Made by a program: the position numbers and the translations under genes | NCBI GenBank assembly: GCA_944377365.1 | Contig: CALWEQ010000010.1 | Location: 4,304-68,303, forward strand | Reading direction: 5' to 3' | DNA from: an uncultured Clostridia bacterium | GTDB taxonomy: Bacteria > Bacillota > Clostridia > Christensenellales > UBA1242 | Length of the DNA stretch: 64,000 nucleotides | The notes under the pieces: model-generated | Databases searched by the model: none | Told to the model about the DNA's origin: nothing | What the model saw: the letters and a program-made list of their open reading frames with translations, nothing else | Part shown: in pieces, positions 1 through 64,000 of the stretch | Layout: every line of letters begins with the position of its first letter | Numbering within the stretch: the stretch's first letter is position 1

Positions 1-32
1 GGTGGTGCTCTAACCGACTGAGCTACATCTCT
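1..32 (-). tRNA. tRNA gene, 5' part only (cut by the window edge; anticodon lies outside the window)
   Basis: The reverse complement reads AGAGATG-TA-GCTC-AGTCGGTTA-GAGC-A-CCACC. That is an acceptor 5' strand, U8/A9, a canonical D-arm and the start of the anticodon stem. TTGACA-type promoter boxes lie upstream at about 70-150. Confidence 0.6.
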
Positions 33-167
33 ATATGGTTTGTTTTAACGAGTTTAGCAACTCTCGGTTTTAATATAAAACGATAATTATTGCTGTCAAC
101 TTTAATAGTTGCAGTAGTATTATACATGATTATGTTTAAATTTGTCAATCATTTTTAATAATATTTT

Positions 168-1646
168 TTAATTTTCAAATAGATTGTTGTTTAAAAATTG
201 AGGTTCACTTGACAAATATACACCTAATTTTTTCAAGGTGGTTTCATCGGCAGGTTGTAGTATGAAAGTTGAATGTACTTCACAAGTTTTTAATTGAGGG
301 ATTGTGTCTAAACATCTTTTTGCATAGTCTGACTTTATTGCCATGATTGAAAGAGCTATAAGCACATCGTCGAGTGAGAGGTGAGAACTTGTTGACTTTA
401 AAACTTCAGTCTTCAGTTTTAATATTGGCAGAAGGATTTCATCGCTAATAAGTGGTATATCATCAATTTCAGCAATGGTTTTTAAGGCGTTTAAAACAGC
501 GGCCCCAGGTGCAGAAATAATTTCTTTAGATTTACCAATTACAATTTTGCCATTACTTAATTTTATAGCGACACATGGTTTGCCAGATTCCTTGCTTGCT
601 TTTTTTGCGGCTTTTGCAATATCCAAGTCATTAGGGGATAGTTCAAGTTCATTTAAAATCATTTTCATTCGATCAATTGCGTCATAAGAGATTTGCCCCT
701 TTTTGTATGAACAAGCGTAAGAATAGTATCTTCTCAATATTTCTCTTAAACTTGCTTCTTGAGCTGCCTTATCGTCAATGATAGCATAGCCTGCCATATT
801 CACGCCCATATCAGTTGGAGAATAGTACACATCTTTTCCTAATATTTTTTTAAGTATGTTTTTTAACACAGGAAAAACTTCTATGTCTCGATTGTAATTG
901 ACTGCCAATTTCCCATAATGGTTAAAATGGTAAGGATCTATCATGTTGACGTCTTTTATGTCTGCAGTAGCCGCTTCATATGCAACGTTGACAGGGTGCT
1001 TTAAAGGCAAATTCCAAATAGGGAATGTTTCATATTTTGCGTAACCTGCTTTTATTTTGCGTTTATGCTCATGATATAATTGACTTAAACAAGTTGCAAG
1101 TTTTCCGCTAGAAGGTCCGGGAGCGGTTACTACAATGAGGGGACGAGAAGTTTGTATGTAATCATTTTCGCCATAACCTTCATCAGACACTATCATATCT
1201 ACATCGTTTGGGTAACCTTTTGTGTATTTGTGAAAATACACCTTTTCTCCACGATTTTTTAAAAGCTGTGCAAATTTAAGAGCGGAGGATTGCCCTTTAA
1301 ACAAAGTAATGACAATCGAAGAAACCATAAGATCTAATTGTCTAAATTTGTCAATAAGTCTTAAAACTTCTTCGTCGTAGCTCAATCCTAAATCGGCTCT
1401 GATTTTATTCTTTTCTATATGGTTAGCTGAAATGCACATTATTATTTCAACGCTATCTTTCATTTTTTCAAGAAGTTTTATCTTTACACCAGGGTCAAAT
1501 CCAGGCAACACCCTTGATGCGTGCAAATCGTCAAAAAGTTTGCCTCCTAATTCTAAATATAATTTGCCTCCAAACATCTTTATTCTTTCTTGAATGTGTT
1601 TTTGTTGAAGTTTTAAATATTTTTCATTGTCAAAAGCTTTTTTCAT
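168..1646 (-). CDS. UPF0371/DUF1846 family protein
   Basis: MKKAFDNEKYLKLQQKHIQERI...GGKLFDDLHASRVLPGF and VVTAPGPSSGKLATC...YAKYETFPIWNLPLKHPVN match my recollection of the UPF0371 family. The start is moved to the ATG at 1646, behind RBS AGAGGTG; the longer ORF start lies inside the structured leader. Confidence 0.8.
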   Translation of the reverse strand: MKKAFDNEKYLKLQQKHIQERIKMFGGKLYLELGGKLFDDLHASRVLPGFDPGVKIKLLEKMKDSVEIIMCISANHIEKNKIRADLGLSYDEEVLRLIDKFRQLDLMVSSIVITLFKGQSSALKFAQLLKNRGEKVYFHKYTKGYPNDVDMIVSDEGYGENDYIQTSRPLIVVTAPGPSSGKLATCLSQLYHEHKRKIKAGYAKYETFPIWNLPLKHPVNVAYEAATADIKDVNMIDPYHFNHYGKLAVNYNRDIEVFPVLKNILKKILGKDVYYSPTDMGVNMAGYAIIDDKAAQEASLREILRRYYSYACSYKKGQISYDAIDRMKMILNELELSPNDLDIAKAAKKASKESGKPCVAIKLSNGKIVIGKSKEIISAPGAAVLNALKTIAEIDDIPLISDEILLPILKLKTEVLKSTSSHLSLDDVLIALSIMAIKSDYAKRCLDTIPQLKTCEVHSTFILQPADETTLKKLGVYLSSEPQFLNNNLFEN

Positions 1647-1672
1647 TTGCACCTCTTTTTTTTTGTCTCGTT

Positions 1673-1756
1673 GCAGGAAGCGGTTTTGCGTAACGCAAAA
1701 CGACAAAAAACTTGCTTTTTTTTTGTTGGCGCGAAGTTGTCGCGCCTGCTTCCTGC
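1673..1756 (-). promoter_or_regulatory. Candidate structured 5' leader RNA (closing helix enclosing three hairpins) upstream of the DUF1846 gene
   Basis: GCAGGAAGC (1673-1681) pairs with GCTTCCTGC (1748-1756). Enclosed are hairpins GTTTTGCG/CGCAAAAC (1683-1701), ACAAAAAA/TTTTTTGT (1703-1726) and GGCGCGA/TCGCGCC (1728-1746). It ends about 27 nt upstream of the start codon. Confidence 0.4.
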
Positions 1757-2019
1757 ATAAAAATGATATGTAAGTTTTTTAAAAATCTAATAATAGTATA
1801 TCCAATATTAAAAAAAGCTCATAATCATTTGCAAAGGTTTATAAAAAAATGTAAAATAATTTATGCAAACATAGATTTTGCTTAACTAAATGTAATTGCA
1901 ATTTGCTTGAATTTATGTAGAAAAGCGTGATATATCATCGTTGGGGTTGTTGTAGAAATGCTTTTAAAATCAAACAGAAGGATTTAGTTGTCACGTAATA
2001 TTTTTAAAAGAGAGAGAAT

Positions 2020-3288
2020 ATGAAAAAGTTTTTAATATTTACAGTTACTGCAGGGAATGGGCACAACTCGGCGGCGAATTCTGTTAAAGAGCAACTAGAA
2101 AAAATGGGTGCTGAAGTTAAAGTTATTGATTTGTTGCACGAATTTTGTAAAAACAAAGCATTTATCTGGGTTCAAGCGAAAGGTTATGGACTTGCTTGCC
2201 AATATGCGCACAAAATTTACAATGCTTTTTTTCGCTTTTATCAAAAAACTGATCCTGAAAAGTATTACAAGTCTCCAGTACAATCAGGCTTGTATGAAAT
2301 GTATGATGATTTATTAAAGTATATTAATGACTACAAACCTGATGCTATTTTTACATCGCATTTTCTTCCTGCAGTGATGATTACAAATTTAAGGAAGTTA
2401 TATCCTGTGCCTGCCACGACATATTCGTTTATCTTTGATTATGCCGTTTGTCCTTTTTGGGAAGCGGCAACTGGTATAGACTATCTTTTAATTCCAAACG
2501 AAAAATATATTTCATATATGATAGGTAAGGGTTTTAAAAAAGAACAGTTGTTGCCGTATGGACTAACGGTTAATGAAAAATTTTCTAAAAAAATAGACAA
2601 GACATATGCACGCAAAAAACTAGGGCTAAAAGACAATGTATTTACTCTTTTAGTTATGTTTGGTGGGGGCTTTTGGAGTGGTAACTATAAGATAGTAAAA
2701 AATATTGTTAAAAATTTAAAAGGTAGAGAATTGCAGATAATTGTTGCGAATGGCAGAGATGAAAAAAGTAAAAATAAAATTGACAAATTGAAAACCTGTA
2801 ATTCTATTAAAATTTTAAATTTTGGTTTTTCAAAAGAGGTTGACCTCTTGATGAGCTCTGCTGATGTTATCGTGGGTAAGGCAGGTGGCGTGTCTGTAAC
2901 TGAGTCGTTAAATAAGTATTTACCTATGATATGTTGTAAAAAACTGCCTGAACAGGAGGCTGTAAATGTAAAAATGCTTGTTGAGGAAGGAGCTGCAATG
3001 CAATATAAAAGTGACAAGCAATTAATAGATATTCTTAACAATCTTTTAGATAACCCCGAACTGCTAGTGAATATGAGAAAAAACGTAGCAAGAATTCGTC
3101 GTCCTTATGCTACAAAGAAAGTCGCAGAAGACATGATGAATAGTAGCGCAGTTTATGAAGATCTTCAAATAGATTATTCGAAAGTTAATTCAAATATAAA
3201 AAGAATGTTAAGAAAAACAAAACCACAGTCAAAGCTGTTAAAAAAACAAGAAAAGAGTGCTAAAAGGCCATTAAAAATTAACACTTAA
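2020..3288 (+). CDS. MGDG-synthase family glycosyltransferase (GT28, UgtP-like diacylglycerol glycosyltransferase)
   Basis: The N-terminal FTVTAGNGHNSAA motif and C-terminal VGKAGGVSVTESL motif are typical of UgtP/MGDG synthase-type enzymes. Confidence 0.75.
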   Translation: MKKFLIFTVTAGNGHNSAANSVKEQLEKMGAEVKVIDLLHEFCKNKAFIWVQAKGYGLACQYAHKIYNAFFRFYQKTDPEKYYKSPVQSGLYEMYDDLLKYINDYKPDAIFTSHFLPAVMITNLRKLYPVPATTYSFIFDYAVCPFWEAATGIDYLLIPNEKYISYMIGKGFKKEQLLPYGLTVNEKFSKKIDKTYARKKLGLKDNVFTLLVMFGGGFWSGNYKIVKNIVKNLKGRELQIIVANGRDEKSKNKIDKLKTCNSIKILNFGFSKEVDLLMSSADVIVGKAGGVSVTESLNKYLPMICCKKLPEQEAVNVKMLVEEGAAMQYKSDKQLIDILNNLLDNPELLVNMRKNVARIRRPYATKKVAEDMMNSSAVYEDLQIDYSKVNSNIKRMLRKTKPQSKLLKKQEKSAKRPLKINT

Positions 3289-3299
3289 ACAAAAAAAAT

Positions 3300-3329
3300 A
3301 AAGAGCTTGAAGGCTCTTTATTTGTTTTT
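3300..3329 (+). terminator. Rho-independent terminator (bidirectional-looking) after the glycosyltransferase gene
   Basis: Stem AAAGAGC/GCTCTTT with loop TTGAAG, followed by ATTTGTTTTT and preceded by an A-run. It overlaps the stop of the convergent HD gene. Confidence 0.5.
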
Positions 3330-3917
3330 GTCAAGTTCTTCATGAATTTGATTTACTAAAGCGAGTTGGTGTGAATCTAGACTTCTATTTTCCTCTAACG
3401 AATTTAAAATTTTGTATGTATCATTTTTTACTCTTTGCGCATGAGGCTTAGAAAGCGAAAACAATGTTTTTATATTGTCTAGTCTATCGCATAATTTTAA
3501 AAGTAAAGCATCATTAGACAAAGTTAAAACTTTTTTTGCTAGATAATCACCTTTTTCTGAATGTTGGATATTTTTAGGCAAAGTTAGTTCGCTTACAAGC
3601 GAAGCTGTTTTTTCGCCAAAAAGATATTCAATTTGTGTTATTGGTGTGTTAGTGTCTTCAACAACGTCATGTAAGAGAGCTGACTGCATGATGTCTTTGT
3701 CGCAAGAAAATTGCATCGCGTTTGTCAAAACGCGTAAAGGGTGAATGATATAAGGTTCTCCATTTAAGCGAAACTGACCATTGTGTTTTACGAAAGCAAA
3801 CAAAAATGCGCCATCACACTGAGATTTTAATAATCCGATACGGATAAGTCTCATGTCACCATTGTCCAAAATTTTTTTTAACAAATCATTGCTGATTGAA
3901 TTATTGCAAATATTCAT
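3318..3917 (-). CDS. HD-domain phosphohydrolase (RelA/SpoT-type hydrolase domain, small alarmone hydrolase-like)
   Basis: HPLRV...ALLHDVVEDT is the HD motif arrangement of (p)ppGpp hydrolase domains. Confidence 0.65.
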   Translation of the reverse strand: MNICNNSISNDLLKKILDNGDMRLIRIGLLKSQCDGAFLFAFVKHNGQFRLNGEPYIIHPLRVLTNAMQFSCDKDIMQSALLHDVVEDTNTPITQIEYLFGEKTASLVSELTLPKNIQHSEKGDYLAKKVLTLSNDALLLKLCDRLDNIKTLFSLSKPHAQRVKNDTYKILNSLEENRSLDSHQLALVNQIHEELDKNK

Positions 3918-4014
3918 ATTTAAATTATATATTAGTTTTGCAGTTTGTCAATATAAAAACAAAAAAAACAAATTTTATTCTCATAAAATATTTATAAAGA
4001 CAAATGATAAGGGT

Positions 4015-4569
4015 ATGAACTCCCTTTATTTTTTAATTCCAACCGTCTTTATTTTAATTTTAATGTTGCCGATGTTTTTTGAGGTAAAGCTTTCTTATAA
4101 TATTTTTGAAAACAGTGGAGTAATATCCGTTTTTTTCCAAAAAGTAAACGTTAAACATTACGTGTTTGAGTTTTATAAGAATTCCATAAGATTAATAGAT
4201 GAAAAAACAATAGATGAAAAAGAATTGGATTTTTCTTCTCCCGAGCTCGTGTTTATAGAGGAATTTTCAAAACAGATAAAACAAAAGTCACGACTTAAAT
4301 ATTTGGAAGTATATTACCATCTTGGTGTAGAGGATGCTTATTTAACGAGTATGATAGCTGGAATAATAAATTCTGCTTTATTAATATTTTTTACTGGTTT
4401 AAAAAATTCTAGACCGACGGCATCTTTAGGTGTTTATGATTCTATTTCTTTTAACAAAAAGGTTGCGGAGATAGCTGTAGACTTTTGTGTCAGCCTTACT
4501 TTGTTTGATGTTGCATATTCTTTTTTAAATTCGCTCATTCTAAGTAAGAAAAAAATAAAAACATCTTAA
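4015..4569 (+). CDS. Small membrane protein, YtfI-like (DUF2953) by position
   Basis: It has an N-terminal TM segment (LYFLIPTVFILILMLPMFF) and sits directly upstream of ytfJ, as in the B. subtilis ytfI-ytfJ pair. The start is taken at the ATG at 4015, because the longer ORF overlaps the divergent HD gene. Confidence 0.5.
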   Translation: MNSLYFLIPTVFILILMLPMFFEVKLSYNIFENSGVISVFFQKVNVKHYVFEFYKNSIRLIDEKTIDEKELDFSSPELVFIEEFSKQIKQKSRLKYLEVYYHLGVEDAYLTSMIAGIINSALLIFFTGLKNSRPTASLGVYDSISFNKKVAEIAVDFCVSLTLFDVAYSFLNSLILSKKKIKTS

Positions 4570-4613
4570 AATGTGTCTACTAAATCATAATAGGCACAAC
4601 ATATGGGGGTATT

Positions 4614-5012
4614 ATGAAGTTTTATACAACAAACGAAACAATAAATGATTTGATAAGTTCATCTATGGAGAAAATAAAAACAATTGTAGATTCATCGACT
4701 ATTGTCGGCGAAAAAGTCACCACTGATGATGGCACGACAATAATTCCAATATCAAAAGTTAGTGTAGGCTATGTCGTCGGTGGTGGTGAATATGCTGACC
4801 TATCATCTCGTAGAGTTGCCAATCATTTTCCTATGGCTGGGGGGTCTAGCGGTGGTATGAGTGTAACGCCTGTTGGGTTTTTGGTTATAACTTCAACTGA
4901 AGTAAATTTTGTTAATGTTGAAAACAAAAGCTTATATCAGACGATGCTAAACATGTTTAACACTCTTATATCTAAGTTTGAAAACGCGGAGCAACAAAAT
5001 GAAGAAGATTAA
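4614..5012 (+). CDS. ytfJ: Sporulation protein YtfJ (GerW family)
   Basis: TIIPISKVSVGYVVGGGEY...MAGGSSGGMSVTPVGFLVI is the characteristic GerW/YtfJ sequence; 132 aa. Confidence 0.85.
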   Translation: MKFYTTNETINDLISSSMEKIKTIVDSSTIVGEKVTTDDGTTIIPISKVSVGYVVGGGEYADLSSRRVANHFPMAGGSSGGMSVTPVGFLVITSTEVNFVNVENKSLYQTMLNMFNTLISKFENAEQQNEED

Positions 5013-6156
5013 ATCTGCGTTAACTGTCATTATGATATTTTTACTTGTTGGAGCAATTGCTTTTTCTTATTTTTATGGTATTTTACGATCGGCTACGTAT
5101 TTAAGCGCTTCAAGTTCAATCTCAACGTCAGCTAAATCAATGTGTTTAATAGAAGCGAGCAGTGGAAGGGTTTTAACGTCAAAAAACGCTGATATTTCTC
5201 TTCCTATGGCTAGCACTACAAAGATAATGACTGCGATCACTGCAATAGAAAATGCGGAAAATCTTGATGAAGTGTTTGAAATAGATCCTTCAAGTGTTGG
5301 TATCAGCGGGACATCAATGTATCTTCGAAAAGGCGAAAGGCATACGTTAAGAGATTTGCTGTATGCTCTTATGCTTGTTTCGGCAAATGATGCTAGTGTT
5401 GCTATAGGGAAACAAGTGGGTGGAACGATAGAAAAGTTTGTCGATCTGATGAATTTTACCGCTTACAAAATTGGTGCGTCTTCGACGCATTTTGAAAACA
5501 CTCACGGCCTTGACGAAAAGGGACATTACACGTCTGCTCATGACTTGGCGTTAATAACTAGCTATGCTTTAAAAAATGATACTTTTAGGGAAATTGTTTC
5601 GACAAAAAACATAAAAATAACTTCTGCTGATGGAAAAACTCGATACCTTCACAACAAAAACAAATTACTTCAAAATTTTGACGGAGCAATAGGGGTTAAA
5701 ACAGGCTTTACAGACGACGCAGGACGTTGTTTGGTTTCTGCTGCCGAAAGAGATGGTATGCGCCTTGTATGTGTTGTTTTGAATTGCCAACCAATGTTTG
5801 AAGAATGTTCAGCCCTTATGGAATGGGGGTTTCAAAATTTCAAAATGCACAACTTATGCGACATGGCAGATATCCCAAGCTTAATAGCTGTTGAAAATGG
5901 TGAAAAACAAAATGTCGGAGTAAAAATAAAGGGCAGTTATTATTTTCCTTTATCAGAGAATGAACAAAACTTAGTAAAAATAAATTACAATTTACCTTCT
6001 AGTGTAAAACCAGTGTTGTGCGAAGGTGACAAAGTTGGTTTTTATGAAATATATTTTGATAATTCCTTGCGTTTTTCGGGAGAAATTGTTACAATATCTT
6101 CTGTAAAGGCGAGGACACTTGCGCAACGCTTGCATGACGTCCTTGAAAAATGGTAA
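4999..6156 (+). CDS. D-alanyl-D-alanine carboxypeptidase (peptidase S11, DacB/DacF-like)
   Basis: Signal/TM segment, SxxK (ASTTKIM), SxN (VSANDAS) and KTG (VKTGFT) motifs. The start is the ATG at 4999, behind a GGAG RBS. Confidence 0.85.
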   Translation: MKKIKSALTVIMIFLLVGAIAFSYFYGILRSATYLSASSSISTSAKSMCLIEASSGRVLTSKNADISLPMASTTKIMTAITAIENAENLDEVFEIDPSSVGISGTSMYLRKGERHTLRDLLYALMLVSANDASVAIGKQVGGTIEKFVDLMNFTAYKIGASSTHFENTHGLDEKGHYTSAHDLALITSYALKNDTFREIVSTKNIKITSADGKTRYLHNKNKLLQNFDGAIGVKTGFTDDAGRCLVSAAERDGMRLVCVVLNCQPMFEECSALMEWGFQNFKMHNLCDMADIPSLIAVENGEKQNVGVKIKGSYYFPLSENEQNLVKINYNLPSSVKPVLCEGDKVGFYEIYFDNSLRFSGEIVTISSVKARTLAQRLHDVLEKW

Positions 6157-6162
6157 AGGTGT

Positions 6163-6870
6163 GTGAGATTAAATAAATTTTTAAGTTCTTCTGGCATTTG
6201 TTCAAGACGCAAAGCAGATGAAATGATTAAAAACGGGTTGGTTGAAGTCAACAATAAGGTTGTTAATGAATTAGGTAGCATTGTCAATGAGAAAAAAGAT
6301 ATTGTAAAAGTGGAAGGAAAGGTTGTTTCGCTTCCACTTTGTCGCGTATATTTAAAATTGTTTAAGCCCAAAGGTTATGTTTGTTCTGCACATGACGAAC
6401 GAGGGCGTAAAACGATTTACGAACTCGTAAAATCTGAAAGGAGGCTATTTTCTGTAGGAAGGCTTGATTACGACACTGAAGGATTAATTTTGCTCACAGA
6501 TGACGGAGATTTTGCAAAAAAGATTTCGCATCCAACAACAGGAATTGAAAAAGAATATCATGTTTCTGTAGTAGGTGCAATGAAGGAGAGCGAATTTGCT
6601 GTTTTAAGAAAAGGCGTCGTTTTTGATGGCAACAGAATGCCATCGGCGAGAGTAAAACCGATTTCTTTTGATGGCAAAATTACCAAGGTGGCAGTCATTA
6701 TAGACGAGGGGCAAAATCGTCAAGTGCGCAAAATGTTTGAAGCAATAGGTCGGGAAATTAAACTATTAAAAAGAGTTAGAATTGGCACGGTTAAGCTAGG
6801 TGGATTGAAAAGAGGTGAAGCAAGAGCTTTGCGAGATGATGAGTTGCAAAGCCTTATGGAGCTGTTATGA
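6163..6870 (+). CDS. rluB: Pseudouridine synthase, RsuA/RluB family
   Basis: S4 domain MRLNKFLSSSGICSRRKADEMI plus catalytic GRLDYDTEGLILLTDDG. GTG start. Confidence 0.85.
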   Translation: MRLNKFLSSSGICSRRKADEMIKNGLVEVNNKVVNELGSIVNEKKDIVKVEGKVVSLPLCRVYLKLFKPKGYVCSAHDERGRKTIYELVKSERRLFSVGRLDYDTEGLILLTDDGDFAKKISHPTTGIEKEYHVSVVGAMKESEFAVLRKGVVFDGNRMPSARVKPISFDGKITKVAVIIDEGQNRQVRKMFEAIGREIKLLKRVRIGTVKLGGLKRGEARALRDDELQSLMELL

Positions 6871-8051
6871 AAGTCGCGGTTATTGGAGCAGGAGCGTCAG
6901 GATTAATGGCCACTTGTGCGATATTAGCCAAAGGGCATCAAGTGGTTGTGTTTGACGGCAACGACAAATGTGGCAAAAAGATTTATATAACTGGCAAGGG
7001 TCGATGCAATTTGACAAATTTATGCGATAAACAAACTTTTTTAAGCAATGTAGTTCGCGGAGAAAAATTTTTGCAAAGTGCTATAAGTCGTTTTTCTCCT
7101 TATGATACCGTGGCTTTTTTCGATAAATTAGGATTAAAAACAAAGTGTGAAAGAGGACAGCGCGTTTTTCCTGTTTCAGACAAATCTAGTGATGTTATAT
7201 CAGCACTTGTTAAAGGTTGCAAGGGAGCAGAATTTCGTTTAAATCATAAAGTTAAAAGTGTTGTTGCAAAAGAATGTAAATTCTTGGTTGATGGAGAAGA
7301 GTTCGACAGAGTTTTGGTTGCCAGTGGGGGAATGAGTTATTCTGCGACAGGTAGTGATGGTAGTGGCTATAAAATCGCAAAGAGTTTTGGGCATAAAATA
7401 ATTGACCTTGTCCCAGGGCTAGTCCCAATAGAAACAGGAAGCAAATTTTCTTCATTAGAGGGGTTGTCATTAAAAAATGTAGAAATTTCGGTGTTTTCAA
7501 ATGGCAAAAAGTTTTCTCAGTTTGGAGAAATGTTGTTTACAGATAGGGGTGTTTCAGGACCTATTGTGTTGACTGTTTCAAGTTTCATAAACAGAAATGT
7601 TCCCAAAGAAATGTTTTTAGATTTAAAACCTGCATTAAGCGAAGAGAAATTGGATGCAAGACTCTTGCGTGAATTCGATTTAAATAAAAACAAGTTTTTA
7701 AAATCTGTTATGACTGCGCTTTTACCTAAACGGATGGTGGATGTTTTTTTAAAAGAGGCCGACATAAACGGTGATAGACGCGTGCAATCAATAACATCAC
7801 AAGAACGCAAAAGAATTTTAAAAACATTAAAATGCTTTACAATTCCAATTAAAAAGTTGTATCCTATTGAAAATGCAATTATTACATCTGGCGGTGTAGA
7901 TTTGCAGGAAATAGATCCAAAAACCATGCAAAGCAAATTGCAAAAAGGCCTTTATTTTATAGGTGAAATTTTAGATGTTGATGCGTTAACAGGCGGATTT
8001 AACTTGCAAATAGCGTTTGCAACTGCCATAGCAGCTGCGTCAGATTTTTAA
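6867..8051 (+). CDS. NAD(P)/FAD-dependent oxidoreductase, HI0933/YhiN (BaiN-like) family
   Basis: N-terminal VIGAGASGLMA dinucleotide-binding motif, about 394 aa, and C-terminal GEILDVDALTGGFNLQ, typical of this family. Confidence 0.8.
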   Translation: MKVAVIGAGASGLMATCAILAKGHQVVVFDGNDKCGKKIYITGKGRCNLTNLCDKQTFLSNVVRGEKFLQSAISRFSPYDTVAFFDKLGLKTKCERGQRVFPVSDKSSDVISALVKGCKGAEFRLNHKVKSVVAKECKFLVDGEEFDRVLVASGGMSYSATGSDGSGYKIAKSFGHKIIDLVPGLVPIETGSKFSSLEGLSLKNVEISVFSNGKKFSQFGEMLFTDRGVSGPIVLTVSSFINRNVPKEMFLDLKPALSEEKLDARLLREFDLNKNKFLKSVMTALLPKRMVDVFLKEADINGDRRVQSITSQERKRILKTLKCFTIPIKKLYPIENAIITSGGVDLQEIDPKTMQSKLQKGLYFIGEILDVDALTGGFNLQIAFATAIAAASDF

Positions 8052-8061
8052 GGAGGTGTTG

Positions 8062-8682
8062 ATGCTTCATTTGTTAAGAGGACTGGCTTACATTCCAATG
8101 GCTATCGTCTATCCAACCAAGATTGTTGGCAAAAAAAACTTGCCAAAGGGGAAGGCTGTCATAACCTTAAACCACACTTCCAATATGGACTCTATTTTAC
8201 TTATATTAAACACATGGGAGAAAAAATATTTCTTGGCAAAGAAAGAACTTTTTACTTCAAAATCACGAAGTTGGTTTTTAAAGAAGATGGGTGCTATAAG
8301 GATAGACAGAAGTATCGCAGATTTGAATGCTATAAAAGAGGCATTTAAAGTGCTAAAAGAAAACAAAAAACTTGTTATCTTTCCAGAGGGAACGCGAAAT
8401 AAAAATGCAGAACTTTCGTTGCAAACTGTTAAGAATGGATCAGCAATGATAGCAATAAAAACCAAAACGCCTTTGGTTCCTATTTGGATCTTTAACAGAC
8501 CAAAAGCCTTTCATTTGACAAAGATCATGATTGGTGAGCCATATGATTTAAGTGAATTTTATGGGCAAAAACTGACCGACGAGGTTTTAGAAAAAGCGAG
8601 TGAAAAAGTTGCTCAAAAATTAAACGAAACAAAAGAACTTGCAGAATTAAAATTTAAAAAGAAGAGAGAGAAAAATGGATAA
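8062..8682 (+). CDS. plsC: 1-acyl-sn-glycerol-3-phosphate acyltransferase
   Basis: HX4D motif (NHTSNMD) and FPEGTR motif. The ATG at 8062 follows an AGGAGG RBS. Confidence 0.75.
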   Translation: MLHLLRGLAYIPMAIVYPTKIVGKKNLPKGKAVITLNHTSNMDSILLILNTWEKKYFLAKKELFTSKSRSWFLKKMGAIRIDRSIADLNAIKEAFKVLKENKKLVIFPEGTRNKNAELSLQTVKNGSAMIAIKTKTPLVPIWIFNRPKAFHLTKIMIGEPYDLSEFYGQKLTDEVLEKASEKVAQKLNETKELAELKFKKKREKNG

Positions 8683-9703
8683 ATTTGATATGGAAGCCGT
8701 GGAGCGCACATTTTTGAACACTAAATCTGGCGAGCTTCACAGCGGAGTGGTTGTGATTAAAAGGGCAGACGGAGTAATTTTTAATATTGGCGGGAAAAGA
8801 GATGCTTTTATTCCGCGAGAAGACTTTGAAAATTTTGAAGAAGTAAAAATTGGTGACAGGTTTCAGGTGATTATCACAAAAAGTAAAAACGAAGAAGGAA
8901 TGATCGAGGCGTCAAAATCAAAAGCTGATGTAATTTCAATAGGAATACAAAATGCACAAAAAATAAAGCTTGGGAGCGTGTTTACTTTTGTGCCAACTCA
9001 AATTAAAAACGGATTAATTTCTAAATTGGGCGATTATGATATATTTGTTCCAAAGGATCAGGTCAGCGATCGCTTTGTCGATTTGAATTTGCTTATAGGA
9101 AAACAACAGGAGGCAATAGCTACTGAAATAGATCGTGAAAACAAAATGATAGTGGCGAGCATTAAACTTTTGCAACAACAGGAACGCGAGCAAAATGAAA
9201 AGCTTTTTTGGAGTTCAATATTTATAAACAAGATCGTAAAAGGCACTGTTAAAAAAATATTACCGTATGGTGCATTTGTCGAGGTTGATGGAGTAGATTG
9301 TTTTATTCATATTTCTGATCTTTCTTATGACAGGGTTGACTCTCCTAATGATGTAATTAGCGTAGGGCAAACTTTGAATTTTAAAGTCATAGAGCTTGAC
9401 CGAGAGGCAAAAAAAATAAAATTGGGTTTAAAACAGATTTTGCCAGATCCAACAGTTGAGAAAATCGAAAAGTTAAAAATAGGAGAAGTTGTAGAAGGAG
9501 AGGTGCAAAAATTGTTGCCTTTTGGAGCCATAGTAAAATTAGAAAATGGGTTAAAGGGATTAATGCACATTTCTACTATAACAGAGCGTCGCGATGTTGC
9601 TGTGCACGAGTTTGTACATGTTGGCGACAAGGTAAATGTTGAGGTTTTGAGTAAGGATAGTGAAAGTAAAAAAATCTCGTTTAGTTTTCTTTCAAAAATC
9701 TAA
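8675..9703 (+). CDS. S1 RNA-binding domain protein (ribosomal protein S1 homologue, YpfD-like)
   Basis: Repeated S1 motifs, e.g. GTVKKILPYGAFVEVDG and GEVQKLLPFGAIVKLENG. Confidence 0.75.
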   Translation: MDKFDMEAVERTFLNTKSGELHSGVVVIKRADGVIFNIGGKRDAFIPREDFENFEEVKIGDRFQVIITKSKNEEGMIEASKSKADVISIGIQNAQKIKLGSVFTFVPTQIKNGLISKLGDYDIFVPKDQVSDRFVDLNLLIGKQQEAIATEIDRENKMIVASIKLLQQQEREQNEKLFWSSIFINKIVKGTVKKILPYGAFVEVDGVDCFIHISDLSYDRVDSPNDVISVGQTLNFKVIELDREAKKIKLGLKQILPDPTVEKIEKLKIGEVVEGEVQKLLPFGAIVKLENGLKGLMHISTITERRDVAVHEFVHVGDKVNVEVLSKDSESKKISFSFLSKI

Positions 9704-9821
9704 AAGATAAATATGTGATTGCTAGTTATTAAAATGATTGTTTTTTTTGTTAAAAACAAATAAATTGATTTTAAATGAAACTATGTAAAAAGATAAAAAA
9801 TATTAAAAGAAGATACAAAAA

Positions 9822-10385
9822 ATGATATTTTATCATGGGACGCAAGATCCAAAATTAAGAAAACTTTAAGTGAACAAAAAGTCCACGCGTAAAGATGATC
9901 AGGGTAATATTTTTTTAACAACTGATTATGCATGCGCATTTATGTATGCAGCGGCGCCAATTAGATTCTTTGTTTATAGAGGCGGAAAATTATATTTGCG
10001 CGAACATGACAAAGATTATCTTAAAAAATTATATGAAGGGCACGATTGTTATATTTTTACTATAGAGCTTGAAGGTGCTAAACAAGTTGATCATTCGACA
10101 GGTAAAGTTTTTATTTATGACAAAGACATAGAACTCGATGTAGAGAAAAGGGAGTACATACCAGATGCTTATGAAAAGATGCTGGAACTTGAAAAGCAAG
10201 GTATATTAGGTGTAGAACGTTGGGAAGATTACCCTGATGAGCAAAAACAAAAAATAAGGAAAAATTTAATTGATGGATATACTCCGTATATGGAAGATAT
10301 GAAAAATAAATTTCCAGATCAATACGATTTTCTCGTTTATTTTTATCCAGAGTTGAAAGTGGAAGACAAAATAAACAAAAATTAA
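9822..10385 (+). pseudogene. Hypothetical gene interrupted by one in-frame TAA (ATG 9822 ... TAA 9867-9869 ... ORF 9870-10385)
   Basis: ATG at 9822 gives MIFYHGTQDPKLRKL, then TAA, then the same frame continues as VNKKSTRKDDQGNIFLTTDY... to 10385. The downstream ORF has no convincing RBS of its own. Confidence 0.45.
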
Positions 10386-10503
10386 TTATCGACAAATAAA
10401 AAAACTGAAAGTAAATAGTCAATAAATTAGCAGTAAATTGAAAAGAAATAACAATAAATATTAACTAAAAAATATCGCCTTATCAAGGCGATATTTTTAA
10501 ACG

Positions 10504-10579
10504 TGGAGCTGGTGATGGGACTCGGACCCATGACCTTTCGATTACGAATCGAATGCACTACCAACTGTGCTACACCAGC
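10504..10579 (-). tRNA. tRNA-Thr (CGU)
   Basis: The reverse complement folds as a cloverleaf: GCTGGTG..GCAC/GTGC..TTCGA-TTCGTAA-TCGAA..ATGGG-TCCGAGT-CCCAT-CACCAGC-T-CCA. CCA is encoded. Confidence 0.9.
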
Positions 10580-10606
10580 AAATTTTTTTTGTGTATGACG
10601 AGAGTT

Positions 10607-10635
10607 ATAATATCAGATATATTAACAAAAGTCAA
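10607..10635 (-). promoter_or_regulatory. Sigma-A-type promoter for tRNA-Thr(CGU)
   Basis: On the minus strand: TTGACT, 17 nt, TATTAT. It ends about 27 nt upstream of the tRNA 5' end. Confidence 0.55.
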
Positions 10636-10805
10636 AACATTTTGATTGTTTTTAAAATTTGTTTTAAATCAAATTTGCTTGTTTAAATTTTGAATTTGTG
10701 ATAAACTACAAATAGTAAATATATTTTTATTTATGTTTTTGCTTATAACACAATATATATAGCGTAGTCTGACATAACAAATACTACATATTGAGAGGTG
10801 AAAAA

Positions 10806-12473
10806 TTGTTTAATATTGCGATTGATGGAACGACAAGTAGCGGTAAAACCACAATAGCCAAAATTTTAGCAAAAAAGTTAAATATGAAGGTGTTTGATAC
10901 TGGTGCATTATATCGTGCTATTGCTTGTGGATATCAACGAACTGGAAAGTCAATTAATGAAAAATCGCTTAAAAAATTTATTGCGTCTTTGAATATGAAA
11001 GTCGATTTTGTAAAAGACGAGCAACATGTTTATGTAAACGGAATTGATGAAACAGACAATTTAAGAAAAGAAGAAATAAGCGATTTAAGTTCCCTAATTT
11101 CACCTTACAAATTTGTTAGAAATTTTGTGTTAAGCATGCAACGAGATTTTGCTTCAAAAAATGAATGTGTTATGGAAGGGCGAGATATAACTAGCGAAGT
11201 TTTGCCTAATGCTGATATTAAATTTTTCTTTGATGCCGATGTTACTGTTAGGGCAAAGAGAAGATATGAACAGCAAAAGAACAAGCCTTTCCCACAAACT
11301 TTTGAAAAGGTCTTTGAAAATTTAAAATTAAGAGATATGCGAGATAAAAACAGGGAATACGGCAAGCTTAAAATCGTTGAAGATGCTGTTTTTATTGACT
11401 CTACTGAAAAAACAATTGACGAAATGCTAGACTTTTGTTATGACGTAGTTAAAAAAGAATTTGAGGCAAGAAAGAAATGTTTGGTTACGGGTTGTACTGG
11501 TCATATCGGGAATGTTTTGATAAGGAATTTGTTAGAGAACAGATATAAGGTTACTGCACTTGTTCTTCCTAGCGAGGATTTGACACCGATAAAAGATTTA
11601 GACGTAAAGATAATAGAAGGTGACGTAACCGATCGTGATTTCATCTTCAAAATTATAAAAAAAGATTATATTGTTTTTCATTTGGCAGGAATTATTGATA
11701 TAGGTAGTATTCCTACACAGAAAGTTTTTAAAGTAAACATTGACGGGACTAAAAATGTTGTTGATGCGTGCATTAAGAATAAGGCGAAAAAACTTTTATA
11801 CACTAGCACTGTGAACATTATTGATCCAATTGATGGAAGAGTTTTAAAAGAGCCAAAAACATTTAACACAAAAATTATAAAAGGATCATATGCGGTGTCA
11901 AAATATCAGGCAACGCAGTATATTTTAGACAAGTGTAAAGACTCAAATTTGAATGCAGTGATTTTGTATCCTTCCGCTGTTGTTGGTCCATTTGACTTTA
12001 AAGTTTCTGAGGTTGGACAAGTTATATTGGATTTCATGAATAGAAAACTGTATGGTTATGTAAGAGGAGGTTATAATTTTGTCGACGTGAGAGATGTGGC
12101 TGAAGCATTAAGACTCGCATCAAAAAAAGGAATTGACGGTGAGAGCTACATAATAAGTGGCCAAACCATGACATTTAAAACACTTTTACAAACAATAAAC
12201 CGTGTTTTAAACAGAAAATATATGCCACCAAAATTTGCCATATGGTTTGTAAAATTGTTTGCAAAGGTTTCAACTGCTTTTTACAAAATGCGTGGCAAAA
12301 AACCTGTTTTAAGTGATTACTCGATAACTGCATTTACAAGAAATAGCAATTTTTCGCATAAAAAGGCGACAAAACAATTGGGATACAATCCTAGATCGGT
12401 CATAGTTTCAGTTGAAGATTCTGTCAATTGGTTTATAGAAAATGGTTATTGTAAAACTATAAGGAAAAAATAA
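10806..12473 (+). CDS. cmk: Fusion protein: cytidylate kinase (N-terminal, about 225 aa) plus NAD-dependent epimerase/dehydratase-type SDR (C-terminal, about 330 aa)
   Basis: Cmk part: IAIDGTTSSGKTT P-loop and DTGALYRA. SDR part: VTGCTGHIGNVL Rossmann motif and YAVSK (YxxxK). Single uninterrupted ORF. The TTG at 10806 follows an AGAGGTG RBS; the ORF track starts at 10791. Confidence 0.8.
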   Translation: MFNIAIDGTTSSGKTTIAKILAKKLNMKVFDTGALYRAIACGYQRTGKSINEKSLKKFIASLNMKVDFVKDEQHVYVNGIDETDNLRKEEISDLSSLISPYKFVRNFVLSMQRDFASKNECVMEGRDITSEVLPNADIKFFFDADVTVRAKRRYEQQKNKPFPQTFEKVFENLKLRDMRDKNREYGKLKIVEDAVFIDSTEKTIDEMLDFCYDVVKKEFEARKKCLVTGCTGHIGNVLIRNLLENRYKVTALVLPSEDLTPIKDLDVKIIEGDVTDRDFIFKIIKKDYIVFHLAGIIDIGSIPTQKVFKVNIDGTKNVVDACIKNKAKKLLYTSTVNIIDPIDGRVLKEPKTFNTKIIKGSYAVSKYQATQYILDKCKDSNLNAVILYPSAVVGPFDFKVSEVGQVILDFMNRKLYGYVRGGYNFVDVRDVAEALRLASKKGIDGESYIISGQTMTFKTLLQTINRVLNRKYMPPKFAIWFVKLFAKVSTAFYKMRGKKPVLSDYSITAFTRNSNFSHKKATKQLGYNPRSVIVSVEDSVNWFIENGYCKTIRKK

Positions 12474-12509
12474 TAATGTTAGTATTTTATTAAATTTTTA
12501 AAGGAACAC

Positions 12510-13160
12510 ATGATGAGATATTTTAATGTTGAGAATAATAAAATCACATATAATGCTATCGCTCAAAATTATGCAAATATTGCAATACGTGAAATTGCCC
12601 CAAAGTATTTTATAGACAATTTTTTAAATTCGTTGAATGGAAAGGATATTTTGGATGTTTGTTGTGGAACAGGGCAAATTTCAAAATATTTAGCGAGCGA
12701 AGGTTTTAATGTTTTGGGAATTGACAACAGCAAAAATATGATAAACCTCGCAAAGCAATTAGTAAAAAATTGCAAATTTAAGTTGGCAGATGCATTGGAA
12801 TATAAATCAGATTACAAGTATGATGGTGTGCTTGCACACGAGTGTTTGTCAAATTTCACATATTCACAAGCACGAAAATTGATCGAAAATATTTTTTATG
12901 CCTTAAAGGACGATGGAAAAGCACTGATATCTTTTTCGGAGGGCGAAGGGGAGCGTTTTGAACGATTAGATCCAGAATTACCTCTTAGGCTTTTCATAAA
13001 AAAATATACGGTTCGAGAAGTCAATGAAATTTTAGACGGATATTTTAAGATATCAGGAATGTGGGTAGTAAATGAAATGGAAAAGGAAAGACAAGTCGGC
13101 AGAAAATTTTATTTGTTGTTAACAAAAGCACCTTCATTTGAGCAAAATCCTATTGATTAG
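12510..13160 (+). CDS. Class I SAM-dependent methyltransferase
   Basis: Motif I ILDVCCGTGQIS; 216 aa. Confidence 0.75.
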   Translation: MMRYFNVENNKITYNAIAQNYANIAIREIAPKYFIDNFLNSLNGKDILDVCCGTGQISKYLASEGFNVLGIDNSKNMINLAKQLVKNCKFKLADALEYKSDYKYDGVLAHECLSNFTYSQARKLIENIFYALKDDGKALISFSEGEGERFERLDPELPLRLFIKKYTVREVNEILDGYFKISGMWVVNEMEKERQVGRKFYLLLTKAPSFEQNPID

Positions 13161-13163
13161 TAA

Positions 13164-13188
13164 AACATAGCAGATTGCTATGTTTTTT
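13164..13188 (+). terminator. Rho-independent terminator of the methyltransferase gene
   Basis: Stem AACATAGCA/TGCTATGTT with loop GAT, then a T-run. Confidence 0.7.
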
Positions 13189-13222
13189 AATGTTAACATT
13201 ATCGGGATCTAACTGACAAAAC

Positions 13223-13244
13223 AAAAAAAAGACCTCGAAAGGTC
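13223..13244 (-). terminator. Rho-independent terminator (second copy) after the tRNA-Thr pseudo-copy
   Basis: Minus strand: GACCT-TTCG-AGGTC followed by 8 T. It is a near-duplicate of the terminator at 13410-13430. Confidence 0.6.
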
Positions 13245-13251
13245 AGTTTGT

Positions 13252-13290
13252 TGGAGCTGGCGATAGGAATCGAACCTACAACCTGCTGAT
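13252..13290 (-). pseudogene. Orphan copy of the 3' half of tRNA-Thr(UGU), from the anticodon-stem 3' strand through CCA
   Basis: These 39 nt are identical to 13438-13476 of the intact gene. Upstream sequence (13291 onward) diverges and no acceptor 5' strand is present. Confidence 0.7.
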
Positions 13291-13409
13291 AACGAGCTGA
13301 GAGTGGGCAAATGCTTGCAAATTAGCACATGCGAAGCGAAGTTATATTAAAAACGAAATAGTGAGTTTTTAATATTATAGTCAGCGCTGACTTGTAATCA
13401 GTCTTAAAC

Positions 13410-13430
13410 AAAAAAAGACCCCGAAAGGTC
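13410..13430 (-). terminator. Rho-independent terminator at the end of the tRNA operon
   Basis: Minus strand: GACCT-TTCG-GGGTC followed by 7 T, 7 nt after the tRNA-Thr CCA. Confidence 0.65.
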
Positions 13431-13437
13431 ATTTAAA

Positions 13438-13512
13438 TGGAGCTGGCGATAGGAATCGAACCTACAACCTGCTGATTACAAGTCAGCTGCTCTACCGTTG
13501 AGCCACGCCAGC
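13438..13512 (-). tRNA. tRNA-Thr (UGU)
   Basis: GCTGGCG-TG-GCTC..GAGC-A-GCTGA-CTTGTAA-TCAGC-AGGTT-GTAGG-TTCGATT-CCTAT-CGCCAGC-T-CCA. Confidence 0.9.
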
Positions 13513-13566
13513 ATATTGCGAATTAAGTGCCAAAGAGAAGGGGAATTTGTTGACGCTTAATCGCGT

Positions 13567-13642
13567 TGGTGCCCTAAGGTGGAATCGAACCACCGACACA
13601 AGGATTTTCAGTCCTTTGCTCTACCGACTGAGCTATCAGGGC
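13567..13642 (-). tRNA. tRNA-Phe (GAA)
   Basis: GCCCTGA-TA-GCTC-AGTCGGTA-GAGC-A-AAGGA-CTGAAAA-TCCTT-GTGTC-GGTGG-TTCGATT-CCACC-TTAGGGC-A-CCA. Confidence 0.92.
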
Positions 13643-13677
13643 ATATAAATTAGTTTTTTTCGATTCCACCTTATTTT

Positions 13678-13856
13678 GCGGTGGTGTGGAATCGAAGCAC
13701 CGACACGGCTTCGAAAATCGTGCTTGCGCTCGCTTTGCTACTCGCAAAGGCTCGGTTAACGCACGTTTTCTTCGCTTCCCAAAATGCCAAGCATTTTGAG
13801 ACACCTCTGACTCAGTCCTTTGCTCTACCGACTGAGCTATCAAGAGATAATCAAGA
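13678..13856 (-). pseudogene. tRNA-Phe-like pseudo-unit with a 105-nt hairpin-rich insertion in the anticodon
   Basis: The 5' part, TGATAGCTCAGTCGGTAGAGCAAAGGACTGA, matches tRNA-Phe through anticodon position 35. Then comes a 105-nt insert (13707-13811), then GTGTCGGTGCTTCGATTCCACA (variable region and T-arm). There is no matching acceptor 3' strand. Confidence 0.65.
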
Positions 13857-13966
13857 CTTAGGTTAATGCTTGTTTAAAATGTTTTTATGTTTGAAAAACA
13901 AGATGTGAACCCAAAATTTCCCACTTATTAAACCATATAAAAAGGGGAGATTACGACAAACCAACA

Positions 13967-14043
13967 TGGCGACTCGGATGGGACTTGAACCCACGACCTC
14001 TAGCGTGACAGGCTAGCGTTCTAACCAACTGAACTACCGAGCC
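13967..14043 (-). tRNA. tRNA-Asp (GUC)
   Basis: GGCTCGG-TA-GTTC-AGTTGGTTA-GAAC-G-CTAGC-CTGTCAC-GCTAG-AGGTC-GTGGG-TTCAAGT-CCCAT-CCGAGTC-G-CCA. Confidence 0.92.
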
Positions 14044-14075
14044 ATATGAAGTTGATTTGTCGTTCGCTTTCGCGA

Positions 14076-14160
14076 TGGTGGGAAGGGATGGATTCGAACC
14101 ATCGAAGACGTAGTCGACGGATTTACAGTCCGTTGCATTTGGCCGCTCTGCAACCTTCCC
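14076..14160 (-). tRNA. tRNA-Tyr (GUA), long variable arm
   Basis: GGGAAGG..GCAGAGCGGCCAAATGC..CGGACTGTAAATCCG..long variable arm..GATGGTTCGAATCCATC-CCTTCCC-A-CCA. Confidence 0.9.
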
Positions 14161-14202
14161 ATGTTTGCGTTCAGCCACTTTTGTTGATGAGCAGTCTTGC
14201 TC

Positions 14203-14279
14203 TGGTGGGCCTTCAGGGACTTGAACCCCGGACCGACCGGTTATGAGCCGGTTGCTCTAACCAACTGAGCTAAAGGCCC
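14203..14279 (-). tRNA. Elongator-type tRNA with CAU anticodon (tRNA-Met, or tRNA-Ile2 if C34 is lysidinylated)
   Basis: GGGCCTT-TA-GCTC-AGTTGGTTA-GAGC-A-ACCGG-CTCATAA-CCGGT-CGGTC-CGGGG-TTCAAGT-CCCTG-AAGGCCC-A-CCA. It is not initiator-like: the 1:72 pair is intact and the anticodon stem has no GGG/CCC. The 5' half resembles what I recall of Bacillus tRNA-Ile2. Confidence 0.85.
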
Positions 14280-14664
14280 AAGAATAACTTGGATTTTTGT
14301 TTTTTTTCTACCGGTCGGTCCGGGGACGCGACTCGGTTATATCACAACAATTCTAACGAATAGTTGTGATGCGGTTTTCACAAAAATGTAATTGCAAGCA
14401 AACATTTTTGTTTTAACCTAAGAGCTCGGTTGCTCAATGGAGCTGAGCTAAAGGCCCAAGAATAACTTGGATTTTTGTTTTCTTCTGCCGGTCGGTCCGG
14501 GAGACGCGACTCGGTTATATCACAACAATTCTAGCGAAGAGTTGTGATGCGGTTTTCACAAAAATGTTATTGCAAGCAAACATTTTTGTTTTAACCTAAG
14601 AGCTCGGTTGCTCTTGTGAGCTGAGCCCAAGACCCAAGATTAACTTGGATTTTGATTTTTCTTC
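14280..14664 (-). repeat. Tandem repeat of 178-bp tRNA(CAU)-derived units (14280-14457, 14458-14635, plus a partial third copy of about 29 bp)
   Basis: The two full units are roughly 90 percent identical by eye. Each starts (minus sense) with GGGCCTTTAGCTCAG (unit 1) or a degenerate version (unit 2) and carries the same upstream spacer, AATCCAAGTTATTCTT, as the real tRNA. Confidence 0.85.
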
Positions 14665-14676
14665 ATTTATAGAAGA

Positions 14677-14752
14677 TGGTCGGGGTGGAGAGGCTCGAAC
14701 TCCCGACCCCATGGTCCCAAACCACGTGCGCTACCAACTGCGCTACACCCCG
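14677..14752 (-). tRNA. tRNA-Pro (UGG)
   Basis: CGGGGTG-TA-GCGC-AGTTGGTA-GCGC-A-CGTGG-TTTGGGA-CCATG-GGGTC-GGGAG-TTCGAGC-CTCTC-CACCCCG-A-CCA. Confidence 0.9.
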
Positions 14753-14773
14753 ACGTTTTTAGGTTGCGAAATC

Positions 14774-14802
14774 ATTTTACACTAAACAAAAAACGATGTC
14801 AA
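14774..14802 (-). promoter_or_regulatory. Sigma-A-type promoter of the tRNA operon (Pro-UGG onward)
   Basis: On the minus strand: TTGACA, 17 nt, TAAAAT. It ends about 21 nt upstream of tRNA-Pro(UGG). Confidence 0.65.
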
Positions 14803-14955
14803 GAAAATTAAAACAATTTTTATAAAATAATTGTAAATTTCTATTTTTGCACTCTTTTTTTAAGAATTTTAAATTATAGAAGCTTTTTAATCTTTACTCT
14901 TGTTTCACTTTATTTTATTAAAAATTTTTATTTTTGTGAAATTTGTTAGTTTATT

Positions 14956-15031
14956 TGGTCGGCGTGGCGGGATTTGAACCCACGACCTCATGGTCCCGAA
15001 CCATGCGCGCTACCAACTGCGCTACGCGCCG
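14956..15031 (-). tRNA. tRNA-Pro (CGG)
   Basis: CGGCGCG-TA-GCGC-AGTTGGTA-GCGC-G-CATGG-TTCGGGA-CCATG-AGGTC-GTGGG-TTCAAAT-CCCGC-CACGCCG-A-CCA. Confidence 0.9.
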
Positions 15032-15039
15032 ATATACTG

Positions 15040-16452
15040 CTAATCAGTAAATACGTTTTGATCAGCATAATTTTTTATAAAATTTATTTTATTCTCCATT
15101 TGTTTTAAAGAAACAGGGAAAAAGTCAAAATAAGTTGTAGCAACATTAAAGCCAGATTTGCTTACAGGTTTTAATGTGTGGACATGGCCAAACAGATTTA
15201 TCATTTCTTTGTTGCAATCAATAGGTTTGTGTGTCAAAAATATTTCAAAATTGTCTATTTTAATTTTTAAATTTTTTTCTACTACGTCGTAAAATCCAAT
15301 AGATTTAAGTTGTTCTTTAAACTTGCTAAAACTTAATTTTTGTCTTTTCATATCTGCAACTTCATAATTTCCCAAGATTAATATAACTTTTCCGTTTAAC
15401 CTTTTTATATAATTATATTCTCCAAAGTCGCCTAGATGATAAACGACATCGTCTTTTGAAACAACGCTGTTCCATCTTTTTACTAGTTCATAATTCATTT
15501 GTTCAACATTTTCAAAAGGTACTAAATGAAATTTTATCACGCGATCAGAAGAAAAGTGAGTGTCAGAAGTAAAGAAAATGTTTTTTTGTGATTTTGTTTC
15601 TACTGATGTAATTGAATTGATAAAATCTTTCCATATGTCATAATTAGCTTCTTTTTGTAAATCAAAAATGTAATTTACTTCTTTAAATTGGTCAAGTTTT
15701 TCTTGTTCTTTTAAAAGTTCGTTGGCATTGATTTTTGTTGAGCAAAACCAATTTTTGTTTATTAAATACGCTACAGGTCCAATATCGTATATGGTGTGTA
15801 TGCCACGGTTTTGTATTTTAAAAACTGAATCATTTAATTTTCTGTAAAGATATCTTCCAAGTTTATTTTGGCATAAATGATTTTTTGCTTCGTAAATGCT
15901 TGTTACAAACTGTTTTGCTACGGTGCTTGGAAAAATTGTTAAATCGTCAACGTTTTTAATTACAACTTCAAAAGCTTTTTTGTCTTTAATGTAATTAAAA
16001 TCTGTAAATTTTTTGTGTAATAGATGTTGAGTACCTAAAAAAATTATCCTTAAGTTTTTGGATATTTCAGGCTTACTTAAAAGTGCAATGGCGACATTCG
16101 TGAGAGTTCCTAAACAAAGAATAGTAATTTTTTCTTTGCTTGCAATTTTCACTATTTCACTTGATGCGTCACTAACTTTTTGATAGTTGTTTGAAAGATA
16201 ATCAATACTCCCATTTTTTACTATATCTGTATTTTTTAATCCCATTGTTCGCATCAATCTTTTAGCTTCAAATTTTGAATCGATATTGTTGTCATGAATG
16301 GAGTTTCTTTTATAACTAGCTGTAAACGGTGAAACAGAAATGAGTTTAATATCAAACACATCTTGGCGCGAAAGTGCATAGGCGAGGGCAAACACGTCAT
16401 CAACTTCATTTGACACATCACTATCAATAATAAGTTTCATTTTTTTCTTCAT
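15040..16452 (-). CDS. Fusion protein: inosine/uridine-preferring nucleoside hydrolase domain (N-terminal) plus calcineurin-like metallophosphoesterase domain (C-terminal)
   Basis: N-terminal IIDSDVSNEVDDVFAL is the DxDxxxDD nucleoside hydrolase fingerprint. The C-terminal roughly 170 aa carry SDTHF, LGDFG, GNYE, THKP and GHVH, the metallophosphoesterase motif series. Confidence 0.7.
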   Translation of the reverse strand: MKKKMKLIIDSDVSNEVDDVFALAYALSRQDVFDIKLISVSPFTASYKRNSIHDNNIDSKFEAKRLMRTMGLKNTDIVKNGSIDYLSNNYQKVSDASSEIVKIASKEKITILCLGTLTNVAIALLSKPEISKNLRIIFLGTQHLLHKKFTDFNYIKDKKAFEVVIKNVDDLTIFPSTVAKQFVTSIYEAKNHLCQNKLGRYLYRKLNDSVFKIQNRGIHTIYDIGPVAYLINKNWFCSTKINANELLKEQEKLDQFKEVNYIFDLQKEANYDIWKDFINSITSVETKSQKNIFFTSDTHFSSDRVIKFHLVPFENVEQMNYELVKRWNSVVSKDDVVYHLGDFGEYNYIKRLNGKVILILGNYEVADMKRQKLSFSKFKEQLKSIGFYDVVEKNLKIKIDNFEIFLTHKPIDCNKEMINLFGHVHTLKPVSKSGFNVATTYFDFFPVSLKQMENKINFIKNYADQNVFTD

Positions 16453-16554
16453 ACAAAAATATTAACAGTTCGCCATTTTTTTGTCAAATATATAAATAAA
16501 TATGTTGGAGAAAATATATAAATATGTTAGACTAATTTAACCTTGGAGGTAAAA

Positions 16555-17376
16555 ATGATAAAACTTATTGTAGATTCTACTGCTTATATTCCAAAAGAAT
16601 TTATTGAAGAAAATGATATTACAGTTGTTCCACTGCACGTGCTATATATGGACAAAGAATTTGAAGAAGGTTTGCCAGGAAGTTATGACGAATTTTTTGA
16701 AAGTTTTACAAAAACAAAATTGTTTCCAAAAACATCACAGCCATCTCCGGAGTCTTTTATAAAGGCATATGACAAAGTGATAGATGAAAAAAACGAGGCT
16801 ATAGTTTTCACAATTTCCGCATCACTTTCTGGGACATATTCTGTGGCAAATTTAGCAAGAGAATCTTGTAAAAATCCTGAAAAAATAACCGTTATTGATT
16901 CTATGAGCACGGGGCAAAATATTTGGGGATATTGCATGGAAGTCATAGAAAAAGCAAACGAAGGATGGAATAGAGAGCAAATAGTAAAGTATATTTCAGC
17001 ATTGCAAGTCAACAGTCAAATATGTTTTGTTCCTGACAGTTTAGAGTATCTTAAAAAAGGTGGAAGAATTGGCAGGGTTAGTGCTACGATTGGGTCTTTG
17101 CTTCAAATTAAACCAATTTTGACTTTTAAACAAGGAACGCTCCTTTGTGCAAAAAAGATTTTTGGAATGGGAAAGGCAATTTCTGATTTGATTGCTATGA
17201 TTCCCGAAAAAACCAAGAGGCTTTTTGCTATTCATATAGCCAACACAAAATTTTTTGATGTTCTATTGCAAAAAATGAAATCGGCATTTCCAAAAACCAA
17301 AATTTACGAAGGTGAGCTAGGGCCGGTCGTAGCAGCCCATATAGGACCTGCTGTAGGGATTTGTTATATATGTTAA
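16555..17376 (+). CDS. DegV family fatty-acid-binding protein
   Basis: MIKLIVDSTAYIPKEF...TSQPSP...GGRIGR is typical of DegV. The ATG at 16555 follows a GGAGG RBS. Confidence 0.85.
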   Translation: MIKLIVDSTAYIPKEFIEENDITVVPLHVLYMDKEFEEGLPGSYDEFFESFTKTKLFPKTSQPSPESFIKAYDKVIDEKNEAIVFTISASLSGTYSVANLARESCKNPEKITVIDSMSTGQNIWGYCMEVIEKANEGWNREQIVKYISALQVNSQICFVPDSLEYLKKGGRIGRVSATIGSLLQIKPILTFKQGTLLCAKKIFGMGKAISDLIAMIPEKTKRLFAIHIANTKFFDVLLQKMKSAFPKTKIYEGELGPVVAAHIGPAVGICYIC

Positions 17377-18077
17377 GAAAATGTGCATTTATTACGGGCG
17401 CTTCTGGTGATATAGGAAGATGTGTAGCTCTTGCTCTTTCCGATGAGGGCTATGATCTTTTTTTATGTGGAAACAAAAACAAAATAGACACAAGTTTAAT
17501 TAAGACAAATGTTGTAGAACTTTATTTTGATCAATCAAAGCCCGATCAAGTGAGAGCGATTTTTAAAAAATTGCAAGAAAAAAACATAAAACTTGACCTA
17601 GTTGTTTGCAATGCTGGCATGGCAGAAGATGAAAAGATGTTGATTGACAAGAATGATGAAGAAATTGACAACATTATAAAGGTAAATTTAAACGGAACCA
17701 TTTATTGCAATAAATACTCAATTCCACTTTTAAAAAAAGGTTCTAGCATAATCAACATATCATCTTTTTTAGGGGTATATGGAGGCAGTTGTGAAGCAAC
17801 ATATTCGGCGTCCAAAGCAGGTGTTGTTGGTTTAACAAAAGCTTTAGCAAAAGAATTGGCTCCGCTTCACATACGCGTAAACTCAATTAGCCCAGGTTTG
17901 ATCGACACAAAAATGAATTCTTGCTTTAACGATGAAGAAAAATCTCGTTTGATAGAAGCAACACCATTAAACAGAATTGGCACTTGTGAGGATGTTGCAA
18001 AAGCAGTTTTATATTTAGCAAACAGCGATTTTGTAACAGGGGAAAATTTGATTGTCAGTGGAGGACTGATTATCTAA
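17370..18077 (+). CDS. SDR family oxidoreductase (FabG-like 3-oxoacyl reductase)
   Basis: ITGASGDIGR cofactor motif, NAG, and catalytic YSASK. Confidence 0.8.
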   Translation: MLRKCAFITGASGDIGRCVALALSDEGYDLFLCGNKNKIDTSLIKTNVVELYFDQSKPDQVRAIFKKLQEKNIKLDLVVCNAGMAEDEKMLIDKNDEEIDNIIKVNLNGTIYCNKYSIPLLKKGSSIINISSFLGVYGGSCEATYSASKAGVVGLTKALAKELAPLHIRVNSISPGLIDTKMNSCFNDEEKSRLIEATPLNRIGTCEDVAKAVLYLANSDFVTGENLIVSGGLII

Positions 18078-18179
18078 AAGAAACAAAATACTAATATGGC
18101 AAAACAAGCTTTTTTTCTACAAAAAGGCTTGTTTTTTTTATGTATAAATAAATTATACTGAAACGTATAGGAGGAGAAA

Positions 18180-18488
18180 ATGAAGGTTAAATCAAGAATA
18201 TACAACGGCACACTCTATTTGCTTCTGTGTGGCGAATTGGACGAACATTCTTCGTCTTATACGCGTGAAGAAATGGACAAAGCTTTTGGAAGTGGAATAT
18301 TTAAACAAATAATAATAGATTTGTCCGAACTAGATTTTATGGATTCCACTGGCATTGGGGTGCTTATTGGAAGATATAAGAAGATGAAGGATCGAAAAAT
18401 TCCAATTTATATTTGCAACCCTTCATCTCATGCTGAAAGAATTTTTAAAATGACTGGGCTATATGATTTAATGCCCAAAATAATTTAG
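18180..18488 (+). CDS. spoIIAA: Anti-sigma-F factor antagonist SpoIIAA (STAS domain)
   Basis: 102 aa. MDSTGIGVLIG sits at the position of the phosphorylatable-Ser motif. It is followed by spoIIAB and sigF. Confidence 0.9.
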   Translation: MKVKSRIYNGTLYLLLCGELDEHSSSYTREEMDKAFGSGIFKQIIIDLSELDFMDSTGIGVLIGRYKKMKDRKIPIYICNPSSHAERIFKMTGLYDLMPKII

Positions 18489-18498
18489 GAGGTTGATC

Positions 18499-18960
18499 GT
18501 GAAACAAGACAATTTTATGGAGATTGAATTTAAAGCTGATTCTATTAATGAGAGTTTTGCAAGAGTTTGTGTTGCTAGCTTTTGTCTTCCGCTTAATCCG
18601 TCTCTTGAAGAAATCAGTGACATTAAAACCGCTGTTTCTGAAGCTGTTACAAACGCCATTGTACACGCATATCCAAAAGGAAATGGTGTTGTGAAGATGA
18701 GGGTAGAGTTAAACAACAACGAAGTTAAAATAACAATTTCGGACAATGGCATAGGGATAAAAGATTTTAAAAAAGCGCGAGAGCCTTTTTATACTACAAA
18801 GCCTGACGAAGAACGCAGTGGAATGGGATTTTCAGTCATGGAAACATTTATGGATGATGTTCAGCTGTTTAAAAATGGTGATAAGGGTTTGCGTGTTGTG
18901 ATGAAAAAGATATGTAGTAGCGCGACTTTGAAAGAAGGCACCTATGCTGGATGCAAATGA
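18499..18960 (+). CDS. spoIIAB: Anti-sigma-F factor SpoIIAB (serine kinase)
   Basis: NESFARVCVASF...EAVTNAIVHAY (N-box) and DNGIGI (G1-box). The GTG at 18499 is 6 nt after a GGAGG RBS. Confidence 0.9.
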   Translation: MKQDNFMEIEFKADSINESFARVCVASFCLPLNPSLEEISDIKTAVSEAVTNAIVHAYPKGNGVVKMRVELNNNEVKITISDNGIGIKDFKKAREPFYTTKPDEERSGMGFSVMETFMDDVQLFKNGDKGLRVVMKKICSSATLKEGTYAGCK

Positions 18961-19663
18961 AATAAAACTCCTAGTTGCGAAAGCACAGAAAGGCGATGAG
19001 GATGCAAAAGATGAGCTTATACAACAAAATTCACCGTTGATTAAAAGCATTATCAAAAGATTTTATGGCAAAGGCCTTGAGTATGATGATTTATATCAAT
19101 TGGGTTGTCTAGGCTTTGTTAAGGCAATAAAAAATTTTAATGCAGAATTTAATGTAAAGTTTTCTACTTATGTAGTGCCGATGGTAATAGGAGAAATAAA
19201 GAGATTTATGCGTGATGATGGAGCAATTAAAGTTTCTCGAGCTATAAAAACATTAAATTTAAAAATAAACAAATTTGTTGAAAAATATTATGCTGAAAAC
19301 AAAGCGTCGCCAACTGTTGAAAACATAGCGAAACATTTTGGAGTAGAAGAAGGGGAAATTGTGATGGCTATGGATTCGGCAAAGATGCCATTGTCATTAT
19401 ATTCGCCAGCTGAAAATTCGCAGAGTGGGGCATTGATTATTGATGGAGTCGATTCCCTTGCAACTGATGAAAATTTAATGGATAAAATTGCAATTCGTGA
19501 AATGCTTTCGTCGTTGTCGAAACGAGATAGGGCGATAATACTAATGAGGTATTTTTATGACAAAACACAAAGTGAAATCGCTCAAAAGTTAAAAATATCA
19601 CAAGTCCAAGTTTCACGCTTAGAAAATCGAATATTAAGCAGTTTGAAAAAAAAGCTGTCATGA
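18944..19663 (+). CDS. sigF: Sporulation sigma factor SigF
   Basis: Sigma-70 regions 2-4 (DLYQLGCLGFVKAIKNF; TQSEIAQKLKISQVQVSRLE). Third gene of the spoIIA operon. Confidence 0.9.
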   Translation: MLDANEIKLLVAKAQKGDEDAKDELIQQNSPLIKSIIKRFYGKGLEYDDLYQLGCLGFVKAIKNFNAEFNVKFSTYVVPMVIGEIKRFMRDDGAIKVSRAIKTLNLKINKFVEKYYAENKASPTVENIAKHFGVEEGEIVMAMDSAKMPLSLYSPAENSQSGALIIDGVDSLATDENLMDKIAIREMLSSLSKRDRAIILMRYFYDKTQSEIAQKLKISQVQVSRLENRILSSLKKKLS

Positions 19664-21043
19664 ATTTGACGGCTTTTTTATTAAATTTTCAATATCTTTG
19701 TTAATGTCTGCTTCTGTTTGTGTGTGACCTTTGACTTTGTGCTCTCCTTGAATTTCTTCTTCGCCATTTGCACTAACTGAGCGAATTTTCATTTCTTCGT
19801 CTTCTGCTTTTATTTCTTCGTCTTCTGAGGAAAAATTATTATCTTGATTTAAACAATTTTTTAATGACATTCTATTTTCATTTGTATGCATAATTCTATG
19901 CTTTTTTATTGGAGGATTTGTTGGCAAAGAACAAATATCGTTTTGTTTTTCGTTGGCTTCCACATTTTCATTTTGAACAGACTCATTTGTTGTCATCGTT
20001 TTATTTACTTTGTCATCATTAATCACTTCATCATGATTAAGCTCGTCTTGTGGTATGTCTAATTCATTGTCAAAATCTTCATCTATCATATTTATACCAT
20101 TTGAACCGTTAAAACGTCTATTGTTACCATTAAATTTGTATGTGTCTATGTTGGTTGCTCCAGGACCATAAGTGTCGGTGTTTCGGTCTGGATTAAATCC
20201 TCCGCGCCAACCATAAGCGCCATTTCCATACCCATAAGGATTGTTAAAAGCATTGTTGTAACCATTTGCATTGCCATAATACGTTGTAGTTGGGTTGTAA
20301 GGATGTTGAGGATAATAGCCATTATTATAGCTATAATTTTGATTTATTGGGATTTGATTTTGAATTTGTGAATTTTGATTAGTTTGTGGTTCAAAATTTT
20401 CTTGATATTCATTTTGACTAGTCTCTATGTTTTCGTTTTCATTTTGATCGGCTTCTAGACCATTTAAAATGTTTTCGATGTTTTCTAGCGTCAATAACAA
20501 ATTTTGCATATAACAATTTCTTGATTCAACACAACATGACAGTCTTGCTAGTTTAACGTTTAATTGTTCGGATTCGTTGTCTTCACCAATTTTATAAATA
20601 GCTTTGGCTGCATTTTTATATTCCGATTTTGTCTTATTTAGATTGGATGTGTATTTTTGCATGCTGGTGGTTAGCTCGTTTATTGTTGCGGTGTTTTCGT
20701 TGCCCAACTTTAAATTTTCTGCAATACTTTTTTTAATATTTACTATTTTTCTATTTATTTTATTCGAAAGTCCTCTTGCACTTGATGCAGCATTTGCCGA
20801 TGATTGATAGGCATCAGAAAGCACTTTGATTTGGGAAGTAGAAGCTTTATCAGAAAATAAACGTGATATATTTTCAATAGCAATATCACTGCTAGGGTCT
20901 TGGTTAATAGAATTCACAGTAGTTGCAGTTCTGTCTAATTGATGAGAAAGTCTGTTTATAACTGCAGATTCGTTAGTTCCTGAACATCCCGCCACTGACA
21001 AAGAAGTTGCTAAAATGCCAGCAAAAATTAAAAGTTTTTTCAT
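19658..21043 (-). CDS. Hypothetical lipoprotein with a helical N-domain, an N/Q/Y/G-rich low-complexity core and an acidic C-terminal region
   Basis: Lipobox LSVAGC after MKKLLIFAGILATS. The core is QNQIPINQNYSYNNGYYPQHPYNPTTTYYGNANGYNNAFNNPYGYGNGAYGW. I recognise no family. Confidence 0.6.
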   Translation of the reverse strand: MKKLLIFAGILATSLSVAGCSGTNESAVINRLSHQLDRTATTVNSINQDPSSDIAIENISRLFSDKASTSQIKVLSDAYQSSANAASSARGLSNKINRKIVNIKKSIAENLKLGNENTATINELTTSMQKYTSNLNKTKSEYKNAAKAIYKIGEDNESEQLNVKLARLSCCVESRNCYMQNLLLTLENIENILNGLEADQNENENIETSQNEYQENFEPQTNQNSQIQNQIPINQNYSYNNGYYPQHPYNPTTTYYGNANGYNNAFNNPYGYGNGAYGWRGGFNPDRNTDTYGPGATNIDTYKFNGNNRRFNGSNGINMIDEDFDNELDIPQDELNHDEVINDDKVNKTMTTNESVQNENVEANEKQNDICSLPTNPPIKKHRIMHTNENRMSLKNCLNQDNNFSSEDEEIKAEDEEMKIRSVSANGEEEIQGEHKVKGHTQTEADINKDIENLIKKPSNS

Positions 21044-21130
21044 AAAACCTCCTTTACGTGTTTATTTTGAGCAATAATATGAGAAATATAACAATCCAAC
21101 GATTTTGTTTGTTTAATCTTTAACTCCATG

Positions 21131-21159
21131 TTGACAGGACAAGAAATATATGATATATT
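21131..21159 (+). promoter_or_regulatory. Sigma-A-type promoter (extended -10) for the gene at 21190
   Basis: TTGACA (21131-21136), 17 nt, TATATT (21154-21159), with TG at 21151-21152. Confidence 0.55.
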
Positions 21160-21189
21160 TACTATGTATAGAAGCGGGGGGAGATAATT

Positions 21190-21759
21190 ATGGATAATGA
21201 AAAATTAACAAAAAAATCATTAAATAAGGTAAGGAAAAATCGAAAAAACATGATTAAAAGTAGATCAATTTACAGTAAAGCATCAAACTTAAAAAATGTA
21301 GGGCAACTATCTTTGTTGCTAACAGGTATTTCGGCTTTGATAGCAATTCCGCTTGCAGATATTACATATGAAACTTATAAAAAAGTAATTAACCAAGAAG
21401 AAAATCAACATAAATTGGTTGAAGTATTAAATGAGCAGGAGAGCAAAGTATATCAACAATACTTACAAAATGAAATCGATTATGAACAATATATTAATAA
21501 AATAGAGCATATAAATTCGAACAAAAGTAAATTGCAAATAATCAAACGACATTCAAATAATCAGGTAAAAGAAGAATTAGATGGTGCTTATAAAATTAGT
21601 AAAGGTGCTAAAGGTTTGGCTGTTTGTGGGGGTATAGCTGGATGTATAGGGATTACTTCTGTTTTGGCTTCTAAAATCGAATATAAAAAGAAAGAAAAAG
21701 AGATGTCAAAAAAAATGTGTGAAAAAAAATTGGATGAAGAAGATTTTGCTTTCCAATAA
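21190..21759 (+). CDS. Hypothetical membrane protein (two predicted TM segments, coiled-coil-like middle)
   Basis: The hydrophobic stretches LSLLLTGISALIAIPLA and GLAVCGGIAGCIGITSVLA flank a Q/E/K-rich segment. GGGGGAG RBS. I recognise no family. Confidence 0.5.
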   Translation: MDNEKLTKKSLNKVRKNRKNMIKSRSIYSKASNLKNVGQLSLLLTGISALIAIPLADITYETYKKVINQEENQHKLVEVLNEQESKVYQQYLQNEIDYEQYINKIEHINSNKSKLQIIKRHSNNQVKEELDGAYKISKGAKGLAVCGGIAGCIGITSVLASKIEYKKKEKEMSKKMCEKKLDEEDFAFQ

Positions 21760-21938
21760 AAAACAAAAAGTTTGTGTGTCAACAATGAAAATAAAACAAG
21801 TCAGTAGTGCTTAGTGAAATGCGTTAACACACAAAAATTTCAAACGCTAAACAAAAAATTAAAATCTGCCCAAGAATATGGCAGATTTTTTTTGTTTATG
21901 CAGTCAAAAAAATGGCAAAGATTATATGGGAGAAAATC

Positions 21939-22394
21939 ATGAAAAATGAAAAATTAAATCAAGCTTATAAGGCTTATGTTGAAGCGAGAATACCGAAAAC
22001 AAAGCCGTGGCCTTCTCTTTTTAATTCGTTTTGGGTAGGAGGATTAATTTGTCTTTTAGGTCAAGGAGTAAACGAATTGTTGCTTTATTTATTTCCAAAT
22101 ATGGCAGAACAAAGTGCTTGGGCATGGACTCTTATTGTGTTGATATTTTTAGCATCTTTTTTGACAGCGATAGGGGTGTATGACAAGATTGGCAAATTTG
22201 CTGGTGGAGGGAGCATAGTGCCAATCACAGGTTTTTCAAATTCTATAACTTCTCCTGCTATTGAGTTTAAACACGAAGGTGTTGTTTACGGAACATGTGT
22301 AAAAATGTTTACCATAGCAGGCCCTGTGATTGTCACTGGGATAGTTTCAAGTGTAATTGTTGGTATTATTTATTATATAGTGGGGTTAGTATAG
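21939..22394 (+). CDS. spoVAC: Stage V sporulation protein AC
   Basis: SFWVGGLICLLGQG...GGGSIVPITGFSNS is typical of SpoVAC. The ATG at 21939 follows a GGGAG RBS. Confidence 0.88.
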   Translation: MKNEKLNQAYKAYVEARIPKTKPWPSLFNSFWVGGLICLLGQGVNELLLYLFPNMAEQSAWAWTLIVLIFLASFLTAIGVYDKIGKFAGGGSIVPITGFSNSITSPAIEFKHEGVVYGTCVKMFTIAGPVIVTGIVSSVIVGIIYYIVGLV

Positions 22395-23386
22395 TGCAAA
22401 CAATTGAGTTAAGAAATCGTCCAAAAATAATAGGAAGTTATTCAATAGTTGGTCCTAAAGAGGGGAAGGGGCCGTTTGGCAAGTATTTTGATTATGTCAT
22501 GAAAGACGATAGATTGGGCGAGAAAACATATGAACAGACAGAATGCAAAATGCTGGAGCTTGCTATAACAGGAGCAGTGCAAAATGCAGGTCTTATGATT
22601 AGTGATATAAATCTTTTGCTTGCGGGTGACTTGTTAAATCAAATTATATCATCGTCTTATGCAGCACGTGCTTTCAATATGCCGTATTTGGGATTGTTTG
22701 GGGCTTGTTCTACTATGGCAGAATCTCTTGCAATAGGTGCGATATTGGTTAATGGCGAACATTTCAAAAACGTCGCATGTGCCACAGGTTCGCATTTTTC
22801 AACCGCTGAACGTCAGTTTCGTTTTCCGTTGGAGCTGGGTTGCCAACGAGTTCCAACGTCGCAATGGACTGTAACGGGTTCGGGCGCAAGCATAGTTTCA
22901 TTAGACGGGAATGGCCCGGTAATAAGTATGGTGACGTTTGGAAAGGTTATTGATCTTGGCATAAATGATGTCAACAACATGGGTGCCGCCATGGCTCCGG
23001 CGGCAGCAGACACATTAAGCTCTCATTTTGAAGATACAAAAACAAAACCAGAAGATTATGATTTGATTCTTACTGGCGATTTGGGTAAGTTAGGATCAGA
23101 AATATTGGTTGATTTGATGGAAGCTAAAGGTTTTAAGTTGGGAAAAAACTACAGTGATTGTGGCCATAGCTACTACACTCGAAATCAAGACACAATGTGC
23201 GGTGGTAGTGGATGTGGTGCTAGTGCAACGGTATTAAACAGCTATATTGTAAAAAAAATGAAACAAAGAATATTCAAAAAAGTGTTGTTTTTACCAACAG
23301 GCGCATTGATGTCGACAACTGCTAGTCAGCAGGGTGAAACAATACCAGGGGTATGTCATGCCATTGTGTTAGAAGCGGAGGAATAA
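22394..23386 (+). CDS. spoVAD: Stage V sporulation protein AD
   Basis: VQTIELRNRPKIIGSYSIVGPKEGKGPFGKYFD is the typical SpoVAD N-terminus. The GTG start overlaps the spoVAC stop by 1 nt; the longer ORF start at 22295 lies inside spoVAC. Confidence 0.88.
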   Translation: MQTIELRNRPKIIGSYSIVGPKEGKGPFGKYFDYVMKDDRLGEKTYEQTECKMLELAITGAVQNAGLMISDINLLLAGDLLNQIISSSYAARAFNMPYLGLFGACSTMAESLAIGAILVNGEHFKNVACATGSHFSTAERQFRFPLELGCQRVPTSQWTVTGSGASIVSLDGNGPVISMVTFGKVIDLGINDVNNMGAAMAPAAADTLSSHFEDTKTKPEDYDLILTGDLGKLGSEILVDLMEAKGFKLGKNYSDCGHSYYTRNQDTMCGGSGCGASATVLNSYIVKKMKQRIFKKVLFLPTGALMSTTASQQGETIPGVCHAIVLEAEE

Positions 23387-23740
23387 ATGGAATATTTATG
23401 GGTGTTTTTGATTGGTGGAGCAATATGTATGCTCGGTCAGCTTTTAATAATAACGACAAAAATTACTTCAGCTCGCATATTAGTTTTGTTTGTTTTAATA
23501 GGCGTAGTGTTGCAGGCGTTTAATATATTTGACGCTTTGTCGCAATTTGCTCAAGCGGGAATAAATGTGCCAATAGTTGGCTTTGGGGCATCGCTTGCTA
23601 AAGGCGCAATGTCTGGTGTGGAATCAAGGGGGCTGTTAGGAGCTCTGACAGGTGGATTGGAGGCAACTGCAGGAGGCATCGCAGCTGCTGTGATCTTTGC
23701 TTTTATATTTTCTCTTATTTCTAAGTCAAAAACAAAATAA
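23387..23740 (+). CDS. spoVAE: Stage V sporulation protein AE (SpoVAEB type)
   Basis: 117-aa membrane protein with FLIGGAICMLGQLL...VPIVGFGASLAKGA. Third gene of the spoVA cluster. Confidence 0.85.
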   Translation: MEYLWVFLIGGAICMLGQLLIITTKITSARILVLFVLIGVVLQAFNIFDALSQFAQAGINVPIVGFGASLAKGAMSGVESRGLLGALTGGLEATAGGIAAAVIFAFIFSLISKSKTK

Positions 23741-23895
23741 CACAACATATATGTTGTATAATGACATAACACACCATATATTTTGTGTTTTATTATAAAT
23801 AATCAAACATTTTATTTTTTTTTTGATAATGATTTTTTTTTATTTTTAGAAAATGTTTTTGAGAACATTTTAAATTTTGTTTCATATATTAAAAT

Positions 23896-24552
23896 ATGAA
23901 GTGTGTCAAGAACAAAAGATTAAGCCTAAAGACCAAGGCTTACATTTGTCTTGGCGTTATTTTGTTTGCGTGTTTATGCGGATTTTTGTATTTTCAATAT
24001 GTTGTTGCACCACTTGTCGCCGATGTGTCTTATGCGCAAGTTGATTCTGTGGCTACTACTATGATTAGTGACGCTATTTATGATGTCATTCAGGAGGAAA
24101 AATATCAGTACACTGATTTTATGGAGGTGTCTAAACTTCCTGATGATACTATAGGATTTATTTCAGCCAACACTATTACGCTAAACAATTTTGCTCGAGA
24201 AATTTCGACTAAGGCACAAATTTATTTAGATACTGTAGGCTCTTATCCAATACCAATACCGCTGGGAACTTTTACAGGCATTACAGCTCTTTCTGGTATA
24301 GGGCCAAAAATAAATGTTCATGTCGTACCCATAGGATCTGTCATAACATCTTTTAGGTCAAGTTTTGTGGAAGCAGGCATTAACCAAACAATACATTCGC
24401 TTTATATTGATGTAAATGTTACATTAAGTGTTATTCTTCCTCTCAACACAAAAAACATGAGCTTTGTAACGCAGGTGTTGATTTGTGAGCACTATATTAA
24501 TGGTAAAGTTCCAGAAGTATATCTTAATTTTGGCAATTCAGTTTTTAAGTAG
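23896..24552 (+). CDS. yunB: Sporulation protein YunB
   Basis: N-terminal TM segment, then PIPLGTFTGITALSGIGPKINVHVVPIGSV...FVEAGINQTIHSLYIDV, matching the YunB family pattern as I recall it. Confidence 0.7.
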   Translation: MKCVKNKRLSLKTKAYICLGVILFACLCGFLYFQYVVAPLVADVSYAQVDSVATTMISDAIYDVIQEEKYQYTDFMEVSKLPDDTIGFISANTITLNNFAREISTKAQIYLDTVGSYPIPIPLGTFTGITALSGIGPKINVHVVPIGSVITSFRSSFVEAGINQTIHSLYIDVNVTLSVILPLNTKNMSFVTQVLICEHYINGKVPEVYLNFGNSVFK

Positions 24553-25422
24553 AAAATCGTTGGGGAAGGGAGCTGTTATTGTCTTTCTAAAGCGAAGAAG
24601 TGGCAAATCTAATTTTGCTTTTTGGCAATGTAGTAATGCACGACAGCCTTTTCCGTTTCCATATAAGTCGTCTCCAACAAGTGGAAAGCCTAGTGCTGAC
24701 ATATGAACTCGTATTTGATGTGTTCTGCCTGTTTCTAAGTTTATTTTTAGTAATGTCTTATTCTTTATTGTTTTGATTTTTTTTACAATAGTTTTGGCAG
24801 GCTTCTCATCAATCTTATATCCAGAATTTAGCAAGTCGGTTTTTTGTTTTTTGTCAAGAACAACTCTTTTCCTTTGGTTAATTCCATCTTTTGATATTGT
24901 TGAAATAGGCAGATTGATTTCAATTTCATTAAATGGAAAAACACCTTCACAAATTGCATAATATGTTTTTTCTACAGTAAGGTTTTCAGCAGTCAACCGA
25001 TCTTTTGCAACAACTACGATTCCAGAAGTTTGCTTGTCTAACCTTCCTATCGCACGATAAACATAATTTTGCCCAAGATAAGAACATACAGCATTTGCGA
25101 GATTATTGTTAAAATTTGATTTTGAAGGAATGCAGGAAAGATTTGCCGGTTTATCAATTACTAAAACTGCATCATTTTCAAACAATATATCAATATTAAA
25201 ATTTGAATAAGGCAAATTTGAACCAATTTCGTCTTGTAAGTAAATTTCAATTTTATCAAGCCTTTTCACTGGAGTTTGAGTTGTCGCTGGTTTTGAATTA
25301 ATTAATATTCTACCATCTTTTTTTCGCAAAAAAGAAATAAGTGATTCTGACAAGCCTTTATCTTTTAAAGCGTAATAGCACTTAGGGTATGTTTTTAATG
25401 ATTTAAAGATGTATGATTTCAT
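24538..25422 (-). CDS. RluA family pseudouridine synthase
   Basis: GRLDKQTSGIVVVAKD catalytic motif and GRTHQIRVHMSALGFPLVGDDLYG. The start is the ATG at 25422; the ORF track extension is hydrophobic junk. Confidence 0.85.
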   Translation of the reverse strand: MKSYIFKSLKTYPKCYYALKDKGLSESLISFLRKKDGRILINSKPATTQTPVKRLDKIEIYLQDEIGSNLPYSNFNIDILFENDAVLVIDKPANLSCIPSKSNFNNNLANAVCSYLGQNYVYRAIGRLDKQTSGIVVVAKDRLTAENLTVEKTYYAICEGVFPFNEIEINLPISTISKDGINQRKRVVLDKKQKTDLLNSGYKIDEKPAKTIVKKIKTIKNKTLLKINLETGRTHQIRVHMSALGFPLVGDDLYGNGKGCRALLHCQKAKLDLPLLRFRKTITAPFPNDFLLKN

Positions 25423-25516
25423 AAAAAAATTATAGCATATTGCTTGACAAGAATTAAGCAAATTTGTAAAATTAAAACATAAAAAGCGAAGATAAAGGAG
25501 TAGTAGCTTTTTCAAA

Positions 25517-25728
25517 ACGTGATTGCAGAGAGGTTCATGCTTGCTGGAATTGAACCATCACGAAAAAAGTGAATTCACCTTTTAGCTGTTCGGCAGAAGC
25601 TTTGTTGTGTGTAAGCTGGATCGGTGGCGACCGTAATATCGCAAGATGAGGGTCTAGTTAGACTGAAGTTAGGTGGTAACGCGTGGAAGTTTTCTCTCGC
25701 CCTAATATGATGGGTGAGAGATTTTTTT
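25517..25728 (+). promoter_or_regulatory. T-box riboswitch leader (Phe specifier UUC) with terminator/antiterminator, controlling pheST
   Basis: Stem I starts with TGATTGCAGAGAGG. GAA-UUC-A in the specifier position (UUC at 25574-25576). T-box sequence AGGTGGTAACGCG at 25671-25683. Terminator TCTCTCGCCC/GGGTGAGAGA plus a T-run at 25693-25728. Confidence 0.85.
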
Positions 25729-25739
25729 AAGGAGATGAA

Positions 25740-26759
25740 ATGGAAGAAAAATTAATCGATATTTTAAATAGGGCGCAAAATGAATTAAAAGAAATTTCAA
25801 CTAAAGATCAACTTGTTGATTTTAAAGTCAAATTTTTAGGCAAACAAGGTGAGCTTACAAGTGTTTTGCGTGGAATGAGAGATGTTGCTCCTGAGGATAG
25901 ACCAAAAATTGGGGCTATGATAAATGAATTGCGTGAGAAAATTGAAAATGCTTATGCTCAAAAAGAAGAATATTTCAACAAACTCGAGCTCGAAAAGGAA
26001 TTGGCAAGAGGTGCCATTGACATAACTGAACCTGGAAAAAATCATGAAAGAGGGGCGCTTCATCCTACTACAAGAATGTTTAACAAGATGATTGACATTT
26101 GTGTTGCAATGGGGTTTAAGGTTGTCGAAGGCCCCGAAATAGAGTCAGATTATTACAATTTCGAGGGACTAAACATTCCGAAAAATCATCCTTCAAGGGA
26201 TATGCAGGACACCTTTTTCATAACTGAAAACATATTGCTAAGGTCACAAACTTCATCTGTTCAAGTTAGGAGTATGGAAACTCTTAAACCTCCATTTAAA
26301 ATAATTTCACCAGGAAGAGTTTACCGAAACGATAGTGATGCAACACATTCGCCTGTTTTTCATCAGCTTGAAGCTTTGGTAGTTGATCAGAATGTTTCTA
26401 TGTCAGATTTAAAAACTATGCTGACGGATATTATGAAGAAGATATTTGGGGAAGAAACGACAATAAGATTTCGTCCAAGCTTTTTCCCATTTACTGAACC
26501 AAGTGTTGAAGTTGACGTAAGTTGCCCAACTTGTAATGGCAAAGGTTGTAAGGTCTGCAAGGGGACAGGTTTCCTTGAATTGCTTGGAGCTGGCATTGTA
26601 AATCCAAAAGTGCTTGAAATGTCGGGTATTGACAGCAAAAAATATCGTGGCTTTGCTTTTGGCTTTGGTGTTGACAGATTTGCTATGGTTTATGACGGAA
26701 TAACTGATCTAAGAAACATGTTTAAAAATGACATCAGATTTTTAAAGCAGATGAAATAG
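25740..26759 (+). CDS. pheS: Phenylalanine--tRNA ligase alpha subunit
   Basis: Class II synthetase motifs (HPSRDMQDTFF, FRPSFFPFTEPS, GFAFGFGVDR); 339 aa. Confidence 0.95.
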   Translation: MEEKLIDILNRAQNELKEISTKDQLVDFKVKFLGKQGELTSVLRGMRDVAPEDRPKIGAMINELREKIENAYAQKEEYFNKLELEKELARGAIDITEPGKNHERGALHPTTRMFNKMIDICVAMGFKVVEGPEIESDYYNFEGLNIPKNHPSRDMQDTFFITENILLRSQTSSVQVRSMETLKPPFKIISPGRVYRNDSDATHSPVFHQLEALVVDQNVSMSDLKTMLTDIMKKIFGEETTIRFRPSFFPFTEPSVEVDVSCPTCNGKGCKVCKGTGFLELLGAGIVNPKVLEMSGIDSKKYRGFAFGFGVDRFAMVYDGITDLRNMFKNDIRFLKQMK

Positions 26760-26790
26760 CTATTATGTTATGTTTTAATAACATAATAGC
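26759..26790 (+). repeat. 32-nt perfect palindrome GCTATTATGTTAT-GTTTTA-ATAACATAATAGC, a member of a recurrent palindromic element family
   Basis: 13-bp perfect stem with a 6-nt loop between the pheS stop and the pheT RBS. The same 30-nt core occurs at 60962-60991. Confidence 0.8.
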
Positions 26791-26807
26791 ACTAAAAGGA
26801 GATATAA

Positions 26808-29192
26808 ATGAAAGTAACTTATAATTGGCTAAAAGATTTTGTAGACGTAGATATGTCTGCCGAAGAGCTTGCAAAAAAGCTCACTAATGCTGGTATGGAA
26901 GTCGAAGAAATCATCTATCTTAACAAGCATCTTCATCATGTTGTGGTTGGTAAGATTTTGAAAATCGAAAAACACCCAAATGCAGACAAGTTGCAAGTGT
27001 GCAAGGTCGATGTCGGCAAAGAGGTAGTACAAATAATAACTTCGGCAACCAACATTTTCGAAGGCGCAATAGTGCCCGTGTCATTAGAGGGGGCTGATTT
27101 AATTAATGGTGTAAAAATATCAAAGTCTAAGCTTCGTGGAGTTGAGTCTGACGGTATGTTTTGTTCGGGCGAGGAGCTTGGAATAGATGAGAATTTTATG
27201 CCAGGAGCTTCTGTAAATGGCATACTTATCTTGCCTGATAATTTTGTTGTTGGGCAAAGCATAGACGAGGCGCTTGGTCTAAATGATGTTGTTTTTGACG
27301 TTGGCATAACTCCAAATCGACCAGATTGTATGAGTGTTATTGGCCTAGCGCGAGAGGTTTGTGCAGTAACAGGAGCAAAATTTAAAAAACCAGATTTGTC
27401 TTATAAAGAATCAATAATTCAAAATGACATGACTGTTGAACTAAAATCAGAAAAATGTTCGCGTTATATGGCAGCTGTGCTAAAAAATGTTAAGATAGAA
27501 AAATCTCCTTTGAAAATCAGGCAAAGGCTTTTTGCTGTGGGAATCAAACCTATCAACACACTTGTCGATTTGACTAATTATGTTTTAATTGAGATGGGTC
27601 AGCCTATGCACGCTTTTGACCAAAAGTATATTGAGGGTAAAAAGATTGTGGTTCGTGATGGCATCGCTGGTGAAAAGCTTTCGGTGTTAAACCATAACAC
27701 TTACACGCTAAATGAGTCAGATTTAGTGATTGCCGACATAAACAAACCAATGGTTATTGCCGGGGTTATTGGTGGAACAAATTCTTGCATATCAAACGAA
27801 ACGCGTGATGCGGTGATAGAATCTGCTGTTTTTGATTTAAAAGCAATTCGTTTAACCAGCAAAAAAATAGGTGTGAGGACGGATTCGTCTGCTAGGTATT
27901 CAAAAGGTGTTTATTTTCACAGTGCAGAGGATGGATTAAAAAGATTTTTAAATTTGATTTCTAGTTTAGAATTAGGAGATATTTGCAAAGGTATTATTGA
28001 TGAAAACCGAGCTGTACCAAAAACACGGGATGTTTATGCGAAGGTTGACGATATTAATGCTATTTTAGGAACGGCCATTTCTGCTGATGACATGGTCAGA
28101 ATTTTGAATTCTTTGCAAATCCCGACTAAACTTGAAGGTGACACTATAGTAGCAAACATTCCTAATTTCCGTGAAGATTTAGAAAATGAATATGATTTGG
28201 CAGAAGAGGTCATTAGAATTTATGGGTATGACGTCTATGATCGTGGTGAAGCCAGAGAGGCATATCTAGGTTGGAAATTAACACAGGGCGACTATGGCAA
28301 AAAGGTTGTTTTAGAACGAAAAATTAAGGAAGGATTAAAGTACTCAGGATTTTTTGAGGCTATGAATTATTCCTTTATCCCACCTGATTCAGTTTCAAAG
28401 CTGATGCTTACTGACAACAGGCGTTTTATGATTAAAATTGCAAATCCTATTGGCGAAGAACTTTCTTGTATGAGGACCTCTCTTGCTCATTCAATGCTCA
28501 GCTCTTTGGCTTACAACTTTAGCGTTGGAAACAAAGAGGTGAGATTGTTTGAATCCGGAAAAACTTTTCATCCAAAAGCATTGCCTTTAACAGAACTTCC
28601 TATTGAAATTAACAAGATCAGTATGGGCGCTTATGACATAAGCTTTGCAGAGTTTAAAGCGTGCGTTGAAAATGCTGTATCAGAAACTAGTCTTTCTTAC
28701 AAACTTGTCAGCTCTAAAGAGCCATTTTTACATCCTGGTGTTTCAGCTGATATAGTTGATGAAAATGGTGAAATTTATGCTTCCTTTGGACAGATTCATC
28801 CAACTGTTGCGAAAAACTACAATATTCCAAAAACAAGTATGTTTGCCGAAATAGACTTAGACAAATTGTTGAGTTTGCCAGAGAAAAAGTTTGTAGTCAA
28901 ACAAGTTCCAAAATTTCCTATTGTAGACAGGGATTTGGCGATTGTTGTGAAAGAGGAAATTTCAAACTCAGATTTGGAAAGCGCCATTAAATCTGCTTGT
29001 GGAAAAATATTTTACGAGGTTAAACTATTTGATGTTTACAGAAACAAGGCACTTGGTGATGGACTAAAATCAATGGCTTATAATATAAGATTGTCAAATG
29101 AAAACAAAACTTTGACAGATGAAGAAGTGACAGACACTATAGCTAAAGTGTTAAAAGCATTAAAATTTAGATATGGAGCAAGTTTAAGATGA
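26808..29192 (+). CDS. pheT: Phenylalanine--tRNA ligase beta subunit
   Basis: 794 aa. N-terminal tRNA-binding domain (MKVTYNWLKDFVD...KIEKHPNADKL), then B3/4, B5 and anticodon-binding domains. Confidence 0.95.
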   Translation: MKVTYNWLKDFVDVDMSAEELAKKLTNAGMEVEEIIYLNKHLHHVVVGKILKIEKHPNADKLQVCKVDVGKEVVQIITSATNIFEGAIVPVSLEGADLINGVKISKSKLRGVESDGMFCSGEELGIDENFMPGASVNGILILPDNFVVGQSIDEALGLNDVVFDVGITPNRPDCMSVIGLAREVCAVTGAKFKKPDLSYKESIIQNDMTVELKSEKCSRYMAAVLKNVKIEKSPLKIRQRLFAVGIKPINTLVDLTNYVLIEMGQPMHAFDQKYIEGKKIVVRDGIAGEKLSVLNHNTYTLNESDLVIADINKPMVIAGVIGGTNSCISNETRDAVIESAVFDLKAIRLTSKKIGVRTDSSARYSKGVYFHSAEDGLKRFLNLISSLELGDICKGIIDENRAVPKTRDVYAKVDDINAILGTAISADDMVRILNSLQIPTKLEGDTIVANIPNFREDLENEYDLAEEVIRIYGYDVYDRGEAREAYLGWKLTQGDYGKKVVLERKIKEGLKYSGFFEAMNYSFIPPDSVSKLMLTDNRRFMIKIANPIGEELSCMRTSLAHSMLSSLAYNFSVGNKEVRLFESGKTFHPKALPLTELPIEINKISMGAYDISFAEFKACVENAVSETSLSYKLVSSKEPFLHPGVSADIVDENGEIYASFGQIHPTVAKNYNIPKTSMFAEIDLDKLLSLPEKKFVVKQVPKFPIVDRDLAIVVKEEISNSDLESAIKSACGKIFYEVKLFDVYRNKALGDGLKSMAYNIRLSNENKTLTDEEVTDTIAKVLKALKFRYGASLR

Positions 29193-30307
29193 TTTATCTT
29201 GATAATGCCGCAACAACAAAGATGAGTGAGAAGGCAGGAAAAGAACAGCTTTATTGGTCATGTTCAAAATATTTTAATCCTTCGGCGTCTTATGAACAGG
29301 CTTTTGAAGTAGCACAGGCACTCGCGGGTGCTAGAGAAAGGTTAAAAAAACTGCTAGGCGTAAAAAGGGGAGATGTTATATTCACAAGCGGAGCGACTGA
29401 ATCTAACAATCTCGCAATTCGTGGCAGTGTAAGGGATGGGGATTGGAATTACATTTTTTCTGCGGGAGAGCACGCGAGCGTTCTAAACGTGGCAAAGGCA
29501 CTTGAAAAAGAAGGAAAAAATGTCAAATATATTCCTTTGACAAAAAGAGGAGATGTTGATTTAGATGCATTAATAAATCTCATTGATTCAAAAACAAAAT
29601 TTGTCAGTTGTATGTTTGTCAATAGTGTTAACGGCGCAATAAATGATATAGCCAAATTAGTAAAGATTGTAAGAGAAAGAGCTCCGAGAGCTGTCATACA
29701 TGTTGATGGAGTTCAGGCTTTTTGTAAGATCCCTTTTAAGCTAGAAGAATTGGACGTTGATTTGTTTTCCATAAGTGCTCATAAATTTCATGGGCCTAAA
29801 GGTGTCGGCGCTTTGTATGTAAAAAATAAGGCAACTTTAAAAAACATGATTTTTGGAGGCGGGCAAGAATTTGACAAAAGATCGGGGACTGAAAACATTC
29901 CTGGAATTATGGCTATGCTAGTTGCAGCAGAAGAAATTGACGTTCGAGCAAATTTTGAAAAAGTCAAAAAATTAAACGATATCCTTGTTAAGCAACTAAA
30001 TCATCAAGGCATCGAATTTGTTGGAACGTGTGAAAAAAGTCCTTACGTATTGACTTTTATTTGTGATGGAGTTAATGGTGAAACTCTTGTTAGGATGCTT
30101 GAAAAGGATGTGGTTGTTGGGCGTGGAAGCGCTTGTTCGTCAAAAAAAGCTGGCAATCATGTGCTTGAAAGCATGGGATATTCACTTAATAAGATTAAAG
30201 GTGTTTTGCGTGTGAGCTTAAATGCACAGCTTGACGAAAACCAAATGGAAGAAGCTGGTAAAATTATAAAGAAAAAATATTTAGAACTACTGGAGAAGAT
30301 GAAATGA
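29189..30307 (+). CDS. Cysteine desulfurase (class V aminotransferase, NifS/IscS-like; likely sulfur donor for ThiI)
   Basis: MIYLDNAATT...FTSGATESNN...SAHKFHGPKGVGALY (PLP-binding Lys). Translationally coupled to thiI. Confidence 0.85.
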   Translation: MIYLDNAATTKMSEKAGKEQLYWSCSKYFNPSASYEQAFEVAQALAGARERLKKLLGVKRGDVIFTSGATESNNLAIRGSVRDGDWNYIFSAGEHASVLNVAKALEKEGKNVKYIPLTKRGDVDLDALINLIDSKTKFVSCMFVNSVNGAINDIAKLVKIVRERAPRAVIHVDGVQAFCKIPFKLEELDVDLFSISAHKFHGPKGVGALYVKNKATLKNMIFGGGQEFDKRSGTENIPGIMAMLVAAEEIDVRANFEKVKKLNDILVKQLNHQGIEFVGTCEKSPYVLTFICDGVNGETLVRMLEKDVVVGRGSACSSKKAGNHVLESMGYSLNKIKGVLRVSLNAQLDENQMEEAGKIIKKKYLELLEKMK

Positions 30308-31461
30308 AAGCTGTTCTTTTGAGGTTTGGCGAACTATTTTTAAAGGGCGAAAATCGTCATCTTTTTGAAATGGCGCTTTTTAACAATATTAAAAAGAAAT
30401 TACAAGGCGAAAAATTTAAGCTGTCTAAAACACAAGGACGCCTAATGGTTACCGAATTCGATGATGAAAAAACAATAGTTGAAAAATTGACAACTGTTTT
30501 TGGTTTACATAGTTTGAGTGTTGCCGATGAATTGGATGCAAATGAAGACAGTATTTATGAATATTGCAAAAACATAAAACTACGAGCAAAAACATTTAAG
30601 GTCGAAGTAAATAGAGGTGACAAGCGTTTTCCAATTAAATCTATGGACTTGGCATCCAAGCTTGGAGAGATTATCTTGGAAAACAACATTGATGTTAGTG
30701 TTGACCTTTTCAATCCAAAACAAAAAATTATGGTTGATATTCGTGCTAATGGCAAGGCGTACATTTATGACAAAGTAATAAATTGTCAGGGAGGTCTTCC
30801 TCTTGGCACTTCGGGGAAAGCATTATTGTTGCTATCTGGTGGAATAGACAGCCCAGTTGCTGGTTATATGATGGCAAAAAGGGGATTAAAATTGGAGGCA
30901 TTGCATTTTCATAGTTATCCTTATACAAGCCCAGAAGCCAAACAAAAAGTTGTGTCGTTGGCTGAAAAATTATCTAACTACAACGACGAGATAAAATTAC
31001 ACTGCATTTCTTTTACAAATGTTCAAGAAGCCATTCATAAATATTGCTCACCAGAGTTTATGATAACTATAATGCGACGAATCATGATGAGAATAGCAGA
31101 AAGGATATGTAAAAGAGAGGGGCTCGGCGCTATCATAACAGGAGAGAGTTTGGGTCAAGTTGCCAGTCAAACCATGCAAAGTATGACGGTTACTGAAAAC
31201 GTAGTAGAAAATACTCCAATATTTAGACCGTGTATTGGAATGGATAAAGAAGACATAATTACAGTTGCTAAAAAAATAGACACCTTTGAAACTTCTATTT
31301 TGCCTTACGAAGATTGTTGCACTGTCTTCTTGCCAAAAAATCCTGTCATTAAACCAAAATTGCATCAAGCAGAAAATGAAGAGAAAAAACTTGATTTGGA
31401 AAGTTTAGTTGAAAAAGCGCTCGCAAGTGAAGAGGTGATTTTTGTAAAGCCAAACGAGTAA
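30304..31461 (+). CDS. thiI: tRNA 4-thiouridine synthase ThiI
   Basis: THUMP domain plus PP-loop LLSGGIDSPVAGY; 385 aa. Confidence 0.9.
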   Translation: MKAVLLRFGELFLKGENRHLFEMALFNNIKKKLQGEKFKLSKTQGRLMVTEFDDEKTIVEKLTTVFGLHSLSVADELDANEDSIYEYCKNIKLRAKTFKVEVNRGDKRFPIKSMDLASKLGEIILENNIDVSVDLFNPKQKIMVDIRANGKAYIYDKVINCQGGLPLGTSGKALLLLSGGIDSPVAGYMMAKRGLKLEALHFHSYPYTSPEAKQKVVSLAEKLSNYNDEIKLHCISFTNVQEAIHKYCSPEFMITIMRRIMMRIAERICKREGLGAIITGESLGQVASQTMQSMTVTENVVENTPIFRPCIGMDKEDIITVAKKIDTFETSILPYEDCCTVFLPKNPVIKPKLHQAENEEKKLDLESLVEKALASEEVIFVKPNE

Positions 31462-31497
31462 GGGCGCGCAAGAAAATTTTTGTTGACAAAAATTTTG

Positions 31498-31528
31498 AAA
31501 ACCTGTCATTTAATGGCAGGTTTTTTTT
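31498..31528 (+). terminator. Rho-independent terminator after thiI
   Basis: Stem AAACCTG/CAGGTTT followed by 8 T. Confidence 0.7.
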
Positions 31529-31690
31529 GCGCAAAGATTTTGCGCAAGATTGCGCGCGCGGTGGATGTGCGGTGGTTGTGAGGGGAGATTTTTTATTATA
31601 TCTTGTGAGATTTTACTAAATGTATATTCACTAATAATTATAAATTTAAAATTTATAAATTTACATAATACAAAATTGTTATAAAAATTG

Positions 31691-31708
31691 CCTGAATAAA
31701 TATGCAAA
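31691..31708 (+). promoter_or_regulatory. ARG box (ArgR/AhrC operator) upstream of argR
   Basis: CCTGAATAAATATGCAAA matches about 15 of 18 positions of the Bacillus AhrC box CATGAATAAAAATKCAAK as I recall it. It sits 6 nt upstream of the -35 box. Confidence 0.55.
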
Positions 31709-31714
31709 AAACAC

Positions 31715-31743
31715 TTGCATATTTATAAATTGTGATGTATAAT
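31715..31743 (+). promoter_or_regulatory. Sigma-A-type promoter of argR-recN
   Basis: TTGCAT (31715-31720), 17 nt, TATAAT (31738-31743). Confidence 0.65.
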
Positions 31744-31836
31744 AATGAAAAATAGGCTTATAATTATAAATTTATAAATATACATAAAGCCTATTCCCCT
31801 TTAAAATAAAGGCAAATAGCGATTTGGAGGAAGGAT

Positions 31837-32289
31837 ATGGCACGAAGTGCAAGACAATCAAAAATCCTAGAACTTATCTCAGTTAAAGAGATAGAAACGC
31901 AAGATGAACTTGCTAGGGAACTTAAAAATGCAAATTTTGATATAACGCAAGCTACTATATCACGTGATATAAAAGAGCTTGGTTTAACGAAAATTTTGAC
32001 AAACTCCGGTCGCTACAAATATGCAATAGTTGGATCGGATGAACAGCAAATTTCAAACAAGTTTGTTTCAATTTTCCGTGAGGCGGTAATTTCTGTCAAA
32101 TCAGTTTTAAATATTGTTGTTATAAAGACTTTAAAAGGTCTTGGCTCTAGTGTTTGCAGTTTTGTTGACAAGTTAAACTTGAATGAGTTGGTTGGAGCTG
32201 TGAATGGTGATGACACAGTTATGTTGATTTTTCCTTCCGCTAGTTTTGCTTCTGATTCAGTCACTACACTTTCAGACATGTTGGGTTAA
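31837..32289 (+). CDS. argR: Arginine repressor ArgR/AhrC
   Basis: RQSKILELISVKEIETQDELARELKNANFDITQATISRDIKELGL wHTH, with a C-terminal GAVNGDDTVM oligomerisation/arginine-binding motif. Confidence 0.92.
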   Translation: MARSARQSKILELISVKEIETQDELARELKNANFDITQATISRDIKELGLTKILTNSGRYKYAIVGSDEQQISNKFVSIFREAVISVKSVLNIVVIKTLKGLGSSVCSFVDKLNLNELVGAVNGDDTVMLIFPSASFASDSVTTLSDMLG

Positions 32290-32298
32290 AGGTGAAAT

Positions 32299-33963
32299 AT
32301 GTTAAAAAGCTTAACATTACATAATTTAGCTCTATTTAAAAAACAAGAAATTGAGTTTAATGAAAAAATGAATGTTATTTTAGGGGAAACTGGCGCTGGC
32401 AAAAGTTTGATCTTTGATGCCATAAATTTTGTTTTGTCATTTAAAACCGACAAGTCTTTGCTAAGAACTGGCGAAGAGCTAATGAGGGTTGATGCAGTTT
32501 TCGAACCTATTGGAGAGAACGTAAAAAATCTTTTAAGAGAAATGGATATCGATGAAGAGGAGGAGCTGGTTGTTTCTCGTTCGCTTCATAGCGATGGAAG
32601 GACATCATTAAGAGTCAATGGGACGCCTTGTTCTCAGACGTTTGTAAAACAGCTTGCAAGCGAACTTGTTGACACCTTTTTGCAACATGAAAGTCTTCAA
32701 ATATTAAAAGCTAAAAACCATATCGGTATGTTGGACAAATTTTGTGATGTGGCATCTTTAAAAACTCAATTAAAAAGTTTGATTGAAAAGAAGAATGAAT
32801 TGTTGAAAAAACTTAACGACTTAGGGGGAGACGAGTCGTCACGAGCAATAAAAAAAGATTTTTTGGAGTTTCAAATAAAAGAACTTGAAAATGCTAATTT
32901 AAAGATTGGTGAAGATGACGAACTTGATGAGCGAATAAAACTCTTGCAAAATTCAGAGGATATAGCTGAAGGCTTAGGCGAGGTTTTGAATTCACTTGAA
33001 GGGGACTCGCATTCAGTCTTAGCAAAATTGGACTCAGCAAGTCGCACAGTCGCAAAACTTGGTGATATTAAATTTTTGCCTGATATTACAAATAGGCTGG
33101 AAGCAACTTCTATTGAACTTGACGACATTTGCTCTGAACTAAAAAACATATTGGCAGAAATTGACAGCGATCCATTAGAGCTTGATAGATTAGATCAAAG
33201 ACGTGACAAACTTCGCGCTTTAAAAAGAAAATATGGTGGAACGATAGAATCGTGTCAGGAAAGCTTGAAGAAATTTAAAAATGAACTTGATGAAATCATA
33301 GACAGCAAAGAAATTTCTGAGAAAATAAATAAAGAAATAGACGAGATTGAAAAACAGCAATTAGAGATATGTGAAAAATTGCATAATTTAAGAGTCGAAG
33401 CATCTAGTGTTGTTAAAGCAAAACTTTTGGAAGAACTTAAGGATTTAGGCATGAAATCTACGCAATTTGAAGTCTTGTTCAAACGCAAGGATATTGGCAC
33501 TGATGGATATGATGACGTGAGTTTTGTGTTTTCGGCAAACAAAGGACAGGAACTAAAGGATTTGGCTAAAACGGCATCTGGTGGCGAAAGTAGCAGACTT
33601 ATGCTTGCAATTAAAAATATATTTGCTAATTCTGGAGAGCATAAAACATTATTGTTTGATGAGATTGATTCGGGTATAAGCGGAGAGGTCGGCAACATGA
33701 TGGCACAAAAGCTTGCTAGTATTGCAAAAAGAGATCAGGTTATTACAATAACGCATTTACCTCAGGTCGCTTGCGTTGGAAATAATTTTATAAAAGTTGT
33801 TAAGTCCACAAAAGACAACACCACAATAAGCGAAGCGGAAAGGTTGCAGGGACAAGACATAATAGATGAAATAGCGCATATTATTGGTGGAAAAGATGTG
33901 ACAGAAGTTATGTTACAAAACGCTACAGAGCTTTTTAAACGTGGCCAACAATTTGCTCATTAA
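32299..33963 (+). CDS. recN: DNA repair protein RecN
   Basis: Walker A GETGAGKS, a long coiled coil, the SGGESSRLMLA signature and LLFDEIDSGISG Walker B. Confidence 0.93.
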   Translation: MLKSLTLHNLALFKKQEIEFNEKMNVILGETGAGKSLIFDAINFVLSFKTDKSLLRTGEELMRVDAVFEPIGENVKNLLREMDIDEEEELVVSRSLHSDGRTSLRVNGTPCSQTFVKQLASELVDTFLQHESLQILKAKNHIGMLDKFCDVASLKTQLKSLIEKKNELLKKLNDLGGDESSRAIKKDFLEFQIKELENANLKIGEDDELDERIKLLQNSEDIAEGLGEVLNSLEGDSHSVLAKLDSASRTVAKLGDIKFLPDITNRLEATSIELDDICSELKNILAEIDSDPLELDRLDQRRDKLRALKRKYGGTIESCQESLKKFKNELDEIIDSKEISEKINKEIDEIEKQQLEICEKLHNLRVEASSVVKAKLLEELKDLGMKSTQFEVLFKRKDIGTDGYDDVSFVFSANKGQELKDLAKTASGGESSRLMLAIKNIFANSGEHKTLLFDEIDSGISGEVGNMMAQKLASIAKRDQVITITHLPQVACVGNNFIKVVKSTKDNTTISEAERLQGQDIIDEIAHIIGGKDVTEVMLQNATELFKRGQQFAH

Positions 33964-33987
33964 AGAATAAAAAACCATAAACGAAAG

Positions 33988-34015
33988 AAACTATCTATAT
34001 TGGATAGTTTTTTTT
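33988..34015 (+). terminator. Rho-independent terminator after recN
   Basis: Stem AAACTATC/GATAGTTT around loop TATATTG, overlapping and followed by a T-run. Confidence 0.65.
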
Positions 34016-34024
34016 GGAGGACTG

Positions 34025-35239
34025 ATGAAAAGACGAGCGTTATGGGTTTCCATGCTTTGTGTGACTATAATAATATTACTTTTTGTTAATGTCAGATTTT
34101 CTGAAATTTATTCGCTACCTGATGGTTTTTTGGCAACTCGTGAAGAGGTTGAAGCTTCCAATCAAAATGGACTGTTTGGAAATTTTATATCTGCTTCGAT
34201 GGAGCAAACTTCTCAATCTGTTTCAACTGATAAAACAACCGAAGGTTACATAACATTTAAGTTGTTTGGATTTATTCCTATTAGAAAAGTGGTTGTTGTT
34301 TGTGCAGAGGAAGAAGAAGTGTTTGTGGGGGGAGTCCCAATAGGAATAAGCATAAGTGCTAAAGGCGCAATAGTCATAAATGAAAAAATGGTAGATTCTG
34401 TTGACGGATTGGTTGAAACAGAAAAAAGTGAAAAATTTAAAGAGGGAGACATAATCGTAAAAATAAATAATATTGATGTAAAATCATTAGACGAACTTAG
34501 CGAATATGTTGAGGAAAGTGATGACGAATTGTTTGAAATTTCTTTTTTAAGAAAAAATAAATTGCGTACCGCCAAAATTCGTGGTGTAAAGGATAAAACC
34601 ACAGGTAAATACAAATTAGGATTGTGGGTAAAAGATGATGTTTCTGGCATCGGAACATTAACATATGTTAACAAGCAAACGCAAAAGTTTGGTGCGCTTG
34701 GTCATGCAATAACCGAATGCGAAAACTGTATTCCTGTTGGTGAAGGAAGTGTACATTTATGTAAATTAATTGGAATAGAAAAAGGAGAAATTAACGATCC
34801 TGGTCAGCTAAGGTGTATGTTTTCTAAAGGTGACAAAACAAAAGGTGAGCTAGAAAAAAACACACGTTATGGTGTGTTTGGGAAATTGACCGATTGTGAA
34901 AATTTAATAGATGAAAATCTCTCGTCAAAGATAGGGGGAAGATTGTCTGTTAGTCCTGGTAAAGCGAGCATAATTTCCAGTATAAGTGGAATAAGAGAAG
35001 AATATGAAATTGAAATAATCAAAGCCTCTTATCAATCAAAAGCAGATGACAAAAGCATAGTTTTTAGAGTTAAAGACAAAAGATTGATTGAACTGACGGG
35101 AGGCATAGTGCAAGGCATGAGTGGATCACCAATATTGCAAAACGGTAAATTAGTTGGCGCGGTAACCCATGTTTTTACAGCTGATCCAACAAAGGGATAT
35201 GGAATATATAGTGATTGGATGGTTTTAAACGAAAACTAA
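34025..35239 (+). CDS. spoIVB: SpoIVB peptidase (S55 serine peptidase with PDZ domain)
   Basis: N-terminal TM segment, PDZ (GDIIVKINNIDV), catalytic region GIGTLTYV...ALGHAI...GIVQGMSGSPI. Conserved argR-recN-spoIVB order. Confidence 0.9.
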   Translation: MKRRALWVSMLCVTIIILLFVNVRFSEIYSLPDGFLATREEVEASNQNGLFGNFISASMEQTSQSVSTDKTTEGYITFKLFGFIPIRKVVVVCAEEEEVFVGGVPIGISISAKGAIVINEKMVDSVDGLVETEKSEKFKEGDIIVKINNIDVKSLDELSEYVEESDDELFEISFLRKNKLRTAKIRGVKDKTTGKYKLGLWVKDDVSGIGTLTYVNKQTQKFGALGHAITECENCIPVGEGSVHLCKLIGIEKGEINDPGQLRCMFSKGDKTKGELEKNTRYGVFGKLTDCENLIDENLSSKIGGRLSVSPGKASIISSISGIREEYEIEIIKASYQSKADDKSIVFRVKDKRLIELTGGIVQGMSGSPILQNGKLVGAVTHVFTADPTKGYGIYSDWMVLNEN

Positions 35240-36276
35240 TTTTTTGATGTGTTGATTTTAACTTTGTTTGCCACCGATTTTCGCATATCTTCGCTTATTG
35301 CAGCATAGTGCTTTTTGGTTGTGTTGACATCTTTATGGCCAAGCACGTCTGCGACAATGTAAATGTCGTTTGTTTCTCTATATAAATTTGTTCCAAAAGT
35401 ACTTCTTAATTTATGCGGAGAAATCTTTTTTAGGGGAGTCGCTTCTTTTGCGAATTTTTTTACTAAATCCTCGACTGCTCTAACTGAAATTCTCTTTTTT
35501 TGCAATGAAATAAACATTGCGTTTTCATCAGGATCTAAACCCAAAGTTGCTCTCTTTTTTAGCCATTTTTTTAAGGCTTCTGCAACTTCATTCGAAAAAT
35601 ATAAAACGGTTTGATTGCCACCTTTTCTGGTGACCTTAAATGCATTTTGTGAAAAATCGAAATCCTCCAAATTTAATCCAACGCATTCAGAAATACGTAT
35701 GCCAGTGCCTAAAAATAATGTTACTATTGCATTGTCTCGTTCGAAAGTGTTTTGATTGTAGGCCTTTTGGCGCTTTGAAAATGTGTTGTTCGATGAAAGT
35801 GCATCCATCATCCTAGAGATCTCATCTTGCTCCAATCTTATTATTCCTTTGCTGTGAAGTTTTGGCATTGGAACTTTACTTGCGACGTTTGATGAAATTA
35901 GGTCGTGGTCAAATAGGTATTTGAAAAAGCTTCTAATTGAGGCAAGTTTTCTAGCTTTTCCGCGTTCACCATTTTTGTTAACTTTTCCTTCAGCTTCGTA
36001 AAAGGAAAGATAAGACAAGTATTGCTCAATTTGTGTTGATTTTAGTTTGTCTAAGTCTTGTAAAGTTATTTCAGACTTATTTTTGTGTAAAATTTCCTGT
36101 AAAAAGTCAAAAAATATATTTAAATCCATTGCATAATTTCTTCTTGTCAATGATGAAGAATTGTTTTCAATACCAATAAAAAAATCGTAAACAAAGTCTG
36201 GCAAATTGGCCGTTATTGAACCTATCTTTTTTTGATTTGAAATATCACGTTTTTCAAAATAGCTAAGTTTTTTCAT
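35236..36276 (-). CDS. Tyrosine-type site-specific recombinase (XerC/XerD-like integrase family)
   Basis: C-terminal catalytic residues: GTGIRISEC (Arg), HKLRSTFGT (HxxR), LGHKDVNTTKKHY (His/Tyr). N-terminal SAM-like core-binding domain. Confidence 0.8.
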   Translation of the reverse strand: MKKLSYFEKRDISNQKKIGSITANLPDFVYDFFIGIENNSSSLTRRNYAMDLNIFFDFLQEILHKNKSEITLQDLDKLKSTQIEQYLSYLSFYEAEGKVNKNGERGKARKLASIRSFFKYLFDHDLISSNVASKVPMPKLHSKGIIRLEQDEISRMMDALSSNNTFSKRQKAYNQNTFERDNAIVTLFLGTGIRISECVGLNLEDFDFSQNAFKVTRKGGNQTVLYFSNEVAEALKKWLKKRATLGLDPDENAMFISLQKKRISVRAVEDLVKKFAKEATPLKKISPHKLRSTFGTNLYRETNDIYIVADVLGHKDVNTTKKHYAAISEDMRKSVANKVKINTSKN

Positions 36277-36449
36277 AAGCAAATTATACTATATTTAAAA
36301 AAATAATGCAAAAGATTTTGTATACAATATGTTGTGTGTTTTATCTCATAACAGTCACTATAAATACAAAACAATATGAAAAACTTATTATTTTATTTGA
36401 CTTTACATAATCGAATATTATAAACTTAACTAACAAAGGAGCATTGATA

Positions 36450-37736
36450 ATGATTGACATCAATATTTTAAGAAACAATCCAGAATTAGTAAAAGAAAAT
36501 ATCAAAAGAAAATTTCAAGATCAAAAATTGCCACTAGTTGACGAAGTCGTAGAGCTTGACAAAACCTTGCGCTTGTTAAAAAAAGAAGGAGATGACAAAA
36601 GACGCGAAAAAAACGAAACTTCATCTCAAATTGGAAAATTAATAGCACAAGGGAAAAAAGATGAAGCTGAAAAAATGAAAGCACTAGTTGGAAAAATTAA
36701 TAAAAGAATAACAGAAATAGAAGACGAAGAACAAAAGATTTCTGCTCGTGTTAAAAAGATTATGTTGACCATACCAAACTTCGTTTCAGCTGATGTTCCT
36801 GTTGGTAAAGATGACTCGGAGAATGTTCAATTAAACACTTATTTGGAGGCTAAAGAAAAGCCTTTTGAAGTGCCTTATCACACAGAGATTTTAGAAAAAT
36901 TAGGTGGCATTGACCTTGACAGTGCTCGTAGAACAAGTGGACAGGGGTTTTATTACTTGACAGGAGATATTGCAAGATTGCATTCAGCAATTTTGACTTA
37001 TGCTCGTGATTTTATGATTGATCGCGGTTATACTTATGTTATACCGCCATACATGATTCGTAGCGACGTGGTAAGTGGCGTTATGTCTTTTGATGAAATG
37101 GACAACATGATGTATAAAATTGAAGGTGAAGATTTATATTTAATAGGCACCAGCGAGCACTCTATGATAGGCAGGTTTATGAACACAATTTTAGACGAAA
37201 AAAGTTTACCATTAAAGTTAACAAGCTATTCACCATGTTTTAGGAAGGAAAAAGGAGCCCATGGCATTGAAGAACGCGGGATATATAGAATTCATCAATT
37301 CGAAAAACAAGAAATGATAATTGTTTGTAAGCCTGAAGATAGCGACAAATATTATGATGAATTATGGCAAAACACGGTTGATTTTTTTGTTTCAATGCAA
37401 ATTCCTGTTCGTACTTTGGCTTGTTGCACAGGCGATTTGGCAGATTTAAAATATAAAAGTTTAGACGTTGAAGCATGGAGCCCACGACAAAAAAAATATT
37501 TTGAAGTTGGGTCTTGTTCCAATTTGACAGATGCTCAAGCTCGTCGACTAGGTATAAGATACAAAACTGAAAAAGGCAATGTTTTTGCACATACTTTAAA
37601 CAACACCGTTGTAGCACCACCAAGAATGATTATTGCTTTTGTTGAGAATCATTTAAATGCTGATGGTTCTGTGAATATACCACCAGTATTGCAACCTTAT
37701 ATGGGTGGCAAAACTAAAATAGAAATTAAAAAATAG
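36450..37736 (+). CDS. serS: Serine--tRNA ligase
   Basis: MIDINILRNNPELVKENIKRK, a coiled-coil arm, class II motifs (FRKEKGAHG, TLNNTVVAPPR). The ATG at 36450 follows an AAGGAG RBS. Confidence 0.95.
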   Translation: MIDINILRNNPELVKENIKRKFQDQKLPLVDEVVELDKTLRLLKKEGDDKRREKNETSSQIGKLIAQGKKDEAEKMKALVGKINKRITEIEDEEQKISARVKKIMLTIPNFVSADVPVGKDDSENVQLNTYLEAKEKPFEVPYHTEILEKLGGIDLDSARRTSGQGFYYLTGDIARLHSAILTYARDFMIDRGYTYVIPPYMIRSDVVSGVMSFDEMDNMMYKIEGEDLYLIGTSEHSMIGRFMNTILDEKSLPLKLTSYSPCFRKEKGAHGIEERGIYRIHQFEKQEMIIVCKPEDSDKYYDELWQNTVDFFVSMQIPVRTLACCTGDLADLKYKSLDVEAWSPRQKKYFEVGSCSNLTDAQARRLGIRYKTEKGNVFAHTLNNTVVAPPRMIIAFVENHLNADGSVNIPPVLQPYMGGKTKIEIKK

Positions 37737-37744
37737 GAGAATTT

Positions 37745-38713
37745 ATGAGGGGAATTTCGCAAAAACTTATCGAGTCAATAGCACAAGAAAATGTTGGTGA
37801 TTTTGCTGAAGCTGTTGAAGAAAAGGTAAAAAACGTTTGTTCTAGTGCTATTGGTGAACTTTCTCTTTCGGTGCCATTTGTAAATATTGACAAAACTTTG
37901 TTACAGCCTGTAAATGAAAATTTTAATGGTTCAGTTAGTGCTGAAAGCGAATATATTTATTTTTTAGCGATAGAAAGCCCGCAAATTGAAATTAATTGTT
38001 TGCAATATAACGATTGGTGGAAAAAATTAAAAGAGCGTTTTGTTTTCGCATGGAATGCTTCAAAAAAGAAAAAGAGGCGCAAAAAGAATAAAGGACAAAA
38101 AGAAACCGAAAATCCCTACAATTTTCAGGCTGAAAAATACAACTTGGAAAAATTTTCATCAGATTTGCAAATTGCATTATCACACAATCTAACAGAAACA
38201 AGCATAGTTTATAATCAAGGAAAAAGTTTAAAAATCATTGGTATTGATGATTTTGGCCCAAACACTAAAATCATAATTTTTCCTGTACTTTTAGAAGAAG
38301 GAACTTACAAATTTTTCATAAATAAAAGAAAAGGTTTTTACAAAATTAATTTCGAAAATAGAGAAAAACTTGTAAATGACAAATTTGAGCGTGTTGGCGA
38401 TAATTTTATTAAAATGATAAAAATAATTAATGCATTAATTAGAAACTCAACAAGAACATATGTTCGACCAAATCAAATTTATGTTGAAAGTTTACTTTAC
38501 AACACTCCAGATGAATTGTTTGCAGGTGACAACATCTACGACATTTTTATTAAAATAATTAATTATTTGAATTTTTCTGACATCTCTCAATTCAAAAGTA
38601 TTTTAAATCCTGAAATGACATTGGCTGAAGACAAAGCTACAAGGACGGCTATTGCAAATTTTTCAAGAGTCCTTAGTGGTCTTAATAATATTAACAATAA
38701 TGATAAAATTTAA
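37745..38713 (+). CDS. Hypothetical protein, 322 aa, starting 8 nt after serS
   Basis: It contains a KKKKRRKKNKGQKE basic patch. The C-terminal IKMIKIINALIRNS...NQIYVESLLYNTPDELF is weakly reminiscent of the helical half of nucleotidyltransferase-fold (SMODS/OAS-like) proteins, but the catalytic acidic motifs are not evident. Confidence 0.45.
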   Translation: MRGISQKLIESIAQENVGDFAEAVEEKVKNVCSSAIGELSLSVPFVNIDKTLLQPVNENFNGSVSAESEYIYFLAIESPQIEINCLQYNDWWKKLKERFVFAWNASKKKKRRKKNKGQKETENPYNFQAEKYNLEKFSSDLQIALSHNLTETSIVYNQGKSLKIIGIDDFGPNTKIIIFPVLLEEGTYKFFINKRKGFYKINFENREKLVNDKFERVGDNFIKMIKIINALIRNSTRTYVRPNQIYVESLLYNTPDELFAGDNIYDIFIKIINYLNFSDISQFKSILNPEMTLAEDKATRTAIANFSRVLSGLNNINNNDKI

Positions 38714-39115
38714 ATAAGGTTATTTTATAAATCTTTAACAAAATTGTAATATAACAAAATCTTTACAATACTAATACTAATTTAAAATCTTTAGTTTTTA
38801 TTTAACGTAATTTTTGCGTGCACACAAAAATTGATGTTGCTAGAACGAAATAATTTAATTAAGTAAAAGGTGTAAATTTAATTTATGTTGCAATTATTAA
38901 TAAATAGTAAGTTTGATATTCAAAAAATCAATTTTTATTTAGCTGATTTTAATTAGAATAAAAAAATTAAAAAAATAAAATGTTATGATTAAATAACATA
39001 ATATAAGATTTATAATTGTATTATGACGTTATCTCTGCGTAAAAGCTGTCTTTTACGCAGAGATACGTGCGTTTTAAAATGGGCTATTATGTCAACATAA
39101 TACCCCCTATTTTGT

Positions 39116-39145
39116 TTGACAAAGCTAGTAAAATAATTGTATAAT
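39116..39145 (+). promoter_or_regulatory. Sigma-A-type promoter of the PadR-like gene
   Basis: TTGACA (39116-39121), 18 nt, TATAAT (39140-39145). Confidence 0.55.
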
Positions 39146-39164
39146 CACAATAGAGGTTTAAATT

Positions 39165-40817
39165 ATGGAAGTTTTGGCAAAAGGACAGCTTTCTTACATG
39201 ATTCTCTCCTGCTTGAGCGAGAGAGATATGTATGGGCTTGAACTAGTAGATGAAATTAAAAAGAAATATGGAAGAGAGATTAAACTTCCTAGTTTGTATT
39301 CCAATATTAATCGAATGAAAGAACTTAAATACATATCTTCGTATTTAAAAGAAAGTTCAAAAGGGCCAAAGTGTTCTTATTCTAGTATAACTGAAGCTGG
39401 GAGAAAGGCTTTGGCAAATTTAGAAGTCGAATTCGGAGGCTTAAGTAAAGTAAAAGAAATTTCACAAAAAGAAACTAAAGAAGCTGAAGATGAAATTGCT
39501 AAGCCAAAACAAGAAAACGATTTTGAAAATTATTTAACTCAGTCTAACGCTTATTACTCACCTAACAATGAAAATCTTGTTGATGATTATGATGAATACT
39601 TTAACTTAACAGAAGAAGACAATCAAGAGGAGAAAAAAAATAATATTGACATCGAAGAATTAAAAACTGAAGAAGATAAGGCTGATAATGAGCTATCAAA
39701 AGATGAGCTATCAAATGAAAATGATTTTGATAGTGTGATCGAAGAAAAAACTGAAGTTAAAATTGAAACAAACACTCAACAAAATCAAAATAACATAACA
39801 GAAACTAATGAGCAATACAATCAACGTCTTTACAACGCTTCTAGAGATTTTTCAAAAAATAGAAATAAAAAAAGTTACACAGAAAATCAAATTCAACTTG
39901 CAATCTCCCCTGCACCTGCAAAATCATATGATCGTCAAGCACAGGATTTAAGCGAACTTAAATCGGCATTGTTACAATCAAAAGAAGCTAATTATCAAAA
40001 AGCACAAGAAGAATTTAAGATTTTTAATTCTTTAAAAAGTGTCGAAGAAGAAAAAGAACACAAAACACCAGCGATCGTCGATGATGGTGCGTTTATCACA
40101 GAAAGATTGCCAGAAGAAGCCATTCCAAAGCCAAAGAAGATTGAGCCACCAAGACTAAACATAACATTGTCAACACCTGGATACGACAAGAAGTTGCCAG
40201 CTCCAAAGAGAAATGTTTCCGTAGATCCTAATTGTAGCGATGTTAGAGCTAAAATCGAAAGCTTATATGCAAAAGCAGAAACAAAAAAGGAATCTGTTGT
40301 TGAAGTCAATGAAGAATTTGAAAATTATGAAGATCTTTCAAATTATTATCAATCTCAAGGCGTAGATTTCAAAATTTACGAAAGACCAGAGTCAAGAATA
40401 AGACACAACACCAATCTTTTAAATTTGTTTGTTAGCCTTTTCATATTCGGACTTATAGGTGTCGGAAGTGCAATTTTTTATCTGATTTTTAGTTTAGCTA
40501 AGATGACGACAGATGCAACAAATTTTGTTTATTATTTATTCCCTATCGTTGCTCTTGTTTATGTTGTTTATTCTTATTACACTTATAAAACAACAGTTAG
40601 CAAAATTCCGAGTCAAATGTGGCATCCTGCTATTGTGTGGAGTTTGTTTGCTTTGTTTATAGCATTAATATTTTTAATAAATTTTGCTTGTGGTGTTTCA
40701 TTCACTGACCCTGTAACATATTTTTCTACTATATTGTTCCCGATCTACGTGTCTGGTTGTGCAACGGTTGGAACTTACTATTCGCAAATTTATGTTTATA
40801 AAAAATATTGGAAATAA
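39165..40817 (+). CDS. Membrane-anchored PadR-family transcriptional regulator (PadR wHTH, then a roughly 300-aa acidic/Q-N-rich linker, then a multi-TM C-terminus)
   Basis: N-terminus LSYMILSCLSERDMYGLELVDEIKKKYGREIKLPSLYSNINRMKELKYI is a PadR-type wHTH. The C-terminal roughly 150 aa contain about 4-5 hydrophobic helices, such as LFVSLFIFGLIGVGSAIFYLIF. Confidence 0.65.
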   Translation: MEVLAKGQLSYMILSCLSERDMYGLELVDEIKKKYGREIKLPSLYSNINRMKELKYISSYLKESSKGPKCSYSSITEAGRKALANLEVEFGGLSKVKEISQKETKEAEDEIAKPKQENDFENYLTQSNAYYSPNNENLVDDYDEYFNLTEEDNQEEKKNNIDIEELKTEEDKADNELSKDELSNENDFDSVIEEKTEVKIETNTQQNQNNITETNEQYNQRLYNASRDFSKNRNKKSYTENQIQLAISPAPAKSYDRQAQDLSELKSALLQSKEANYQKAQEEFKIFNSLKSVEEEKEHKTPAIVDDGAFITERLPEEAIPKPKKIEPPRLNITLSTPGYDKKLPAPKRNVSVDPNCSDVRAKIESLYAKAETKKESVVEVNEEFENYEDLSNYYQSQGVDFKIYERPESRIRHNTNLLNLFVSLFIFGLIGVGSAIFYLIFSLAKMTTDATNFVYYLFPIVALVYVVYSYYTYKTTVSKIPSQMWHPAIVWSLFALFIALIFLINFACGVSFTDPVTYFSTILFPIYVSGCATVGTYYSQIYVYKKYWK

Positions 40818-40898
40818 TGAATATTCTTTAAAAGTTTGCACATAACACTAATAGGTTAAGTTTTGTGCTTGACCGATAGAGAGAAAACGCGTTTGATA

Positions 40899-41492
40899 TT
40901 ATTTGGACGCGTTTTTTCTTATTAAATTAGAAACAAGTTCTATTAAAATAAATATTGCCAGTATGCAAAGAGAGAAATATAAAATTTGAAGTGTTGAGTT
41001 TTCAAAAAACAAGCAAACGATCAAAATTATTGAGCAAGCTATTGCACTTCCTGTACAAATTCCTATGAAGCTTTGCCAAACTTTTAAAGACGTAAAACCG
41101 GCTATAATGCTCCCCGACCACACACCTGTCATTGGTAAAGGAACAGCAACGAAGGTGGATAATAAAAAAATCTTTTTAAATGTAGATGTGCCAGCAGATA
41201 TCTTATTAATTTTCTTTTGAAATCGATTTTTTGAAATGTCAGTTAAATATTTATTTTTAAATTTTTTTGTAAGAAGTATGACAGGAACACATGGAATTAT
41301 TGAACCCAAAAAAGCTGAAACAAATGCACATAAAGGAGTTAAAGTGTTTTCTGCAAGCAACTGTGTTGACAACGCAAAAGGAATAGCTATTCTACCCTCT
41401 AACCCAGGTATTAAAGCTATTATTAATGTTGCTAAAAAGCTATTATCAGCGAAAAACGATGCAATATTTTCTAAAAGCATACTACAATCCAT
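40899..41492 (-). CDS. Small multidrug export-like membrane protein (COG2426 / Sm_multidrug_ex family)
   Basis: ALIPGLEGRIAIPFAL plus several TM helices. The start is uncertain (ATG at 41492 or 41480); the upstream part of the ORF track entry looks non-coding. Confidence 0.55.
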   Translation of the reverse strand: MDCSMLLENIASFFADNSFLATLIIALIPGLEGRIAIPFALSTQLLAENTLTPLCAFVSAFLGSIIPCVPVILLTKKFKNKYLTDISKNRFQKKINKISAGTSTFKKIFLLSTFVAVPLPMTGVWSGSIIAGFTSLKVWQSFIGICTGSAIACSIILIVCLFFENSTLQILYFSLCILAIFILIELVSNLIRKNASK

Positions 41493-41947
41493 TTTATGAA
41501 AAATATCAGATTTTAGAATATGCAAATATTTATGTAAGAAATGAATTCTTATTTTAAAAATTAAGTATATTCTTATTATACATGTAAAAAGGTTTAAGTT
41601 TTTGCACTTATATCTTAAATACAAACAAAACAAAAATTGAAGATGATAAAATCATTAATTTACAGTCGAAACTTGCGTAGCTACAAATTCAGAAATGTTT
41701 TTAGTCTCCGATTTTTCAGCAAACACATGTCCGCCTTCTTTTTAATATTGCTTGATTTTTAACATAAAGAGTGCCATCGCCTTCATCAAGTTTTATATAG
41801 TAAAAAAACAAACTTTGTTTTATAAAAAAAGAAAAACGCCGTTAAAATAATAAAATACTTTATTGCGTTTTTCTATTTTTAGATCAAGAATTTTCTCTTA
41901 ACCTAAGTTTAATTTGTACATAAAAAAGGCTTTTATACATAAGAAAC

Positions 41948-41970
41948 AAAAAAAGGTCATTGTTTGACCT
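41948..41970 (-). terminator. Rho-independent terminator after rny (bidirectional-looking)
   Basis: Stem AGGTCA/TGACCT flanked by an A-run and a T-run. Confidence 0.6.
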
Positions 41971-41978
41971 TTTTTACA

Positions 41979-43565
41979 TTATTTTGCAGTTTCAGTAAAT
42001 CTTGATTCTCTGATGACGTTAACTTTAATTTGGCCTGGATATTGCATTTCATCTTCTATGCGTTTTGCAATATCCTTAGCTAAAAACATCGCATCGTTGT
42101 CAGATATTTGGTCTGGTTTTACAATAATGCGCACTTCTCTTCCAGCCTGAACTGCGAAAGCTTTTTCAACTCCTTTAAAGCTGGATGAGATTTCTTCAAG
42201 CTGTTGGAGACGTTTGATATAATTTTCAAAGCTTTCACGTCTTGCACCAGGCCTTGTGCTTGAAATTGCATCAGCAATTTGGACTATTACCGCTTCAACT
42301 GATTTAAATTCAACATTAAAGTGATGTGCTTCAATGCAGTGAATTACAGCAGGGTTTTCTTTGTACTTAGTTGCTAAGTCCACACCGATCTGAACATGAG
42401 TTCCTTCGACTTCATGGTCGAGAGCTTTTCCTATGTCATGTAAAAGCCCGCCACGAAGTGCAATTTTAGCATCTGCTCCTAGTTCAGTAGCAATTTGCCC
42501 AGCAATAATGGCAGTTTCAATGCTGTGTTTCAAGCAGTTTTGACCATAACTTGTCCTAAATTTTAAACGGCCTAAAATCTTAACTAATTCTGGATGAAGA
42601 TTGTAAATGCCAACTTCTTCACAAGCTTTGTCACCAGCATCTTTAATTGCTTTGTCAACTTCTTTTGACATTCTTTCAACTATTTCTTCTATTCTTGTTG
42701 GATGAATTCTTCCGTCAACTATGAGTTTTTCTAAACTCAATCTTGCAATTTCTCTTCTAATTGGATCAAAAGATGAAATTGTAATGCTTTCAGGTGTGTC
42801 GTCTACAATAAGTTCAACACCTGTTGCGCTTTCAATAGCTCTAATGTTTCTGCCTTCTCTACCAATTATTCTGCCCTTCATTTCATCGGTTGGGAGTGCC
42901 ACAACAGACACTGTCATTTCGGTTGACAAGTCCGTCGCACACTTTTGAATTGCGCTAGCAACAATGTCACGAGCTTTTTTGTCGCCTTCTTCTTTTGCTT
43001 GGTCTTCTATTTTTCTAATGATGTTTCCGGCTTCTTTTTTTGCCTCTTCTGTCATGTTTGCAACAAGCAAATCTTTTGCTTCTTGCTTTTTCATGCCACT
43101 AATTTTTTCTAGCGTTGCAAGCATGTCATTTTTTATTTTAATTTGTTCGTCAATCTCTTTTGTAAGTTTTTCTTTGTCTTCAACAACGCGTTGCTTTTCA
43201 GCTTCAATTTGTTCACTTTTTCTGTCAAGAGAAAGCTCTTTTGTTTCTATAAATTTTTCCCTTTCAGTCAGTCTTTCTTCTGATTTTTGAATTTCAATCC
43301 GCCTTTCTTTTAATTCGCTTTCAACTTCATCGCGATATTTGTGGCTTGCTTCTTTTGCTTCTAATGAAGCCTCTTTTTTTATTGTCTTTGCTTCTGCGTA
43401 TGCCTCTTCGATAATACGAACAGCGTTCGATTTTGATTTACCGAGTTTTTTAGTTGCAATCAATTTATACAAACCTATTCCGCCCCCTATCCCAACAGCG
43501 AAACAGACAAGTGCAATCACAACGGCAATCGCAGGAGTCACAGCACAAAGAATTGCTATGCTCAT
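41979..43565 (-). CDS. rny: Ribonuclease Y
   Basis: N-terminal TM segment, coiled coil, KH domain (GRIIGREGRNIR), HD domain (LLHDIGKAL). Confidence 0.95.
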   Translation of the reverse strand: MSIAILCAVTPAIAVVIALVCFAVGIGGGIGLYKLIATKKLGKSKSNAVRIIEEAYAEAKTIKKEASLEAKEASHKYRDEVESELKERRIEIQKSEERLTEREKFIETKELSLDRKSEQIEAEKQRVVEDKEKLTKEIDEQIKIKNDMLATLEKISGMKKQEAKDLLVANMTEEAKKEAGNIIRKIEDQAKEEGDKKARDIVASAIQKCATDLSTEMTVSVVALPTDEMKGRIIGREGRNIRAIESATGVELIVDDTPESITISSFDPIRREIARLSLEKLIVDGRIHPTRIEEIVERMSKEVDKAIKDAGDKACEEVGIYNLHPELVKILGRLKFRTSYGQNCLKHSIETAIIAGQIATELGADAKIALRGGLLHDIGKALDHEVEGTHVQIGVDLATKYKENPAVIHCIEAHHFNVEFKSVEAVIVQIADAISSTRPGARRESFENYIKRLQQLEEISSSFKGVEKAFAVQAGREVRIIVKPDQISDNDAMFLAKDIAKRIEDEMQYPGQIKVNVIRESRFTETAK

Positions 43566-43714
43566 ACTTTCACCCCTTTTCTTAAAATTTGGTTATTTTA
43601 ACCTTGTTAAAATTATACCCAATTTTTAAGTTTAAGTCAAACAAAATTTTATTTAAACAAAATGTCATAAAATTTCCATTACTACAAATAGATTAAATCA
43701 AATCATATAAAAAT

Positions 43715-44869
<1,155 letters not shown>

Positions 44870-44890
44870 TTAATAACACAACAGATTGTG

Positions 44891-45919
44891 TTATATAAAC
44901 AAACAGGCATCTCCAAAACTGAAAAAACGATATTTTTCATTTATTGCTTCATTATAAACTTTCATAGTTTCATCTCTGCCTATAAATGCTGAAACAAGCA
45001 TAATCAAAGTGCTCTCAGGAAGATGGAAGTTTGTTATAAGCCCAGTTGTAACTTTAAAATCATAAGGAGGATAAATAAAAATTTTAGTTTCTCTTTTTTG
45101 TGGTATAATTTTTCCTGATTCATCACATGAGCTTTCTAAAACTCTCACACTCGTTGTGCCTACTGCAATAATTCTTCGACCTTCATATTTGGCTTGATTT
45201 AAAATTTCTGCATTTTCTTTGGTCATTTCAAAAAATTCTGAGTGCATATCGTGTTTTAGTATGTTGTCTTCTTTCACTGGTCTAAATGTTCCCAACCCCA
45301 CGTGTAGAAGAACTTTAACAATCTTTACGCCCATATCTTCTATTTTTTTAAGAAGTTGTGGAGTAAAATGCAAGCCAGCAGTTGGAGCTGCAGATGAACC
45401 TTCAACTTTTGCATAAACTGTTTGATATCTCGATTGATCTTTTAATTTTTCTTTAATGTAAGGTGGCAAAGGCATTGTTCCGATTTCAGACAAATGGTGC
45501 TCGAAAATTCCATCAAAATCAAAATGCATTTCGCAAAGACCATCATCAAGCTTTTTTGTTATAACACAACTTAAGTTTTTACTGAAAATTATTTTGTCCC
45601 CTATTTTTAATCGTTTTAAGGGTCTTGCCAAACATTCCCAATTTCTTAAATCTATCCTTTTATGCAATAAAACTTCAATTTTTGCACCACTTTCTTTATA
45701 GCCATATAGTCGCGCAGGCAAAACCTTTGTGTCGTTTATCACAAGGATATCACCTTTTTTTAAATAGTCTGTTATATCATAAAAATGCTTATGTTCAATT
45801 TTTTTTGTGTTTTTATGATAAACAAGTAACCGAGAATGATCACGCGGTTCTATTGGTGTTTGCGCAATCAAACTTTCAGGCAAATCATAGTAATAACTTT
45901 TTTTACTTAATAAATCCAT
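44891..45919 (-). CDS. queA: S-adenosylmethionine:tRNA ribosyltransferase-isomerase
   Basis: YDLPESLIAQTPIEPRDHSRLLV...GSSAAPTAGLHFT...FFSFGDACL. Confidence 0.95.
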   Translation of the reverse strand: MDLLSKKSYYYDLPESLIAQTPIEPRDHSRLLVYHKNTKKIEHKHFYDITDYLKKGDILVINDTKVLPARLYGYKESGAKIEVLLHKRIDLRNWECLARPLKRLKIGDKIIFSKNLSCVITKKLDDGLCEMHFDFDGIFEHHLSEIGTMPLPPYIKEKLKDQSRYQTVYAKVEGSSAAPTAGLHFTPQLLKKIEDMGVKIVKVLLHVGLGTFRPVKEDNILKHDMHSEFFEMTKENAEILNQAKYEGRRIIAVGTTSVRVLESSCDESGKIIPQKRETKIFIYPPYDFKVTTGLITNFHLPESTLIMLVSAFIGRDETMKVYNEAINEKYRFFSFGDACLFI

Positions 45920-45941
45920 AAAGTTCGTCCATTAACAAAAA

Positions 45942-46982
45942 TTATAAGTTTTCTTTTTTGTTCCCTTTTTTAGTGTTTTCATTTTTGTTGTCAAAATTTT
46001 CGCCAAGATGCTTGTAAGCAAGTTCGGTCGCAACCCTTCCTCTAGGTGTTCTTGCTACAAAGCCCAGCTGTAAAAGATATGGTTCATAAACGTCTTCAAT
46101 TGTGGTGGCATCTTCGCTGATTGTGGCGGCGAGTGTGTCGAGCCCAACAGGACCTCCGCCAAATTTATGAATTATTGACGACAATATTTTTCGGTCAATG
46201 AAATCTAACCCGAGATCATCTATTTCCATTATATCAAGCGTTGAATCCGCTATTTCTTTGGTTATTTTCCCCTCGCCTTTCACATCTGCATAATCACGAA
46301 TTCTTTTTAGAAGTCTGTTTGCAATTCTAGGAGTTCCACGAGAGCGTTTGGCAATTTCCTCACTAGCTAAATCATCTATTTCGACATTAAGAATTCTTGC
46401 AGAGCGGTTTATTATTATTTTCAACTCATCTGGTGAGTACAATTCCAGCCTACAAATAACTCCAAATCTATCACGTAGCGGATTAGTCAACATTCCTGCT
46501 CTTGTTGTTGCGCCGATAAGGGTGAAAGGTTGAATCTTTAATCGCATGTTTTTTGCAGATGGGCCTTTCCCAACGATAAAGTCTAGTGCAAAATCTTCCA
46601 TAGCAGGATATAAAATTTCTTCTACAGTTTTATGTAGACGATGGATTTCATCGATAAACAAAACGTCGTTTTCATTTAAATTTGTCAAAATCGCGGCTAA
46701 GTCTGCAGCATGTTCAATTGCAGGCCCTGATGTGATTTTTAATTGCGATCCAAGTTCGTTTGCTATAATGTGAGAAAGTGTGGTTTTTCCAAGTCCAGGA
46801 GGCCCATACAATAAAACGTGATCGAGATTTTCTTTCCTTGATTTTGCAGCTTTAATGTAAACTAGCAAACTTTCCACAACTTTTTTTTGACCAACATATT
46901 CGTCAAACGATGTTGGGCGCAAACTGTTTTCAATTTCGGCATCAGTAAGATTTTTTGTGCTTGTTATAAATCTATCTTCCAT
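45942..46982 (-). CDS. ruvB: Holliday junction branch migration helicase RuvB
   Basis: [12 protein letters not shown], Walker [10 protein letters not shown], Walker [10 protein letters not shown]. Confidence 0.95.
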
Positions 46983-46984
46983 TT

Positions 46985-47578
46985 TTAACTCCTGTATGAT
47001 CTAAGAGATTTTGATATAATTTCTTCTGCACTTGTGTTTGGCCCAGCATTACTTTTAGCTAACAAGTAAGCTTCGTTTTTGTTTATTCCAAGCGAAATAA
47101 GTGTTTCTATAGCAAGGTTTAATGCATCTTCATCGTATTCAAATTTTTGCATAGAAATTTCATTAATGTTTTGGCTTGGCGACAACTTGTCTTTTAATTC
47201 TAAACACAATCTTTCAGCAGTTTTTTTGCCTAGTCCTTTAATCGATGAAAGGGCACGAACGTCTTCTTTAATTATCGAAATGATTAAATCTGATAGTGGC
47301 ATCCCCGAGAGTATGCTTAAAGCTAATTTTGGTCCAACTCCAGAAACTTCAATTAATCTTAAAAATAAATTTTTTTCTTCAAAAGTTGAAAAGCCGTATA
47401 GTGAAACGTCGTCTTCCCTAACTGTCATATGAGTTAAAACTTTTACTGTTTCACCACGTTCTGGCAAAGAAAGAAATGTGGATTTAGAAATTGACAAATC
47501 AAAGCCTATTCCATTCACGTCAACAGTTAAACTATCTTCTCTTTTTTCTTCAATAATTCCAACAAGAAATGCAATCAT
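46985..47578 (-). CDS. ruvA: Holliday junction DNA-binding protein RuvA
   Basis: [12 protein letters not shown]...LYGF...[16 protein letters not shown]...[12 protein letters not shown] HhH motifs. The ATG at 47578 follows an AAAGGAG RBS. Confidence 0.92.
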
Positions 47579-47588
47579 CTTTTCTCCT

Positions 47589-48077
47589 TTAAACTTTGTT
47601 AATGTTAAGTCTAGGGCTAGTTTGAGCATGAGTTAGGGCAACTGCTAACGCATCTGCAGCGTCATCAGGTTTTGGAATATCTTTAAGCCCTAATATGCTT
47701 TTTACCATAAATTGAACTTGTTTTTTTTCTGCTCTTCCCTGTCCTGTAAGTGCTTGTTTGATTTGCATAGGAGTGTATTCATAAATGTTTTCGCAAAATT
47801 TTTGTGCAGTTAAAAGTATAACGCCCCTTGCTTCTGCCACAGGTATGATAGTCTTTTGATTTTTAAAGTAAAAAAGTTCTTCTATTGCCACGGCATCTGG
47901 AGTATATGCCTTAAAAAGCGAAATTAAAGCGCTTTCTATGTTTTTTAACCTTATTGCAATAGAATCTTCTTTTGGGGTTGTTATAACACCATAATCAATC
48001 ACTTTATTGTCTTTTGTCGTGTCGATTACGCCGTAGCCAATAATAGCATAACCAGGGTCAATACCAAGAACTTTCAT
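47589..48077 (-). CDS. ruvC: Crossover junction endodeoxyribonuclease RuvC
   Basis: MKVLGIDPGYAIIGYG...AIEELFYFKN...DAADALAVAL catalytic acidic residues. The start is the ATG at 48077. Confidence 0.9.
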   Translation of the reverse strand: MKVLGIDPGYAIIGYGVIDTTKDNKVIDYGVITTPKEDSIAIRLKNIESALISLFKAYTPDAVAIEELFYFKNQKTIIPVAEARGVILLTAQKFCENIYEYTPMQIKQALTGQGRAEKKQVQFMVKSILGLKDIPKPDDAADALAVALTHAQTSPRLNINKV

Positions 48078-48232
48078 ATAAAAAGTATAATATATTGGCT
48101 TAAATAAAGTCAAACAAAAAACAAATAGTTGCGGTTTTTGTAGAATAATTTTTATAAAGGAGTGCAATTTGATTTGACCATAAAAAAGTTTGTGCGTTAC
48201 ACAAAATCACGAACATATTAATGCATAAAATA

Positions 48233-48260
48233 TAAAAAAACTTGTTAAATAAAACAAGTT
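48233..48260 (-). terminator. Rho-independent terminator after the yebC-like gene
   Basis: Minus strand: AACTTGTT-TTATTT-AACAAGTT followed by a T-run. Confidence 0.6.
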
Positions 48261-48267
48261 CTTTTAA

Positions 48268-49002
48268 TTATTCTTCATCTGGTAGATTTACGTTGTGATA
48301 TACTTCTTGAACATCATCCAAATCATTTAAAACGTCCAACATTTTTTGAAATGAAACAAGCTTTGTTTGATCTAAATCTACATAAAGGTCTGGAACGAGT
48401 TGAGATTCAGCCAAGACAATATTGTAACCTTTATTTTCCAAAACTTGTTTGATTTGTGTAACATCGTTTGGCTCAGTAATGATTTCTATTTCATCATCTT
48501 CTTCAACAACGTCTTTAGCACCTGCATCAAGTGCGTCCATCATTAGCACATCACTGTCAAGTCCTTCCTCACGGGGAACAATTATGATGCCTTTCCTTTG
48601 GAAAAGATAACTGACACAACCATTAGACCCCAAACTTCCACCATGTTTGTCAAAAGCATGTCTTACATCACCTGCTGTTCTGTTTTTGTTGTCTGTGAGA
48701 CATTCTACAATGACTGCTGAACCTCCTATGCCATACCCTTCATAAACGATAGCTTCATAATTGACTGAACCAAGTTCTCCTGATGCTTTTTTTATGCTTC
48801 TTTCTATATTGTCATTTGGCATATTGTTTTGCTTCGCTTTTGAAATAACATCTCTGAGCTTTGCGTTTGTTGTAGGATCAGGACCACCAGATTTGACTGC
48901 TACTGCTAGTTCACGACCTATTTTAGTAAAAATTTTACTTCTCGCGGCATCCATCTTGCCTTTTGTGGCTTGAATATTGTGCCATTTTGAATGTCCTGAC
49001 AT
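48268..49002 (-). CDS. YebC/PmpR family DNA-binding transcriptional regulator
   Basis: [31 protein letters not shown] is the family signature. Confidence 0.92.
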
Positions 49003-49013
49003 TTATATTCCTC

Positions 49014-49733
49014 CTATTTATTTTTTGTTAGTTCAAACATAATGATTGAGCCACTTACACCAGCATTTAAACTTTCAATTCCGCTATGCATTGGTATTGC
49101 AACAGAGTCTTTGCATATGCTTCTTAATTTCTCACTAACTCCGTTGCCTTCATTTCCCACAACTATGCCGACAGGCACTATTGTTGAATAGGAAAATATG
49201 TTTTTTCCTTGCATATCAGCGTAAATTAAGTTTAGATTTTCCTTTGTTGCAAATTTGCAAAAATCATCTCTATCCATAGAGTGAATAGGAATTTGAAAAA
49301 TCGCGCCTGCCGAACTTCTTATAAGTTTTGAATTTGTTGGTTTTACGCCAGAAAGTATAAAAACCCTTTCCATTCCACTTGCGAGAGCACTTCTAATAAG
49401 CGTTCCAACATTGCCTGGATCTTGCAAGCCGTCCAAAACTAAAAAATCATTTTTGGGTGTTTGCAACATATCTTGTGTGTATTCAACAACAACACACACA
49501 TTTTGTGGGGTTTTGACGTCGGTTAATTCTTTTAACAAAGATTCGTCTGCAACAAAAGTCTCGCAATCAAAAGTCATTTGATTAAAGTCTTTTGTAATCA
49601 ATGCTAATTTTGGTTTAATACCGCTGTTTATGGCATCTTTAATAATTTTGTAGTTATCTAAAAAAAGCAAAAAATCATTTTCTTTTTTTTGCTTTTTCAA
49701 ATTTTTGACAAGTGTTTTGCTTGCCTTTTGCAT
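49014..49733 (-). CDS. TrmH/SpoU family RNA 2'-O-methyltransferase (YsgA/RlmB-like)
   Basis: DGLQDPGNVGTLIRSA, VVGNEGNGVS and ESLNAGVSGSI SpoU motifs. Confidence 0.85.
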   Translation of the reverse strand: MQKASKTLVKNLKKQKKENDFLLFLDNYKIIKDAINSGIKPKLALITKDFNQMTFDCETFVADESLLKELTDVKTPQNVCVVVEYTQDMLQTPKNDFLVLDGLQDPGNVGTLIRSALASGMERVFILSGVKPTNSKLIRSSAGAIFQIPIHSMDRDDFCKFATKENLNLIYADMQGKNIFSYSTIVPVGIVVGNEGNGVSEKLRSICKDSVAIPMHSGIESLNAGVSGSIIMFELTKNK

Positions 49734-49734
49734 A

Positions 49735-50079
49735 TTAAGCTTTTACCTCGTTGACAAGAGCTGTGAAAGAGGCAGGATCTTTGACTGCGATGTCAGCAAG
49801 CACTTTTCTGTTAAGGTCAATGTTTTTTGATTTTAACCCAGCTATAAATTTGCTGTATGAAATGTCATTAAGTCTGCAAGCTGCATTTATTCTAGTGATC
49901 CAAAGACTGCGGAAATCTCTTTTCTTTTGGCGACGTCCAATGTAAGCATACATTCCGCTTTTCATAACTTGCTCACGTGCTACTCTGTAAAGTTTAGATT
50001 TTGCCCCACGATAACCTTTTGCTTGCTTTAAGATTTTTCTTCTTTTCTTTAATGCGTTTACGCTTCTTTTAATTCTCAT
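49735..50079 (-). CDS. rplT: 50S ribosomal protein L20
   Basis: [32 protein letters not shown]. Confidence 0.97.
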
Positions 50080-50091
50080 CTAACACCTCTC

Positions 50092-50286
50092 TTATTTTCC
50101 AAGTAAAGTTTTGATATTGTCTGCGTTTTTGCCTGCAATATATGAACCTTTTCTTAATTTTCTTTTTCTTGCTTGTGATTTGGTTGTCAAAAAGTGCCCC
50201 TTAGTTGGTCTAGCATATTTAACCTTTCCTGTTGCTGTAAGTTTAAAGCGCTTTTTTGCACCACTGTGTGTTTTTTGTTTTGGCAT
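50092..50286 (-). CDS. rpmI: 50S ribosomal protein L35
   Basis: MPKQKTHSGAKKRFKLTATGKVK; 64 aa. Confidence 0.97.
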   Translation of the reverse strand: MPKQKTHSGAKKRFKLTATGKVKYARPTKGHFLTTKSQARKRKLRKGSYIAGKNADNIKTLLGK

Positions 50287-50301
50287 AATGTTTTTCTCCT
50301 T

Positions 50302-50817
50302 TTATTTGTTGCTTTGTGGATTTACAACGGCTATAATATTTTTTCCATTGACTTCTGGCTCTTTGTCGCAAGTGCCGTAGCCAGCGAGTTTAGCTATAAA
50401 ATTTTTTACAACATCAACACAAGTCTTTGTGTAGGCCTGTTGTCTACCCCTCATGCGTAATGTTATTTTAACTTTGTTTCCGTCGGTTAAAAATTTTATT
50501 GCATTTGTTACGCGATAGGCAATGTCATGGTCACTTATGGTCATTGAAAGTTGAATTTCTTTAATCTCAATAGTTTTTTGATTTTTACGTAATTCTTTTT
50601 CTTTCTTTATGCTGTCAAATTTATATTTACCATAATCCATTAATTTGCACACTGCAGGTTTTGCTCCGCCATTCATTAGCACAAGGTCAAGGCCCTTTTC
50701 GTCTGCTATTGATTGTGCCGATGCGAGTGACATGACTCCAAGCTGGGATCCGTCATCTCCTATTAACCTTACCTCATCAGCGGTAATTTGATCGTTGATT
50801 AACAATTCTTTAAAAAT
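50302..50817 (-). CDS. infC: Translation initiation factor IF-3 (probable AUU start)
   Basis: INDQITADEVRLIGDDG...LVLMNGGAKPAVCKLMDYGKYKF. An in-frame ATT at 50817 lies 9 nt after a GGAG RBS and gives IFKELLINDQI; the ORF track uses the TTG at 50805. Confidence 0.9.
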   Translation of the reverse strand: MFKELLINDQITADEVRLIGDDGSQLGVMSLASAQSIADEKGLDLVLMNGGAKPAVCKLMDYGKYKFDSIKKEKELRKNQKTIEIKEIQLSMTISDHDIAYRVTNAIKFLTDGNKVKITLRMRGRQQAYTKTCVDVVKNFIAKLAGYGTCDKEPEVNGKNIIAVVNPQSNK

Positions 50818-50836
50818 AGTCGTGTTCTCCTTTTAT

Positions 50837-50869
50837 AAAAAAAATTGGCAGAATGCAAAAGCTCCACCA
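50837..50869 (-). promoter_or_regulatory. Terminator-like attenuator in the infC leader (candidate L20-responsive leader element)
   Basis: Minus strand: TGGTGGA-GCTTTTGCAT-TCTGCCA (two G-U pairs) followed by AATTTTTTTT, about 20 nt upstream of the infC start. A TTGACA -35-like hexamer (-10 only weakly matched) lies about 160 nt further upstream. Confidence 0.4.
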
Positions 50870-51047
50870 AAACAACTCATATAATAAGCAAATTATGCTT
50901 TTATGTTTGTTACACGGTCTAAATCAAATAATTGTTTGACCGGTGAGAAGTGGTCTTCTGCTTTCGTCTTGATAATAATAACATATACCAAATCATAATG
51001 TCAAGCATTTTTAGTTATTTTTCTTTAATTTTAAAAGAAAATGACAA

Positions 51048-51623
51048 TTACTTAGATTTGAACACAAAAAATTTTTCTATGATTTTCCCTAATCTTAAAA
51101 TTATATGATTTGCGTTTTTTATTGCACGTCCTTTCATGATAGCTTTAAAAAAAACAATTAAGCCAGCTATCAGAGAACTGACCATAGTTGAAATAATAAC
51201 TATAACGCTAGGAGAAGAGATGTTTTTAGATAAACTCATGATTATGCATGCCCCTCCTGCTCCACTTAAAATGCCACAAATGTCACCGACCACATCTGCG
51301 CAGAAAGAGCATACTTTTTCGGAATTATTGCTAAGCTTGAGCGCCACTTGTGCACCTGATTGTTTTTTCTCTATAAGCTCTAAGAAATATTGTTCATCAC
51401 AGCTTGTAACAGCTATGCCAATCATATCAAAAACTACGCTGATTACTATAAACAAAAATATTAGCATTGTCGCGACAATTACACCTAAAGTGCTTAATAT
51501 TGACTGACTTATAATCGAAAAAATACTAGAAAGGCACACTGACACAACAAACATCTTTATGGCCCAGCGATAACGTTTGAATTCTATTGCTTGAATTTTT
51601 GCTTTTTTGTTTTTGTCTTTCAC
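51048..51623 (-). CDS. Hypothetical integral membrane protein (about 4 TM segments)
   Basis: Hydrophobic helices FVVSVCLSSIFSIISQSILS, LGVIVATMLIFLFIVISVVF, GDICGILSGAGGACIIM and VIVIISTMVSSLIAGLIVFF. I recognise no family. Confidence 0.5.
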   Translation of the reverse strand: MKDKNKKAKIQAIEFKRYRWAIKMFVVSVCLSSIFSIISQSILSTLGVIVATMLIFLFIVISVVFDMIGIAVTSCDEQYFLELIEKKQSGAQVALKLSNNSEKVCSFCADVVGDICGILSGAGGACIIMSLSKNISSPSVIVIISTMVSSLIAGLIVFFKAIMKGRAIKNANHIILRLGKIIEKFFVFKSK

Positions 51624-51689
51624 AAAATTAGTATATTTTTAGTCAAGTGCCAATATGAAAAATAAGAAAGAAAGTTAAAGAAAACAGAA

Positions 51690-51900
51690 AGAAAAAGTTA
51701 TGATAAGTAAAATAAAAAGTTATAAAGAATAAAAAAGAAATTTTATAAAAATCAAAATAAAAAGTTATGAAAAATAAAAATTAAAAGTTATGATAAGTAA
51801 AAATGAAAAGTTATAAAAAATAGAAAGAATATGTTAATCAAAAACAACAACACAAAAGAAAGTAGTTATAAAATCATAACATAATAGTCGCAAACAACAT
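51690..51900. repeat. A-rich array with a 22-23 bp period (AAAAGTTAT-type repeats)
   Basis: AAAAGTTAT starts at 51693, 51715, 51760, 51783 and 51806, giving spacings of 22, 45, 23 and 23. AAAAGTTATGATAAGTAAAA occurs twice, 90 bp apart. Confidence 0.7.
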
Positions 51901-51910
51901 GCATAAATTG

Positions 51911-53611
51911 TTAGTAAACTATGATTTCGTCCAATTTTTTTGATAATGCTTCTTCACTAACAAAAAACTTTTCGCCTGTCGCTCTGACAGAAATTTCTAT
52001 ATTTCCATTTTCTATAGTCTTAGGACTGATCACTATGCGAACAGGTATGCCCATAAGTTCACTGTCAGTAAGTTTTGTCCCAGCTGATGCTATTCTGTCG
52101 TCATACAACACTTCAAAATTTTCTGCTTGAAGTCTAGCATACAACTTTTCTGCCTGTCTACGTACGTTTTCATCGTCCAAACGTAAAGGACAAAGGTAGA
52201 TGTGCCATGGAGCTATTGACATAGGCCAACATAAGCCTTTTTCATCACTGCTCTCTTCGGCTATGCTTGCCAAGCATCTGCCAACACCGATGCCGTAGCA
52301 CCCCATAATTGGATTGATCGTTGAACCATCTGGTAGTGAAACCGTTAATCCCATTTGTTTTGTGTAGCGTGTGCCTAATTGGAAAATGTTTCCTATTTCT
52401 ATTCCGCGTTTTACCAAAAGTTTGTTGCCACACACTGGACATTTTTCTCCCTCTTTAACTTTTGATATGTCTACATATTTCTCAGGGCGAACATCTCTTG
52501 TCATGCTCACACCTATAAAATGATAACCTTCTTTGTTTGCACCTGTAACAAAGCTTTCTAGCCCTTCTAATGACTTGTCATAATAGATTTCGGCGTTTTC
52601 AATGTTCAAATTAATGCAACCTATATTTCCCTTAACAAGTCCGCTTTCTGTTAAATCTTTTATTGCAATATCTGCGCCAACTATCGCTTTTAGTTTTGCT
52701 TCGTTGACTTCTTTGTCCCCTCTTAAAAAAGCGATAACAACACGTTCGCTGTCACCTATAACAGCATAGCAAACTGCCTTTGCAATTTGATTAGGAGTTT
52801 TGTTTAAGTTTGAGCACACCTCGTCTATTGTTTTTGCTTCACCAGTGAACACTTCGGTTTTGACACCAAATATGTGCTCGTTTTCCTCTGGTATAGAAGT
52901 CGCAACGTCGACGTTTGATGATGTGTCACAATGTGGGCAAACGATGATAGTGTCTTCACCTATGTCAGTAAGCAATTGGAATTCGTCTGCTACTTTGCCA
53001 CCCATCATGCCTGAATCAGAATGAACGGAAATAACTTTTTTCATGCCCATACGGTTGAATATTCTAAAATAAGAGTCGTAAACTTTTTTATAATATTGCT
53101 CTAGGTCAGTCTGGTTTTCATGAAAAGAATAAGCATCTTTCATCGTAAACTCTTTTACTCTTATAAGTCCAGCTCTTGGACGAGCTTCATCTCTATATTT
53201 TGTTTGAATCTGATAAATCATAAATGGCAACTGATCATAGCTTTTTAAACTTCCTAAAACTGCATGCACGGCAGCTTCCTCATGCGTCATGCCAAGCACC
53301 ATATCGTGCCCTGTTCGGTCTTTAAAACGTAAAAGTTCTTCAGCTATTGAACTGTATCTCCCTGACAAATCCCATAATTCTCTTGGCATAACCACAGGGA
53401 AAAGACATTCCTGACCATCTAGTGCGTCCATCTCTTCACGAATAATTTCTTGCAATTTTAAATTTATCCTTTGAGCTGGAGGAAGTAAAGTGTAAATACC
53501 GTTTGACACCTGTTTTATGTAGCCAGCTCGAATTAAATACGCATGACTTTTTGAAGTTACGCCGGCTGGTGCATCTTTAAGACGTTCTCCTACAAGTTTG
53601 GATAATTTCAT
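51911..53611 (-). CDS. proS: Proline--tRNA ligase (bacterial type with editing insertion)
   Basis: MKLSKLVGERLKDAP...AGYIKQVSNGIYTLLP...RPRAGLIRVKEFTMKDAYSF; 566 aa. Confidence 0.95.
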   Translation of the reverse strand: MKLSKLVGERLKDAPAGVTSKSHAYLIRAGYIKQVSNGIYTLLPPAQRINLKLQEIIREEMDALDGQECLFPVVMPRELWDLSGRYSSIAEELLRFKDRTGHDMVLGMTHEEAAVHAVLGSLKSYDQLPFMIYQIQTKYRDEARPRAGLIRVKEFTMKDAYSFHENQTDLEQYYKKVYDSYFRIFNRMGMKKVISVHSDSGMMGGKVADEFQLLTDIGEDTIIVCPHCDTSSNVDVATSIPEENEHIFGVKTEVFTGEAKTIDEVCSNLNKTPNQIAKAVCYAVIGDSERVVIAFLRGDKEVNEAKLKAIVGADIAIKDLTESGLVKGNIGCINLNIENAEIYYDKSLEGLESFVTGANKEGYHFIGVSMTRDVRPEKYVDISKVKEGEKCPVCGNKLLVKRGIEIGNIFQLGTRYTKQMGLTVSLPDGSTINPIMGCYGIGVGRCLASIAEESSDEKGLCWPMSIAPWHIYLCPLRLDDENVRRQAEKLYARLQAENFEVLYDDRIASAGTKLTDSELMGIPVRIVISPKTIENGNIEISVRATGEKFFVSEEALSKKLDEIIVY

Positions 53612-53826
53612 TCTTCTTCCTCCATTTTTAAACCATCAATAGTTTTCTTTATCGTCAGCATTTTGCCTTTTACAACTTTAAGATGATCATAACAAATTTT
53701 AATTAGATTTGCTCCGTCTTCAAAAAGTTTTGAGGCTTGTTCGAGTGTTATGTTTTGTGCTGAAAGTTTTTCGTTGATTTCATTCAGCTTTTTTATTGCA
53801 TCTTCGTAACTTAAATTTTCAGACAT
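53608..53826 (-). CDS. xseB: Exodeoxyribonuclease VII small subunit
   Basis: 72 aa, SYEDAIKKLNEINEKL...LEQASKLFEDG. Overlaps the end of xseA. Confidence 0.9.
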   Translation of the reverse strand: MSENLSYEDAIKKLNEINEKLSAQNITLEQASKLFEDGANLIKICYDHLKVVKGKMLTIKKTIDGLKMEEEE

Positions 53827-54940
53827 TTTTCACCTCTTCTGGTTTAGCAACAACTTTGCCATCATAAAATAAAATATCTAGTTTTGATGATAACACAATA
53901 TCTTTTGCCTTGTCAACAACTTTGCCATTTTGTTCAACTTTTGCATAACCTCTTTTTAATATTGCCTTTGGATCTAGCCCAATCAAAGTTTTGTCTAAAA
54001 GAGCAAGTTCGTATTCTCTATCACGCAAAAGCATATCAACGTTTTTAACATAATTTTCTTTTGCAGTTTGCAATTTAGCAGTCAATTCAAAGCTAATTTT
54101 GTCAATATTATTTTTAAAAGAAAACAATAAATTTTCAAATTGAGTCCTTCTTTTGCTAACATCCTCCGTCAAAAGTTCGGCAGCTGCAGAAGGTGTTGGA
54201 GCTCTTAAATCGCTGACAAAATCTATTATTGTAAAATCTGTTTCATGACCCACTGCCGAAATAATTGGCTTGTTGCAAGCAAAAGTTGCTCGCGCAACTC
54301 GTTCAGTGTTGTAAGCACTTAAATCCTCCATTGAGCCTCCGCCTCTAGCAACTACTATCACGTCAATCTTGTCGAAATTTGACAAATCTTCAATAGCTTT
54401 TGCAATTTCTTCTTCGGCATTTTTGCCTTGAACTTTTGTTGGATATATTGCAATGTTTACCGAAGGGTTTCTGCGAGAACAGACACTGTAAATGTCATGA
54501 ATAACAGCGCCGTCTTTAGAAGTGATGACGCCTATTGTTTTTACATCTTTTGGAATTGGTTTTTTGTTTTTTGCATCAAACAAACCTTCTTTTTCTAATT
54601 TGTCTTTCATCATTAAAAATTGCATATAAAGTTCGCCTTGACCAAATTTTTCGGCTTTGTTGACAACAAAAGAAAGTCTTCCGCCTTTGATATAGTAATT
54701 TGGAGAACCTGTTACTGTTATCTTACTTCCCTCTTCAAAATTGTCAAAAATTTGACTAATAAAAGAAACACAGTTAATAGCACTTGTTTCATCTTTTAAA
54801 GAAAAATAAATTGCATTGCGTGTTTTAGATATGCCAAAAACTTCTCCAACAATCTTTATGTTATGGAGAAGTTCTTCCGCATCAAATATTTGTTTGATAT
54901 AGGTGTTATATTGCGTTACTGTAAGAGTGCTTAGTGGCAT
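53819..54940 (-). CDS. xseA: Exodeoxyribonuclease VII large subunit
   Basis: LTVTQYNTYIKQIF...GEVFGISK (OB fold), VITSKDGAVIHDI, ARGGGSMEDL. Confidence 0.92.
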   Translation of the reverse strand: MPLSTLTVTQYNTYIKQIFDAEELLHNIKIVGEVFGISKTRNAIYFSLKDETSAINCVSFISQIFDNFEEGSKITVTGSPNYYIKGGRLSFVVNKAEKFGQGELYMQFLMMKDKLEKEGLFDAKNKKPIPKDVKTIGVITSKDGAVIHDIYSVCSRRNPSVNIAIYPTKVQGKNAEEEIAKAIEDLSNFDKIDVIVVARGGGSMEDLSAYNTERVARATFACNKPIISAVGHETDFTIIDFVSDLRAPTPSAAAELLTEDVSKRRTQFENLLFSFKNNIDKISFELTAKLQTAKENYVKNVDMLLRDREYELALLDKTLIGLDPKAILKRGYAKVEQNGKVVDKAKDIVLSSKLDILFYDGKVVAKPEEVKNV

Positions 54941-55317
54941 TAATTCTCCTTTAAAGCACTGCTAAGTACGCCGTTGATAAAACGAGGAGAATCATTTGTT
55001 GAATAAATCTTTGCTATTTCAACCACCTCATTAATTACAACAGGAGCAGGAGTTTTTAAATATTCAATTTCTGTAATTGCTTCGCAAAGCAATGCTAAAT
55101 CAATTTTATAAACCCTATCTATTGAATAATCAACCAATAGTTTTTGTATTTTGCTTTCTATTTGATCTTTATTGTTTGTGTATGCAGAAAAAATTTGTTG
55201 AGCAAAATCTTTGTCTTTTTCATTTAATTCTGCCAACAATTCTTCATCTTCTGGAGCTTCTGTAAAAAATCTTTCGAAGATCATTTTAAAGGCTTGAACA
55301 CGCGAATTACGCCTCAT
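54940..55317 (-). CDS. nusB: Transcription antitermination factor NusB
   Basis: MRRNSRVQAFKMIF...INEVVEIAKIY...RFINGVL. The ATG at 55317 directly follows the upstream stop. Confidence 0.9.
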   Translation of the reverse strand: MRRNSRVQAFKMIFERFFTEAPEDEELLAELNEKDKDFAQQIFSAYTNNKDQIESKIQKLLVDYSIDRVYKIDLALLCEAITEIEYLKTPAPVVINEVVEIAKIYSTNDSPRFINGVLSSALKEN

Positions 55318-55318
55318 T

Positions 55319-55690
55319 CTAAACCCCACTGTCAATTCTGTCGCATATGACGTCCATGATGTGAACGTTTATGTTTGACGTTTTAATTTCGACCATGCTC
55401 GAAAGATTGTTTTTCACATTTTCTTGGATTTTAAAAGCAAGTTCAGGCGCACTCTCACCGATATAAACATCAACGTAAACGTCAACTTTAACCGATCCAT
55501 TTGCATCAAATCTAACAACAACGCCTTCGCTTTCTTCATCTTTGAAAAGTTTTTTGAACCATGAAGTTTTGCTTTTAGAAAGTCTTGCCACGCCTTTTAT
55601 TTCTTTTGTCGCAAGACTGACAATAGATGCTAAAATTGCTTTGTCGCAAGTTATCTTTCCGCCTTCTCCATAAAGTTTTGTGTCTGCCAT
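55319..55690 (-). CDS. Asp23/Gls24 family envelope stress protein (YqhY-like)
   Basis: KAILASIVSLATKEIKGVARL...VDVYVDVYIG...APELAFKIQENV. Confidence 0.88.
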   Translation of the reverse strand: MADTKLYGEGGKITCDKAILASIVSLATKEIKGVARLSKSKTSWFKKLFKDEESEGVVVRFDANGSVKVDVYVDVYIGESAPELAFKIQENVKNNLSSMVEIKTSNINVHIMDVICDRIDSGV

Positions 55691-55743
55691 AATTATCTCC
55701 CAATTTATGAGAGTATTATAACATATTAAATGATAATTTCAAA

Positions 55744-56214
55744 CTATATAACTGGAATAACATCAATATTTTCCAATCCAAGTCCTAAATAACTTTCAGA
55801 AATTTCAACTATTTGAGCATTTTGGGCATCAGTCATGGTTGCTGAATCAATCATTATTGTAACTTTAGTTGGAGAAATTGCAATCACACAATCGCCAAAT
55901 CCTAACCCTTTAATAAGGCCTTCAACTTTCACTTCCGTGTCCATTTGCGCAATTAAAGCTTCTTTTGCAGCAGTAGCACTAGCTATTTCCTCAGCTGAGG
56001 CAGTTTCGCTACTTGCTATGGCTTCATAATACAAAAGCATTTGATCACGTTGTGTTTCTCTATCTTGCCTATATGCTGCAAAATATGAGGTTGTAACAGT
56101 TGAACTAACTGGCGTGTCGTCAACAGAGTTGTTTAAGGCGATGTTAAGATAGCCTGTAACACCTAATAGGACTATCATGACTGCGACTATAATAATTTTT
56201 GTTCTTTTTTTCAT
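55744..56214 (-). CDS. spoIIIAH: Stage III sporulation protein AH
   Basis: N-terminal TM segment MKKRTKIIIVAVMIVLLGVTGYLN and C-terminal YscJ/FliF-like region. Last gene of the spoIIIA cluster. Confidence 0.8.
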   Translation of the reverse strand: MKKRTKIIIVAVMIVLLGVTGYLNIALNNSVDDTPVSSTVTTSYFAAYRQDRETQRDQMLLYYEAIASSETASAEEIASATAAKEALIAQMDTEVKVEGLIKGLGFGDCVIAISPTKVTIMIDSATMTDAQNAQIVEISESYLGLGLENIDVIPVI

Positions 56215-56226
56215 ATTATTCTCCTT

Positions 56227-56748
56227 TTAAGAACGCGCTAAAATGATTATGTTGTCGTTTGAAACTTCTACGGCTGAATTTATAGCATTTAACAAATTGA
56301 GTTTTACTGTTATGTCATCTGCACCACTTGCAGTAACCAAAACACCTTTTATTGTCGGAAATATTTCTTGTGTCAGCACAGGCTCGCCGTTTACGAGGAC
56401 AACAGATGTCGTAGTTTGTGTGCCAGAAGAAGTTTCTTTGACGCTTTCTTCGGTGGCGTAAACATATTCAAATCCATTTTCAAGCGTAATTGCAACGCTC
56501 ACCTCGCCTGCGCCTTTCACCGTTGAAAGAAGATTTTCAAGTTTGTTTTCAAGCGAAGAAGCATATTGGTCAGCTGACGAAGAAATTGTTTGCTGATTTT
56601 CAGTCTGCTCATTCGAAGATCCTTGGAAGGAAAAGTAAACTACAAGAAGGATTAGAGCAAACAAGATGGCCAGTCCTATTTGCACTTTTCTGTTTGTTTT
56701 TAGCAATGAAACAAGTTTTTCAAATTTTTCTGAAAACCTATCTTTCAA
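56227..56748 (-). CDS. spoIIIAG: Stage III sporulation protein AG
   Basis: TM segment VQIGLAILFALILLVVYF, then GAGEVSVAITLENG...TSVVLVNGEPVLTQEIFPTIKGVLVTASGA. The TTG start at 56748 follows a GGAAGGTG RBS. Confidence 0.82.
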   Translation of the reverse strand: MKDRFSEKFEKLVSLLKTNRKVQIGLAILFALILLVVYFSFQGSSNEQTENQQTISSSADQYASSLENKLENLLSTVKGAGEVSVAITLENGFEYVYATEESVKETSSGTQTTTSVVLVNGEPVLTQEIFPTIKGVLVTASGADDITVKLNLLNAINSAVEVSNDNIIILARS

Positions 56749-57238
56749 AGTGCACCTTCCTTTCTTCGACGTTCGCGTAAGAGACAACAATTTTTAAAAT
56801 CTCCTTTTCGATGTCTATAATATTTGTATGTTCAGCCTTGTCCGTTATGACTAAATTTGAAAGTTCGACATATATCGCATCGACAATAAACGACGTAGAG
56901 TAATTGTTGGAAGAAACGTTTACTTCGACATTGTCATATCCGGCTTCGTTTATTGCTAAAACGAGTTCTTGTTGAAGAGCTTCTGTTTTGTAGACGTTTA
57001 GCTGAAACAGATAGTCCTCTTGCAAAGTAAATTCTTCTTGCGTTAATATTTGTGAATAATCAAACTTTTTCCCTACTAATGACGGCAATGGTGCAACTAT
57101 GACAAGAACAACCAAAAATGAAAATATTGATCGAATATATTTGTTAAGAGAGCCTTCTGGTAAAATCAGTTCAACTATGACGGAGATTATGACAATTCCA
57201 GCTATTGACAATATCCAACTTGAAACTGAAGAAAACAT
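56738..57238 (-). CDS. spoIIIAF: Stage III sporulation protein AF
   Basis: MFSSVSSWILSIAGIVIISVIVELILPEG is the typical SpoIIIAF N-terminus. The ATG follows an AAGGAGG RBS. Confidence 0.85.
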   Translation of the reverse strand: MFSSVSSWILSIAGIVIISVIVELILPEGSLNKYIRSIFSFLVVLVIVAPLPSLVGKKFDYSQILTQEEFTLQEDYLFQLNVYKTEALQQELVLAINEAGYDNVEVNVSSNNYSTSFIVDAIYVELSNLVITDKAEHTNIIDIEKEILKIVVSYANVEERKVHFER

Positions 57239-57248
57239 TTTGACCTCC

Positions 57249-58457
57249 TTATAACAAATTTGCGCTACACATAACAAGGCCTGTTAAAAGTGTGTACATA
57301 AATGAAACTGCAACTAGAATTGAAATTAGTAAACTCATATTTTTTGAAAGTGTGCTGACAAAAGAAGCTATCTTTCCATCGCCAAGCGGTTCGATAATAC
57401 CTGCCATAAGCTTTAAAGCTAACATAAAAATAACAAGTTCTAAAATTGGTGAAAGAATTGTGCCTGCTAAGAGCAACAACCCTGCCGCGCCTATCGCATT
57501 TTTGATTAAACTTGAAGAAGCGAGTAAAATGTAAAATCCATCTGATATATAAGAACCTATTAATGGTACATAACTTTTTATAGCAAATTTTGCTGTTTTA
57601 ATCGACAGTCCGTCAACCGCGCCTGCTGTAATTCCTTGAATTGCGGCAAAGCCTATAAAAACAGTGAATATTATTCCGACTATCCATTTAAATAACGAGT
57701 GAATAAAAGAAATAAGTTTGTCAAGTTTTACGTTGTTTGAAAGATTTGATACTAGTGCAAGAACAGTTGAAATTAAAAATAGTGGTAAGAGAATTAAAGT
57801 AAAAATGTTTACAACAAAACTAGAAAGTAAAGCCATAGCTGGCTGGTAGACAGAAACCGAAACTGATCCTCCAACAGCAGTTAGCATGGTTAGTAAAATT
57901 GGAAAAACTGCATCCATTTGTGATTTAATTGAGTTAAGAGTGTTCGAGGTCAACGTTATCATTCGCATGACGATGGTGAATATTAAAATTATTACAACGC
58001 CATACGTCACAAAATGTATGACTGAGCCTATTGATTTCTTTCCTAAATTTGGCTTTAGATTTTGTATCATTCCACCCAATATCGAAACTGCAATAATAGT
58101 TGCAATTAAAGGTAAAACGTTTAATATTCCGTCGAATACTAAATTAAATATTGCTTGCCAAACTGACGAAGAGTCGTCAGCAAAATCTCCATTTATGATC
58201 GAAACAAGTTTGTCCAAAAAACTCATATCTCCAAAAATTTCTGAGGCGTTTTCTGAGTTTTCTAAGATTTCTTCTAGTTCTGACAAGTCTAAGTCGCCCA
58301 GTTGATCATCTATTGATTGATCAAGCTCTTCTTGAATAGTGCTTTCATCTGATGTAGCAAGAGAAGATTGTTTAGGCGAACTTAAAATGGCGGAGGAAAA
58401 GATTATAGAACAACTAAAAAGCATAAAAACTATAAACAAAACAATTACTTTTTTCAT
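57249..58457 (-). CDS. spoIIIAE: Stage III sporulation protein AE
   Basis: 402-aa polytopic membrane protein with a signal peptide and an acidic N-domain, in the position of the fifth spoIIIA gene. Confidence 0.85.
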   Translation of the reverse strand: MKKVIVLFIVFMLFSCSIIFSSAILSSPKQSSLATSDESTIQEELDQSIDDQLGDLDLSELEEILENSENASEIFGDMSFLDKLVSIINGDFADDSSSVWQAIFNLVFDGILNVLPLIATIIAVSILGGMIQNLKPNLGKKSIGSVIHFVTYGVVIILIFTIVMRMITLTSNTLNSIKSQMDAVFPILLTMLTAVGGSVSVSVYQPAMALLSSFVVNIFTLILLPLFLISTVLALVSNLSNNVKLDKLISFIHSLFKWIVGIIFTVFIGFAAIQGITAGAVDGLSIKTAKFAIKSYVPLIGSYISDGFYILLASSSLIKNAIGAAGLLLLAGTILSPILELVIFMLALKLMAGIIEPLGDGKIASFVSTLSKNMSLLISILVAVSFMYTLLTGLVMCSANLL

Positions 58458-58846
58458 GTTGGCAACAACTCCAATACAATGTTAATAATGTTTGTTACAA
58501 TAGGTATTGCCATTATTAATATAACAATCTTTCCGCCTAAAAGTATTTTGTCTCCTAGCCCACTGCTACCTGCATCTGCACACAAGCTTGCGGAGAATTC
58601 TGTCAGATATCCAATTCCTATAATTTTAAAAACCAACGCTAAAAGATTGCTGTTTATGCCTGTTTTGTTTGCTATAGAAGTTATTAGTGAAATGGCACTA
58701 GTGATAGATGATAAGATCATCACCAAAATTATGACACCACCAACAAGAGAAATTATCATAGCAAAATCAGCACGCACTGGTTTTAAAATTAACACCGCTA
58801 TGCATGTAACTAGTCCCACTCCAATAATTTTGAAGATAAGTTCCAC
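58454..58846 (-). CDS. spoIIIAD: Stage III sporulation protein AD
   Basis: ELIFKIIGVGLVTCIAVLILKP resembles the SpoIIIAD N-terminus. GTG at 58846 follows a GAGGA RBS; the ORF track starts at TTG 58888, overlapping spoIIIAC. Confidence 0.78.
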   Translation of the reverse strand: MELIFKIIGVGLVTCIAVLILKPVRADFAMIISLVGGVIILVMILSSITSAISLITSIANKTGINSNLLALVFKIIGIGYLTEFSASLCADAGSSGLGDKILLGGKIVILIMAIPIVTNIINIVLELLPT

Positions 58847-58874
58847 TTGCGTCCTCACTTCTAATATTTTTTTA

Positions 58875-59072
58875 TCAACCGAAGTCAAACATAGTCTTTA
58901 TAGTCCCAAACAAATCGCCTATTAAAGACAGCACCATTACCAAAACAATAACCAACCCTGCAAGAGTTGCCAAAGTTCCGATTTCATCTTTCCCTGTTTG
59001 TTTTAAAATCTGAGTGACTACCGCAGTCAAAATGCCAATAGCAGCGATTTTAAAAATTATTTCAACACCCAT
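58875..59072 (-). CDS. spoIIIAC: Stage III sporulation protein AC
   Basis: 65-aa two-TM protein, MGVEIIFKIAAIGILTAVVTQILKQTGKDE. Confidence 0.85.
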   Translation of the reverse strand: MGVEIIFKIAAIGILTAVVTQILKQTGKDEIGTLATLAGLVIVLVMVLSLIGDLFGTIKTMFDFG

Positions 59073-59082
59073 ACATCGCCTC

Positions 59083-59577
59083 CTATAACATTATCACAAG
59101 TAAAAATAATCCTGCTACAACGCCCAATTTTATGCACAAAGATCCATACTTTTTGTTTTCGTTTGAACATTTTGTTAGAGAGTCATCAAAACGTTTTGAA
59201 AAGTTGGCAATTTCTTTGCTCTGACCTAAAACATCGCTTCTTCCCAATGATTTAAAAAATAAAAAAATTGTTTCTTTTTCGTCTGGCTTTAAAAATTGTA
59301 TGTTTTTAAAAAGTTCTGTTTGCTTTAATTCTAAATTGCCGGACAGATATGCTAAAAAATTTTTGTCCAAACCAAACAGATGCTTTTTATTTTTTTCGTC
59401 CATGTCTTCAATAAGCTTTTTTAATCTTTCTCTTGAAAAGTTGATTTCGACATCAAGCTTTTGTGCGAACATAATAAGGGCGGAGTAAAAATTTTGTCGT
59501 CTTTTATACCTAAGTGAAAGAAAATAGCCAACCCCTACGCAAAAGACAAACATAATTGCCATAATCACCCATTTCAT
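59083..59577 (-). CDS. spoIIIAB: Stage III sporulation protein AB
   Basis: 164 aa. N- and C-terminal TM segments and LSLRYKRRQNFY...FFKSLGRSD, typical of SpoIIIAB. Confidence 0.82.
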   Translation of the reverse strand: MKWVIMAIMFVFCVGVGYFLSLRYKRRQNFYSALIMFAQKLDVEINFSRERLKKLIEDMDEKNKKHLFGLDKNFLAYLSGNLELKQTELFKNIQFLKPDEKETIFLFFKSLGRSDVLGQSKEIANFSKRFDDSLTKCSNENKKYGSLCIKLGVVAGLFLLVIML

Positions 59578-59592
59578 ACATCACCTCCTAAA

Positions 59593-60495
59593 TCACCAAC
59601 GCATTAAACGTGAAAGATTTTCATCAAAAACTCCTTCTAATGTGCCGGGGCCTTCGCGCATAGACAACAAGACAAATCTTTTAAATATTTTTTCTTCAAG
59701 AAGTTCTTTGAAGGCTTGTTTTCGTGAAAATGATTCAATGCTGTCAGAATGGACAGATGCTATTATTTTTACGCCAGAATTTGATGCGTATTTCACTGCT
59801 TCGATGTCTTCCCATTCCCCTAATTCATCAGTAACAATCACGTTTGGAGCAAGTGATCTTATTCCATTTTCGAAGCCTAGTTTTTTGCTTGAAAAACTTA
59901 TTATATCTGAAAAAATTCCTAATCCTTTTCCTATGTTTAGTTCGCCTCTTTCATCGAGCACTAAAATGTTGTAAGCAAGATTTCTTTCTGACAACTGCCA
60001 AACAAAATCACGCAAAAAAGTCGTTTTTCCAGCGCCAGGTGGAGAAATAATAAGAGTGTTCAATATGCCTGTTTCTTTTACAATAGATGAAAAAACTTTA
60101 AGAGAACAATTTCTAATTTCATGTGGCAATCTAATGTTTATAGAAGAAAAAGAAGTCATTGTTTTTAAAATACCATTCTCTTCTACAACATTTCCTGCTA
60201 GTCCAATCCTAATTCCTTCACTTGTTACAATGTAGCCCTTTTTAATTTGTTCGTTGACTGAATATATTGAACATTCGCTTGCTCTAAAAACTATTTCTTC
60301 GATCATAGAACGGTTACAGAAAATAGCTTTGTTAAGATCCTTGCATGCTCCTGAGTCACCTAAAAAGAACTTTTGTCCACAACAAGATAAAAGCACAGGC
60401 TTGTCCATTCTTAATCTTATTTCATTAAGCCTTGAAAAACCCACCTTATTAGCAAGCGGAATATATATTTGATCAGGCAATATTCCTTCCAGCAT
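59593..60495 (-). CDS. spoIIIAA: Stage III sporulation protein AA (secretion-type ATPase)
   Basis: Walker A ISPPGAGKTT and Walker B VIVTDELG. First gene of the eight-gene spoIIIA cluster. Confidence 0.88.
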   Translation of the reverse strand: MLEGILPDQIYIPLANKVGFSRLNEIRLRMDKPVLLSCCGQKFFLGDSGACKDLNKAIFCNRSMIEEIVFRASECSIYSVNEQIKKGYIVTSEGIRIGLAGNVVEENGILKTMTSFSSINIRLPHEIRNCSLKVFSSIVKETGILNTLIISPPGAGKTTFLRDFVWQLSERNLAYNILVLDERGELNIGKGLGIFSDIISFSSKKLGFENGIRSLAPNVIVTDELGEWEDIEAVKYASNSGVKIIASVHSDSIESFSRKQAFKELLEEKIFKRFVLLSMREGPGTLEGVFDENLSRLMRW

Positions 60496-60510
60496 CTTCG
60501 CCTCCTAGAA

Positions 60511-60541
60511 ATATATATGCCTTGACAAATTTTGTATATGA
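60511..60541 (-). promoter_or_regulatory. Candidate sigma-E-type promoter of the spoIIIA operon
   Basis: Minus strand: TCATATA, 15 nt, CATATATA, ending about 15 nt upstream of the RBS. This resembles the sigma-E consensus (about kmATATT, about 14 nt, CATACAhT) as I recall it. Confidence 0.4.
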
Positions 60542-60740
60542 AAAACTAACTTGCAAATTTTGTCACATTAAAAGTTAGAATTTATTATTTTTTTAAAATC
60601 CATATAAATTAAAAATCATAAAGAAACAAAAAAATATGCTTTATTGTTTTAGAATAAACGTCTAATGTATATTTGAAAAGATATTAAATGAGTGTTTATA
60701 ATTTCAGTTTGATTCATAATAAAGATTGAGTTAATTAAAC

Positions 60741-60900
60741 AAAAAAAAGTTAAAAGATAATAAAAAAAGTTTGTTAAAGTAAAAATAAAACTAGCAAAGA
60801 TAAAACTGAAACATGTTGTAAAGGTAAAAAGAAACCTGTAAAGATGAAAATGAAATAATTTGTTAAAGTAAGAATAAAAATTATTTGTAATAATTTTGAA
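60741..60900. repeat. A-rich array with a period of about 23 bp (GTTAAAG/TGTAAAG-type repeats)
   Basis: GT(T)AAAG-like cores begin at 60749, 60773, 60794, 60818, 60838, 60862 and 60887, giving spacings of 20-25 bp. Confidence 0.6.
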
Positions 60901-60960
60901 AATCTATTTATATTATAGAAAAAAACAAAATGCAATAACGTTTAATAAGAATTAAAAAAA

Positions 60961-60992
60961 ACTATTATGTTATGTTTTAATAACATAATAGT
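60961..60992 (-). terminator. efp terminator formed by the recurrent palindromic element (ACTATTATGTTAT-loop-ATAACATAATAGT)
   Basis: 13-bp perfect stem; on the minus strand it is followed by TTTTTTTT. The 30-nt core is identical to 26760-26789. Confidence 0.75.
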
Positions 60993-61052
60993 TTAATTTA
61001 AACTGTTTTATCTTATAAATTTAATTAAAAATTAAAAGTCTTAGCTATGTTT

Positions 61053-61616
61053 TTAGTTTTTGCAACGGTCCATATAAGAACCATCGCGAGTGTCAATTCT
61101 CACTCTGTCCCCTTGGTTTACGAAAAGAGGAACGTTTATAACATAACCTGTTTCAAGTTTTGCTGGTTTTGATGCCGATTTTGATGTGTCACCTTGAACT
61201 GCTGGCTCGCAATCAACAATTTCCAGTTCAACAAATGTTGGTGGATAAACGGCGAAAGGTGTACCTTTGAAAAAATACATAGTTGCATTCATGTTTTCGA
61301 CAATAAAGTTTAATGCATCTGCGACAGCTTCTCTGTTTAATGGAATTTGATCAAATGTGGCTGTGTCCATGAAGTAGTATAGCTCACCATCGTTGTAAAG
61401 GTAAGTCATTTCCTTTTTCTCAATAACCGCTGATTGAAATTTGTCTGATGGATTGAATGTGACTTCTTTCACTTGCCCAGTCATGACATTTTTGATTTTT
61501 GCTCTTACAAACGGTGATCCCTTTCCAGGTTTTACGTGCAAGAAATCTATCACCGTGTAAACTGCTCCGTCCATTTCAAATGTTGTGCCTTTTCTAAATT
61601 CACCTGCTGTAATCAT
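61053..61616 (-). CDS. efp: Elongation factor P
   Basis: [43 protein letters not shown]. The ATG at 61616 follows an AAGGAG RBS. Confidence 0.95.
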
Positions 61617-61699
61617 TTTATTCTCCTTCTTGTTTGTGTGCAAATTTTTATAAAATCAAATTTAAATTTGATGCACAATATATATACCTTTATATTGTA

Positions 61700-62572
61700 T
61701 CACGATTTTTTGTTGTTGCCAAGTGTTTTTAAATAAATTTTTTGCATTTCAATTGCATCTTCTGCCATGCGTCCAGATGATTCACATATTATGTGTGGGG
61801 TTAACCCCAATTCTACTATTGCTTCTGCCAAATTTTCAAAGTTTGGCCCATACTTGTCATCATCAAAGTTTAAGTGTTTGATTTCGCCCTTGTCACCAAA
61901 TTGTATTTTTGAAAAATGTATGTGACATATTTGAGTTCGGTTTTTTCCTATTACTTCAATAGATCTTTTGAAGATTTTTAAGTAATCTTCTTTTGATTTA
62001 AGTGAACCTTGTGTTAAAGCATTTATGTGCCCAAAATCAAATGTTGGGAGAAGATGTTCGTTTTGTGCGCATATTTGCAAAACCTCTTCGTATGTGCCTA
62101 TTTGTTTTGATTTACCCATCGTTTCTGGGCAAAGGTAGATTCCATTTAACAAGCCCTGTTGTTCAAGGTTATTTGCTAGTTCGCCTATTCTGTTTTTTGT
62201 AAGAGCAAAAGCTTCTTCCCTTGTTAAATTTCCTGTTGAACCTGGGTGAAATATCAATCTAGACCCACCAAAAGCGCGAAGAAATTTAATTCCTGTTTTT
62301 ATGTAGCCATATGTTTTCCCTAACAATTCATTGTCCTGGGAAGCAAAATTAATAAAATATGGAGCATGAATAGAAGGCTCAATTCCGTATTTTTTTAGCT
62401 CTTCACCTATCTTTTGTGCCGTTTCAGTCGTCATGGTATATCCACGACCAAAAGAGTATTCATAGATGTCAAGGTTTCTATCTTTTAACCATTTGCCTGC
62501 TTGTAAAGTGCTCTTATACCCTTCTTGATAAAATGATTCACTATTGCCAGCAGGGCCAAATAAAACTTTCAT
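61700..62572 (-). CDS. Xylose isomerase-like TIM-barrel protein (AP endonuclease family 2 / endonuclease IV-related)
   Basis: 290 aa with ...IHAPYFINFAS...RLIFHPGS...LCPETMGK...FDFGHINA..., a pattern of metal-ligand His/Glu/Asp typical of this fold. Confidence 0.6.
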   Translation of the reverse strand: MKVLFGPAGNSESFYQEGYKSTLQAGKWLKDRNLDIYEYSFGRGYTMTTETAQKIGEELKKYGIEPSIHAPYFINFASQDNELLGKTYGYIKTGIKFLRAFGGSRLIFHPGSTGNLTREEAFALTKNRIGELANNLEQQGLLNGIYLCPETMGKSKQIGTYEEVLQICAQNEHLLPTFDFGHINALTQGSLKSKEDYLKIFKRSIEVIGKNRTQICHIHFSKIQFGDKGEIKHLNFDDDKYGPNFENLAEAIVELGLTPHIICESSGRMAEDAIEMQKIYLKTLGNNKKS

Positions 62573-62582
62573 GTTAAATCTC

Positions 62583-63443
62583 CTAGTTTAATCTAATAAT
62601 TAATTTTAAAATATTATTTTTAACATTTCCAACACCTAAAAATTTTTCATCATACAATCTATAATCGCCATCTTTTTGATTAACCTTTATTTGTGCTCCG
62701 TTTAATAACTTTTCACTAAGGATTTTGTCTAAATATAGTTTTGAAAAATTAAAAAGCGTGTCTGGGCTAATTATGTCAAAATTGCCTTCTTTTATGTTTT
62801 CAAGAGTAAAAGCATTGTTGATTGAAAAAACACCACATTTAGACCTTATAATGTCATAACATACGGCATATGTAGAAAAAACCTCAGCCAAATCTCGTGC
62901 AATAGCCCTGATATAAGTGCCCGCAGAACAATTTATTTCTAGCTCAAAAAAGTTTTCGTCTAATTGTCTAATTAATTTAATATCATTAATTTTTATTTTT
63001 TTTGGAGTTAATTTGAAGTCCTCACCCTTTAGAGCTAGCTCGTATGCGCGGACTCCGTTAATTTTTTTCGCTGAAAAGTTTGGTGGCATCTGATTAATTT
63101 CTCCAATAAAACTTGGCAAAACTTTTTGAAGCATTTCTTTCGTAATTATTTTATTGTCAACTTTTTCAATATTGCCTTCGAGATCAAAAGTATCGCTTTT
63201 TTCACCAAATTTGATTTTTGTTGTGTAGGTTTTGTCCTTATTTAAAAACAAGTCAAAAAGTTTTGTAGCTGAATTTAAAGTAATAGGCAAAAGCCCCTCT
63301 GCTTCCATATCAAGCGTGCCTAAGTGGCCTGCTTTTTTTACACCTAAAACTCTTTTAACTATGTTTACAACTGAAAATGAAGACAAACCTCTTGGCTTGT
63401 TTACTAAAACGATTCCACTTTCATTATTGGTTTGTTTTGACAA
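62583..63443 (-). CDS. truB: tRNA pseudouridine(55) synthase
   Basis: GIVLVNKPRGLSSFSVV...KAGHLGTLDMEAEGLLPI catalytic Asp motif. Confidence 0.93.
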   Translation of the reverse strand: MSKQTNNESGIVLVNKPRGLSSFSVVNIVKRVLGVKKAGHLGTLDMEAEGLLPITLNSATKLFDLFLNKDKTYTTKIKFGEKSDTFDLEGNIEKVDNKIITKEMLQKVLPSFIGEINQMPPNFSAKKINGVRAYELALKGEDFKLTPKKIKINDIKLIRQLDENFFELEINCSAGTYIRAIARDLAEVFSTYAVCYDIIRSKCGVFSINNAFTLENIKEGNFDIISPDTLFNFSKLYLDKILSEKLLNGAQIKVNQKDGDYRLYDEKFLGVGNVKNNILKLIIRLN

Positions 63444-63463
63444 GATTATCTCTCCTTTGAGCG

Positions 63464-64000
63464 TTATTTATAAAATTTTCTAATAACTTCTAAAAGTTGA
63501 TTTATTACTTTTCTTTTACATCCTTTGATTGTGCATCCTGCAGCCATTTCATGACCACCGCCACCAAATTTTTCTGCTATCAGGCATACACTATAGCATG
63601 GTTTAGAACGTAAACTGCAATTGTAGGTGTTTTTGCTTACTTGTTTTAAAAGGCATGAGATTTTTATGTTTTGCAGATATATTAATTCGTTGGAATATTC
63701 TAGTTTATTTTTGCTCAATCCATATTTTTTTAAATCTTTCAATTTTACATATGATATTGCAATATCATTATCATAAATTTTAATGCGACTAAAAATTAAT
63801 GCTTTCATTTTTTCAGTATTAACTGATTTGCTTTTAAACAGCATTTGATTGACTTTTTCTGTATCAGCTCCATATTTTACAAGTTTGTAGGCATTTTCAA
63901 AGGTTTTAAGATTTACGTTGCTTGTAACAAATCGATCAGTGTCGCTAACAAGTCCAGCGAATAAGTAGGTCGCTGTGATTTCGTTTGGTTTTTCTCCCAT
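63464..64000 (-). CDS. nrnA: DHH-family phosphoesterase, NrnA-like (C-terminal part only; the N-terminus lies beyond the window)
   Basis: DHHA1 motif FGGGGHEMAAG near the C-terminus. The ORF runs off the window end. Confidence 0.75.
   Translation of the reverse strand: MGEKPNEITATYLFAGLVSDTDRFVTSNVNLKTFENAYKLVKYGADTEKVNQMLFKSKSVNTEKMKALIFSRIKIYDNDIAISYVKLKDLKKYGLSKNKLEYSNELIYLQNIKISCLLKQVSKNTYNCSLRSKPCYSVCLIAEKFGGGGHEMAAGCTIKGCKRKVINQLLEVIRKFYK

Follow-up and report, generated by a model that had tools for sequence, protein, structure and literature searches.

We found that a tRNA operon of a gut Clostridia bacterium carries, between tRNA-Asp and tRNA-Phe, a broken second copy of tRNA-Phe that is split at the anticodon by an insert and followed by a segment antisense to the intact tRNA-Phe beside it. 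This Phe-like unit is a real, reproducible feature. We propose that it is a decayed tRNA-Phe duplicate that was remodeled by insertion and fold-back copying and may have been retained as a structured spacer RNA, a reading to which we assign a probability of roughly 0.4. In what follows, the window is the whole 64,000-nt stretch of DNA analyzed, and coordinates refer to it unless a related locus is named.

The Phe-like unit is a split and rearranged copy of tRNA-Phe

The unit begins with a pseudo-tRNA-Phe 5′ part that corresponds to positions 1 to 35 (13812 to 13846, minus strand) and comprises CTCT, the D-arm, the 5′ strand of the anticodon stem, and CTGA. A sequence-only reading made before this analysis had matched the copy to tRNA-Phe from position 5 to CTGA, and we found the same: 13842 to 13812 on the minus strand is a 31-nt exact match to tRNA-Phe(GAA) positions 5 to 35. 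The acceptor 5′ strand is degenerate and reads CTCT in the window, CCCC in the related locus L002, and GCCC in L005. The insert at the anticodon (13707 to 13811, minus strand) folds into three helices, P1, P2, and P3. P1 is a hairpin (TCTCAAAATGC/GCATTTTGGGA, 13801 to 13777), and P3 is an inner hairpin (CTTTGC/GCAAAG, within 13750 to 13732). The insert had been described as 105 nt with two hairpins; its extent from 13811 to 13707 was confirmed, and the long-range helix P2 (GAAAACGTGC/GCACG(A)TTTTC, 13770 to 13761 with 13723 to 13713) is additional. A short open reading frame (ORF) in the window's insert, 12 codons by reading, is not kept in L005.

Behind the insert the copy resumes, as had been claimed, with the variable region and T-arm (GTGTCGGTGcTTCGATTCCAC, 13686 to 13706, minus strand), matching positions 44 to 64 with one mismatch. 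The eight bases from 36 to 43 and the acceptor 3′ strand are absent. A 12-nt segment, ACCACCGCAAAA (13674 to 13685, minus strand), joins the T-arm copy to a 15-nt antisense arm, TAAGGTGGAATCGAA (13659 to 13673, minus strand; inverted match I6). We found that this arm is a perfect complement of positions 54 to 68 of the real tRNA-Phe (13575 to 13589) over all 15 nt, with 69 nt between the two. Its last 11 nt also pair with the copy's own T-loop and T-stem, and the resulting 11-bp fold-back has a 16-nt loop made up of ACCACCGCAAAA and the first 4 nt of the arm. The inverted T-loop/T-stem copy reported earlier was thus right as to the 11 bp formed with the unit's own T-arm, but the inverted piece itself is 15 nt long. 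The start given for the unit, 13678, was too short; the inverted piece ends at 13659, 19 nt further. A spacer (13643 to 13658, minus strand) that is poorly conserved, with 59 to 61% identity between lineages, separates the module from the intact tRNA-Phe(GAA) gene (13567 to 13642, minus strand), which holds the target of the arm.

With its flanks (13655 to 13860), the unit has a folding energy of −70 kcal/mol (z = −3.5). By our own estimate, about 2 × 10^-4 perfect inverted matches of 15 nt within about 100 nt are expected in a 2.2-kb region, and this region holds three long ones (15, 16, and 16 nt; I3, I4, and I6 taken together). The Phe module is not an assembly artifact, because it is present in independent assemblies (L002 and L005).

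The unit lies inside a minus-strand tRNA operon

ARAGORN and the Rfam model RF00005 called eight real tRNAs. The minus strand encodes every tRNA of the cluster, and the GC content of the window is about 33%. First in operon order is tRNA-Pro(CGG) (15031 to 14956), followed by a strong promoter-like site between the two tRNA-Pro genes (14802 to 14774), tRNA-Pro(UGG) (14752 to 14677), two tandem 178-nt CAU units 3′ of it (14304 to 14659), and tRNA(CAU) (14279 to 14203). tRNA-Tyr and then tRNA-Asp lie between tRNA(CAU) and the Phe-like unit. Past tRNA-Phe comes tRNA-Thr(UGU) (13512 to 13438), and 3′ of it are a terminator (13410 to 13430), the Thr unit (13252 to 13401), and a second terminator (13223 to 13244), all on the minus strand. 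Because the Phe module is inside this operon, it is presumably transcribed as the spacer from tRNA-Asp to tRNA-Phe. In the window, we found no promoter-like site preceding the Phe unit, and in the lineage of L003, L005, and L006 tRNA-Asp lies too close to the unit to leave space for a separate promoter; for these reasons we take the unit to be part of the precursor.

The tRNA called Met(CAT) at 14203 to 14279 has a tRNA-Ile-like body (GGGCCTTTAGCTCAGTTGGTTAGAGCA...) and may be a lysidine-dependent tRNA-Ile2. On the plus strand, a terminator-like hairpin with a T-run (CCAAGAATAACTTGG ATTTTTG) occurs at 14278 to 14292, 14456 to 14470, and 14634 to 14648, antisense to the tRNAs, where the CAU tRNA and each of the two CAU units begin. 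These hairpins could stop antisense transcription.

We also found that the cumulative GC skew reaches its maximum near 41 kb, where gene orientation switches from plus to minus, a pattern like that of a replication terminus. Judged by GC skew and gene orientation, the plus strand is the leading strand from 1 to 41 kb. The tRNA operon and a 470-aa gene next to it are among the few minus-strand genes in this plus-oriented arm and are thus head-on to replication. A gene for a Xer-like tyrosine recombinase (35236 to 36282) lies near the skew switch (about 41000). Elsewhere in the window, a T-box leader (RF00230, 25480 to 25707, 106 bits) is directly 5′ of pheS (25740 to 26759), so tRNA-Phe would also control its own synthetase here. 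The next ORF after pheS (26808 to 29192, 794 aa) is probably pheT.

Units at tRNA(CAU) and tRNA-Thr share the plan

We mapped all exact sense and antisense tRNA matches of at least 9 nt and read the plan of the units from this map. Each of the two CAU units has sense positions 1 to 34, an 81-nt two-hairpin insert, sense positions 35 to 50, and an antisense arm; the copy resumes exactly at position 35 after an insert behind position 34. The CAU arms (14310 to 14325, 16 nt, and 14488 to 14501, 14 nt) are directed against positions 39 to 54 of tRNA(CAU). The Thr unit places its antisense anticodon arm first (13386 to 13401, the complement of positions 26 to 41), followed on the minus strand by sense positions 26 to 32 (13379 to 13385), an 88-nt insert (13291 to 13378), and a copy of tRNA-Thr positions 37 to 75 (13252 to 13290) with a terminator after it. 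A 73-nt direct repeat, 90% identical and made up of the tRNA 3′ half and the terminator (D5), flanks the Thr unit.

The inserts of all three unit types sit in the anticodon loop, at positions 34 to 37 (for Thr, between positions 32/34 and 37). The antisense arms of the Phe, CAU, and Thr units are 14 to 16 nt long and perfect against the real tRNA. From arm to target, the gap is 70 nt for the Thr arm (13386 to 13401), 68 nt for the CAU arm at 14310 to 14325, and 69 nt for the Phe arm (13659 to 13673). This gap of 68 to 70 nt holds though two of the arms are upstream and one is downstream of its own tRNA, and the spacing is similar in L002 and L005. At the junction of sense and antisense pieces, the spacer is 0 nt in the Thr unit (palindrome AGTCAGC/GCTGACT), 2 nt in the CAU units (sense, CC, antisense), and 12 to 16 nt in the Phe unit. 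The Phe layout had been likened to that of the CAU units, and the comparison extends to a third tRNA: a tRNA part, an anticodon-loop insert, and an inverted fragment recur at Phe, CAU, and Thr.

The units occupy the same sites in three lineages

We gathered relatives through the adjacent gene, which encodes a 470-aa nucleoside hydrolase/phosphoesterase. Units were found at the same sites in three species-level lineages, those of the window (W), of L002 (B), and of L003, L005, and L006 (A). The neighbor protein is 84% identical to that of the window in L002, 88 to 92% in L003, L005, and L006, and 66% in L007. L007 has the empty state: its operon has the same orientation and the same seven tRNAs and lacks units; the spacers between the second tRNA-Pro and tRNA-Thr measure 6 to 42 nt. 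The empty L007 and the shared sites of the window, L002, L003, and L005 suggest a lineage-specific gain of the units.

The number of units varies. There are two CAU units in W and L003 and one in L002 and L005, and one Thr unit in W and at least two in L005 and L025. The CAU elements of L002 and L005 have few bases of the 5′ part left, and L026 has lost the distal Thr half. Assemblies break at the units, and lookups by neighbor protein gave mostly contigs ending there. Lineage A has extra unit types with sense and antisense tRNA pieces, two of 175 nt after the CAU tRNA and one of 83 nt after tRNA-Phe. With units at the same sites in relatives and two further types in one lineage, the earlier proposal of a recurring process rather than a one-off scar holds.

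The 175-nt tandem units (L005:9425-9775, L003:10509-10610) were seen in the L003/L005 lineage only. Each ends in a copy of the last 18 to 19 nt of the CAU tRNA and has antisense positions 57 to 68 and 47 to 57 plus the anticodon-loop fragment CTCATAAC. In the 83-nt unit between tRNA-Phe and tRNA-Thr (L005:10344-10426), antisense positions 69 to 59 pair with a second copy of the tRNA-Phe 3′ end (57 to 76); the helix has 12 bp, terminates in GCACCA, and resembles an acceptor/T-arm minihelix. A decayed form of this unit may be present in the window as the 54-nt hairpin spacer between Phe and Thr (13513 to 13566).

A similar layout follows tRNA-Arg(CCG) on an unrelated freshwater metagenome contig (L021:1788-2015, equal to L017). 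In order 3′ of the tRNA-Arg, there are 12 nt, a 19-nt antisense of the T-loop and acceptor strand with one mismatch, a stretch of about 125 nt made up of hairpins, the last 13 nt of the tRNA-Arg again in sense orientation, and a terminator.

Changes were also seen between the tRNA-Pro genes. L003, L005, and L006 have an insertion of 1.3 to 1.7 kb there (L003:8650-9980, L005:7500-9080) that is not in the window or L002; its ORF, on the opposite strand, is 169 aa long and repeat rich, and no Pfam match is recorded for it. In the spacer between the two tRNA-Pro genes (14950 to 15100), the window is nearly identical to L001, though the adjacent protein is only 84% identical, and the spacer of L002, with the same protein identity as L001, is unalignable to the window. 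This pattern suggests mosaic recombination in the DNA surrounding the tRNAs.

The three inserts resemble neither each other nor known elements

We found no significant similarity among the three inserts by pairwise local alignment on both strands (P = 0.04 to 0.5). Covariance models of the CAU element (R1) and the Phe insert (R2) matched their own family only, with no cross-family matches. By eye, the plus strand of the Thr insert resembles the Phe insert (CAAATGCTTGCAAATT..GCGAAGCGAAG), but the likeness failed a shuffle test. The inserts are not derived from tRNAs on either strand. The sequence-only reading had proposed one recurring element, and this proposal fails, the three inserts being unrelated by alignment and by covariance model. 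It had been staked both on similar inserts and on copies in relatives; no significant similarity was found, and the copies exist.

BLAST searches of the 64-kb window and about 90 kb of related loci gave no extra copies of any unit type. An interspersed repeat of the MITE or REP type was rejected, since in the window and related loci no insert occurs away from its own tRNA. Phage and plasmid collections gave matches to tRNA genes only, and a scan of viral contigs for the Phe antisense motif gave 0 matches. Twelve loci were returned by a metagenome scan for the T-arm fold-back pattern, 10 of them unrelated palindromes and 2 the tRNA-Arg case. In the literature searched, we found no description of such units.

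No Rfam family matched any unit at gathering thresholds or at E values up to 10. A functional tRNA was rejected; the Phe unit has no complete cloverleaf, and neither ARAGORN nor RF00005 made a call on it. ARAGORN with introns allowed made no call either; with lowered thresholds, all of its calls were spurious and on the opposite strand. A T-box leader was likewise rejected, RF00230 matching only at 25480 to 25707 and nowhere in the units. The anticodon-loop site would fit a group I intron, but we found no Intron_gpI match at E values up to 10 (13100 to 14700) and rejected this candidate as well. The inserts are 81 to 105 nt long versus the 200 nt or more, approximately, expected of a group I intron, and the flanking "exons" of the Phe insert cannot join into a complete tRNA.

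Antisense arms change less than inserts

The window and L002 are 97 to 98% identical across the whole cluster, bar three short variable stretches. Because this identity spans the whole cluster, the comparison of W with B says little about the unit itself. Compared with the window, the Phe insert has 94% identity in L002 and 73% in L005, and both retain the helices. Between W and A, identity is 73% in the Phe insert, 80% in the CAU insert, 83% in the Thr insert, 61 to 71% in the unit-to-tRNA spacers (29 to 39% changed), and 95% in the Phe T-arm copy; the pooled antisense arms are identical at 44 of 47 nt. The inserts have thus changed by 17 to 27% between the window and L005, versus 3 of 47 nt in the arms. 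The binomial probability of at most two changes in the arms is 0.002 to 0.02, a figure that the three changes observed fall outside. The Phe arm is identical in the window, L002, and L005, and both internal arm changes in lineage A are G·U compatible with that lineage's own tRNA.

Pairing in the inserts was kept in several places. P1 of the Phe insert has many differences between W and A, yet it has 11 and 12 bp in the two, with G·U on the tRNA-sense strand; in the three sequences in which the Phe unit was compared, P1 is remodeled and still paired. In the CAU element, 92% of the cells are paired, and four pairs (8 cells) are G·U. Three of its 39 pairs changed on both sides, and its covariation score exceeds that of all 500 shuffles, in a comparison of just 6 related sequences. 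These covariation statistics are weak because there are only three lineages, two of them nearly identical (97 to 98%). In addition, template-switch correction of quasi-palindromes can mimic compensatory change. We found no consistent strand bias in the folding energies of the units, so their stability can be put down to DNA palindromes just as well as to RNA.

Other parts of the units were not kept. The tRNA-like 5′ part decays differently in each lineage, in the acceptor strand in W and in the D-stem in A, and it is lost in some copies; the tRNA mimicry itself is therefore not conserved. Judged by the window and L005, the units have diverged about as fast as the other spacers between tRNAs.

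A proposed origin and mode of action

From the anatomy of the unit, we suggest that tRNA-Phe was duplicated locally, which left a second copy upstream of the functional gene. The copy would then have been split in the anticodon loop by the 105-nt sequence that folds into three helices, and its 3′ end would have been replaced by inverted T-loop, T-stem, and acceptor sequence through fold-back or template-switch copying. In the ancestor of a small clade of gut Clostridia, the CAU tRNA and tRNA-Thr would each have undergone an independent event of this kind, and unequal crossing-over would now be adding and removing units. The palindromic junctions speak for duplication and fold-back copying from the tRNA gene. 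In the units, the inverted copy adjoins its template with a short spacer or none, as fold-back copying would leave it, and the antisense arms match the real tRNA better than they match the local copy. Head-on transcription may favor such rearrangements, yet L007, which has the same orientation, is clean.

Cleavage by RNase P at the 5′ end of tRNA-Phe would release the module from the precursor. With the 15-nt arm on the module's own T-arm copy, tRNA-Phe would be free to fold. Alternatively, the arm could base-pair to the nascent tRNA-Phe along its T-arm and acceptor strand and would then block the cloverleaf. In the upstream units, the polymerase reaches the internal partner first; this partner would neutralize the arm, and opening of that hairpin would trap the tRNA. 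We folded each unit together with its tRNA and compared two competing predicted states, the precursor with the arm on the real tRNA and the precursor with the native acceptor stem enforced. The predicted energies were −99.5 versus −97.0 kcal/mol for Phe, −104.1 versus −90.5 kcal/mol for CAU, and −90.5 versus −82.6 kcal/mol for Thr. With moderate confidence, we propose a cis-acting clamp that would modulate how much of the precursor matures. The clamp fits the Thr unit poorly because the Thr antisense arm lies beyond a terminator.

A wider reading, which we hold to be rather doubtful, is that the units represent an undescribed class of tRNA-derived cis-acting RNAs made from dead tRNA copies, in which a 15- to 16-nt arm would toggle between an internal decoy and the nascent tRNA and so gate the maturation of individual tRNAs in one operon. 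If this were true, the tRNA-Arg layout in L017/L021 would mean that the device arises repeatedly.

Alternative explanations

The units could instead be neutral debris, scars left when a heavily transcribed head-on operon underwent tandem duplication and fold-back repair, with hairpins that are young palindromes and have had little time to decay. We regard this as a serious possibility, though one that we do not prefer. The minus-strand operon opposes the plus-strand leading direction from 1 to 41 kb, the palindromic junctions have spacers of 0 to 2 nt, copy number is variable and breaks assemblies, and the tRNA-like parts decay. The lack of strand bias in folding energy, the spacer-like rate of change between the window and L005, and a window-L002 identity that is high over the whole cluster and not in the units alone also fit such debris. 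Scars would be less expected to show antisense arms changed at so few positions next to inserts that differ by 17 to 27%, or several helices kept through double and one-strand G·U changes. All three unit types have been kept in three species-level lineages, and L007 has the same orientation and no units; these observations likewise argue against debris.

Relics of mobile DNA that targets tRNA anticodon loops, either att remnants or nonautonomous mini-elements that each brought or duplicated a tRNA part, are an unlikely source. All three inserts are at positions 34 to 37, and the anticodon loop is reportedly a classic crossover sublocation for tyrosine integrases. Direct tRNA repeats, as expected of att remnants, are present: the 73-nt Thr repeat has the layout expected from Campbell-type integration, the Phe 5′ part is repeated (D8), and L005 also repeats the 12-nt leader. 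The empty site in L007 and the tandem units fit as well. Against such an origin, no recombinase or cargo was found in or beside the units, where there are only short spurious ORFs overlapping tRNAs or units and the neighbors are housekeeping genes. The sole integrase-family ORF seen (35236 to 36282) among the 16 scanned of the window's 57 ORFs of at least 150 aa is Xer-like and 20 kb away. The inserts are mutually unrelated and single copy, with no phage or plasmid similarity beyond tRNAs. Further, the upstream units duplicate 5′ halves, which is rare for integrases, and integration leaves the inverted fragments unexplained.

A role at the DNA level is very improbable. Here the inverted repeats of 15 to 16 bp, about 84 to 86 bp from center to center, would be binding or pausing sites for a protein or for replication-transcription encounters; the arm gap, constant at 68 to 70 nt in three units despite their differing geometry, and the head-on operon are consistent with this, but the downstream units of L005 lack the spacing and the G·U-type changes favor RNA pairing. 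We know of no candidate protein. The chance that the unit is an intron-containing or split functional tRNA-Phe gene is negligible: the insert is in the anticodon loop, where bacterial group I and archaeal introns occur, and the D-arm and T-arm are present, but the acceptor 3′ strand and positions 36 to 43 are absent, damage affects the acceptor 5′ strand in the window and the D-stem in L005, ARAGORN with introns is silent, and 105 nt without a group I match is too short for a group I core.

If the units are functional, tRNA output would be tuned gene by gene in a polycistronic operon by tRNA-derived antisense segments, and they would clearly exemplify how a pseudogene can give rise to a new structured RNA. 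Were they instead neutral, they would record an unusual local mutational process at tRNA genes, made up of duplication, anticodon-loop insertion, and fold-back copying, which breaks metagenome assemblies and can mislead tRNA and intron annotation. Either way, the 68- to 70-nt spacing and the repeated anticodon-loop breakpoint call for a mechanism.

Comparison with known systems

The units resemble the tRNA remnants of att sites in that partial tRNA copies flank a short foreign segment by an intact tRNA, with a breakpoint in the anticodon loop and an empty site in a relative. They differ in having no integrase or cargo, in the small size of the inserts (81 to 105 nt), in repeating 5′ halves in the Phe and CAU units, and in their inverted fragments and tandem arrangement. 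Bacterial group I introns of tRNA-Leu(UAA) and tRNA-fMet likewise lie within the anticodon, at positions 34/35. In contrast, the inserts here are too short and have no catalytic core, and their flanks cannot form a tRNA.

Fold-back or template-switch duplications, known from quasi-palindrome mutagenesis, also leave an inverted copy by its template with little or no spacer, and tRNA stems would supply the microhomology. Here, however, the arms fit the neighboring real tRNA better than the local copy, and they are conserved across species, which is not required of a pure scar. The intervening sequences of 23S rRNA are, like the units, sporadic and lineage-specific stem-loops of about 100 nt at loop tips of a stable RNA gene. 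Their host is a working gene, whereas the host here is a dead tRNA copy, and excision by RNase III is a feature of the known system.

Among regulatory RNAs, the 3′ETS-leuZ sponge of Escherichia coli is a structured RNA in a tRNA precursor that is released by processing, as we suppose for the Phe module. The units here complement the adjacent tRNA rather than small RNAs and are known from sequence alone. T-box leaders are, like the units, cis RNAs complementary to a tRNA, and the loop of the Thr antisense arm presents an ACA codon. Unlike T-boxes, the units have no T-box motifs by Rfam, lie inside a tRNA operon, and are complementary over 15 to 16 nt of T-arm or variable regions. Set beside these systems, the units are, as far as their sequence tells, tRNA-derived pseudogenes or repeats with an unusual conserved antisense component.

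Follow-up and report, generated by a model that had tools for sequence, protein, structure and literature searches.

Tandem 178-nt units built from tRNA pieces in a Clostridia tRNA operon, a nonhomologous counterpart of the E. coli RtT repeats

Results

Two Tandem Units Separate tRNA-Ile2 from Its Original Leader

The window analyzed here—a 64,000-nt stretch from an uncultured, gut-type Clostridia bacterium—contains on its minus strand a tRNA operon with two tandem 178-nt units, for which we use our own family name, E1. All source sequences, including those of the relatives compared below (L-numbers), are metagenome-assembled genomes. Minus-strand order is tRNA-Pro(UGG), a 41-nt leader, unit A, unit B, and tRNA-Ile2(CAU), and the features are as follows.

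14774–14802, minus strand: sigma-70-type promoter-like site 5′ of tRNA-Pro(UGG) (TTGACA, 17-nt spacer, TAAAAT; 11/12 consensus positions)
14677–14752, minus strand: tRNA-Pro(UGG), the gene upstream of the array (ARAGORN; Rfam tRNA, 63 bits)
14636–14676, minus strand: original leader of the CAU tRNA, 41 nt, cut off from its tRNA by both units (homologous to the leader of L009)
14458–14635, minus strand: unit A, 178 nt, with the more decayed pseudo-5′ part (GGGTCTTGGGCTCAG...; E1 covariance model, 172.7 bits over 14458–14607)
14280–14457, minus strand: unit B, 178 nt, abutting the tRNA (E1 covariance model, 185.7 bits over 14280–14429)
14203–14279, minus strand: tRNA-Ile2, anticodon CAU, parent and neighbor of the units (ARAGORN; Rfam tRNA, 71.7 bits)

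Tandem Repeats Finder reported one array, at 14265–14664 (period 178, 2.2 copies, 92% matches), and a separate search for direct repeats returned the same spacing of 178 in the same register. Both searches confirm the two full units that an earlier note on this DNA had described 5′ of the CAU tRNA in the minus sense. What that note took for a further, partial unit (14636–14664) is instead the last ~29 nt of the original tRNA leader, which has a homologous counterpart in L009, a relative free of the element; the full leader (14636–14676) is also homologous to the 3′ end of each unit. Best E. coli matches to the CAU tRNA are annotated tRNA-Ile (80.5% identity over 77 nt), and the gene is tRNA-Ile2, whose CAU anticodon is read as Ile once modified to lysidine. 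The strong promoter proposed upstream of the units corresponds to the site read 14802–14774, with its match at 11 of the 12 consensus positions; it is also kept in L002, L003, L007, and L009 and is probably the start of the unit-containing transcript.

That the array is a mis-joined or artificially expanded repeat is scarcely credible. Two related contigs do stop inside repeats (L008 in E1, L003 in E2), a sign that assemblers struggle here, but the two units differ by 8%, and five assemblies, independent of one another and made from different samples, contain this element with the same junctions: the window and four others (L002, L003, L007, and L008).

Each Unit Joins Forward and Inverted tRNA-Ile2 Pieces around an 81-nt Insert

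Within each unit, the leader and tRNA positions 1–34 are followed by an 81-nt insert, a degenerate 16-base forward copy, and a 16-nt inverted copy. The parts of unit B, in minus-strand order, are listed here.

14422–14457, minus strand: pseudo-tRNA 5′ part, tRNA bases 1–35, with a new nested hairpin (Blast map; fold)
14373–14418, minus strand: hairpin P1, arms of 17 positions each, interrupted by an internal loop; apical loop UUGCUUGCAA nearly invariant (fold, alignment)
14341–14370, minus strand: hairpin P2, 8-bp stem ATCACAAC/GTTGTGAT, variable loop (fold, alignment)
14310–14337, minus strand: hairpin P3, degenerate forward copy of tRNA bases 38–53 paired with the inverted copy (fold, alignment)
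14310–14325, minus strand: antisense arm, 68 nt upstream of its target, bases 39–54, in the real tRNA (16/16 reverse complement)
14280–14309, minus strand: A-rich 30-nt leader copy, ending at the tRNA RNase P site (sequence; direct repeat)

Forward and inverted tRNA-Ile2 pieces map in each unit, which bears out the proposed derivation from the neighboring CAU tRNA. The tRNA-like start is present in both units, as the earlier note had it; in unit B, bases 1–15 are identical to tRNA-Ile2, the D-loop is replaced, and one extra A is present. Because this pseudo-tRNA 5′ part is missing from the units of L002 and L007, it lies outside the conserved core. The insert likewise stands where it had been placed, after anticodon position 34: It occupies 14421–14341 in unit B, exactly between the wobble C and the anticodon A. 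Beyond it the unit reads ATAACCG(A)GTCG(C)GTCC, a degenerate copy of the following 16 tRNA bases, and then the inverted copy that had also been noticed, CCCCGGACCGACCGGT, which is a 16/16 reverse complement of tRNA-Ile2 bases 39–54; unit A carries a second copy of this antisense arm at 14488–14501 (14/14).

Unit B folds into three hairpins (−52.1 kcal/mol; z = −5.06 versus shuffles). Both hairpins described for the insert are found, although the first had been drawn too short and really spans 17 positions per arm, 14418–14373. The units are not tRNAs, in agreement with the earlier note: Neither ARAGORN nor the Rfam tRNA model calls them, and within 14280–14664 neither calls a cloverleaf; the only calls are the eight real tRNAs. 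Beyond the tRNAs themselves, no known Rfam family matched at E ≤ 1 in 12800–15300 of the window or in 5400–9200 of L007.

Analogous Elements Occur at Other tRNA Genes of the Operon

The unit belongs to a set of several such elements; the analogous ones at tRNA-Phe and tRNA-Thr, also part of this operon, had been overlooked on first reading.

13643–13849, minus strand: sister element E3, upstream of tRNA-Phe (direct and inverted repeats, Blast map)
13224–13437, minus strand: sister element E5, downstream of tRNA-Thr(UGU) (direct and inverted repeats, Blast map)

E3 consists of tRNA-Phe bases 5–35, a hairpin body of ~105 nt, bases 44–64 in forward orientation, and an antisense arm (15/15 versus tRNA-Phe bases 54–68, 69 nt from its target). 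E5 consists of a terminator, an antisense copy (13386–13401; 16/16 versus tRNA-Thr bases 26–41, 70 nt away from the bases it targets), a body of ~95 nt, a copy of tRNA-Thr bases 37–75, and a second terminator. Relatives carry more elements, downstream of tRNA-Ile2 (E2) and tRNA-Phe (E4); in the predicted folds of the L007 copies, the copied tRNA 3′ end is base-paired to the inverted arm, with a CCA tail left over.

Five different elements (E1–E5) thus occur in one operon, each with a forward piece and then its inverted copy. In the Blast map, their breakpoints follow base 35 in E1 and E3, coincide with base 37 in E5, and lie at bases 57–59 in E2 and E4—that is, in the anticodon loop in E1, E3, and E5 and in the T loop in E2 and E4. 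Spacing from inverted arm to target is regular, at 68–71 nt across elements. The antisense arms aim at three tRNA regions (39–54, 54–68, and 26–41), which argues against one specific regulatory contact. At the DNA level E5 has the layout of E1 and E3, but it lies on the opposite strand relative to its tRNA and after a terminator, an arrangement more readily explained by a process acting on DNA than by a shared function at the RNA level. A common origin of the element bodies was considered and rejected: Pairwise local alignment with shuffle controls gave only 9–18-nt matches (z 2.6–3.7 over many comparisons). The shared heptamer AACCGAG was likewise dropped as a family mark, since it is not kept in the E3 copy of L007.

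E1 Is Confined to a Narrow Clade

The unit does recur in relatives, a point on which the earlier note had placed weight. E1 is confined to a narrow clade, every seen member of which has it in one or two copies: two units in the window and in L003, one in L002 and in L007, and one, cut by the contig end, in L008. Copy number varies for the sister elements too, L019 having two E3 and two E4 units. No clade member seen lacks E1, E3, or E5, although identity of the flanking coding DNA is down to 81%. In the more distant L009, with 66% identity in the neighboring protein, the seven tRNAs of this operon are separated by short, clean spacers and no element is present; on sequence comparison, L009 represents the ancestral, element-free state.

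Pattern searches outlined the same narrow range. An exact 27-mer of the unit had no match among genome contigs, and a gapped P1/P2 pattern matched there only the two related MAG species; a general pattern of a T arm followed by its inverted copy returned only the same two. A P3-region pattern, used in the one scan of JGI metagenomes, gave only a chance match, in high-GC coding sequence (L006). There were no E1 copies in viral, phage, and plasmid collections and no further copies in the 118 kb of sequence examined or in 185,579 species genomes. In relatives whose neighboring-protein homologs are 48% identical, the operon is gone from this position, and contigs carrying a second 65–66%-identity homolog (P0007) stop at tRNA-Pro genes.

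The Three Hairpins Evolve under Structural Constraint

The E1 core shares 97% identity with L002 and 79% with L007, compared with 61–67% for unconstrained spacers and 81% for flanking coding DNA. Differences are concentrated outside the stems (8/66 paired versus 16/47 unpaired columns; Fisher p = 0.009). In P2 of the window and L003, the stem has no differences in 16 columns, whereas the loop has 9 in 18. P1 contains two compensatory pairs between lineages, and its three one-sided changes each give a G:U on the sense strand; P1–P3 were also recovered independently by RNAalifold. Together, these patterns show that the three hairpins evolve under structural constraint.

The covariance model and the compensatory changes that had been proposed as a check are thus both in hand, the covariation resting on two events because the phylogenetic depth is effectively two lineages. 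Paired changes could also arise without selection on RNA, through quasi-palindrome “correction” by template switching, and part of the low divergence could come from exchange between species by recombination, with the identical tRNAs on either side as anchors. The operon is nearer to L002 than to L007, yet its flanks are equally far from both (81%).

The Antisense Arm Is Predicted to Pair with the Real tRNA

In the minimum-energy fold of unit plus tRNA, the arm is paired with the real tRNA with a probability of at least 0.9. Joint and independent folds differ for E1 (−103.5 versus −84.4 kcal/mol) and for E3 (−99.3 versus −96.0 kcal/mol), under an energy model that ignores tRNA tertiary structure, base modifications, and cotranscriptional folding. 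The P3 arm can therefore pair, in this model, with its local decoy or, more stably, with tRNA bases 39–54, so that the unit could act in cis.

The Units Mirror the RtT Repeats of E. coli

Since about 1980, tRNA operons of E. coli have been known to contain repeats composed of scrambled tRNA fragments; to our knowledge, their origin and purpose have never been explained. They bear directly on the earlier statement that no described class has such a layout, which does not hold: The E. coli tyrT operon contains tandem 178-bp units (RtT RNA, Rfam RF00391, gene rttR). Both systems consist of tandem ~178-bp units that lie in a tRNA operon and abut a tRNA, and both combine a partial tRNA copy, a short inverted tRNA piece, and a structured body, as shown here for E. 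coli. In RtT, 67 nt separate the inverted piece from its target within the full tRNA, next to 68–71 nt in the Clostridia elements, and the closing helix and CCA tail of RtT are also found in E2 and E4 of L007. The window units and the RtT repeats are the same kind of thing in mirror version, and they are nonhomologous. RF00391 had no match at E ≤ 1 in 12800–15300 of the window or in 5400–9200 of L007; the positive control on E. coli gave four hits of 133–137 bits. Unlike RtT, the window units lie upstream of their tRNA and carry its 5′ part and leader; the tRNA 3′ end with CCA typical of RtT is missing from them, the bases present being 1–35 and ~38–53. Their inverted piece forms a local hairpin, whereas in RtT it closes the whole RNA, and the two hosts belong to different phyla. 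For RtT, a passage in PMC3318445, citing Bosl and Kersten (1991), states that one unit is processed from the tRNA transcript into rtT RNA, and processing of a unit to a stable RNA is also described in bioRxiv 10.1101/2024.07.17.603846.

Other known systems are less close to the units. In the anticodon loop of bacterial tRNA genes, group I introns occur in tRNA-Ile(CAU) of Azoarcus and in tRNA-Leu(UAA) of cyanobacteria. They share with the units a foreign sequence within the anticodon loop of a CAU tRNA-like sequence, but the window insert, at 81 nt, is far smaller; there was no Rfam intron match, and the 3′ exon is missing. With neither a T arm nor an acceptor 3′ strand after the insert, splicing could not yield a tRNA. 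A T-box leader was rejected as well, there being no Rfam T-box match and the element preceding a tRNA gene rather than a coding gene.

Discussion

The interpretation we favor, to which we would give about an even chance, is that the units are a lineage-specific, tRNA-derived spacer RNA that arose by duplication and snap-back template switching and has been kept by selection. The earlier note had offered three origins; template-switch rearrangement fits the anatomy best, because a forward piece leads straight into an inverted copy of itself, and a processed RNA under constraint fits the conservation data. On this account, a segment comprising the leader and the tRNA-Ile2 gene would have been duplicated in tandem, and the upstream copy would have been broken in its anticodon loop and gained the 81-nt hairpin-forming insert. 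The copying strand would then have snapped back near base 52 and copied 16 of its own bases in reverse, this copy taking the place of the T arm and the acceptor 3′ strand. The number of units may later have changed as they underwent unequal crossing-over with one another. An origin from mature tRNA halves via an RNA intermediate was rejected, since the copies include unprocessed leader or terminator.

Given the promoter-like site upstream and the place of the units inside a tRNA operon, cotranscription and release by tRNA processing would be their expected fate. Judging from position, the units would be transcribed with the tRNAs from the promoter at 14802 and excised by the RNase P cut at the tRNA-Ile2 5′ end together with trimming of the tRNA-Pro 3′ end. 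The product would be a three-hairpin spacer RNA like the rtT RNA of the E. coli tyrT operon. It could simply be tolerated as a stable by-product. A cis effect on the folding or maturation of the downstream tRNA is possible on the modeled folds and is the least certain step of this account.

A stronger form of that step would make E1 and E3 cis-acting “tRNA attenuators,” each consisting of a decoy copy, an antisense arm, and the real target ~70 nt downstream; we regard this as speculative and rather unlikely. The arm would first be captured by the decoy during transcription, giving P3; an arm switched to the real tRNA would leave no cloverleaf, and RNase P would be blocked or the duplex cut. 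If this were true, the cell would tune the output of single tRNAs within one operon, the E. coli RtT repeats would gain a function, and the ~70-nt spacing would be a functional requirement. An invertible switch was rejected by reasoning: The 16-bp inverted repeats enclose a segment of 70 bp, not long enough for looping, and no recombinase consensus is common to the three pairs.

Whichever reading holds, the locus is a second, unrelated example of scrambled-tRNA repeats, in a distant phylum. It adds five different elements in one operon, a clean ancestral state in a relative, a measurable constraint on hairpins, and a regular arm spacing of 68–71 nt. It makes testable whether such repeats are by-products of replication trouble at tRNA genes or, alternatively, a general means to regulate the maturation of single tRNAs within a shared transcript. 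In practical terms, short-read assemblies break at such arrays, which can also lead the annotation of tRNAs and pseudogenes astray.

The units could instead be neutral debris, functionless and decaying products of duplication and template switching at a rearrangement-prone tRNA operon transcribed head-on to replication. We consider this unlikely, though a serious contender. The operon occupies the minus strand of an arm whose GC skew is positive and whose genes are nearly all on the plus strand; the snap-back signature of a forward piece and then its inverted copy recurs in the five elements, copy number is unstable, the taxonomic range is very narrow, and the arms hit different regions of different tRNAs, all of which suits such an origin. 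What speaks for selection instead is that the core (97% and 79%) is far more conserved than the neighboring unconstrained spacers (61–67%), that changes spare or compensate stems, and that every clade member seen has E1, E3, and E5 when flanking coding DNA is only 81% identical. Useless DNA is normally deleted from bacterial genomes.

Action of the released RNA in trans, by base-pairing or as a sponge with the self-complementary P1 loop UUGCUUGCAA as a possible contact, appears quite improbable. The P1 apical loop is nearly invariant where the P2 loop is free to vary, each operon holds several copies, and processed tRNA spacers with trans functions exist, among them 3′ETS-leuZ of E. coli, a functional RNA released from the spacer of a tRNA transcript. 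The units would be expected to share with RNAs of that type cotranscription with tRNAs and release by tRNA processing enzymes; those RNAs, however, are short, unrepeated, and not tRNA-derived. Sites complementary to the P1 loop are not enriched in the 64-kb window (21 matches versus 18 expected), the RNA has no known partner, and the sister elements have no common loop motif beyond chance. A coding role, with a hydrophobic peptide of 22 residues (MFACNYIFVKTASQLFVRIVVI) specified by each unit, is highly improbable. Both units do contain an ORF of 22 codons that starts with ATG (14337–14405 and 14515–14583), reminiscent of the small ORF annotated as tpr in the E. coli tyrT repeat. Nevertheless, a 4-nt length difference in the P2 loop of L003 and L007 shifts the frame, so that in the alignment the stop codon is not shared; substitutions track base-pairing rather than codon positions; and as a ribosome-binding site, the AGG 11 nt upstream of the ATG is weak.

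The breakpoints raise the question of whether the units are footprints or miniatures of integrative elements, cis-mobilizable and integrated into the tRNA gene by a tyrosine integrase acting in trans, which we judge improbable. All five breakpoints fall in the anticodon loop or the T loop, which Williams is said to have described in 2002 in Nucleic Acids Research as the two classical crossover sublocations of tRNA-targeting integrases. Like attachment sites, the units place a partial direct tRNA copy beside an intact gene, with breakpoints in those loops; tandem arrays are typical of repeated integration, and the window holds a tyrosine recombinase gene at 35236–36282. Integrative-element attachment sites usually duplicate the 3′ part of the tRNA, whereas E1 and E3 duplicate the 5′ part. 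The duplication also reaches non-tRNA flanks—the 30-nt leader in E1 and the terminator in E5—which points to local tandem duplication, and it comes with an extra inverted tRNA piece. The elements have neither integrase nor cargo, and their bodies are only ~100–170 nt long. Within 20 kb of the operon there is no integrase, and the neighboring genes are housekeeping genes; the only recombinase, 21 kb off, matches a chromosomal Xer-type enzyme in its domain pair and its size and lies near the terminus inferred from the skew. No copy of any of the bodies occurs elsewhere in the sequence examined or in public collections, the inverted arms are not at the positions expected for core-type integrase sites, and no relatedness is detectable among the bodies of the elements. 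A MITE or other insertion-sequence derivative was rejected, the insert having no terminal inverted repeats and no dispersed copies having been found; the AACCGAG repeat that flanks the insert is explained by the palindromic anticodon stem and not by target-site duplication.

Architecture of the E1 Units within the tRNA Operon

ARAGORN and Rfam place the tRNA operon of the window on the minus strand, with the repeat region between the second tRNA-Pro gene and a CAU tRNA.

Order of the tRNA operon (window positions)
15031-14956, minus: tRNA-Pro(CGG)
14802-14774, minus: promoter-like site, 11/12 consensus positions
14752-14677, minus: tRNA-Pro(UGG)
14676-14280, minus: repeat region
14279-14203, minus: CAU tRNA
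following the CAU tRNA, minus: tRNA-Tyr, tRNA-Asp, tRNA-Phe, tRNA-Thr(UGU), then a terminator

The CAU tRNA is nearest to E. coli genes annotated as tRNA-Ile (80.5% identity over 77 nt), a match that marks it as the lysidine-dependent tRNA-Ile2. Tandem Repeats Finder reports a single array (14265-14664; period 178, 2.2 copies, 92% matches). The tRNA-derived units described in the earlier note are real, and its description was accurate; what it took for a further partial unit is the original tRNA leader, pushed upstream by the two units. We refer to this unit family as E1; its unit B comprises five segments.

Segments of unit B (14457-14280, minus strand)
14457-14422, minus: pseudo-5' part, tRNA bases 1-35 with the D-loop replaced and one additional A
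14421-14341, minus: 81-nt insert, splitting the anticodon directly after the wobble C
after the insert, minus: degenerate forward copy of the next tRNA bases
14325-14310, minus: inverted copy, 16/16 reverse complement of tRNA bases 39-54
leader copy, minus: 30 nt of the tRNA leader

The predicted fold of unit B has three hairpins (P1, P2, and P3; -52.1 kcal/mol, z = -5.06), with P3 formed by the forward and inverted tRNA copies. Each unit also contains a 22-codon ATG ORF for a hydrophobic peptide (14337-14405 and 14515-14583, minus strand), the frame of which is not kept in the relatives L003 or L007. Read on the plus strand, opposite the tRNAs, each unit leader resembles a weak terminator, with a hairpin and then a T run (CCAAGAATAACTTGG ATTTTTGTTT; 14278-14292, 14456-14470, and 14634-14648), and could halt antisense transcripts before they run into the operon.

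Sister Elements at Neighboring tRNAs

Blast of each tRNA against its surroundings, combined with an exact inverted-match search, identified E1 as one of five related phenomena in the tRNA operon.

Elements E1-E5 (window positions where present)
E1: upstream of tRNA-Ile2, the window units themselves
E2: downstream of tRNA-Ile2, in L007 and L003 only; antisense arm, body, tRNA 3' end with CCA
13849-13643, minus: E3, upstream of tRNA-Phe; bases 5-35, ~105-nt hairpin body, bases 44-64, antisense arm
13659-13673, minus: E3 antisense arm, 15/15 against tRNA-Phe bases 54-68
E4: downstream of tRNA-Phe, in L007 and L019 only; antisense arm, body, tRNA 3' end with CCA
13437-13224, minus: E5, downstream of tRNA-Thr(UGU); terminator, antisense arm, ~95-nt body, bases 37-75, second terminator
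13386-13401, minus: E5 antisense arm, 16/16 against tRNA-Thr bases 26-41 (anticodon arm)

Breakpoints of all five elements fall in the anticodon loop or the T loop, and no relatedness was detectable between the bodies of E1-E5. Antisense arm and target within the real tRNA are separated by 68-71 nt in 11/11 instances of E1, E3, and E5 across assemblies (window arms 14310-14325, 13659-13673, and 13386-13401, and further arms in L002, L007, and L019), despite three different tRNA target regions and arms on either side of the gene.

E3 has the architecture of E1—tRNA 5' part, hairpin-rich anticodon-loop insert, forward T-arm copy, and antisense arm—and is kept in L002 and L007, with two copies in L019. 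The E5 body holds an A/U-rich palindrome, and L007 has two E5 units.

Relation to the E. coli RtT Repeats

Repeats of 178 bp are present at the tyrT locus of E. coli. The interpretation in the earlier note was right in part: It knew of no described class, whereas this kind of element is already described as the tyrT/RtT repeats. Rfam family RF00391 (RtT) matches four tyrT units at 133-137 bits; the E1 units have no Rfam family match at E <= 1. The blast map resolves four pieces in each tyrT unit: tRNA-Tyr bases 68-77 in inverted orientation, a T-arm-like piece in forward orientation, a GC-rich body, and a copy of the final 19 nt of tRNA-Tyr, CCA included. Between the inverted arm and its target in the complete tRNA the gap is 67 nt, similar to that in E1, E3, and E5. 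The Rfam RtT consensus pairs the arm with the 3' copy, closing the RNA, a fold shared by E2 and E4 of L007. E1 of the window is a nonhomologous mirror variant: it is located upstream, contains the tRNA 5' part, and forms a local snap-back hairpin. This kind of element is known but poorly understood. One tyrT unit yields a processed rtT RNA, according to PMC3318445, citing Bosl and Kersten 1991; the mode of action of this RNA is still unknown per a 2024 preprint (10.1101/2024.07.17.603846).

Several RtT-like units occur in relatives and are missing from the window: two 175-nt GC-rich units after tRNA-Ile2 (L007 7425-7774), a 76-nt unit after tRNA-Phe (L007 8344-8419), and an element at L003 8361-8462. 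In those of L007 and L003, the antisense arm paired with the tRNA 3'-end copy closes each unit, with CCA terminal.

Distribution and Constraint across Relatives

The same locus was retrieved from other assemblies using the neighboring 470-residue nucleoside-hydrolase/phosphoesterase protein as anchor. In L009, where this protein shows 66% identity, the seven tRNAs recur in unchanged order, separated by short spacers and with no additional elements; this element-free operon is the ancestral state. E1 units number one in L002, two in L003, one in L007, and one in L008 (truncated where its contig stops). Trained on the known copies, a covariance model matched only those copies in 118 kb of sequence searched, and pattern scans found nothing further in 185,579 species genomes, JGI metagenomes, viral contigs, and phage and plasmid collections. 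E1 is real, lineage-specific, and rare.

Identity of the window to two relatives
E1 core: 97% to L002, 79% to L007
E3: 93% to L002, 80% to L007
Pro-Pro spacer: 67% to L002
Asp-E3 spacer: 61% to L002, 65% to L007
flanking coding DNA: 81% to L002, 81% to L007

Across what are effectively two lineages, E1 differs at 8/66 paired vs. 16/47 unpaired columns (Fisher p = 0.009). Of the eight differences at paired columns, four make up two compensatory pairs in P1, a signal that template-switch "correction" of quasi-palindromes can imitate. Three one-sided changes each produce G:U on the sense strand, the P2 stem is without change while half of its loop differs, and RNAalifold independently recovered P1, P2, and P3. 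This substitution pattern is as expected of hairpin structure under selection.

The operon's flanks are equally distant from L002 and L007, yet the operon itself resembles L002 more than this would predict, suggesting that it recombined between lineages; recombination anchored in identical tRNAs may have carried it between species, a caveat on the constraint reading. With its elements, the operon is 91% identical to L002 over 1 kb, much closer than to L007 (12000-19000 compared).

Origin, Fate, and Alternative Readings

E1 may have arisen when the leader and tRNA gene were tandemly duplicated and, near base 52, the copying strand folded back on itself and copied 16 bases in reverse; the anticodon loop would also have acquired the 81-nt hairpin insert, with unequal crossing-over afterwards. 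Cumulative GC skew peaks and turns near 41 kb, where genes also converge, which suggests that the replication terminus lies there. Transcription of the tRNA operon and of tRNA-Thr(CGU) (10504-10579) runs head-on to replication, an unusual orientation for Firmicutes tRNA operons. Such orientation may favor these rearrangements but cannot be the whole cause, because element-free L009 has the same gene order.

The units would be cotranscribed with the tRNAs and freed by tRNA processing. In the energy model, the antisense arms of E1 and E3 prefer the real tRNA over the local partner (pairing probability at least 0.9), with -103.5 kcal/mol for E1 plus tRNA vs. -84.4 for independent folds, and -99.3 vs. 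-96.0 for E3. A switch made of decoy, antisense arm, and target and acting on tRNA maturation would therefore be physically possible under this model, although the strand-symmetric layout of E5 and the absence of a common target region count against a single RNA-level function. We give roughly even chances to E1 being a processed spacer RNA under constraint, whether or not it acts in cis. Neutral debris is clearly less probable, yet the main competitor, and the footprint of an integrative element is improbable; a trans-acting sRNA, a peptide, or an artefact jointly share the small remainder.

Surroundings of the Operon

A 1.3-1.7-kb insertion separates the two tRNA-Pro genes in L003 (6500-7830), L007 (5500-7080), and L008 (5500-7220) and is missing from the window, L002, and L009; it contains a 169-residue ORF without Pfam match and internally repeated AT-rich segments. 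The tRNA-Asp leader and trailer are complementary over 13-14 nt (window ~14050-14066 with 13950-13966; L007 7905-7918 with 8003-8016), perfectly in L007 and with G:U pairs in the window. Because element-free L009 shows it too, the pairing seems to be an ancestral processing stalk that flanks tRNA-Asp. A 348-residue tyrosine recombinase near the inferred terminus (35236-36282, minus strand; Phage_integrase and N-terminal SAM-like domains) is probably a Xer-type chromosome dimer resolvase, not an element integrase. At the extreme start of the window, a 20-nt match to the conserved tRNA D-arm region (6-25, minus strand) is probably a tRNA gene truncated by the window edge.
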